The notes below the pieces were generated by a model that was not told the DNA's origin, searched no databases, and worked only from the letters and a program-made list of their open reading frames with translations. Below, one piece after another: positions 1 to 38,065 of a stretch of DNA of 38,065 nucleotides. Numbering within the stretch: position 1 is the stretch's first letter; the number at the start of each line of letters is the position of its first letter. Both the position numbers and the translations under genes were made by a program. Source of the stretch: an uncultured Lachnospiraceae bacterium (GTDB taxonomy: Bacteria > Bacillota > Clostridia > Lachnospirales > Lachnospiraceae); NCBI GenBank assembly GCA_947174985.1, contig CAMWLB010000001.1, forward strand, positions 1 through 38,065, in the 5' to 3' direction.

Positions 1-2031
1 ATGGAGGAGAATACCACGACGGAGAATACCGAAGAGGAAAACATTAAAGAGCGCATTACGGTGGAGGAGCTGCTGGCAGAGCTTTCGCCTCTGGGGGAAA
101 TCGCAGAGCTGCCTGATTATTCGGCGGCAGAGCCGTGGGATTCGGATTTGTATGTGGAGCCTGTGACGGGCATTGATAATGACTTTATCAGGGGAGTGGA
201 TATTTCCTCATATCTATCAATCAAGGAAAGCGGCGCAGTATTTCGGGATTTTGAGGGAAATGAAGTGGATGACGCCGGATTTTTTGCCATATTGCGGGAG
301 GCAGGCGTCAACTGGGTGCGCATTCGTGTATGGAACGATCCCTATGATTCGAAGGGCAACAGCTATGGCGGCGGACACAACGATTTGCAGACTGCCATTA
401 TGCTGGGCAGGCTTGCCACGGAAGCGGGCATGAAGGTAATGATAGATTTCCATTACTCGGATTTCTGGGCTGACCCGAACAAGCAGGCAGCGCCGAAGGC
501 GTGGGCACACATGACCTATGACGATAAGAAGGCGGCAATGGGAGTGTTTACGGAAGAAAGCATGCAGGCGCTTTTGGATGCAGGGGTCAATGTGGCGATG
601 GTGCAGGTAGGAAATGAAACCGTGTCAGGACTTGCCGGAGAAACCGACTGGGAGCGAATCTGCGAGCTGATGAACATAGGAAGCGCGGCAATCAGGCGTG
701 TGGCGGCGGACAATGACAAGGAAATTTTAATTGCCATGCATTTTACCAATCCGGATACCAAGAATTTCTTAAGCTATGCGCAGTATCTGGAAGACTATGG
801 CGTAGATTATGATGTGTTTGGCACGTCTTATTATACATTCTGGCATGGGACGCTGGAAAAACTGACCAGTCAGCTTCAGATAATAACGGAAACCTATGGC
901 AAGCCGGTGGTTGTTCTGGAGACCTCTTACGCTTACACCAATGATGATGGTGACGGTTCGGGGAATTCCATCAGTCTGGAGACCGAGAATATTGCCCTGA
1001 ATTATGAAATAAGCGAGCAGGGACAGGTAAATGCATTCCGTGATGTCTGTCAGGCAGTCAGCGACGTGGGAGAAGCGGGCATGGGCGTATTTTACTGGGA
1101 GCCTGCATGGATACCGGTACAGGTATATGATGCTTCCGCTTCGAATGCAGATGCGGTGCTGCGCTCCAATCAGGAGACGTGGGAAAAGTTTGGTTCAGGC
1201 TGGGCTTCTAGCTTTGCCAAGACCTATGACCCCAAGGATGCCGGCGTCTATTACGGCGGTTCTTCGTGGGACAATCAGGCAATGTTTGATTTTACAGGCA
1301 ATCCGCTGGAGTCGGTCAATGTATTTAAGTATATTTTTGCCGGCACAACGGCGCCCCTTACCGTGCAGGGAGTGGAAAACGTTTCTGTGGAAATCGGCAT
1401 TGGTGAAGACGTGATTCTGCCCGAGACGGTTCCTGCCGTATTGATAAGCGGACAGAGAAGGGAAGTATCTGTCACGTGGGATGAGAGCCAGATTGCACAG
1501 GCACAGGAAGCAGGAGCAGGTGTTTATGAAATATCCGGTACTGCGGATGTAGACGGTGAGGAATATGCGGTCGTCTGCTCGGTGGACATCAAGAAGGTAA
1601 ATTATGTAAAGAACCCGGGCTTTGAAGAGAGCGATATGTCCATGTGGGAGATAACGGGAACCGGTGTTGACAGGGAAGATGACAACAATAAGCACACCGG
1701 CACTTACAGTCTGAAATTCTGGGCGGCAGAAAGCTACAGCTACCGTGCGGAACAGGAAATTACAGGGCTTGCCGCAGGAACCTATGAGCTGGGCGCGTTC
1801 CTGCAGGGCGGCGATGCCGGCAGCAGTGCGGTGTTTAAGCTCTATATTACCGTCGATGGAGAAACCTATACGGCGGACAGTGGGGTAAATGGCTGGTTGA
1901 AATGGGATGAGCCCCATATTACGGATATTGTAATAGGCGAGGGCGCTTCTGTTGTTGTCGGCGTGGAGGTAGAATGCGGCGCAGGCGGCTGGGGCGCATG
2001 GGACGATTTCTATCTCTATAAAATGGATTGA
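1..2031 (+). CDS. GH53 arabinogalactan endo-beta-1,4-galactanase with C-terminal Ig-like/CBM modules (true N-terminus may lie upstream of the window)
   Basis: GH53 motifs RGVDISS, VRIRVWNDP, IDFHYSDFWADP, QVGNE (acid/base), VLETSY (nucleophile), FYWEPAW; C-terminal NPGFE...YLDD-like CBM-type region. Confidence 0.9.
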   Translation: MEENTTTENTEEENIKERITVEELLAELSPLGEIAELPDYSAAEPWDSDLYVEPVTGIDNDFIRGVDISSYLSIKESGAVFRDFEGNEVDDAGFFAILREAGVNWVRIRVWNDPYDSKGNSYGGGHNDLQTAIMLGRLATEAGMKVMIDFHYSDFWADPNKQAAPKAWAHMTYDDKKAAMGVFTEESMQALLDAGVNVAMVQVGNETVSGLAGETDWERICELMNIGSAAIRRVAADNDKEILIAMHFTNPDTKNFLSYAQYLEDYGVDYDVFGTSYYTFWHGTLEKLTSQLQIITETYGKPVVVLETSYAYTNDDGDGSGNSISLETENIALNYEISEQGQVNAFRDVCQAVSDVGEAGMGVFYWEPAWIPVQVYDASASNADAVLRSNQETWEKFGSGWASSFAKTYDPKDAGVYYGGSSWDNQAMFDFTGNPLESVNVFKYIFAGTTAPLTVQGVENVSVEIGIGEDVILPETVPAVLISGQRREVSVTWDESQIAQAQEAGAGVYEISGTADVDGEEYAVVCSVDIKKVNYVKNPGFEESDMSMWEITGTGVDREDDNNKHTGTYSLKFWAAESYSYRAEQEITGLAAGTYELGAFLQGGDAGSSAVFKLYITVDGETYTADSGVNGWLKWDEPHITDIVIGEGASVVVGVEVECGAGGWGAWDDFYLYKMD

Positions 2032-2054
2032 AAGTGAAAAATATCGCAAAACCC

Positions 2055-2083
2055 TTGCAAATAGGGGGATTGTGTGGTATCAT
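2055..2083 (+). promoter_or_regulatory. sigmaA promoter of rpsF-ssb-rpsR
   Basis: TTGCAA-17 bp-TATCAT with an extended -10 TG. Confidence 0.7.
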
Positions 2084-2099
2084 AATTTACCGTGATATA

Positions 2100-2146
2100 A
2101 ATTCCTTGCTCCTGTTAAGGCAGGGGCCAGAGACCATAAGGAGGTA
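2100..2146 (+). promoter_or_regulatory. S6:S18 ribosomal protein leader (autogenous control RNA)
   Basis: CCTTGCTC...hairpin...GAGACC...AAGGAGG directly upstream of rpsF, with the 5' CCTT able to pair with the SD; matches the known Firmicutes rpsF leader arrangement. Confidence 0.65.
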
Positions 2147-2151
2147 AAAGC

Positions 2152-2439
2152 ATGAACAAATATGAAATGACAGTTGTTGTGAGTGCGAAGATCGAGGACG
2201 ATGAAAGAGCAGCCGTAATTGACAAGTGCAAGGCGCTTGTGGAGAGATTCGGCGGAACCATTACCAACATTGATGAATGGGGTAAGAAGAGATTGGCTTA
2301 CGAAATTCAGAAGATGAAGGAAGCGTTCTACTATTTCATCCAGTTCGATGCAGACAGCACAGCGCCCGCTGAAATTGAGAGCCGTATGCGCATCATGGAC
2401 AATGTTATCCGATATTTAATTGTGAAAAACGAAGCATAA
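2152..2439 (+). CDS. rpsF: 30S ribosomal protein S6
   Basis: MNKYE...DEWGKKRLAYEIQK; strong RBS; rpsF-ssb-rpsR order. Confidence 0.98.
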   Translation: MNKYEMTVVVSAKIEDDERAAVIDKCKALVERFGGTITNIDEWGKKRLAYEIQKMKEAFYYFIQFDADSTAPAEIESRMRIMDNVIRYLIVKNEA

Positions 2440-2518
2440 CAGGTATGCCGGATACAAAAGATATGGATGGATTTATGGTATTCGGAGTATTTCCGGTATA
2501 CCGGAAAGAGAGATTGAG

Positions 2519-2959
2519 ATGAATAAAGTAATTCTTATGGGACGATTAACCAGAGATCCTGAAGTGAGATATTCTCAGGGAAGCAGCCAGACGGCAGTTG
2601 CGAGATTTTCCGTTGCAGTGGACAGAAGGTTCAAGAGGGACGGAGAGCCGGATGCAGATTTCTTTAACTGCACCGCGTTTGGCAAACAGGCAGAGTTTAT
2701 AGAGAGATACCTGCACAAGGGCACCAAGATAGTCCTCAGTGGGCGTATCCAGAACGATAACTACACCAACAGGGACGGACAGCAGGTTTACAGCGTCCGC
2801 GTCATGGTAGATGAGGTTGAGTTTGCTGAGAGCAAGAACGCTTCCGGAGATAACAGCGGTTACATGGGAGGTAATAATAACAGACCCGAGCCTTCAGGCG
2901 CAGGGGACGGTTTTATGAACATCCCGGACGGCATCGACGAAGAGCTGCCGTTTAACTAA
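2519..2959 (+). CDS. ssb: single-stranded DNA-binding protein
   Basis: MNKVILMGRLTRDPEVRY; acidic C-terminal DEELPFN tail. Confidence 0.98.
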   Translation: MNKVILMGRLTRDPEVRYSQGSSQTAVARFSVAVDRRFKRDGEPDADFFNCTAFGKQAEFIERYLHKGTKIVLSGRIQNDNYTNRDGQQVYSVRVMVDEVEFAESKNASGDNSGYMGGNNNRPEPSGAGDGFMNIPDGIDEELPFN

Positions 2960-2987
2960 TTTTTTGAAAGAATGGAGGCACTGACAT

Positions 2988-3251
2988 ATGGCATTCAATA
3001 AAGCAGACAAAGCTGATGCACCTATGAGAAAAAAGGGCGGCATCCGCAGAAGAAAAAAAGTTTGTGTATTTTGTGGCAAGGACAACGTAATTGATTATAA
3101 AGACGTAAACAAGTTAAAGAGATACGTATCCGAGAGAGGTAAGATTCTTCCCAGAAGAATCACCGGCAACTGTGCAAAGCATCAGAGAGCGCTCACCGCT
3201 GCGATTAAGCGTGCGCGTCACGTAGCACTGATGCCTTACGTTCAGGATTAA
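2988..3251 (+). CDS. rpsR: 30S ribosomal protein S18 (Zn-binding C+ form)
   Basis: CVFC...IDYKD...[19 protein letters not shown]. Confidence 0.98.
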
Positions 3252-3277
3252 GTTTCCGACACAAATGAAGCAGCGAG

Positions 3278-3312
3278 AGGCCAGCGGACAATCAGGTTCG
3301 CTGGCCTTTTTT
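3278..3312 (+). terminator. intrinsic terminator after rpsR
   Basis: AGGCCAGCG...CGCTGGCCT stem followed by a T run. Confidence 0.75.
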
Positions 3313-3329
3313 AAGGAGTGACAGTACAA

Positions 3330-5399
3330 ATGAGAGAAAATACAAAGAAATATAATAGAATATTGCGGAGGGCGGTTCTCTTTTTGTGCTGTTTACTTGC
3401 AGGAAACTTGAGCGGCTGTGGGGAGCAGGATAGCGGTATTCTGACAGAAAAGTATGCGGCAGAAGGTTTTTCGTTGGGGGAACTGTCGTGGGAGCAGGGC
3501 TTTGGGTGGATTTACTGTTCCTACGCGGAAAAAGCGGCAAAAGAGCCGGAAAAAATCATGCAGGCATGTAGCGATGGCGGAACAGAGTGGAAGGCGGAGG
3601 GCTGTTTCGCTGCAGAATGGCGTATGCAGACACAGGCTCAGGTAGAGATTATGCGTTCTTCTATGTCGCAGGAGGCGCTGCTTACCCATATCAATACACT
3701 GTCGGAGAAGTTGTTTTTATGTAATACGAGTGTGAACTGTGTGATTGTAGGGGACGCCGCTATCACACAGCTTATCAGGGTTGATGCGGGAGAGGAGCAC
3801 TGGCTGTATTTGCAGCAGGGAGAGGCGGTCTATGCGCTTTACGGTTTTATGGCTGAGGAGAGTTGGCAGGCGTTTTTGGAGGATTGGCTGCTGGCGGCAG
3901 AGTTGAAATGGGACGGAGAGACTGTGTGCGGAAACCGCAGCGAACTGCCCGCAGGCGGAGGCGGCAAGGAAGAACCGGAACTCTGCAAGTACTTTTTGTA
4001 TGATGAGTTCAGAATTTATCTTGCGGACAGCAGAGTGCTGTCCTGTCAGCATGATGAAGAGGGATTTTCCCTGAAATTGGAGAGAGACAAGGAAGAAGAG
4101 GGAGACGAAAAGGGGACGGAAGTCTGTGAATTTTGGCTGCACACGGGGGTAAGTTTACCGGACTGCGGGACGGAAGCGGATTACCTGTCCTATTTTGAGG
4201 AGAACTATCCGACGATGTCTTATTATTGTGTGGATTTGAAGAGTTGGGAGCCCGGGGAGGAAGCGGATTATGATGATGTCTGGCGTCAGATAGAGGATAG
4301 TGAGGGAAAATATGCCTTTTTCTATCGTGACGGCGTTCCCTGTACCGCCGGTATTTTGGGAGAGGACTTTATCGGCGCTGTGGGTAAACTGAAACGGCAG
4401 AGTGATTATGACATGGATTACGGATACTGGCAGAGGGAGGAAAACGGGGATATCTATTGTAAGGACGCGCTGGGGGGATTTCTGGAATATATAGAGCAGG
4501 AAGTGAATGGAGAGCGGCTGATAATCACGATTCAGGATATCGACGACAGAGAGGACAGGCAGGATGAAGAAATTTTTGACAGGATGGAGGTTTCTATTCG
4601 GAAAGAGGGCGAGGAGGAGCCCCTTCAGGTATTTTATATTTGGAAAAGCGCCAGCCGCTATGCACTGCCGAGCTATTTTGAGGACATCAACGCGGACGGC
4701 TATCAGGATATTATCGTTGTGAATACATTTGGGGCGGCAAACCTAAATGCCACAACCTTTCTGTGGCTCCCTTCTGAGGGGCGCTTTTCAGAGGATACGG
4801 GAGTACTGGACTTTTACAGCGGCTACTATGTGGATGCGGTAAACAGGCGGATTCATGTGCACATCCACGGTTCTGCTTTAACCGGAAGCTGGGCCACCTA
4901 TCAGTGGACGGGGGAGAGCGGTTTAGAATGGATAAAGGTTTTTTTGTATATTGGGGGTTTTAGTGATACGATAGAAGTGCAAGTGAGTCGGTATGAAAAC
5001 GGCAGGGAAGAAGTATGGATGGATTGTGCTTATGATATGGAGGAGTTCGACGAATTATATGAGGACATTTACAACAGCTATGAATGGGACTGCGTGTGGG
5101 AGCAGGAGGTAACAAACGAGGAGACGGGAAAGAAGTTTACGCTCCGCTATCTGGAGATTCGATCTTGGGACGATGCATACGGGGGTTGCTATTATGAGGG
5201 CGGACTTTTTGTTTATGACGAGGATACCCGCCTGATTTATGTGGGTTATTCAGATTTTATCTCAAGTTTATCCGGTATTACCATGGGAAATCTGAAGGAC
5301 AGCTTCCCCACTATGGATTATGATGAGGAAGGACTGATTTTGCATTATGAAGACGGCGGTGAGTGGGGAATTCCCTGGGAGGGGCTGATAAATGAGTGA
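3330..5399 (+). CDS. large acidic putative lipoprotein, function unknown
   Basis: Basic N-terminus, hydrophobic stretch and LSGC lipobox; FEDINADGYQD Ca-binding-like motif; AAGGAG upstream of ATG 3330. Confidence 0.7.
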   Translation: MRENTKKYNRILRRAVLFLCCLLAGNLSGCGEQDSGILTEKYAAEGFSLGELSWEQGFGWIYCSYAEKAAKEPEKIMQACSDGGTEWKAEGCFAAEWRMQTQAQVEIMRSSMSQEALLTHINTLSEKLFLCNTSVNCVIVGDAAITQLIRVDAGEEHWLYLQQGEAVYALYGFMAEESWQAFLEDWLLAAELKWDGETVCGNRSELPAGGGGKEEPELCKYFLYDEFRIYLADSRVLSCQHDEEGFSLKLERDKEEEGDEKGTEVCEFWLHTGVSLPDCGTEADYLSYFEENYPTMSYYCVDLKSWEPGEEADYDDVWRQIEDSEGKYAFFYRDGVPCTAGILGEDFIGAVGKLKRQSDYDMDYGYWQREENGDIYCKDALGGFLEYIEQEVNGERLIITIQDIDDREDRQDEEIFDRMEVSIRKEGEEEPLQVFYIWKSASRYALPSYFEDINADGYQDIIVVNTFGAANLNATTFLWLPSEGRFSEDTGVLDFYSGYYVDAVNRRIHVHIHGSALTGSWATYQWTGESGLEWIKVFLYIGGFSDTIEVQVSRYENGREEVWMDCAYDMEEFDELYEDIYNSYEWDCVWEQEVTNEETGKKFTLRYLEIRSWDDAYGGCYYEGGLFVYDEDTRLIYVGYSDFISSLSGITMGNLKDSFPTMDYDEEGLILHYEDGGEWGIPWEGLINE

Positions 5400-5592
5400 T
5401 TATGCCTATGGTAAAGAGAGAATTCATCGAAGAGAACCCCTTTTTTCCATAGGGAAACGTTTTAAAAAGATAAAAACTCCTGCCATTCGACAAATTATCT
5501 TGTGGAAAGATATAAGAAAAAATGTTATACTATAGCAGGATAGGTTTAAAGCGGACATATCGCGGGGCCTTGCGATATGCAGGAGAGTATAC

Positions 5593-7644
5593 ATGAAGAA
5601 AAGAATCAGACTTAAAGGAAGAATTAAAACATATTTGCAGTTTTGCATATATCTGGGCGTGCTTCTGTTGATTGTGAATGGCGGCATGCTTGTCATTGAT
5701 TACCGCGCGGGGCTGCTGTTGGGGGCTTTTACCATATTCTATTTTGCAGTTACCCTGACCTTGTATTTTTACAATAAGCCGCTGATAATCAATGAGCTCG
5801 TCAGTTTTGCGACGCAGTACGGACAGATTCAGAAAAGGCTTTTACGCGAATTGGAGCTGCCGTATGCATTGCTGGATGATACGGGACGGGTGATTTGGAC
5901 AAACCAGGCATTTGAAAACGTTGTGAAGCAGCCGAAGGGCTTCAATAAGTCCATTATGGCGCTGTTTCCCTCCATTACAAGGGAGAAACTTCCGAACAAT
6001 GAGGAGATAGAGGAAGCGCAGTATGACATTGCCTATGAAGGTAAGGAATACATAGCTAAGTTTAAGCTGATTTCCTTAAAGGAGATGGCGGAAAACAGCG
6101 ACATGATTGAAGCGGAAGGGTATAGCGGATATCTGATAGCGGTCTATCTGTTTGATGAGACGGCGCTTCATATTGCCTTGCAGGAGGTTGACGATCAGAG
6201 CCTTGCAGTCGGTCTGCTGTATCTGGACAATTATGAAGAAGCGCTGGAAAGCGTGGAGGAGGTAAGACGTTCCCTTCTGATAGCCTTGATTGACAGGAAA
6301 ATCAATAAATACATTTCTGCGCTTGACGGTATTGTGAAAAAAATGGAGAAGGACAAGTATCTGATTGTCATGCGAAAAAAGTCCATTGCACAGCTTCAGG
6401 AGTCCCGTTTTGATTTGCTGGAGGATGTCAAGACGGTGAACATTGGCAACGAAATGGCGGTGACCATCAGCATCGGCGTTGGACTGGACGGGCTTACCTA
6501 TGCACAGAATTATGAGTTTGCCCGCAATGCCATCGATTTGGCGTTGGGGCGCGGCGGCGACCAGGCAGTGATTAAGACGCCGGAGAGCATTACCTACTAC
6601 GGCGGCAAGAGCCAGCAAGTAGAAAAGAATACCCGTGTCAAGGCGCGTGTCAAGGCACATGCCCTGAAGGAAATTATTGCGGGCAAGGACAGAGTGATTA
6701 TTATGGGCCACAGGCTCCCCGATGTGGACAGCTTCGGCGCAGCGGTGGGCATTTACCGGATAGCGCAGGCGCTGGACAGGAAGGCGCATATTGTATTAAA
6801 TGATGTATCCAACTCCCTGCAGCCCTTGGTGGACTTGTTTAAAAACAATCCTGAGTATGAGTCGGATATGATAGTGGGCAGCAGTCAGGCAATCGAGATG
6901 GCGGGAAGTAATACCGTGCTGGTGGTGGTGGATGTCAACAGACCGACCATCACGGAATGTCCTGATTTACTGCGGGCGTGCAAATCCATCGTGGTACTGG
7001 ACCATCACAGGCAAGGTGCGGAAACCATTGAAAATGCCACGTTATCCTACGTGGAGCCGTATGCTTCCTCTGCATGTGAAATGGTATCAGAGATATTGCA
7101 GTACACAACCGACAACATTAAAATCCGCACGGAAGAAGCGGACTGCATGTATGCCGGTATCGTAATTGATACAAACAACTTTATGAGTAAGACGGGTGTG
7201 AGAACTTTTGAAGCTGCTGCTTTCCTGCGCAGGAACGGCGCGGATGTCACCCGTGTCAGAAAGATGTTCCGCGAGGACGCCATTGAGTATAAAGCAAGGG
7301 CGGACGCGGTCAGTCAGGCTGAAATCTACCGGCAGACCTTTGCCATTTCTATCTGTACGAGCGAGGATTTGCAGAGTCCGACCGTGGTGGGTGCGCAGGC
7401 TGCAAACGAGCTTTTGAATATCAAGGGAATCAAAGCAAGTTTTGTGCTGACGGAATATCAGGGCAAGATTTATGTCTCGGCACGTTCCATCGACGAAGTC
7501 AATGTACAGATTATCATGGAAAGGCTGGGCGGCGGCGGTCATATGAGCATTGCCGGCTGCCAGATGGAAGGCGTAAGCATGGCGGAGGCAATCGGCAACC
7601 TGAAGGCTACTATAGATATTATGATTGAGGAAGGCGACATATAG
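5593..7644 (+). CDS. gdpP: cyclic-di-AMP phosphodiesterase GdpP (2TM-PAS-degenerate GGDEF-DHH/DHHA1)
   Basis: ALGRGGDQAV, MGH..PDVD, LDHHR, GGGGH motifs; lies upstream of rplI-dnaB. Confidence 0.93.
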   Translation: MKKRIRLKGRIKTYLQFCIYLGVLLLIVNGGMLVIDYRAGLLLGAFTIFYFAVTLTLYFYNKPLIINELVSFATQYGQIQKRLLRELELPYALLDDTGRVIWTNQAFENVVKQPKGFNKSIMALFPSITREKLPNNEEIEEAQYDIAYEGKEYIAKFKLISLKEMAENSDMIEAEGYSGYLIAVYLFDETALHIALQEVDDQSLAVGLLYLDNYEEALESVEEVRRSLLIALIDRKINKYISALDGIVKKMEKDKYLIVMRKKSIAQLQESRFDLLEDVKTVNIGNEMAVTISIGVGLDGLTYAQNYEFARNAIDLALGRGGDQAVIKTPESITYYGGKSQQVEKNTRVKARVKAHALKEIIAGKDRVIIMGHRLPDVDSFGAAVGIYRIAQALDRKAHIVLNDVSNSLQPLVDLFKNNPEYESDMIVGSSQAIEMAGSNTVLVVVDVNRPTITECPDLLRACKSIVVLDHHRQGAETIENATLSYVEPYASSACEMVSEILQYTTDNIKIRTEEADCMYAGIVIDTNNFMSKTGVRTFEAAAFLRRNGADVTRVRKMFREDAIEYKARADAVSQAEIYRQTFAISICTSEDLQSPTVVGAQAANELLNIKGIKASFVLTEYQGKIYVSARSIDEVNVQIIMERLGGGGHMSIAGCQMEGVSMAEAIGNLKATIDIMIEEGDI

Positions 7645-7665
7645 AATACAGCAGGAGGTACAATT

Positions 7666-8112
7666 ATGAAAATTATATTATTACAGGACGATAAAAATCT
7701 GGGAAAGAAAGGTGACATCATCGAAGCCAGCGATGGCTATGCAAGAAACTACATCCTTCCCAAGAAAATCGGAATCGAAGCCAATGCAAAAAACATGAAT
7801 GATTTGAAATTACAGAAGGCGAAGGAAGCTAAGATAGCGGCGGAGCAGCTGCAGACGGCGAAGGATTTGGCAGCAGTTTTGGAGACCAAGACCGTAGAGG
7901 TGAAAATTAAGGCGGGAGAAGGCGGCAGGGTATTCGGCTCTGTTTCTTCCAAAGAAATTGTGGCTGCATGCAAGGAACAGCATGGAATCGAGCTGGACAA
8001 GAAGAAAGTAGTGCTGCCGGAGGCATTGAAGAGTTTTGGCGCATATGAGGTAAATATCAAACTGCATCCGCAGGTGACTGCAAAACTGAAGGTGCATATA
8101 TCGGAGAGCTAG
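7666..8112 (+). CDS. rplI: 50S ribosomal protein L9
   Basis: MKIILLQDDKNLGKKGD...GYARNY; FGSVS. Confidence 0.98.
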   Translation: MKIILLQDDKNLGKKGDIIEASDGYARNYILPKKIGIEANAKNMNDLKLQKAKEAKIAAEQLQTAKDLAAVLETKTVEVKIKAGEGGRVFGSVSSKEIVAACKEQHGIELDKKKVVLPEALKSFGAYEVNIKLHPQVTAKLKVHISES

Positions 8113-8130
8113 GCGGGAAAGGAAATTGTT

Positions 8131-9468
8131 ATGCCCACAATGGAAGAAACCGTTTTAAAGAGAATATTGCCTCATAGCATGGAAGCGGAGCAGTCTGTCA
8201 TCGGTTCCATGATTATGGACAGGGAAGCCATTGTTGTGGCATCGGAGCTTGTGACCGGAGAGGATTTTTACAGCAGGCAGTATGGTATTCTTTTTGAAAC
8301 CATGGTAGAACTGCATAATGAAGGGAAGCCGGTGGATTTGGTCACGCTGCAGGACAGGCTCAAGGAAAAGGATGTGCCTCCTGAGGTCAGCAGCCTTGAA
8401 TTTGTCAGGGATTTAATCACCGCAGTTCCCACCTCGGCAAACATCAAGTATTATGCCGGAATCGTAGCAGAGAAAGCAACCTTAAGGAAGCTTATCCGCT
8501 TAAATGAAGAGATTGCGAATACCTGTTATGCAGGCAAGGAAAGCCTTGAAGTCATTTTGGAGGATACCGAAAAGAAGATTTTTGAGGTGGTGCAGAAGCG
8601 CAATACCGGGGAGTTTGTGCCAATCAGGCAGGTCGTGATGAATGCCATGGACAGAATTGAACGCGCTTCCAAAAATAAGGGCGCGGTGACGGGAATTGCG
8701 ACAGGCTTTGCAGACTTGGACTACAGGACAGCGGGCATGCAGCCGGCGGACCTGGTTCTGATTGCAGCCCGTCCCTCCATGGGAAAGACGGCGTTCGTGC
8801 TCAATATAGCGGAGCACGTAGCGTTTAAGCTCAATAAGACGATAGCCATTTTCAGTCTGGAAATGTCCAAGGAGCAGTTGGTAAACCGATTGTTTTCTCT
8901 GGAATCCAAGGTGGATTCGCAGCATATCAGGACGGGACAGCTTTCCGATCAGGAATGGGAGAAGCTGATTGAGAGCGCAGGTGTGATTGGCAAATCCAAT
9001 CTGATTATTGATGATACCCCGGGTATCAGCATTGCGGAGCTTCGCAGCAAGTGCAGAAAGTACAAGCTGGAGCATGATTTGTCCATGATTATCATCGACT
9101 ATCTGCAGTTGATGTCGGGAAGCGGGCGCACGGACTCCAGACAACAGGAAATATCCGATATTTCCCGCTCCTTAAAAGCAATTGCGAGAGAGCTTTCCGT
9201 GCCGGTGCTGGCATTATCGCAGTTGTCCCGTGCGGTGGAGCAGAGACCTGACCACAGACCGATGCTCTCAGACTTGCGTGAATCGGGAGCCATTGAGCAG
9301 GACGCCGACGTGGTTATGTTTATCTATCGTGATGAGTATTACAATCATGATACAGAACGGCCGGGCATTGCCGAGATTATCATTGCCAAGCAGAGAAACG
9401 GACCTATCGGCACCGTAGAGCTGGCATGGCTGCCCAACTACACCAAATTTGCCAATTTGGAGCGGTAG
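8131..9468 (+). CDS. dnaB: replicative DNA helicase
   Basis: AARPSMGKT, FSLEMS, IIDYLQLM, LSQLSR, DLRESGAIEQDAD, KQRNGP; no intein visible. Confidence 0.98.
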   Translation: MPTMEETVLKRILPHSMEAEQSVIGSMIMDREAIVVASELVTGEDFYSRQYGILFETMVELHNEGKPVDLVTLQDRLKEKDVPPEVSSLEFVRDLITAVPTSANIKYYAGIVAEKATLRKLIRLNEEIANTCYAGKESLEVILEDTEKKIFEVVQKRNTGEFVPIRQVVMNAMDRIERASKNKGAVTGIATGFADLDYRTAGMQPADLVLIAARPSMGKTAFVLNIAEHVAFKLNKTIAIFSLEMSKEQLVNRLFSLESKVDSQHIRTGQLSDQEWEKLIESAGVIGKSNLIIDDTPGISIAELRSKCRKYKLEHDLSMIIIDYLQLMSGSGRTDSRQQEISDISRSLKAIARELSVPVLALSQLSRAVEQRPDHRPMLSDLRESGAIEQDADVVMFIYRDEYYNHDTERPGIAEIIIAKQRNGPIGTVELAWLPNYTKFANLER

Positions 9469-9500
9469 GACAGGCTTTACAATTACATATCAGAATACAA

Positions 9501-9556
9501 AAGAGAACAGATAAGGAACCGGAGCGCTCCGTTATGTTGTTCTCTTTTCTTTTTTT
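9501..9556 (+). terminator. probable terminator after dnaB
   Basis: AAGAGAACA...TGTTCTCTT inverted repeat followed by a T-rich run. Confidence 0.5.
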
Positions 9557-9594
9557 GGAAACTTAAGTTGAGAAACAGAAAGGCAGGATGTAGG

Positions 9595-10419
9595 ATGAGT
9601 AGTGCATTGTTGATTTCAGACGCAGCAAAAAGAGTAAAGGTGGAGGCGCATGTGCTTCGCTATTGGGAAGAGGAACTGGGGCTGCCCATCAAGCGAAACG
9701 AATTGGGACACCGGTATTATACGGAAGAGGATGTGAAAAGATTTCAGGAAATAAAGGATTTGAAGGAAAGGGGACTGCAGTTGAAAGCTATCAGAATGGT
9801 ACTGAAAAACGGAAAGCTGGACATGATTACACCCGCAGCCGCACCGGAGGCGGAAGAAGAAAAACTTCGGAAATCTGCAGAAACAATCAAGGAGTTTCCT
9901 TCTATGAAGCAGACGGAGCTTCTCAAGGAAATAAAAAAGACAGAGGGTGGACAAGGCATAAAAAAAGCAGAGATAAACGAAGGACAGCAGGAGAGAGGAA
10001 AGATACAGGTGGTAAAAGGAGGGCGCACGGAGCAGGAAGATGCGGCAAAAGCACCGGAGATTAAGCGCGTGACAGGTGAGGCCGAGGTGGTGAAGGATAA
10101 TATTCCCTCTGTAGAAAAAAAGCAGGACAAGCCATTGCCGGCAGAGCAGAAGAAGTCCTTGCAGAGAGAATCAAACGAAGAAAAATTCAAGCGATTGCAA
10201 TGGCTGTTGAAACAGCTATTTAAAGAAACCCTGCAGGAAAACAATGAATATCTTTGCCGGGAAATGAAAGAAAGCGTGCTGAAGGAAATGGATTATCAGT
10301 TCCGGATGCAGGAAGAGCGCGAGGAAGAACGCAATACAGAGAAGGTAAAGCGGGAGGAGGAGCACTATAAGAAGATAGATGATTTGTTGCGGAAGAAGAG
10401 GAGGCTGTTGAAAAAATAA
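9595..10419 (+). CDS. MerR-like HTH protein with low-complexity linker and C-terminal coiled coil
   Basis: ISDAAKRVKVEAHVLRYWEEEL...RNELGHRYYT...GLQLKAIR. Confidence 0.8.
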   Translation: MSSALLISDAAKRVKVEAHVLRYWEEELGLPIKRNELGHRYYTEEDVKRFQEIKDLKERGLQLKAIRMVLKNGKLDMITPAAAPEAEEEKLRKSAETIKEFPSMKQTELLKEIKKTEGGQGIKKAEINEGQQERGKIQVVKGGRTEQEDAAKAPEIKRVTGEAEVVKDNIPSVEKKQDKPLPAEQKKSLQRESNEEKFKRLQWLLKQLFKETLQENNEYLCREMKESVLKEMDYQFRMQEEREEERNTEKVKREEEHYKKIDDLLRKKRRLLKK

Positions 10420-10452
10420 GTAGGCAGAAATGATATAAGAGCGGTAAAATGA

Positions 10453-10490
10453 AAAAGGCGGCTTAGGAGAAATATCCTAAGCCGCCTTAT
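10453..10490. terminator. bidirectional terminator between convergent genes
   Basis: Perfect 14-bp stem AAGGCGGCTTAGGA/TCCTAAGCCGCCTT. Confidence 0.85.
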
Positions 10491-10522
10491 CATTTCTTAT
10501 AGAAATGACTTATTGTGTTGCA

Positions 10523-10693
10523 TTATTCCTCAGAAATAGCGCCTACAGGACATACGCCTGCGCAGGAACCGCAGTTAATGCAGGTGTTAGGGTCGATTTC
10601 CATTTTGCCATCGCCCATGCTGATTGCACCTACGGGACACTGAGATTCACAAGCACCACAAGAAACACATGTATCGCTGATAACAAATGCCAT
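10523..10693 (-). CDS. 2[4Fe-4S] clostridial-type ferredoxin, 56 aa (absent from the ORF track)
   Basis: Manual translation MAFVISDTCVSCGACESQCPVGAISMGDGKMEIDPNTCINCGSCAGVCPVGAISEE; two CxxCxxCxxxCP motifs; AAGGAGG RBS. Confidence 0.97.
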   Translation of the reverse strand: MAFVISDTCVSCGACESQCPVGAISMGDGKMEIDPNTCINCGSCAGVCPVGAISEE

Positions 10694-10785
10694 AATATTA
10701 TCCTCCTTTAATTGCGTATTTAATCTTAATATAAATGCCTCATCGTTTATATTCTAATATAAAATACGGACAAATACAAGCCCTT

Positions 10786-11544
10786 TTATGCGTTTTGCAT
10801 TTCTGCGCGGCGTTTTTTGATGCCCGCCAATATAACGGCTTTCTTTTCCACCACTTTATCTTTGTCCATGGCGGGAACGCCGTGGAGCTTGTAGGGAAGC
10901 CCGAGGGATTCGTATTTTTTTTCACCCATCGTGTGATAGGGAAGGACATCCAATGCCTTCAGGTTGTGGAATTGTCCGATAAAATAGCCAAGCTGCTCCA
11001 AATATATGTCATCGTCCGTGATGCCTGGTACAACTACATGGCGAATCCACATATCAATCTTTTTCTCGTCAAGATACCTGCAGAAGTCTAAAATATTGGT
11101 GTTAGGCTGACTTGTCAGTTCTAAATGCTTTTGTGGGTCGATGTGTTTGATATCCAGCATAACCAAATCGGTCAGTTCTGCCAATTTGTCCATTTTTTTC
11201 ATGAACTCTGTGTTGCTGCGGTTAAATGCGATGCCGGAGCTGTCTATACAGGTATGAATATTGTTCTTTCTTGCAAGGGTGAACAAGTCAATCAAAAAAT
11301 CAATCTGCATCAAAGGTTCACCGCCGGTTACCGTGATGCCGCCGTCCTTGTAAAAGCCCCTGTTGCGTTCAAACTGTTCAATGATTTCTGCCGGCTCCAT
11401 CATGGTGCCGCCTGCCATCTCCCATGTGTCGGGGTTGTGACAGTAAGCGCAGCGCATGGGGCAGCCCTGTACAAAAACAACGAAGCGGACACCGGGGCCG
11501 TCCACGGTGCCAAAACTTTCCAGAGAATGTATTCTGCCTTTCAT
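10786..11544 (-). CDS. pflA: pyruvate formate-lyase activating enzyme (radical SAM)
   Basis: IHSLESFGTVDGPGVR, CPMRCAYCHNPDTW, TGGEPL, LPYHTMG. Confidence 0.97.
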   Translation of the reverse strand: MKGRIHSLESFGTVDGPGVRFVVFVQGCPMRCAYCHNPDTWEMAGGTMMEPAEIIEQFERNRGFYKDGGITVTGGEPLMQIDFLIDLFTLARKNNIHTCIDSSGIAFNRSNTEFMKKMDKLAELTDLVMLDIKHIDPQKHLELTSQPNTNILDFCRYLDEKKIDMWIRHVVVPGITDDDIYLEQLGYFIGQFHNLKALDVLPYHTMGEKKYESLGLPYKLHGVPAMDKDKVVEKKAVILAGIKKRRAEMQNA

Positions 11545-11582
11545 AGAGAACCTCTTTTTATTAAAAGTGTCAAAGCTGTCGT

Positions 11583-11650
11583 GTCAAAAAGGGCTGTCAC
11601 CGTGTGCCGGCTGAAGACAACCGGCACAAAAACAGTACACAGCCCTTTGA
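11583..11650 (-). terminator. terminator/attenuator-like structure between the glycyl-radical subunit gene and pflA
   Basis: Nested stems AAAGGGCTGT/ACAGCCCTTT and TGTGCCGG/CCGGCACA, followed by a U run on the minus strand. Confidence 0.55.
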
Positions 11651-11673
11651 ATCAGTGATAAAACGGATTCGGA

Positions 11674-11913
11674 TTAAACAGCTTCATGGAATGTACGGGA
11701 GATAACGTCTGCCTGCTGTTCCGGTGTTAATTTAATGAAATTAACAGCGTATCCGGATACACGGATAGTAAGCTGAGGATAGTTCTCAGGATGCTTCTGT
11801 GCGTCCAACAGGGTATCTCTGTTGAGTACATTTACATTCAGGTGATGACCGCCCTTTGTTGCATAGCCATCAAGTAAAGCTACTAAATTGTCAACCTGTG
11901 CATTTGCTGCCAT
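11674..11913 (-). CDS. grcA: stand-alone glycyl-radical subunit of PFL (GrcA-like)
   Basis: HHLNVNV...[13 protein letters not shown]...ISRTFH corresponds to the PFL C-terminal domain; own AGGAGG RBS. Confidence 0.9.
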
Positions 11914-11931
11914 AATTTTATTCCTCCTAAT

Positions 11932-12159
11932 TTAATTTTTGTCGCTGTCTTTGCGACCGCTGTAATCATCAAGTCCCTGATGAAGAGTGGGAACACTGCA
12001 TGCTAAAGGTGTTCTGGAGCAATCCGTACACCCCATTGTCTGAACGTTTTTGGAATTATCGCTGTTTTCATCAAAGTCCACATTGACGTGGCCGACACCG
12101 TTTGCCATGCCGGAATCCAGCATTTTTACCAAATCATCAATCATAGATTTTTCGTCCAT
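11932..12159 (-). CDS. 75-aa protein; N-terminus paralogous to the glycyl-radical subunit, C-terminal CxxC-x6-C motif
   Basis: GAGGAGG RBS before ATG 12159; embedded in the pfl operon with about 20-bp gaps on each side. Confidence 0.8.
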   Translation of the reverse strand: MDEKSMIDDLVKMLDSGMANGVGHVNVDFDENSDNSKNVQTMGCTDCSRTPLACSVPTLHQGLDDYSGRKDSDKN

Positions 12160-12178
12160 GGTGTTCCTCCTCAATTAG

Positions 12179-14218
12179 TTATTTGTTTAAATCTAACTCC
12201 AGATCGCCGGAGAATACCTGAGCTTCCTTGCCGAGTGCGCCGGGGATGATGGTGAAGGTATTGGAGATACCGTCCTGTGCATCCTCGAAAGGCAGTTTTG
12301 CTACAGAAGAAAGGGAAGCAACAGCGCCGTGGGTATCACGTCCATGCATCGGGTTAGCACCAGGTGCAAAAGGCTGGCCTTTCTTACGTCCGTCAGGGGT
12401 GTTACCGGTTGCCTTGCCGTAGGTTACGTTGGAAGTAATGGTAAGAACGGACATGGTAGGAACACCGTTTCTGTATACGTGGTTTCTTCTGATTGCGGTC
12501 ATGAATCTGGATACGATGTCATGTGCAATGGTATCTACACGGTCGTCGTCGTTGCCGTATTTCGGGAAATCGCCGGTGGTCTTGAAGTCAACAATGATGC
12601 CGTCTTCGTCACGAACCACTTCAACCTTAGCGTACTTGATTGCGGAGAGGGAGTCTGCAACGATGGACAGACCAGCCAGACCGGTTGCAAAGTAACGCTT
12701 TACGTCTCTGTCATGAAGAGCCATCTGTGCTCTCTCATAGCAGTACTTGTCATGCATATAGTGGATAACATTCAGGGTGTTTACATAAACATCTGCCTGC
12801 CATTCCATCATATCGATGAATTTATCCATTACATCATCATAATCCAGAACGTCGCCGGTAACAGGACGGTACTTAGGTCCAACCTGTTTCTTGGTTACTT
12901 CGTCAATACCGCCGTTCAAAGCGTACAGAAGACATTTAGCCAGGTTAGCACGAGCACCGAAGAACTGCATTTCCTTACCGATAACCATGGAAGATACGCA
13001 GCATGCGATGCCGTAGTCGTCACCGTGGGTTACTCTCATCAAATCGTCATTCTCATACTGGATGGAAGAAGTCTGGATGGACATCTTTGCACAGTATCTC
13101 TTCCAGCTCTCAGGAAGTCTTGTGGACCAGAGAACTGTCAGGTTGGGCTCGGGAGAAGGTCCCAAGTTGGTCAGGGTGTGCAGATAACGGAAGCTCATCT
13201 TGGTTACCATATGACGTCCGTCAACACCAACACCGCCCAGAGATTCGGTTACCCAAACCGGGTCGCCTGCGAAAATCTGATTGTACTCAGGAGTACGTGC
13301 AAACTTGATGCAGCGCAGCTTCATAATGAAGTGGTCAACAAATTCCTGAATCTGCTCCTCGGTAAATACGCCTGCCTTTAAGTCTCTCTGCGCATAGCAG
13401 TCAAGGAAGGTGGAAGTACGTCCAAGGGACATAGCAGCACCGTTCTGCTCCTTTACAGCGCAGAGGTAACCGAAGTAAGTAGCCTGAATTGCTTCTTTTA
13501 CGTTAGTAGCAGGCTTGGAAATATCACAGCCATAGGAAGCAGCCATTTCCTTCATCAATTTCAGAGCAACCATCTGCTCGGAAATCTCTTCACGAAGACG
13601 GATAACGTCGTCTGTCATAACACGTCCGGTAGAATCCTTCTGTGCCTGTTTGTCTTCAATCAGTCTGTCGATACCGTACAGAGCAACACGTCTATAGTCG
13701 CCGATGATACGTCCGCGGCCGTAAGCATCCGGAAGACCTGTGATGATATGAGAAGAACGGCAGGCTCTCATTTCCTGATTGTATGCATCGAAGCAGCCTG
13801 CGTTGTGTGTCTTTCTGTGGGTGGAGAAGAACTCGCTCACTTCAGGGTCAACCTCGTAGCCATTGTCAGAACATGCCTTCTCTGCCATTCTGATACCGCC
13901 GTAAGGCTGCAGGGAGCGCTTAAACGGCTTGTCTGTCTGGAAGCCTACGATGGTCTCCTTATCTTTGTCAAGATATCCGGGTCCGTGGGAAGTGATGGTG
14001 GAGATAACCTTGGTGTCCATATCAAGAACGCCGCCTGCTTCTCTTTCCTTCTTCTGTAACTCCAATACCTGTGCCCATAAATCCTTTGTGTTCTGTGTAG
14101 CTTCGGCTAAGAAGGATTCGTCCCCGTCATAGGGCTCGTAATTCCTCTGGATGAAATCGCGAACATTGATTTCATTTTCCCATTTGCCGCCTACAAAATC
14201 ATTCCATTCTGGTCTCAT
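12179..14218 (-). CDS. pflB: pyruvate formate-lyase catalytic body (679 aa) lacking the glycyl-radical domain
   Basis: [29 protein letters not shown] active-site Cys pair, [13 protein letters not shown]; ends 15 aa after PGALGK; AGGAGG RBS before ATG 14218. Confidence 0.95.
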
Positions 14219-14284
14219 TTTGAAATGCCTCCTATAAAATTTGATTAGTTGAATCAGTGGTTCGGTTGCTAATCTTATGAAAAT

Positions 14285-14313
14285 ATTATATGAAAAACGT
14301 GTATACACGTCAA
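14285..14313 (-). promoter_or_regulatory. sigmaA promoter of the pfl operon, overlapped by a 14-bp palindrome
   Basis: Minus strand TTGACG-17 bp-TATAAT; ACGTGTATACACGT at 14297-14310. Confidence 0.75.
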
Positions 14314-14401
14314 GCGCGCAAATGTACTTTTTTCTATACAAATACTTATTTTAACTAATGTTTTACAAAAAATACAAGAAAAATTCATTTTTGGGAATGA
14401 C

Positions 14402-14430
14402 TTGCCAAAAGACAGGGAAAGTATTATACT
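14402..14430 (+). promoter_or_regulatory. sigmaA promoter of the DUF1858 gene
   Basis: TTGCCA-17 bp-TATACT. Confidence 0.65.
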
Positions 14431-14456
14431 AAACAGGTACAAAAGGAGGTGGAACT

Positions 14457-14648
14457 ATGCAGAATATTACAAAGGACATGACAATCGGCGAAATTTTAAG
14501 ACAGGCGCCTGAAGTGGCTCCCATTCTGATGGAGGCGGGTATGCATTGTCTTGGCTGTCCTTCCGCACAGGGAGAATCTCTGGAAGAGGCGGCGATGGTG
14601 CATGGCATGGATGTGGATGCTCTGATGGAGAAGATTGCGGCTTTATAA
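14457..14648 (+). CDS. DUF1858 / hybrid-cluster-associated redox disulfide domain protein
   Basis: [11 protein letters not shown]...[23 protein letters not shown]; strong RBS. Confidence 0.9.
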
Positions 14649-14703
14649 ATCCGGAAAGAATTTCGTATTAAGCGGGTGCGTCTTGCACTCCGGTTTCATA
14701 ACA

Positions 14704-14733
14704 AAAAAAGAGGCTGTCTGACAGCCTCTTTTT
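14704..14733. terminator. bidirectional terminator
   Basis: AAAAAGAGGCTGT/ACAGCCTCTTTTT stem between convergent genes. Confidence 0.85.
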
Positions 14734-14744
14734 GTAGTTTGCGA

Positions 14745-15506
14745 TTAGATTCCTGCAAGCGACTGGAGGGCATTCTGTGCGATAATCGCGGAATAGTGCT
14801 CTTCCAGATAGGAACGGCTTGCGGGAAGACTCTTGCGGGCGCTTCCGTATTCTGACAAAATATTGCAGACACGGTTGAACTCCTTGGGGGTATGCCCGCT
14901 TTTCTGCACTACAAGCAGATATAAGCCTTCGGATTCGTCCTTGTACAGAGAGTTTTCACCTTGGTAATTTCCGGCAAGCATGCCTGCGAGCCGTGTCAGA
15001 TTGTATAGGGAATCAAATACAAAAATCCGTGTCAAATCAGCGCTTTCGGAATCGCCTTCATTTTTATTGCTGCGTTCAGGCTTTGTCTGTGTGCTCTGCG
15101 TTTCGCCTGCTGCCGCCTTACGGCTTTCATGCAGCCGCTTAAATAAATCGAGCACTTCATCGGCACCGTCAGTCATATCTTCGATGGAATCGTCCATATC
15201 GTCGTCCTCGTCATGGACAGAGGGGGCAAACTTGGAAAAACGTGTATCCAGCTCTTCCGGATCCTCCACCTTTGTTATAATCAGTACAATGCACTCTGAA
15301 TTGAGAGGGATTGCTTCTATCATCAAGGGAATATCTTCCGCTTCGAAACCACATTCAAAGGAAGCCTGCTGCATCATGTCACGGAAAAGATTTTTTGCCT
15401 TCTCTGTACCGTATGCAAGTTCGCTAATCTTTAACTCGCGGTCCGCCAAATCCTCACGGGTCAGCGTACAGCGAATTTGGTTTTCATTCACTTTTTCAAT
15501 TTTCAT
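14745..15506 (-). CDS. mecA: ClpC adaptor protein MecA (not the PBP2a mecA)
   Basis: MKIEKVNENQIRCTLTREDLADR...ILSEYG...YLEEH...AL; upstream TTGACT-17-TAAGAT promoter at 15585-15613. Confidence 0.88.
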   Translation of the reverse strand: MKIEKVNENQIRCTLTREDLADRELKISELAYGTEKAKNLFRDMMQQASFECGFEAEDIPLMIEAIPLNSECIVLIITKVEDPEELDTRFSKFAPSVHDEDDDMDDSIEDMTDGADEVLDLFKRLHESRKAAAGETQSTQTKPERSNKNEGDSESADLTRIFVFDSLYNLTRLAGMLAGNYQGENSLYKDESEGLYLLVVQKSGHTPKEFNRVCNILSEYGSARKSLPASRSYLEEHYSAIIAQNALQSLAGI

Positions 15507-15670
15507 GCTATCACATCCTTACTGTTAAGATACTGCATTTTTGTTGGTTGGTGACTGAAACTCCCGTAAAATCTGACTAAAAGTATCTTATACTTTTCGA
15601 ACCTCTAAGTCAAGAGTGCCAGCGCAGTTTAACGATTTTTTATAAAATTTTATGAATTTTAAAATTTTAC

Positions 15671-15699
15671 TTGCAAAATATACCAGTGTTGATTATAAT
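15671..15699 (+). promoter_or_regulatory. sigmaA promoter with no adjacent annotated gene
   Basis: TTGCAA-17 bp-TATAAT with an AT-rich upstream region. Confidence 0.6.
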
Positions 15700-16130
15700 A
15701 AAACCCTAAGATGCCTCCGGCAATCTGTACGGAGAGGAGGCAGTGCGGTACATTTTATTTTTCTTTCTAAGGTTCAGGATTATCAGTTTAAGTCTATTTT
15801 ATCTATGCTTTCGTAATTCAAAGCGATTTCCGGTTTTAGAAAGTATTTTAGCATTTATTTTGTGAAATTTTTAGTATCTTGTCCGCAGAAAAAATGTTAC
15901 TTCTATAGTATGCGGATGTCTTGCAGGCTTATGTGTCTGTATCTAATTTAATTATTTCCAAATTTTTTGCTCGTTTTAATTCAATTTTTCAGGTAGTTTT
16001 AGTATTTTTTGTACAGTCGGGGCATCTTAGTATATGCAGAAATTTACAAAAGAAGGCAGTATTTCGGAAAATTTATATCACGACTCTTTATGGTTATACC
16101 GAATATGCCGACGGCAAAGGAGGAAATTTT

Positions 16131-16343
16131 GTGTATGAAAAAGAAGGGCAGCGCCTGAAGGAAAAGCTGGAGAGTGTCAGAAAGTCCGGCGTCAGCCTTT
16201 TTCTGGAAGGAAAGCCGGCATCGCCGAGGGCGATAGCAGACAAATGCGTCCGCGAGGATGCCATCTATATGGCGGATTATGTGCTCGATGAGGACGGCAG
16301 ATTAAAAGAGCTGCGATATGACAGGATAACGGACTGGAAGTAA
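16131..16343 (+). CDS. small hypothetical protein (70 aa)
   Basis: AAAGGAGG RBS before GTG 16131; globular-looking sequence ending YMADYVLDEDGRLKELRYDRI. Confidence 0.7.
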   Translation: MYEKEGQRLKEKLESVRKSGVSLFLEGKPASPRAIADKCVREDAIYMADYVLDEDGRLKELRYDRITDWK

Positions 16344-16614
16344 TTGTCAGTGCCTCCATGGTTCGTCTGTTCTGTGTAGGACGGAAGCCGGAGAGCGGAT
16401 GTTTTTGCGGGAATGCCTCTCTGCCGTCAGCTTTTCCGGCTTCCGAACCTGAAAAAGGTCTTTGTAGGAGCATGGGGCGGAGTGCAGGATATTCATGAAA
16501 TATTAAGGGATTTTGTCAAAATTGGTAATGACGAAGTGGGGATAGTTTGTTATAATAAGGAATAAAATTGTATTTTATGTAAAGTACATTGCATGGAAAG
16601 GGAGCTGTTAAACC

Positions 16615-18333
16615 ATGAAAAAAGCCATACCGGTGTTGATTGCCATTATACTGATTATTATTATAGGAGCCGCCGCTTTTGGGGCAAAGATTATTGAAAA
16701 ATATTCCTATTCCCGTGAGAGGGCGGACTTATACGAATATTTTCACATTACAAAAGAAGATGAAGTGTCGATTGTCCTGCAGGATGAAATGGTGGAAGAG
16801 AAGGCGTTCATGAAGGATGGCGTATGCTATTTTGACCTTGCAACGGTACACCGTTATTTTAACGACAGATTCTATGTGGATTCGGTGGAGCAGCTTCTTC
16901 TCTATACGACACCCACTGATATTATACGGACGCCAATCGGCACCAATGCATTCCAGATAAACGGCGCGCCTCAGGACGCCGGATATATGCTAAGTTTTTC
17001 CCGTACCAGCGGCGATGTTACCACTTATTATGTAGCGGCCGATTTTGTAAAACAGTACACCAATTTCTCCTATCAGGTGTTTGAGAACCCGCTGCGTATG
17101 CAGGTCTATACAGAGTGGGAGCAGAGGCAGGTAGCCGATATTTCCGCTGCCACGGCAGTCAGGGTGTTAGGCGGAGTAAAAAGCCCTATCTTAAGGGATT
17201 TGTCTGCTTCGGAAACCGTGATAATCCTTGACAAAATGGAGACATGGTGCAAGATTAAGACGGAAGATGGGATGATAGGCTATGTGGAAAACAAATTTTT
17301 GGAAAATGAGCGGGAGGAAACGCCGGAACCGGTGACGGATGTAGTACCTCCGGTATATACCTCTCTTACGCGAGATAAGAAAATCTGTATCGGCTGGCAT
17401 GCTGTTGCATCCTCCAGCGGCAATGATACGCTGAATAAGGTGACTGCCGATGCGAGCTCGCTGACAGTGATTGCGCCTACTTGGTTCAGCCTAAAGGATA
17501 ATGAAGGAAACATCCAGAGTTTTGCCTCGTCCTCTTATGTGGAAAAGGCGCATAACAAGGGGCTGGAAGTGTGGGGTGTTGTAGATGATTTCAATTACCG
17601 TGCCAATACAGGCGAGGAGGTGGACGTATATACGATACTGTCCGCAACCACGACGAGAACTTATCTGATAGACAGGATTATGGAGGCGGCGGCAGCCTGC
17701 GGCATGGACGGTATTAACATAGACTTTGAAAATATCACTGCTGAGTCAGGGGAACATTTTATCCAGTTTTTGCGGGAGTTGTCCATAAGATGTCGTGAGG
17801 CGGGGCTGGTGCTTTCGGTGGACAATTATGTTCCGTATAATTTCAATTCTTTCTACGATTTTGAAGAACAGGGAGTGGTTGCCGACTATGTGATTGTCAT
17901 GGGATATGACGAGCACTGGGCGGGCAGTCAGGAAGCGGGTTCGGTTGCATCCATTGATTATGTAAGGGGCGGCATCGAGAGAACCGTTGCAAATGTGCCT
18001 GCCAACAAGGTGATTAATGCGCTGCCTTTTTATACCAGATTATGGAAGGTAGAGGGGACGACGGTTACGAGCGAAGCATATCCGATGGCGAATGTGGATT
18101 CCGTTCTGAACACGTATGGCATGGAAGCAGAATGGGACGAGACGACGGGACAAAATTATGCAGAAGTCACCAAAGATGGGACAAGTTATCAGATATGGAT
18201 TGAGGATTTGCAGTCCATCAGCGTAAAACTGAACGTGATGCAGAGCTATAATCTGGGAGGCGTCGCCGCATGGCGTCTGGGCTACGAGCCTGCGGCTGTG
18301 TGGGAGGTTATAGCTTCCTATCTGGAGCAGTAA
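16615..18333 (+). CDS. membrane-anchored SH3 + GH18 glycoside hydrolase (spore peptidoglycan hydrolase/chitinase-like)
   Basis: N-terminal TM segment; SH3b-like WCKIKTEDGMIGYV; DGINIDFE catalytic motif; VMGYDEHW; AAWRLG. Confidence 0.9.
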   Translation: MKKAIPVLIAIILIIIIGAAAFGAKIIEKYSYSRERADLYEYFHITKEDEVSIVLQDEMVEEKAFMKDGVCYFDLATVHRYFNDRFYVDSVEQLLLYTTPTDIIRTPIGTNAFQINGAPQDAGYMLSFSRTSGDVTTYYVAADFVKQYTNFSYQVFENPLRMQVYTEWEQRQVADISAATAVRVLGGVKSPILRDLSASETVIILDKMETWCKIKTEDGMIGYVENKFLENEREETPEPVTDVVPPVYTSLTRDKKICIGWHAVASSSGNDTLNKVTADASSLTVIAPTWFSLKDNEGNIQSFASSSYVEKAHNKGLEVWGVVDDFNYRANTGEEVDVYTILSATTTRTYLIDRIMEAAAACGMDGINIDFENITAESGEHFIQFLRELSIRCREAGLVLSVDNYVPYNFNSFYDFEEQGVVADYVIVMGYDEHWAGSQEAGSVASIDYVRGGIERTVANVPANKVINALPFYTRLWKVEGTTVTSEAYPMANVDSVLNTYGMEAEWDETTGQNYAEVTKDGTSYQIWIEDLQSISVKLNVMQSYNLGGVAAWRLGYEPAAVWEVIASYLEQ

Positions 18334-18379
18334 ACAAAAGATGTGCATACAGGCTGCATATGCCGACGATTTGTGCATG

Positions 18380-18408
18380 GCATAAGAGCCGTTTCCGACT
18401 CATATATT
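18380..18408 (+). promoter_or_regulatory. sigmaE-type (mother-cell) promoter of the interrupted amidase
   Basis: GCATAAG-14 bp-CATATATT fits the B. subtilis sigmaE consensus. Confidence 0.65.
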
Positions 18409-18438
18409 TTGGTAAATATGGAGTCGGGACGGATCATC

Positions 18439-18601
18439 ATGGAGCGAAAAAAATACATTGCGGCGTATATTACAGCGGCAATCATTCTGGCAGTAGCAGT
18501 GCCGGCAGCAATCAAAAAAACAGCAAAGGAAACCGCCGCCACAGAGGGCGCGAAAGCGGATGACAGACCCTGCGTCGTTCTGGACGCGGGGCATGGCGGC
18601 G
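18439..18601 (+). CDS. cwlD: 5' segment of an interrupted CwlD-type N-acetylmuramoyl-L-alanine amidase
   Basis: TM/signal segment then CVVLDAGHGG; the frame runs into the element and stops at 18609; alternative start at 18418. Confidence 0.85.
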
Positions 18602-18619
18602 GTAAGTAGCGGAAGAGTT
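18592..18619 (+). repeat. attL: core CATGGCGGCG plus element arm
   Basis: Core 18592-18601 is identical to 25207-25216; arm 18594-18619 is a 20/26 inverted match to 25181-25206. Confidence 0.88.
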
Positions 18620-18729
18620 CTCGTTTTCTATTTTAAATTCTATTTTTTGTAAATTCACTAAGTTGTAGCATGCTGATGAATTGCTTGATAATCATCCAAT
18701 TATAATTATAATTCACAGGAGAGATAATA

Positions 18730-19245
18730 GTGTCAAATGTTATATCGTTCAATGGTAAGGTTACACCTGATGACGATTCCCTCGTAATGTCAAACGGTGG
18801 CACAGATATGTTTATCAATATTCTTGCTTTGAGTGGAGCCGTAATTGCGCAAACTGAAAGTGAAAAGCAGATAATGGTTTATTTGTCTGAAAAAGACCAA
18901 ATCGTCGGCAGAGGCTGTGTTGGGTTTGCGATTGTTGAAATGCCGTGGGATAAAGAAACATTTGAAGCAGATAAGAGTTTTGTGATTAAGGTAATAAACG
19001 GGGCAAGAAACAAAATCGGTTGGGAGAAACTTGACTACAGTCCAAACGAGGAATTTGTTTCGCATTATTTAGATACCTTTGAAAATTTGATAAACAGAAT
19101 GACAATTGATGATATCAGAGAGGAGTCATTGGAGAATTGGCTGGCGGCGGCAGAGGCAGGTGACCCTATCTATTGTAATTTCCCGCGATGTAAGAAACAT
19201 AATACTTTTTTGACCTGTTTTGGGTGTCAGATATGTAATCATTAA
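18730..19245 (+). CDS. hypothetical cargo protein with a C-terminal Cys/His cluster
   Basis: AGGAG RBS; ends CKKH-x5-CFGCQICNH; AT-richer than the flanks. Confidence 0.75.
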   Translation: MSNVISFNGKVTPDDDSLVMSNGGTDMFINILALSGAVIAQTESEKQIMVYLSEKDQIVGRGCVGFAIVEMPWDKETFEADKSFVIKVINGARNKIGWEKLDYSPNEEFVSHYLDTFENLINRMTIDDIREESLENWLAAAEAGDPIYCNFPRCKKHNTFLTCFGCQICNH

Positions 19246-19279
19246 ACTTGAATATGCAAAAATACGCAGAAAAACCGAG

Positions 19280-19309
19280 ACATACCGTACAAGCTCTAAT
19301 CCATATACT
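19280..19309 (+). promoter_or_regulatory. sigmaE/sigmaK-like promoter of the small ORF-recombinase operon
   Basis: ACATACC-15 bp-CATATACT; no clear sigmaA promoter seen here. Confidence 0.5.
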
Positions 19310-19340
19310 TGTGTGAAAGGTGTTTCGGAGATACGGCGTA

Positions 19341-19469
19341 TTGGAGAAGGAAGGAAAGGAAAATATATCCTACAGTATTGAGAGGGAGTTTTTGGAAAAA
19401 GTTGATGTTTCTGAGCTGATAAGCCGTATTATTCGGGCACATGTAAAGCCAGAGGTGAAAACGTCGTGA
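19341..19469 (+). CDS. 42-aa ORF coupled to the recombinase (candidate recombination directionality factor; absent from the ORF track)
   Basis: TTG start after GGAG; MEKEGKENISYSIEREFLEKVDVSELISRIIRAHVKPEVKTS; TGA overlaps the recombinase GTG (GTGA). Confidence 0.55.
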   Translation: MEKEGKENISYSIEREFLEKVDVSELISRIIRAHVKPEVKTS

Positions 19470-21067
19470 AGACTTTTTTTAATGCTGCGGCATATATTAG
19501 GTTGTCCAGAGAAGACGGCGACAAAGCGGAAAGTGACAGCATAAGCAATCAGAGAAGACTCATTGCTGATTATGTAAAAGAAAAAGAAGATTTGGCGATA
19601 TATGATACCTATGTTGACGACGGTTTCACGGGGATCGATTTTAACCGTCCGTCGTTTCGGCGGATGATTGACGACATTGAAGCCGGAAAAGTAAATTGTG
19701 TGATTGTTAAGGATTTATCTCGTTTCGGGCGCGATTATATCGATACAGGCAGGTATCTGGAACGGTATTTTCCCGAGAGGGACGTGCGTTTTATTTCTGT
19801 CACGGACAGTATTGACAGCGCAAAGCAGGCATATGACATGCTTCTGCCAATTAAGAATATTTTTAATGAACAGTACGCAAGGGATATTTCCCAAAAAATT
19901 CATGCCGCTGTCAGAACCAAACAAAAGGCAGGGGAATTTATCGGAGCATTTGCTTCTTATGGTTACCGGAAAGCGTCGTCGGACAAGAACAGGCTGGTCG
20001 TGGATGCATATGCGGCGGAGATTGTAAGAAGAATTTTTGAGTTGTATATCAGAGGCTGCGGAAAACTCCGCATTGCTGCCATATTAAATGAGGAGGGCAT
20101 TGTCTGCCCGTCTGAGTATAAGAAAATCAATGGCGAGAATTACAGAAATGCCCGCCGTCTGAACAGCACCTCTTATTGGACATATTCTACCATAAACCGT
20201 ATTTTACAGAATGAAATGTATATTGGTAATATGGTGCAGGGCAGAAAGCGCCAGCAGATGAGAAGTAGGGCAAGGGCGGCGGAACGCAGTGAATGGATTG
20301 TGGTGGAGGGAACCCACGAAGCAATCATTGACAAGGATACATGGGAAAAAACACAGGAGCTGTTAAAACGCAGGACGAGAAATATGGATTTGCACAGGAA
20401 CACGGCAGTTTTTGCCGGTTTTCTGAAATGCGGCGACTGTGGGAGGGCATTGGTAAAAAAGGCATATGCGCCGGAGCATAACGGCAAAAAAAGCGAGTCC
20501 GGCGTCAACTATTATTGCGGGACATATGTGCGCTCCGGCAGGCAGTATTGTACGCCACACAAGATTGGATACGATGTGTTGGAAAATATTATACTGGGCG
20601 ATTTGAAGGTTATGCTTCAAAGCACGGACAATTTGAAAGAGCTTGCAGCCGGAGGGATGGCGGGCAGCATGGCTGTGCCGGACAGTAGGGAAGCCGCAAA
20701 GATAACAACACAGGCAGAGCTTGAAAAAATCCGAAAGCTGAAAAAGGCGGTCTATGAAGATTATCGGGAAGAACTGATTTCGAAAGAGGAGTTTGTCAGT
20801 TACAGGCAGGACTATGCCCAAAAAGAAGAATTACTGGTCAAACAACTGTCATGTGTGGAAAAAAAGACTGGCAGTGCGGAGGAAAATGTCTTCGATACAG
20901 CGTGGTTTCAACGTCTGTTGGAATATCGGGAGGTGGAAAAACTGGACAGGGCGGTGGTGGTTGAAATGCTCCATGAAATCAAGGTGTACGAAAACCATAG
21001 AGTTAAAATTACCTATAATTTTTCCGGCGAATTGTCTCCGCTTTTTGCGGATAATGCATACGGCTGA
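19466..21067 (+). CDS. large serine recombinase (SpoIVCA/TnpX-like family)
   Basis: YIRLS catalytic Ser, DDGFTG..FNRP, VKDLSRFGR, YGY, HEAII, zinc ribbon CGDC...YYC...C, coiled coil. Confidence 0.96.
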   Translation: MKTFFNAAAYIRLSREDGDKAESDSISNQRRLIADYVKEKEDLAIYDTYVDDGFTGIDFNRPSFRRMIDDIEAGKVNCVIVKDLSRFGRDYIDTGRYLERYFPERDVRFISVTDSIDSAKQAYDMLLPIKNIFNEQYARDISQKIHAAVRTKQKAGEFIGAFASYGYRKASSDKNRLVVDAYAAEIVRRIFELYIRGCGKLRIAAILNEEGIVCPSEYKKINGENYRNARRLNSTSYWTYSTINRILQNEMYIGNMVQGRKRQQMRSRARAAERSEWIVVEGTHEAIIDKDTWEKTQELLKRRTRNMDLHRNTAVFAGFLKCGDCGRALVKKAYAPEHNGKKSESGVNYYCGTYVRSGRQYCTPHKIGYDVLENIILGDLKVMLQSTDNLKELAAGGMAGSMAVPDSREAAKITTQAELEKIRKLKKAVYEDYREELISKEEFVSYRQDYAQKEELLVKQLSCVEKKTGSAEENVFDTAWFQRLLEYREVEKLDRAVVVEMLHEIKVYENHRVKITYNFSGELSPLFADNAYG

Positions 21068-21097
21068 CATTAGCAGACTGAAAGGGATAAAATTAAT

Positions 21098-21622
21098 TTG
21101 AAGATACAAATTGTGGAAAGCATGTCCGGACATAAGGTGGTAGTTCTGCCGGAAATTATTTTTAAAAACAGACAAAATATTGACTGGAACGCAGTTGAAA
21201 AATATTTGCAGAGGTATGTTGGAGAGATTGTTAGGATTGCAGAGACAGAAGATATTGTCTATATTGGCATAGATTTTCCGAACGAATATAAAGGCTCTAA
21301 ATATACCAAACGTTTGAAGGGGGCTAATGCGAAAGCAAAAGCAAATGCGGCGCAGGGGATTCTGGAAATGTTGGAAATTGCTACAGAAAGGCATTTTAGT
21401 GAAAATCGAAAGAATAAACACTCCACTAGCGCAGGAAATGGTTGGTATTATTATACAACATATTTTGCGCTGCCTATATATGAAGATAATGTAAAAACAA
21501 ATAATTACCATATTTATTCTGCTTGTCTACTTATCAATCGGACAAAGTTCGGAAAGATGTATTTGTATGATTTGGTAGATATAAAAAGAGAAGCAAGTAC
21601 CCCACTCAAGACTATCAACTAG
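21098..21622 (+). CDS. hypothetical protein resembling LPD3/PBECR-like (RelE/barnase-like fold) domains
   Basis: Basic protein with AKAKANA, NRKNKH, GWYYY and YLYDLVDIK motifs; family assignment from memory only. Confidence 0.55.
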   Translation: MKIQIVESMSGHKVVVLPEIIFKNRQNIDWNAVEKYLQRYVGEIVRIAETEDIVYIGIDFPNEYKGSKYTKRLKGANAKAKANAAQGILEMLEIATERHFSENRKNKHSTSAGNGWYYYTTYFALPIYEDNVKTNNYHIYSACLLINRTKFGKMYLYDLVDIKREASTPLKTIN

Positions 21623-21684
21623 ACAAGTGGTACAAAACTGCTTCTCTTTGAATAAACAATAGTATTTTTATTTAATATTGTCAA
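21585..21684 (-). ncRNA. putative ~65-nt antisense RNA with its own sigmaA promoter
   Basis: Minus-strand TTGACA(21684-21679)-17 bp-TATTGT; the transcript would fold AAAGAGAAGCA/TGCTTCTCTTT and end in Us, overlapping the last 38 nt of the 21098 ORF. Confidence 0.4.
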
Positions 21685-21718
21685 GTGCTTTTCGACAAAT
21701 TTTGAAAAGCGAGGAGTG

Positions 21719-22327
21719 TTACACAATCGGGAAATCAAAATAGCAGTCGGGATAGGGTTCATCTTTCAGCAGATAATGCCACCACTCGTTTTCATAGGCT
21801 TCGAAACCGCTGTATTCCATGATGGAGCGTAACAGTCTGCGGTGTTTTGCTTCGGCGGCTGTAACATCTGTTGAGGCATGGTGCGAGCGTTCGTCCATGA
21901 AATCAAAATCGCTTCCCATAGCAACCATATCGCCTGTGTCCAACTGATAAATGGTAAGGTCAACGGCGCTTCCCCGACTGTGGCTTGACTGTGAGGCGAC
22001 GTACCCCAGGGATATCATTTCTTCCCGCGCAATATTGGGGTAATGCTTTTCCTTTGTGCGGCCGTCTTCCGGCTGCTCGGACCAGCGGAGAAAGCAGTCT
22101 ACTGCGCGCTGGGGGCGATAGGCGTCCCAGAGAAGCAGGCCATATCCAAGGGCGGCGGCCTGTTCCCGGGCTTTTTGCAATGCCTCTGCCAGTTCAAAGG
22201 TTCCGACGATTCGATTGGCTTCGTATCCGTTTACCGGCCTTCCGGTGAAGTTATCCCATGTGGCATATTTGGCGTCCCAACGGATTCCATGCACTGCTTC
22301 ATCTAAAAAGACAAATCCTTTTTCCAT
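21719..22327 (-). CDS. vanX: D-Ala-D-Ala dipeptidase VanX (202 aa)
   Basis: MEKGFVFLDE...WDAKYATWDNFTG, DAYRPQ, SSHSRGSAVD, EWWHY. Confidence 0.97.
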   Translation of the reverse strand: MEKGFVFLDEAVHGIRWDAKYATWDNFTGRPVNGYEANRIVGTFELAEALQKAREQAAALGYGLLLWDAYRPQRAVDCFLRWSEQPEDGRTKEKHYPNIAREEMISLGYVASQSSHSRGSAVDLTIYQLDTGDMVAMGSDFDFMDERSHHASTDVTAAEAKHRRLLRSIMEYSGFEAYENEWWHYLLKDEPYPDCYFDFPIV

Positions 22328-22332
22328 ATGTA

Positions 22333-23364
22333 TCACCCCCTTTTTGCCAGCGAAATAAGACGGTCGATTATCTCTGAAACAGTGATTCCGGCAGATTTCA
22401 TCATGCGTGGATAGCGGCTGTAGGAGGTAAAACCGGGCAGGGTATTGACTTCATTGAGTACAATGCGTCCATCCTCCTGCAGGAACATGTCAACGCGGGC
22501 GAGTCCTCTGCAGCCGAGGGCCCGATAAATTGTCTTGGCAGTCTCTTTTAATTCTGTCTGTTTTTGGGGAGGCAGATTTGCCGGAACGGTAAAGGCTGCA
22601 TTTTCAGAGCCGTTTTCGGGGTCGGATTCTTGATGTATGCGGAAGAAACCGTGAGACAGGGTAATGGAATCTATTTCGCCGGTAATTAAAAAGTTGCTAT
22701 TTCCAAGCACGGCGCAGCCGGTTTCCACACCGGAAACGGCCTGTTCAATCAGGACCTTGTTGTCATATTGCAGTGCCATTTTGATAGCGGCATCCAGTTC
22801 GCTTTCCTGATACACCTTGCTCACGCCAAAAGAGGAACCTGAGCGGGCGGGCTTTACAAAGACCGGATAGGCTGGGATATCAATCTCCGGCATGTCATCA
22901 GGATGTAAAATCTGAAATGCAGGAACGGCGATGCCGGCATTTGCCGCCATTATGTAGGCAAGAGATTTGTCCATGCAGATTGCCGAGGCTGCAATGTCGC
23001 AGCCAACGTAAGGGATACCGGATAACTCCAGCAAGCCCTGTATGGAGCCGTCCTCGCCAAACCTGCCATGCAGAACAGGGAAAACTACGTCGATATAGAT
23101 GGTCCGGCATTTGTCGTCTGGAAGGGTTATAAGTCCATGCACCGTCCTGTCCGGAGAGATGGCCGCTGGGCAGCACTTTCCGTTTTCCCAATCGGGACAG
23201 GGCTTTTCACACATCAGCCAGCTGCCGGAGCGTGTAATGCCGACATAGGTTATATCGTACTTTTCCGTGTCAATATAGTTTGCGATTTCCTGTGCCGATT
23301 TGACAGAGACATCGTGCTCTTCCGAGCATCCTCCGAACAAAACGGCAATCTTTAGTTTATTCAT
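22333..23364 (-). CDS. vanA: D-Ala-D-lactate ligase, VanA/VanB/VanD-like (type not assignable by eye)
   Basis: FGGCSEEHDVSVKSA, KPARSGSSFG, omega loop FFRIHQE..PE.GSENA with the D-Lac-selective His, NEVNTLPGFTSYSRYPRM; 343 aa; located between vanH and vanX. Confidence 0.92.
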   Translation of the reverse strand: MNKLKIAVLFGGCSEEHDVSVKSAQEIANYIDTEKYDITYVGITRSGSWLMCEKPCPDWENGKCCPAAISPDRTVHGLITLPDDKCRTIYIDVVFPVLHGRFGEDGSIQGLLELSGIPYVGCDIAASAICMDKSLAYIMAANAGIAVPAFQILHPDDMPEIDIPAYPVFVKPARSGSSFGVSKVYQESELDAAIKMALQYDNKVLIEQAVSGVETGCAVLGNSNFLITGEIDSITLSHGFFRIHQESDPENGSENAAFTVPANLPPQKQTELKETAKTIYRALGCRGLARVDMFLQEDGRIVLNEVNTLPGFTSYSRYPRMMKSAGITVSEIIDRLISLAKRG

Positions 23365-24316
23365 TCTTTTGTTTCCTTTCGTATGTTAGGCAATTTAACA
23401 GTGTTTTTTCAACCGTGTCATATAGAACATGGCGTGTGTAATATGCCGTATGCGGCGTGACAATGACATTCTGTATTTTTTGAAGTCTTGGCAGGAAGGG
23501 ATGGGAAAGTGGTTTCTGTGAATAGTCAGAATAGAAAATTTCTTCTTCTCCTTCCAGTACGTCAAGGGCGGCTCCGCCCAGCCGATGGTTTTCCAGTGCA
23601 TGGATGAATGCTTCCGTATCGATAAGAGCGCCGCGTGCGGTGTTGACCAAAATAGCGTCCTGCTTCATCATTTTGAATTGTTCTTTGCCGATGAGGTGGT
23701 GCGTATCGGCGTTAAGCGGTACATGGAGCGTGACAACGTCGCTTTTTTCAAGCAGTTCATGCAGTGGTACGCTGCCCGCACTGTTATTTATGTCGCAAAC
23801 CAGTACATGACAGCCAAAGGCGTGGAGTCTCTTAATTACGGCGCGTCCGATATGTCCTGCGCCTACAACACCGACCGTCATGCCGCTCAGTTCCTTTCCG
23901 CGGACGGGCGGCAGGCGGAAGTCATTGTGCGCCACCTGCTTCAGTGTGGATTTTGCGGTGCGCAGTGCCATCAGTATCAGCATCAGTGTATAGTCGGCGA
24001 CTCCGTCCGGCGGATATGCCACATTTTCAACAGTGATTCCAAGTTTTTGGGCGGCTTTGGAATCGATATGGTCATACCCGATGCTGCGGGTGCAGATGTA
24101 TGTGACACCGGCTTTTTGCAGTGCTGATAAATCAGATTCGGCTATACGAGATTTGTGCCCCACACTGATACAGCGGCTGCAGGGGCAGGGGATGCTGTCG
24201 TGTCTTGCCGGTTCTGACAAAATGACAGGCACAATGCCGAAACGCGGTGAAAGTTCACGGAACGCCTCTGCTTCATCTTTTTCACAGTTGAATATGGTAA
24301 TTTCCAGCGGTTTCAT
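23357..24316 (-). CDS. vanH: D-lactate dehydrogenase VanH
   Basis: CISVGHKS, TRSIGYDHID, VADYTLMLILMALR, GAGHIG, NTARG, TPHTAYYT. Confidence 0.95.
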   Translation of the reverse strand: MKPLEITIFNCEKDEAEAFRELSPRFGIVPVILSEPARHDSIPCPCSRCISVGHKSRIAESDLSALQKAGVTYICTRSIGYDHIDSKAAQKLGITVENVAYPPDGVADYTLMLILMALRTAKSTLKQVAHNDFRLPPVRGKELSGMTVGVVGAGHIGRAVIKRLHAFGCHVLVCDINNSAGSVPLHELLEKSDVVTLHVPLNADTHHLIGKEQFKMMKQDAILVNTARGALIDTEAFIHALENHRLGGAALDVLEGEEEIFYSDYSQKPLSHPFLPRLQKIQNVIVTPHTAYYTRHVLYDTVEKTLLNCLTYERKQKNE

Positions 24317-24358
24317 CTTTCATTTCCGGTTATCCTTTCCTTGGATTTGGCAATGGCT

Positions 24359-25060
24359 TTATTTTTCGATGGTGTATCCGACGCCCCACACCGTTTTGAT
24401 GAACTTTGGGTTTCTGGCAGGCTCGCTCATTTTTTCTCTCAGCCTGCCGATATGGGCCATAACCGTGTTGTTATCAATCAGGGCTCTTTCCCCCCATACC
24501 GCTTCAAACAGCTCTTCCGAAGAAATGACAATTCCCCGATGCTCGCAGAGATACCAGAGAATGGAAAATTCTATGGGCGTCAGGTGCAATTCCCTGCCAT
24601 ACAGAGTGCATTTATGACTGTCTCTGTTGATGACAAGCTCACTGATGGCATATTCATGTGCGGTTTCGGCCTGTTTGGGGGCGGGTTGGTTATACTGCAT
24701 ATACCGCCGCAGTTGTGTTTTTGCTCTTGCAGCCACTTCAAGTGGGGTGATAGGGTTTGTGATATAGTCGTCAGCGCCGATTGTCAGTCCCATAATCGTG
24801 GCACTGTCGTCAGATTTTGTGGAGAGCATGATAATGGGGTAATAAGATTTCGCCCTGATTCTTTTGCAGATTTGGAAACCGTCCACATCGGGAAGCTGCG
24901 CGTCCAGTATTGCCAGGTCCAAAGCTGTATTCTCGATACAGGAAAGCGCCTCGAGACCTGTGTAAAATTTGTGGACAGTGTATCCGTCATTTGTAAGGTA
25001 GACAGCTATGACATCTGCCAGTTCTTTTTCATTAACCGCTACCAGAATATGTATGCTCAT
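24359..25060 (-). CDS. vanR: VanR-like OmpR-family regulator with a degenerate receiver domain
   Basis: DLAILD53, GLTIGADDYIT, NNTVMAHIGRLREKM, IKTVWGVGYTIEK; acidic pair and conserved Lys are substituted. Confidence 0.88.
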   Translation of the reverse strand: MSIHILVAVNEKELADVIAVYLTNDGYTVHKFYTGLEALSCIENTALDLAILDAQLPDVDGFQICKRIRAKSYYPIIMLSTKSDDSATIMGLTIGADDYITNPITPLEVAARAKTQLRRYMQYNQPAPKQAETAHEYAISELVINRDSHKCTLYGRELHLTPIEFSILWYLCEHRGIVISSEELFEAVWGERALIDNNTVMAHIGRLREKMSEPARNPKFIKTVWGVGYTIEK

Positions 25061-25109
25061 TTTGTACCCGTGTCTTCCTTTGTGATATTTTTACTTTAAT
25101 TTCGCAATT

Positions 25110-25175
25110 ATTATATCAATGAATAAGGATGGGGTTCTTTTGTTTTATCTGCGAATTTTCCTAAGATTTTCTTAA
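25110..25175 (-). promoter_or_regulatory. van operon promoter: extended -10 plus tandem 11-bp OmpR/VanR-type boxes
   Basis: Minus strand TGATATAAT (25118-25110); TTAAGAAAATC/TTAGGAAAATT tandem repeat (25175-25154). Confidence 0.6.
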
Positions 25176-25180
25176 AAAGA

Positions 25181-25216
25181 AAAACTGCCGCAAGTAACCG
25201 CCGCCACATGGCGGCG
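25181..25216 (+). repeat. attR: element arm plus core CATGGCGGCG
   Basis: AAAACTGCCGCAAGTAACCGCCGCCA|CA|TGGCGGCG. Confidence 0.88.
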
Positions 25217-25761
25217 ACGACCCGGGAAAGGTCGGGATTAACGGGGCACTGGAAAAGGATTTGAACTTGGAGATTGCATTGCTTGTAAAAAAGTATCTGG
25301 AGATGGATGACGTCAGGGTGGTAATGACGAGAGAAGGTGAAGACGGTCTTTACGACGCAGGCGCTTCCAATAAAAAAGTACAGGACATGAAGAGGCGGAT
25401 AGCAATTATTGAAGAGACAGAGCCGGTTATAACGGTTAGCATCCATCAGAATAGTTATCCGGAGGAATATGTCCATGGCGCGCAGGTCTTTTTCTATTCG
25501 GGAAGTGCGGAGGGACAAAAACTGGCAGAAAAAATACAGAACAGGCTGATTGTCGGATTGGACCCGGATAACCATCGCGGCGTCAAACCAAATGACAGTT
25601 ACTATCTTTTGAAAAAAACGCCGACGACGATTGTAATTGTCGAATGTGGATTTCTGTCTAACACCGAGGAAGCGGAAAAGCTTTGTTCGGAAGAATACCA
25701 GGAAAAGCTGGCATGGGAAATCCATTTGGGCATTATGCAGTACTTAAATGAGTTGAAATAG
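25207..25761 (+). CDS. cwlD: 3' segment of the interrupted CwlD-type amidase (Amidase_3)
   Basis: Reads HGGDDPGKVGINGALEKDLNLEIA...DMKRR...SIHQNS...GAQVFF...VECGFLSN from the core repeat; has no start or RBS of its own. Confidence 0.9.
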   Translation, partial: HGGDDPGKVGINGALEKDLNLEIALLVKKYLEMDDVRVVMTREGEDGLYDAGASNKKVQDMKRRIAIIEETEPVITVSIHQNSYPEEYVHGAQVFFYSGSAEGQKLAEKIQNRLIVGLDPDNHRGVKPNDSYYLLKKTPTTIVIVECGFLSNTEEAEKLCSEEYQEKLAWEIHLGIMQYLNELK

Positions 25762-25792
25762 GTAAAAAACTACCCCCTTTCGGGGGCAGTCC

Positions 25793-26920
25793 TTATGCAT
25801 GCAGAAGCTCCTGCAAATATTCAATTAAAACCTTTGCCGCTCTTATATGTGAGGCAAAGCCCGGGTGCATGTGTGAGCCGACGGTCTCCTCGGTGGTATT
25901 GGGGAGATGTAAAAAGAAGGTCTTGATATCGCCGGTTTCGTTGCGGAAGGTGTTGATGGCATCCGTGATTGCAAGGGAAAGATTATAGCCCAGCATACCG
26001 TATGTCCATACAATATAGGAGGAAGGGTTGCAGCGTCTGAGCACATGCAGGAAATCGACAACAGCCTGCTCGAAACGTGCGAGGTCATCGGCACGGAAGG
26101 AACCGTCTTCATTCAGATGCTGCTTAAAGGTTTCTCCTGTTTCGGGGTCGGACCATTCTGGCTGGCTGAAGGCGCTGCAGTCATTGGTTCCCAGATTTAC
26201 GATGATGGCGTCGGGCTGCCATTCAGCAAAAGGATTGTCTTTCTGCGCGCCAAGCGCTTCGTTGACAGAGCCGCCTGCCAATCCGCAAATTTTTGTGTAA
26301 TAAGTGGGGAGATTGTGGTGGGGATTGTTGTCCCAGCCGCAGAGCGCGCCCCAGCCGCCCTGTGAAATCAATCGGGCTTCTGCATTCAGCGCCTGTGCGG
26401 TGAGAGCAGCATAATTCCTGCTTACACCCATGTACATGGGAATCCAGTCCACATCTTCTTTGGCACCATAAGTGCCTTCGCCGGAAGTAATACTGTCGCC
26501 GATAAACTCCAGTTTAAATTTTCTGTCAGGGATTGGTGAAAAATGACCGTCGGTCTGGAAGCCCCGAATCAGTATGTGACAGGCATCGTCCTCCGACATG
26601 GCCTGCAGTTCCCTGACAAACTGCACGTTTTTTACAGCCTCCGGACTCATGCCGCGGAACAGGCACAGGGAATAGCTGCCGGGCAGCAGCATCTGTCTGC
26701 TCATCACGGCGCCGTTGATTGCACAGCAGATCCACGGCTCATGGCAGTCAAAATCCACATCGATATCAATCCAAAGCTCCGAACCGGTCACATTCACCTC
26801 TATGGCGCTTCCGTTCCAGAACAAAGGCAGAGGATACTGGCTGGAATCCGTTCTGCCGTGTACCTTGTAGTGGGGTACTTCTTGTAATGTATAAGTCTTC
26901 AGGTTCTCGTTTTTTGTCAT
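25793..26920 (-). CDS. SGNH/GDSL esterase (CE2-like)
   Basis: EFIGDSITSGEG, VNLGTND, C-terminal HP; RBS before ATG 26920. Confidence 0.85.
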   Translation of the reverse strand: MTKNENLKTYTLQEVPHYKVHGRTDSSQYPLPLFWNGSAIEVNVTGSELWIDIDVDFDCHEPWICCAINGAVMSRQMLLPGSYSLCLFRGMSPEAVKNVQFVRELQAMSEDDACHILIRGFQTDGHFSPIPDRKFKLEFIGDSITSGEGTYGAKEDVDWIPMYMGVSRNYAALTAQALNAEARLISQGGWGALCGWDNNPHHNLPTYYTKICGLAGGSVNEALGAQKDNPFAEWQPDAIIVNLGTNDCSAFSQPEWSDPETGETFKQHLNEDGSFRADDLARFEQAVVDFLHVLRRCNPSSYIVWTYGMLGYNLSLAITDAINTFRNETGDIKTFFLHLPNTTEETVGSHMHPGFASHIRAAKVLIEYLQELLHA

Positions 26921-26980
26921 TATGTTTTCTCCGTTTCTGCAGCTTATCATAAAACTGCCTGTGTTGAGTATATTGTATTT

Positions 26981-27940
26981 CTAATGGGACGTAATTGCAA
27001 GCTCATTTAGCAGATCGGCAAATAATGTACTGGTCCATTTCTTCATTGATTCTTGAAACCAGGCTTCTGTCCAATATCGGTCATGCTGTGAGGCGATGAA
27101 AGCCAGAATACTGAATATGCCAAAGGCGTTCATGTGCTGCCGTTTGATTTCAACGCCGCTTGCCTTTTCATAACTGGTTCTGACAATTTCTCTTTCTTCC
27201 TCACTGTCATAACTAAATGCGAGCATACCGCACTCCTGTGCCCGATATCCAAAGCCGGAGAGGGAAAAGTCGATGGGCGCAAGACCCGCAGATGTTTTTA
27301 TGATATTAGCAGGGCTTAAATCGGCATGAATCAAGCATTTGGAATTCGGCTGTTTGTCAAGCTCTGCCATAATATGCTCGATTGCAGTGAGTACGGCGCA
27401 GCATACAGATGACTCTTCTTGTGTAATGTGGGATTTTTCCTGTGCAACTGCAAATTCGGATTTCATCCTCTGCACAAGACCATAAGAATAGGAAATCCTC
27501 TCGCCCGTAAAGCCTTGTGTTGCAGAATTAATCTGTGCCGCAAGTGTGCCCAGTTCTTTGGCATATTGTGAGATATCCTTGTCGGGCAGTGTCTCTCCGT
27601 CAACCCATTGCAGCAGCTCCGCAGGCACACCGCATGAGAGCACGGATATATATTCCCCGAATTTGTTTTGCACAGGCTTTTGCACCGGAAACGGCGCTGC
27701 CTTGGAAAGGTGTAGCAAAAGCGCAATTTCGCTGCGTATCAGGGACTCCGCCGGTCCTTGCTCAAACAGTTTCAGTGAGAACCCATCCATGGGGGAATGA
27801 ATACGCAGAACATAGTCGTTTCCGTCCGCAGTCACCTTGCAGGTAATATTTTCATTATGTCGGATAAATGAAAATTCTGTTTTTTCAAAATGGTAGAATT
27901 GCAGCGCTTCCTGAATCATTTGCGTTTCTTTTGCAGTCAT
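26981..27940 (-). CDS. APH/type II homoserine kinase-like phosphotransferase
   Basis: YVLRIH, LIHADLSPANII, IDFSLSG; AAGGAGG RBS. Confidence 0.85.
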   Translation of the reverse strand: MTAKETQMIQEALQFYHFEKTEFSFIRHNENITCKVTADGNDYVLRIHSPMDGFSLKLFEQGPAESLIRSEIALLLHLSKAAPFPVQKPVQNKFGEYISVLSCGVPAELLQWVDGETLPDKDISQYAKELGTLAAQINSATQGFTGERISYSYGLVQRMKSEFAVAQEKSHITQEESSVCCAVLTAIEHIMAELDKQPNSKCLIHADLSPANIIKTSAGLAPIDFSLSGFGYRAQECGMLAFSYDSEEEREIVRTSYEKASGVEIKRQHMNAFGIFSILAFIASQHDRYWTEAWFQESMKKWTSTLFADLLNELAITSH

Positions 27941-28131
27941 TTTACCTCCTTTTCGGTGGATGCGACATTCTTTTCTGTTATTGTATCACAGACGTTGGTA
28001 CCGTTCCAGAAAATTGTCGGATATTCCTCTTTACAAAGTAAGAAAATCACAAGAAGGATAGCTTTCAAAGACATATTGTGGTATACTGTAATAGAGTATG
28101 ACTTGAATTGTGGTATGCAGGAGGTATAAAA

Positions 28132-28569
28132 ATGGAACTGGAGCAGTTAAGGGCAGATATGGTTGCTGCGATGAAGGCAAGAGATAAAGAGAGGAAGGAT
28201 GCGATTTCTGCGCTGGTATCAGCGGTGAAAAAAGCGGGTATTGACGCGGGCTGCAGGGAAGACATTCCTGCGGAGCTGGTGGACAAGGTTATTTTAAAGG
28301 AATTGAAGTCCGCCAAGGAGCAGCTTGACAGCTGCCCTGTGGAAAGAGCGGAATTGCGGGCAGAGTATCAGACGCGTCACGACATTATCGCGGAATATGC
28401 GCCCAGCATGATGTCCGCGGAGGAAGTAGAGAAGTACCTGAAGGAGAATTTTGCCGAAGCGCTGGCGACAAAGAACAAGGGACAGGTCATGAAGGCTGTG
28501 ATGGGCTCGTTAAAGGGCAAGGCTGATGGCAAGGTTATCAATGAAGTCGTGGCAAAGCTGTGTGAGTAG
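28132..28569 (+). CDS. GatB/YqeY domain protein
   Basis: DMVAAMKARDKER...GQVMKAVMGSLKGKADGKVIN; AGGAGG RBS. Confidence 0.92.
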   Translation: MELEQLRADMVAAMKARDKERKDAISALVSAVKKAGIDAGCREDIPAELVDKVILKELKSAKEQLDSCPVERAELRAEYQTRHDIIAEYAPSMMSAEEVEKYLKENFAEALATKNKGQVMKAVMGSLKGKADGKVINEVVAKLCE

Positions 28570-28584
28570 TCGGGGGAGCTGCGG

Positions 28585-29646
28585 GTGAATACGAAAGTCA
28601 TAACATGTATGGAGGACGACGATAAGGGCTGTCTGGCAGAGGCCGGAAGCATTATCCGGGAGGGAGGGCTGGTAGCGTTTCCGACGGAAACAGTTTACGG
28701 GCTGGGCGGCGATGCCCTCAACCCTCTTTCTTCCAAAAAGATATACGAGGCGAAGGGAAGGCCTTCCGACAATCCTCTGATTGTGCATATCTGCTGCTTT
28801 GCAGATATTTACCGGATTGTGTCGGACGCTCCCGAACACCGGCAGATGTTAGAGGCTGCGGGGAGGCTTGCGGATGCTTTCTGGCCGGGACCACTCACCA
28901 TGATTCTGCCAAAAGCGGATGCGGTTCCTTTTGAAACCACAGGAGGACTTTCCACGGTGGCAGTCCGGTTTCCGTCGCACAGGACGGCGCAGGCACTGAT
29001 TGCCGCAGCGGGCGGTTTTGTGGCGGCGCCGAGCGCCAATACTTCCGGCAGACCCAGCCCCACGCTTGCAAAATACGTCCTGGAGGATATGAACGGGCGT
29101 ATCGATATGGTAATAGACGGCGGGGAGGTTGGCATTGGTCTGGAGTCAACCATTGTGGATTTGACAGTGGAGCCGGCAGAGATTCTGCGTCCCGGTTATG
29201 TGTCCCGCGACATGCTGCAGGAGGTTTTAGGCAGAGTGGAGACCGACAAGGCATGCAGCGGTGAGAGTGAGCAGGCACCGAGAGCACCCGGTATGAAATA
29301 CCGTCATTATGCGCCAAATGGTGATATGACGATTGTGTCAGGAAAAAAGGAAAATGTTGCAGAATACATTAACAGGCAGACAGAACTGGCGAAAAGCGAA
29401 GGAAAAAGGAGCGGCGTGATTGCCACGGACGAGACTGCGGCAGGATATCGGGCTGATATTGTAAAATCTGTCGGCAGCAGGACGGACGAGCTGTCCGCGG
29501 CCAGGCATTTATATGCTGTCCTGCGTGAATTTGATGAAGAAGGAGCAGAGGCTATTTACTCGGAGGCGTTTGAGGGGGATGGCATCGGGGAGGCCGTGAT
29601 GAACCGGCTGTTAAAGGCCGCGGGCTATCACATGATACAGGTGTGA
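28585..29646 (+). CDS. sua5: L-threonylcarbamoyladenylate synthase Sua5/TsaC2
   Basis: VAFPTETVYGLG, KGRPSDNPLIVH, APSANTSGRPSPT, APGMKYRHYAP. Confidence 0.96.
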   Translation: MNTKVITCMEDDDKGCLAEAGSIIREGGLVAFPTETVYGLGGDALNPLSSKKIYEAKGRPSDNPLIVHICCFADIYRIVSDAPEHRQMLEAAGRLADAFWPGPLTMILPKADAVPFETTGGLSTVAVRFPSHRTAQALIAAAGGFVAAPSANTSGRPSPTLAKYVLEDMNGRIDMVIDGGEVGIGLESTIVDLTVEPAEILRPGYVSRDMLQEVLGRVETDKACSGESEQAPRAPGMKYRHYAPNGDMTIVSGKKENVAEYINRQTELAKSEGKRSGVIATDETAAGYRADIVKSVGSRTDELSAARHLYAVLREFDEEGAEAIYSEAFEGDGIGEAVMNRLLKAAGYHMIQV

Positions 29647-29684
29647 GCGGCTGCAGGCTGTCACATGATACAGATGTGAGCGGC
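29616..29684 (+). repeat. 33-bp tandem duplication of the sua5 3' end
   Basis: GGCCGCGGGCTATCACATGATACAGGTGTGAGC / GGCTGCAGGCTGTCACATGATACAGATGTGAGC, 4 mismatches. Confidence 0.85.
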
Positions 29685-29705
29685 GAGAATAATAAGGAGG
29701 ATTCG

Positions 29706-30128
29706 ATGATTGCGATTGGAAGCGACCACGGCGGTTATGATTTAAAACAGGTTATTATAGAATATTTGAAGGAAAAAGGAATTGCCTATAAGGACTTTGG
29801 CTGTTATGATAAAAATTCCTGTGATTATCCGGTGTTTGGACGTGCGGCGGCGGAGGCTGTGGCTTCGGGCGAATGTGAAAAGGGCATTGTGGTCTGCACG
29901 ACGGGCATTGGCATTTCCATGGTGGCAAACAAGGTGAAAGGCGTTCGCTGTGCGCTCTGCCATGACAGTCTTTCGGCAAAGATGACGAGGCTGCATAACG
30001 ATGCCAACATGCTGGCTTTGGGAGGCGGAATGACGGGTTCCAATCTTGCGCTGGATATCGTGGAGGTGTTCCTGAATACGCCGTTTTCAGAGGAAGAAAA
30101 GCATAAGCGCAGAGTCGCTATGTTTTAA
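29706..30128 (+). CDS. rpiB: ribose-5-phosphate isomerase B
   Basis: [25 protein letters not shown]; AAGGAGG RBS before ATG 29706. Confidence 0.96.
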
Positions 30129-30172
30129 GGAAACTATTCACAATACAAAAGGAAAGGATAAGAGGTAAGGGT

Positions 30173-30802
30173 ATGGCAAAGGTTATCGTAATGGAGCATC
30201 CATTAATTCAGCACAAAATAGGATATATCCGCAGGAAGGAGACCGGCACAAAGGATTTCAGACAGACCATCAGCGAAATTGCAATGCTGATTTGCTATGA
30301 GGCGACCAGAGATTTGAAGCTTTCCGATGTGGAGATTGAAACGCCTATCTGCAAGACGGTTGCGAAGGAATTGAAGGGGAAAAAGATGGCGATAGTTCCC
30401 ATTCTGCGCGCCGGACTGGGTATGGTTGACGGTGTGCTGCAGCTTATTCCGGCGGCCAAGGTGGGACACATCGGATTGTACAGGGATCCGGAGACCTTAA
30501 ATCCGGTAGAATACTACTGCAAGCTTCCGGCAGACTGCGCGGAGCGTGAAGTGTTTGTGGTTGACCCTATGCTGGCAACGGGAGGCTCTTCCGTGGCGGC
30601 GATTCAGATGCTGAAGGAAAAGGGCTGCAAAAATATACACTTTATGTGTATCATTGCCGCGCCGGAGGGTGTGGAAAAGATGAAGGAAGCACATCCTGAC
30701 GTGGATATGTATATCGGTGCGATGGATGAGAAACTGAACGACCATGGCTATATCGTTCCCGGGCTGGGAGATGCGGGTGACAGGATTTTTGGTACGAAGT
30801 AA
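30173..30802 (+). CDS. upp: uracil phosphoribosyltransferase
   Basis: [37 protein letters not shown]. Confidence 0.98.
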
Positions 30803-30846
30803 AGCCGGAAGGCATGTTGCTGCAGAGCGGCATTATGGAGGATAGT

Positions 30847-32010
30847 ATGAAAAAGGCAGTCTTACGCAAGGGGAAGCTGGCACTGGCTGTGGCGATTGTG
30901 CTGCTCGTCTGTGAGATTCCCGTTGAATTGTATGCAACTACCACACAGGAGCAGCTCGATCAGGAGATACATAACAAGGACGAGCTGCAGGGAGAAATCG
31001 ATGCGAACAATCAGGAAGTGAACGACCTGAAGAACAAGGAAGCTGCTTTGAGGGGAGATTTGAATAACTTAAAGGAGCAGCTTACGGAAGTGAGCGAAAA
31101 GTTGGAGGAGCTGGAGGAAAAAATCGCCCTGAAGGAAGAGGAAATTGACAGGACCATGGCGGAGCTGGAGGACGCGAAGGCAACGGAGCAGTGGCAGTAC
31201 CAGTGCATGGTGGAGCGAATACAGTATGTGTATGAGCAGGGCGAAATGGACTATCTGGAGCTTCTGTTCTCCATTGGCAGTTTCAGCGATTTCTTAAACT
31301 ATAGTGAGTATATGTCCGCCATTGCCGAGTATGACAGGAACATGCTTGAAGAGTACGAGGCGACAAGGATTCTGATTGAAGAGAAGGAAGAACAGCTTCT
31401 GGCAGAAAGAGCGGAACTGGATGAATATGTAGTTGCGGCAGAAGCAGAAAAGAGTAAGATTGCAGGGCTTATCAGCCAGACTGCCAGCCGTGTTTCTGAA
31501 AATAGTGAGTTTCTTGCGCGGGCGGAAGCAGAGGCGGAAGCGCTGGAAGCAGAGATGAAAAAGACAGAAGCGAATATCGAAGCGCTGAAAAGGCAGATTG
31601 AAGAGGAGAAGAGACTTTCAGAGGCGGCGGCGAACGCGGCGTGGAGGGATATCTCAGAAGTGACTTTTGCGGATGGAGATTTGGCGCTTCTGGCTGCCAT
31701 TATTTATTGTGAAGCAGGAGGAGAGCCTTATGCGGGTAAGCTTGCAGTCGGCGCGGTAGTCATTAACCGTCTGCTCAGTTCAAAATATCCGGATACTGTT
31801 TTGGGGGTTATTACGCAGAAAAAGCAGTTTTCACCTGTGGCCAGCGGGCGGTTTGAGGTGGTGCTTACCGCAGGCAGGGCAAATGAAGACTGCTACAAGG
31901 CGGCAAGGGAAGCGATGTCCGGCGTCACCAATGTGGGAAACTGCCTGTATTTCAGGACGCCGATAGAAGGGCTGACCGGAATCAGCATCGGCGGACATAT
32001 CTTTTATTAG
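30847..32010 (+). CDS. secreted coiled-coil protein with C-terminal SleB-like cell wall hydrolase (Hydrolase_2)
   Basis: Signal peptide, CwlO-like coiled coil, LAAIIYCEAGGEPY.GKLAVGAVVINR, QFSPV, IGGHIFY. Confidence 0.88.
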   Translation: MKKAVLRKGKLALAVAIVLLVCEIPVELYATTTQEQLDQEIHNKDELQGEIDANNQEVNDLKNKEAALRGDLNNLKEQLTEVSEKLEELEEKIALKEEEIDRTMAELEDAKATEQWQYQCMVERIQYVYEQGEMDYLELLFSIGSFSDFLNYSEYMSAIAEYDRNMLEEYEATRILIEEKEEQLLAERAELDEYVVAAEAEKSKIAGLISQTASRVSENSEFLARAEAEAEALEAEMKKTEANIEALKRQIEEEKRLSEAAANAAWRDISEVTFADGDLALLAAIIYCEAGGEPYAGKLAVGAVVINRLLSSKYPDTVLGVITQKKQFSPVASGRFEVVLTAGRANEDCYKAAREAMSGVTNVGNCLYFRTPIEGLTGISIGGHIFY

Positions 32011-32021
32011 AAAAAACAGGA

Positions 32022-32501
32022 TTACAGACCAAGGCTGTCCAGTTCATTCTGCAGGCAGCCGAAATGATTGCTGTATATGAGTGACAGCAGGTGGTTAAGC
32101 TGCCGGAGCGCCGCCTTTAACATATCGGCGGAGAGCAGTTCCTGTTCGAAGGCATCCGCAAGCTCGTCCAAATCAACCACTTTTACCGTGCCGTCCGGCA
32201 TAATGACGACGTCGGCGAGCAAATCCGTAGTTACCAGGCGGTTGGAGGAAGCGTCGTAATCATACTGTACAATGTCGCAGTACCAGCAGTACAGGCTTTT
32301 GTCGGTACGGTAAAACTTGCTGACCTTGAAGCCTTCCTTCAGAAAATAGCAGGAAGCGCCATACTGGAATTTGGTTTTGGGATTGAGCGTGTCCCATGTA
32401 GTGATGATGACTTCATCAGTTTGTTTGACAACTTTGTCGTCTTTTAACAGGAGACATTCGTCGGGGATGAGACGTCTGCGGTAAAGAGTTAATGTATTCA
32501 T
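32022..32501 (-). CDS. DUF402 family protein
   Basis: WYCDI...TDLLADV...VVDLDEL; GAGGT RBS before ATG 32501. Confidence 0.8.
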   Translation of the reverse strand: MNTLTLYRRRLIPDECLLLKDDKVVKQTDEVIITTWDTLNPKTKFQYGASCYFLKEGFKVSKFYRTDKSLYCWYCDIVQYDYDASSNRLVTTDLLADVVIMPDGTVKVVDLDELADAFEQELLSADMLKAALRQLNHLLSLIYSNHFGCLQNELDSLGL

Positions 32502-32629
32502 TGGTGACCTCGGCATTTGGAAGGATATAGGAAACTTATCTAACATATAGTGATTAAAATACTACACCTCTATATACGGGAAGTCAAATAGAAATCGCAT
32601 CAAAATTGTCTAAAAGTAGCGAAAACAAC

Positions 32630-32657
32630 TAGACAATATGTGGAAAAGTGGTATAAT
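32630..32657 (+). promoter_or_regulatory. sigmaA promoter of the atp operon
   Basis: TAGACA-16 bp-TATAAT with an extended -10 TG. Confidence 0.65.
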
Positions 32658-32708
32658 TTATGGTGTATTTTATCTCAAAATAGTCGGGCCATGTTGGAGG
32701 ACGGAATT

Positions 32709-32957
32709 GTGGCAAGACGCAGAAAATATGATAAAAATGTATATCAATCACTGGCGTTGATTACACAATTTGGAATCAATATGCTGGTTCCTGTTTTTTT
32801 ATGTTCATTTGTGGGAATCTGGCTGGACGAAAAATGCGGCACTTCATTTTGGATGATACTGCTCTTTTTCGTGGGAGCGTTGGCTGGTTTTCGAAATATC
32901 TATATTATGGCAAAGCGGGTTTATGACAGCAAAGACAAGGATGCGCATGACAGATAA
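32709..32957 (+). CDS. AtpZ/AtpI family membrane protein
   Basis: Two TM segments with G.WLD motif; GGAGG RBS before GTG; first gene of the atp operon. Confidence 0.85.
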   Translation: MARRRKYDKNVYQSLALITQFGINMLVPVFLCSFVGIWLDEKCGTSFWMILLFFVGALAGFRNIYIMAKRVYDSKDKDAHDR

Positions 32958-33426
32958 ATTAAAAAAGGCTGACAGGGCGCTGCTTGAATTATTGAGCGGC
33001 ATAGTGGTGTTTGGTGTGTTTTGCCAGCTGGCAGGACTGTTTTTTCCGATTAGTTCTCTAAAATATGCTGTGGGTCTGTGGGGAGGCATTATTTGGGCGT
33101 TTCTTGCCGCCGTGCATATTTGGCGCTCCCTGAACAAAGCGTTTTCCTGTGATGAAAAATCTGCGGCACGGCTGATTGCCGGCGGATATATTATACGATA
33201 TCTGGCGGCGGCGGCGTTTCTACTGCTTTTACATTATAGTAATGCGGGCTATGTGCTCGCAGGTTTTCTGGGAGTTATGGGTCTGAAAACAGGTGCTTAC
33301 CTGCAGCCCGTGACACATAAATTTTATAATAAGATGTTTCACGAAACGGACCCTGTTCCACAGCCTCTCGAGGAGGAAGGAGAAACCGCTTCGGAAAGTA
33401 TAGAGGAGAAGGAGGTGAAATCATGA
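32947..33426 (+). CDS. atpI: ATP synthase protein I
   Basis: Four hydrophobic segments, YIIRY motif; precedes subunit a. Confidence 0.75.
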   Translation: MTDKLKKADRALLELLSGIVVFGVFCQLAGLFFPISSLKYAVGLWGGIIWAFLAAVHIWRSLNKAFSCDEKSAARLIAGGYIIRYLAAAAFLLLLHYSNAGYVLAGFLGVMGLKTGAYLQPVTHKFYNKMFHETDPVPQPLEEEGETASESIEEKEVKS

Positions 33427-34157
33427 GGCTTGGAATATTGATGTCGGGCAATGAAGTGGATTTTATGATACATGGTCTTTTCAAGTATTCCTTTTTCGGA
33501 CACGAGGTCTGGATAACCACTTCCCATGTGTGTATCCTGATAGTCATGCTTGTGATTATCGGATTTGCGATTGCTGCCAATGTGAAGATGAAACATGCCG
33601 AAGAGGTTCCGACAGGATTTCAGAATGTGGTCGAGCTTATTGTGGAGAAGCTGGACGCTATGACTGACGGGACAATGGGAAAGAGTGGAGTAAAGTTCCG
33701 CAATTACATCGGCACGATTTTTATTTTCATTTTGCTGAGCAATCTTTCGGGACTTTTGGGACTTAGGCCGCCGACTGCCGATTACGGGGTGACGCTGCCG
33801 ATGGGAATTATGACTTTTGTGCTGATTCATTTCAACACCTTCAAACACAACAAACTGAAGGATGTTTGGATAGATAAGTGTTCGCCGCTTCCGCCGTGGC
33901 TGCCAATCTGGCTGCCAATCAACCTGGTAGGCGACATTGCAGTACCTATTTCTTTGTCCCTGCGTTTGTTTGCAAACGTATTGTCCGGCGTGGTTATGAT
34001 GGCGCTGGTATATGGGCTGATTGGAAAGCTTGCGCTTATTTGGCCGGCATTTCTGCATATTTATCTCGATATTTTTTCGGGAGCGATACAGACATACGTA
34101 TTCTGTATGCTGACCATGACCTATATAGCGAATGGAATCGGCGATTCGGAAGCTTAA
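33423..34157 (+). CDS. atpB: F0 subunit a
   Basis: PTGFQN, RPPTAD, SLSLRLFAN, IQTYVFCMLT. Confidence 0.96.
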   Translation: MRLGILMSGNEVDFMIHGLFKYSFFGHEVWITTSHVCILIVMLVIIGFAIAANVKMKHAEEVPTGFQNVVELIVEKLDAMTDGTMGKSGVKFRNYIGTIFIFILLSNLSGLLGLRPPTADYGVTLPMGIMTFVLIHFNTFKHNKLKDVWIDKCSPLPPWLPIWLPINLVGDIAVPISLSLRLFANVLSGVVMMALVYGLIGKLALIWPAFLHIYLDIFSGAIQTYVFCMLTMTYIANGIGDSEA

Positions 34158-34223
34158 CAGACGCCGGCGAAAAGTTGTTTTCAGTTGTTATTTTTTAAAA
34201 TTTATTTATAAAACATATTTTAG

Positions 34224-34490
<267 letters not shown>

Positions 34491-34573
34491 GGCGTTTCTT
34501 TTACAGGTACGGTTGCATGATGGGGCTTTTGTCCTGACATGCATATGAAAAAGAGAGAAAGGAGACCTGAGGG

Positions 34574-35106
34574 GTGAAGATATTATTGACATCCGGAGAA
34601 ACCATGACAAGGCTGTTCAATTTGGACTGGCAGCTGCTTGCGGATTCCGTCTTGTCCATGATAGCAATACTGTTCCTGTTTTTTGCATTATCCTATTTTC
34701 TGTTCAACCCCGCCAGAAAGATGCTGCGCGGACGCACGGAAAAGATAAAGGGCGAGCTTTCACAGGCGGCGCAGGATATGGAAGAAGCAAAAGCCATGAA
34801 GGAAGAGTATGAGAGCAAACTCCGCGACATTCAAAAGGAAGCGGACGAAATCATGGCAGAAGCCCGCAAAAAAGCAATTATAAGTGAAAACCGGATTATC
34901 GGCGACGCTAAGGAAGAGGCGGCACGTATTATGGAAAGGGCACGTATGGAAGCCGAGCTTGAGAAGAAGAAAGCGGCTGACGACGTGAAGAAAGAAATGA
35001 TAGCAGTTGCTTCTCTGATGGCTAGCAAGGTCGTGTCGGGAGCAATCGATGTGTCCGTGCAGGAAAGTCTGGTTGACGAGACTTTGAAAGAGATGGGTGA
35101 GAGCAC

Positions 35107-35119
<13 letters not shown>
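34574..35119 (+). CDS. atpF: F0 subunit b
   Basis: Single TM segment followed by a charged coiled coil; operon position. Confidence 0.95.
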
Positions 35120-37196
<2,077 letters not shown>

Positions 37197-37216
37197 GATA
37201 GGAGTGGTGAGCGATT

Positions 37217-38065
37217 ATGGCATCCATGCGAGATATTAAGCGCCGTAAAGGCAGCATACAGAGCACTCAGCAGATTACCAAGGCGATGAAGCTGGTATCT
37301 ACGGTAAAGCTGCAGAGGGCAAGGCAGAATGCAGAAAAGTCAAACTCGTACTTCACCTGTATGTATGAAACGGTTACCTCCATACTGGCAAGGACCATGG
37401 GCATGAAACATCCGTATCTGGATGGCGGTTCATCGGGCAAAAAGGCAATTATCGTCATAACCTCTAACAGAGGACTTGCCGGAGGTTATAACTCCAATAT
37501 CGTCAGACTGGTGACAGGCAGTGGTTTTTCCAAGGAAGACGTTGTGATTTACGCAGCGGGCAAGAAGGGCAGGGATGCGCTTGCCAGACAGGGCTATGAA
37601 ATTGCACTGGATGCTTCCGAGATAACGGAAGAGCCGGCGTATGCCGATGCGATGTATCTGTCAAAAAAGCTGCTGGAGGCGTTTGCAAAGGGAGAAATCA
37701 GCGAGATATATCTGGCGTATACCCATTTTAAAAATACGGTCAGCCATATTCCGACTTTGTTAAAGCTTCTGCCGGTGGAGATTTCAGAAAAAACGGCAGA
37801 GGACGACGTGACGGCGGCAGAGACTCTCGGCGTGCAGGTAGATAACGAGGACGGCGAAGGGCGAAGAGCTCCCATGAATTTTGAAATGGACGATGAGGAC
37901 GCCTTGAACCTGATTATTCCGAAGTATGTTACCAGCCTGATTTATGGCGGGCTTGTAGAATCTGTGGCGAGTGAGAATGGCGCCAGAATGCAGGCAATGG
38001 ACAACGCTACCAGCAATGCGGAGGAGATGATTTCTGATTTGTCCCTGCTCTACAACAGAGCCCGC
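37217..38065 (+). CDS. atpG: F1 subunit gamma (3' end beyond the window)
   Basis: MASMRDIKRRKGSIQSTQQITKAMKLV...SNRGLAGGYN...ARMQAMDNATSNA...YNRAR. Confidence 0.97.
   Translation, partial: MASMRDIKRRKGSIQSTQQITKAMKLVSTVKLQRARQNAEKSNSYFTCMYETVTSILARTMGMKHPYLDGGSSGKKAIIVITSNRGLAGGYNSNIVRLVTGSGFSKEDVVIYAAGKKGRDALARQGYEIALDASEITEEPAYADAMYLSKKLLEAFAKGEISEIYLAYTHFKNTVSHIPTLLKLLPVEISEKTAEDDVTAAETLGVQVDNEDGEGRRAPMNFEMDDEDALNLIIPKYVTSLIYGGLVESVASENGARMQAMDNATSNAEEMISDLSLLYNRAR

Follow-up and report, generated by a model that had tools for sequence, protein, structure and literature searches.

Organization of the divided cwlD locus

The window, a stretch of 38,065 nucleotides from an uncultured Lachnospiraceae bacterium, contains a cwlD-type amidase gene that is divided into two halves by an element of 6.6 kb (Table 1). 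The crossover core corresponds to the CA of the codon for the zinc-binding His of cwlD, and the 10-nt repeat that begins with it has just two copies in the window (18592 and 25207), with a spacing of 6,615 bp. In-silico removal of these 6,615 bp restores a frame of 708 nt, encoding 235 aa plus a stop codon with no internal stops, which bears out the proposal of the first-pass annotation that cwlD is split at this His codon by a removable element. The inner arms of the element form an inverted pair flanking the CA core with 18 of 22 positions matched, a degree of pairing reached by none of 200,000 random pairs of 22-mers drawn from the element. The 3' half alone scores 187.6 with TIGR02883 against a cut-off of 221.55, which is passed in just 1 of 151 genus genomes even when the gene is intact, and its best solved relative is CwlD of C. 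difficile (7rag_B, E 2e-34). In the rejoined CwlD, residues H52, E67, H131 and E197 align with H49, E65, H133 and E199 of the C. difficile enzyme, of which H49, E65 and E199 have been shown to be necessary for function. All four catalytic residues, including the zinc ligands and the catalytic Glu, are hence present in the rejoined protein together with an N-terminal membrane anchor (hydropathy 2.39 from residue 7 of the 5' half).

A large serine recombinase had also been placed inside the element, and this gene was confirmed at 19466-21067 with Resolvase, Recombinase and Zn-ribbon domains. The reported absence of phage and conjugation genes was upheld as well, with no such family match for any ORF of the element. 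A prophage, an ICE or a mobilisable element was rejected, since no phage structural, relaxase or conjugation genes are present in the window element, and none of these was found in 49 scanned cargo proteins, out of 67 listed from mapped relatives. No replication gene was detected in the element either.

Table 1. Features of the divided cwlD locus, with positions in the window
Feature	Position	Strand	Remarks
Sigma-E-type site of host cwlD	18380..18408	+	promoter-like: -35 box, 14 nt, -10 box
cwlD 5' half	18439..18591	+	open frame; membrane-anchor-like hydrophobic segment and first strand; ends at zinc-His codon
attL	18592..18615	+	CA core 18592-18593; 10-nt repeat to 18601; element arm to 18615
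Accessory orfA	18730-19245	+	171 aa, no family; sigma-A-like promoter 18685-18712
Sigma-E-like promoter with SpoIIID-like box in spacer	19280..19309	+	conserved; upstream of 42-aa ORF and recombinase; putative function
42-aa ORF, candidate recombination directionality factor	19341..19469	+	stop overlaps recombinase start
Large serine recombinase	19466..21067	+	533 aa, intact; Resolvase, Recombinase and Zn-ribbon domains
Accessory orfB	21098..21622	+	174 aa, no family
VanX D-Ala-D-Ala dipeptidase	21719..22336	-	NF033115, 367 bits vs cut-off 320
D-Ala-D-Lac ligase	22333..23364	-	NF000206, 593 vs 550
VanH-like D-lactate dehydrogenase	23357..24316	-	NF000492, 466 vs 540, under cut-off
VanR-like regulator	24359..25060	-	phosphorylation pocket degenerate
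Extended -10-type site 5' of van cluster	25110..25118	-	likely vegetative promoter; putative function
attR	25185..25216	+	element arm 25185-25206; CA core 25207-25208; repeat to 25216
cwlD 3' half	25207..25761	+	184 aa, Amidase_3; best NCBIfam match TIGR02883

Conservation of the split gene

The insertion is common to five related genomes, which constitute one branch in a quick tree (SH-aLRT 98; all trees were quick or FastTree versions). In all five the split cwlD is the sole CwlD-type copy, and a second cwlD is thus ruled out. A search of 269 genus genomes yielded no intact cwlD copy of more than 85% identity, nor was an empty site found inside the five-genome clade. The split halves contain no stops and their dN/dS is far below 1 at dS above 1, with values of 0.025-0.044 for the 3' half (6 pairs), equally low as those of the host GH18 gene (0.040-0.083), and of 0.035-0.33 for the 5' half (10 pairs). 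Both halves are under purifying selection, and the dS of the recombinase and of the van genes follows that of host genes up to about 1-2. A spare 5' end is excluded, because the element arm of attR carries an in-frame stop four codons upstream of the His. Since cwlD is the sole copy, has no spare 5' end and is maintained in its halves by purifying selection, it is very likely rebuilt from them, and the conservation of both halves across related species makes excision in the mother cell likely. The comparison with relatives, which had been suggested as a check, revealed neither a second copy nor decay of the halves, and the earlier claim that the host needs excision for cwlD is strongly supported by the sole copy in 5/5 genomes, the stop before the His and the purifying selection, although excision itself was not seen.

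The junction search covered 8 of 19 listed sequencing runs, all as assembled contigs. Neither an exact attB nor a circle joint was found in these eight runs, a search of low power, and a circle-junction motif gave no matches in metagenome and viral contigs in two collection scans, also of low power. A looser motif for the integrated arms gave 14 matches, two of them true and 12 in unrelated DNA. One loose joint from 18055 to 25216 in run X7, with a short side of 45 nt, was discarded as lying off the att core and probably belonging to another organism.

The recombinase module and its promoters

The promoter upstream of the recombinase, the 42-aa ORF and the recombinase gene constitute a module that is conserved together. 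Among 76 related loci for which 300 nt or more of upstream sequence were available, 69 contain the 42-aa ORF, and dN/dS is 0.09-0.24 for this ORF and 0.11-0.17 for the recombinase. It matched no Pfam or PHROG family, and only unnamed clusters in the Atlas, at 0.84-0.85. The SpoIIID-like box, a partial match only to the published C. difficile consensus, is present in 49 of 72 element promoters as compared to 2 of 253 host motif matches. The training set of the promoter matrix comprised 11 elements, so that the high scores of 63 of 72 element promoters speak for conservation only.

With this matrix, derived from element promoters only, the promoter-like site of host cwlD scores 14.3, in the top 0.4% of 2,149 host upstream regions, and cwlD of C. 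difficile is known to be under sigma-E control. Other host controls gave middling scores (spoIIID 8.0, yqfC 8.9, spoIVA 6.2). A sigma-E-like site of host pdaB scored 16.5 in the genome-wide scan, which was noisy, its top list of unannotated genes being not evidently enriched for sporulation genes. The motif obtained de novo from 30 element-free cwlD upstream regions is a sigma-E-like -10, and the same -10 was chosen in loci L049, L052, L053 and L054, with another site chosen in the window. The host genome encodes sigE, spoIIID and spoIVA; its assembly, 84% complete, yielded neither sigK nor spoIIIAA, and a sigK-type gene is full-length and unsplit in all four clade relatives. Regarding the accessory genes, orfA is missing from some sister elements, and no terminator-like site is present between its sigma-A-like promoter and the recombinase, hence read-through could leak into the module. 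orfB is without counterpart in related strains and is bypassed in contigs of other runs.

The van cargo

More than half of the element is occupied by a vanR-vanH-ligase-vanX cluster, which by its gene content is of the vancomycin-resistance type. Both the D-Ala-D-Lac ligase and VanX exceed their family cut-offs, but inducible control by VanS/VanR does not hold: the element contains no vanS, and an orphan vanS elsewhere was ruled out, as no VanS was above cut-off in any of the five clade genomes. The ligase falls under the cut-offs of VanA, B, D, F, I, M and O, with about 71% identity or less to named homologues. The extended -10-type site is present in all four element copies that share this end. 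The van cargo and the 42-aa ORF are additions to the reading given in the first-pass annotation.

As compared to vanHAX-type clusters (VanA/B/D/F/I/M/O), the order of vanH, ligase and vanX is the usual one and the regulator belongs to the VanR family. However, this cluster lacks vanS, vanY and vanW, lies below every tested named-type cut-off, has a degenerate regulator pocket and is inherited vertically within a spore-gene element. The vanP cluster, whose genes run H-P-X-R-S and which resides on an ICE within msbA, is set apart by gene order and location, as far as its description in the accessible text goes (PMC8431993).

The wider recombinase family

Among 80 related recombinases, 71 adjoin a cwlD-type amidase, a second (CwlC-like) amidase or pdaB, and in these 80 loci every resolved junction (71/71) lies within an amidase or pdaB gene. 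The targets have one codon motif in common, whose orientation is flipped in pdaB. Rejoining gives a full-length frame in 25 of 29 fully mapped elements, the other four comprising three with further downstream breaks and one at a contig end. A pooled target-site scan recovered both host amidases and missed the host pdaB-like gene. Occurrences of the target motif in the host are few, so that a preference for this sequence could by itself account for the three targets. Near-identical recombinases (96%) occur in different species and different target genes, which shows that mobility goes on elsewhere. By eye, the same module is seen to terminate conjugative-looking elements in L080-L083.

Proposed mechanism and alternatives

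Taken as a whole, the 6.6-kb element in the zinc-His codon of the sole cwlD-type gene found is probably excised in the sporulating mother cell, rebuilding cwlD, while the spore retains the element with its vancomycin-type cargo. The 42-aa ORF would be cotranscribed with the recombinase gene by sigma-E, probably together with SpoIIID, and its product would turn the recombinase towards excision through recombination of attL with attR at the CA core. The sigma-E-type promoter of host cwlD would then drive synthesis of full-length CwlD and hence of the cortex delta-lactam. Because the mother cell lyses, the rearranged copy would not be inherited. Loss of the recombinase would lead to poorly germinating spores, locking the element in, and the van genes would be passengers, with probable expression from a vegetative promoter of the cluster itself and no VanS sensor. 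In the wider family, target choice would follow the common DNA motif, flipped in pdaB.

An unlikely alternative, albeit the best of those considered, is that the element excises without a developmental cue, with leaky or stress-linked expression generating a subpopulation with intact cwlD, like yin in yabG, for which excision at all time points is described in the accessible part of the report (PMC10747680). The sigma-A-like promoter 5' of the module in the window and the mobility shown by the 96% recombinases are in line with such behavior. However, excision prior to sporulation would transmit empty sites, none of which was found in the five-genome clade, and sister elements without orfA and its promoter still keep the sigma-E-like site. 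Less probable by a clear step is sporulation-linked excision in both compartments, followed by re-integration of the circle in the spore or after germination, as a reversible switch. In B. subtilis, cwlD is expressed in the forespore, and attP x attB integration should work here, given an intact recombinase and two intact arms; against this stand the conserved promoter of mother-cell type and the lack of a replication gene by which the circle could be maintained.

We give very little credence to a cwlD that functions without DNA excision, whether by an additional promoter and 5' end, by initiation within the gene or by RNA splicing. The His codon is indeed regenerated at attR, but the in-frame stop preceding it is retained in 5/5 clade genomes, and the earliest ATG/GTG/TTG within the 3' half lies at codon 19, past both the His and the Glu ligand. 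The 5' half in the host is conserved too, and an RNA intron was rejected with no Rfam matches at E <= 0.05. Equally improbable is mere inactivation of cwlD in a lineage no longer needing it, to which the missing sigK and spoIIIAA and the four elements failing full-length rejoining might point, and which is largely refuted by the selection data and by the full-length sigK-type gene of the relatives.

Beyond mother-cell excision at this locus, we lean, with less assurance, towards a general picture in which a widespread Lachnospiraceae module, built from an integrase, a novel directionality factor of 42 aa and a dedicated sigma-E/SpoIIID promoter, docks in a flip-symmetric codon motif common to the mother-cell wall enzymes CwlD, the CwlC-like amidase and PdaB, each of which would thereby be developmentally rebuilt. 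Such a module would be a sporulation-addiction platform open to any cargo; in the present case it would have locked an ancient D-Ala-D-Lac cluster devoid of a sensor into an entire species clade. So far, a handful of single cases of programmed DNA rearrangement are known in spore formers, to which the present locus would add enzymes of the cortex and wall, in a large group whose members are mostly uncultured. That a gene split across species boundaries is under purifying selection provides culture-free evidence of function. Physiologically, the cost of recombinase loss to host germination might be a route to keeping resistance-type genes without antibiotic selection. The compact integrase and candidate directionality factor with known sites are suited to in-vitro work, and annotators should take care not to list split cwlD and pdaB as pseudogenes.

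Comparison with known intervening elements

In the searchable literature, with two key papers lying outside that scope, neither cwlD nor pdaB was found as a target of an intervening element, and within this scope the suggestion that cwlD is an undescribed target holds. Among the target GO terms of large serine recombinases in the accessible material of Durrant et al. (PMC10083194), amidase activity accounts for 5 of 1,069 targets as compared to 1 of 908 random ones, which is not significant; its eight supplement files contain no cwlD, pdaB or sporulation terms, and this material holds no developmental reading.

SPbeta in spsM (SprA/SprB; PMC4191935) and yin in yabG (PMC10747680) are, in the accessible accounts, prophages or prophage-like; they likewise are serine-recombinase elements dividing a spore-envelope gene, but the element described here has no phage genes. 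The skin elements in sigK, using SpoIVCA in B. subtilis and CD1231 with CD1234 in C. difficile, are described in the available sections of these studies as cut out in the mother cell by a large serine recombinase, a step governed by sigma-E and SpoIIID, with retention in the germ line (PMC5025042, PMC517825, PMC6957869). A large serine recombinase is common to both, and the sigma-E-like and SpoIIID-like promoter signals and the predicted mother-cell excision with germ-line retention would add to the likeness. However, the target here is the enzyme gene cwlD and not a sigma factor gene, sigK being unsplit in the four clade relatives, and skin in the strict sense was rejected for this reason. 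According to the same sections, the recombinase of C. difficile skin is constitutive and the small factor alone is regulated, whereas here recombinase and small ORF appear to share one promoter.

In build, the element resembles gin in gerE of Bacillus cereus ATCC 10987, which in the accessible text has GirC and a 42-aa GirX on 28.6 kb with three recombinases (PMC5595907). Both are non-phage elements with a sporulation-gene target, a short core repeat and a serine recombinase with a small protein of equal length, the 42-aa ORF and GirX being compared by length, and the sporulation-timed expression of gin resembles the timing predicted here. Unlike gin, the present element is 6.6 kb long, has one recombinase, targets cwlD and carries a 42-aa ORF that overlaps the recombinase start. 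With a sporulation-specific target gene, a short core with inverted arms, frame-restoring precise removal and an intact large serine recombinase of its own, it belongs with the skin/gin/vfbin class of sporulation gene-intervening elements.

Split cwlD gene and its recombination sites

The 10-nt repeat reported at both ends of the element has no further copy in the window, and excising the 6,615 bp between its copies does yield the claimed in-frame protein of 235 aa without internal stop. The inner ends of the element form an inverted pair matched at 18 of 22 positions, with the CA of the His codon at its centre; none of 200,000 random pairs drawn from the element reached such a match, and the geometry is that of a serine-integrase site. 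The cwlD 3' half carries Amidase_3, with CwlD as top NCBIfam match and C. difficile CwlD as closest solved structure. Rejoined CwlD has a hydrophobic N-terminus and H52, E67, H131 and E197, corresponding to H49, E65, H133 and E199 of C. difficile CwlD, in which mutation of H49, E65 or E199 abolishes function (PMC8496864, in part). The 3' half cannot work alone, because its earliest standard start (codon 19) comes after two zinc ligands; all five copies of the clade sharing the van-carrying insertion, the window's host included, also have an in-frame stop four codons 5' of the His on the attR side, and an RNA family search of the element found none. Of the remaining routes to a working CwlD, excision of the DNA is the simplest, and we consider it very likely that excision restores cwlD.

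An attB or circle joint, for which the first-pass annotation proposed read mapping, appeared in none of eight runs (contigs only, with low power). Two collection scans found no excised joint, again at low power, the integrated arm itself having only two true matches; the integrated form was spanned by one contig from a related strain.

Features of the element, in order from attL, and of the flanking DNA (window positions)
Feature	Position	Strand	Remarks
Pyruvate formate-lyase-like ORF	12179-14341		720 aa; C-terminus seemingly short of usual glycyl-radical end (by eye)
70-aa ORF	16131-16343		Kept just 5' of cwlD in many genus relatives; possibly germination-related
GH18 + SH3 protein	16615-18333		Kept just 5' of cwlD in many genus relatives; possibly germination-related
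attL	18592		10-nt repeat
orfA			Preceded by sigma-A-like promoter
Conserved promoter-like site	19280-19309
Small ORF	19341-19469		42 aa; stop overlaps recombinase start
Large serine recombinase	19466-21067		533 aa
orfB
vanR-vanH-ligase-vanX		minus	D-Ala-D-Lac ligase
attR	25207		10-nt repeat

Conservation among genus relatives

A CwlD-type match is present in 147 of 151 genus genomes, mostly whole among the best matches listed (genome sets may overlap and counts are not summed). Comparison with relatives, suggested earlier, revealed nine other genomes in which the match begins at the same break, all nine with an attR-type junction, and the six elements assembled end to end (2.7-9.5 kb) differ in cargo. 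When the 3' halves of 269 genus genomes are ranked by identity, the top five (92-100%) are without exception split, and the best intact copy stands at 85%. The five clade genomes form a single branch (SH-aLRT 98, quick tree), and the split or intact label changes at least four times over 65 rows (quick tree). In each of the five, vanR and vanH adjoin attR, and a second intact cwlD, named earlier as contrary evidence, was not found, each having one CwlD-type gene.

Five van-element loci (window, L129, L130, L131, L180) were compared for selection. dN/dS was 0.025-0.044 for the cwlD 3' half (6 pairs; L130 lacks this end), 0.035-0.33 for the 5' half (10 pairs, 51 codons), 0.040-0.083 for the host GH18 gene, 0.11-0.17 for the recombinase, 0.09-0.24 for the small ORF and 0.05-0.22 for the van genes, with zero stops. 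dS of host and element genes climbs in parallel across loci, reaching between window and L180 1.15 for GH18, 0.86 for the recombinase, 1.60 for the ligase and 1.55 for the cwlD 3' half. This parallel rise, together with low dN/dS without stops, makes it very likely that the element was inherited since the common ancestor with the split gene functional throughout.

One same-break genome (L051, 1-3950) has a 2.9-kb element whose recombinase is only 35% identical and whose arms are different; it also carries a PIN-domain gene and a small ORF that has diverged, the same codon having been targeted independently. Seven genus genomes (L055-L061) share the end sequence of a second, unrelated cwlD insertion site just 3' of the catalytic Glu codon, at which cassettes with three recombinases could be assembled for L056, L059 and L060.

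Recombinase family and its target genes

The large serine recombinase claimed inside the element is present (533 aa), and, as had been stated for phage and conjugation genes, no phage, relaxase or conjugation family matched there. Among the best 80 of at least 550 confirmed relatives, the junction genes were 28 pdaB (assigned from a top NCBIfam match, below cut-off, in three fragments), 25 cwlD-type, 13 a second amidase, 5 an amidase 5' half only and 9 unassigned. The second amidase combines Amidase_3 and SPOR in 5/6 tested, a CwlC-like layout. Among late mother-cell genes is cwlC (PMC517825, in part). Mapping was complete for 29 elements (2.6-11.1 kb; the doubtful L155 left out): 25 gave a full-length frame on rejoining, three have a further break downstream and one is truncated where its contig ends. 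Empty sites are alike, with Asp-Ala-Gly/Ala codons, then the core, then Gly..Asp; the core reads CA in amidases and TG in pdaB, and therefore the element sits flipped in pdaB. A FastTree of 58 rows requires at least 17 changes of target gene, and recombinases sharing 96% identity occur in both cwlD and pdaB. Cargo (49/67 ORFs scanned) includes sugar uptake, NAD salvage, sensors and ABC transporters. In a separate draw, 15/300 family genomes carried the recombinase, some copies terminating conjugative-looking elements.

The pdaB 3' halves of L160, L196 and L206 each have one more break farther downstream, which in L206 adjoins a further serine-recombinase-like ORF; these are insertions nested in one gene. 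In L088, L174, L181 and L186 the recombinase itself is split by a segment with another recombinase (DUF4368-type in two scanned), the pdaB halves being still open where both were mapped. L152 carries a CotH-kinase-domain protein and a VTC-domain gene, possibly spore-related cargo within a spore-gene element, and L153 has an element of similar size. Contig C21 of genome G000 (6601-8625, L100) has a further large serine recombinase, which faces a 5' fragment (140 aa) of a cotJC-like Mn-catalase gene; this is probably the genome's second split sporulation gene. Its contig C49 (2335-7291) has three tandem large serine recombinases after holin-like and amidase-like ORFs (by eye).

Regulation of the element

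Of 76 loci with sufficient DNA upstream, 69 have the small ORF, a candidate directionality factor, which is preceded by GCATATT-15-(C/A)RTAT(G/A)YT. For a sigma-E-like reading of this promoter we assume a -10 consensus. In having ATA within its -35, the motif fits the pattern of sigma-E promoters (PMC3789822, in part). A matrix built from 11 elements scored 14.3 at the host cwlD promoter (top 0.4% of 2,149) and 16.5 at the host pdaB-like gene, and only 8.0, 8.9 and 6.2 at spoIIID, yqfC and spoIVA. A SpoIIID-like box, compared with what we take to be the B. subtilis box, lies in the promoter spacer of 49/72 elements versus 2/253 host matches. Its likeness to the published C. difficile box is partial (PMC5025042, in part). 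The host has sigE, spoIIID, spoIVA, yqfC-like and pdaB-like genes; its 84% complete assembly yielded neither sigK nor spoIIIAA, but all four clade relatives have a full-length sigK-type gene.

van cargo

The D-Ala-D-Lac ligase and VanX exceed their general cut-offs; VanH (466, cut-off 540) and VanR (347.5, cut-off 350) fall short, and the cluster reached none of the named van types tested. Near homologues of the ligase are unnamed, named ones having about 71% identity or below. No vanS above cut-off was found in the host genome or four relatives; conserved residues of the phosphorylation pocket that two kinase-paired relatives retain are missing from the VanR-like regulator, and vanR has an extended -10 site in front of it in 4/4 copies. 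Expression and phenotype of the van genes are what we infer. Gene order and insertion site differ from those of vanP (PMC8431993, in part).

Relation to known intervening elements

No paper on a split cwlD was found in the literature searched, nor, within narrower and partial literature coverage, any with pdaB as target; existing target tables could list cwlD/pdaB. The parts seen of PMC4191935, PMC5595907, PMC6957869 and PMC10747680 name sigK, spsM, spoVFB, spoVR, gerE, kamA and yabG as split genes, with no mention of cwlD therein; the PMC10083194 supplements hold just a non-significant amidase GO term, and PMC12084326 gave no match in the literature check. The skin-like excisable element of the first-pass annotation is real and, by its structure, a new variety within the sporulation gene-intervening class; its timing and mother-cell confinement we infer, and mother-cell programming of excision is probable. 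The element would work in the same way as gin or skin.
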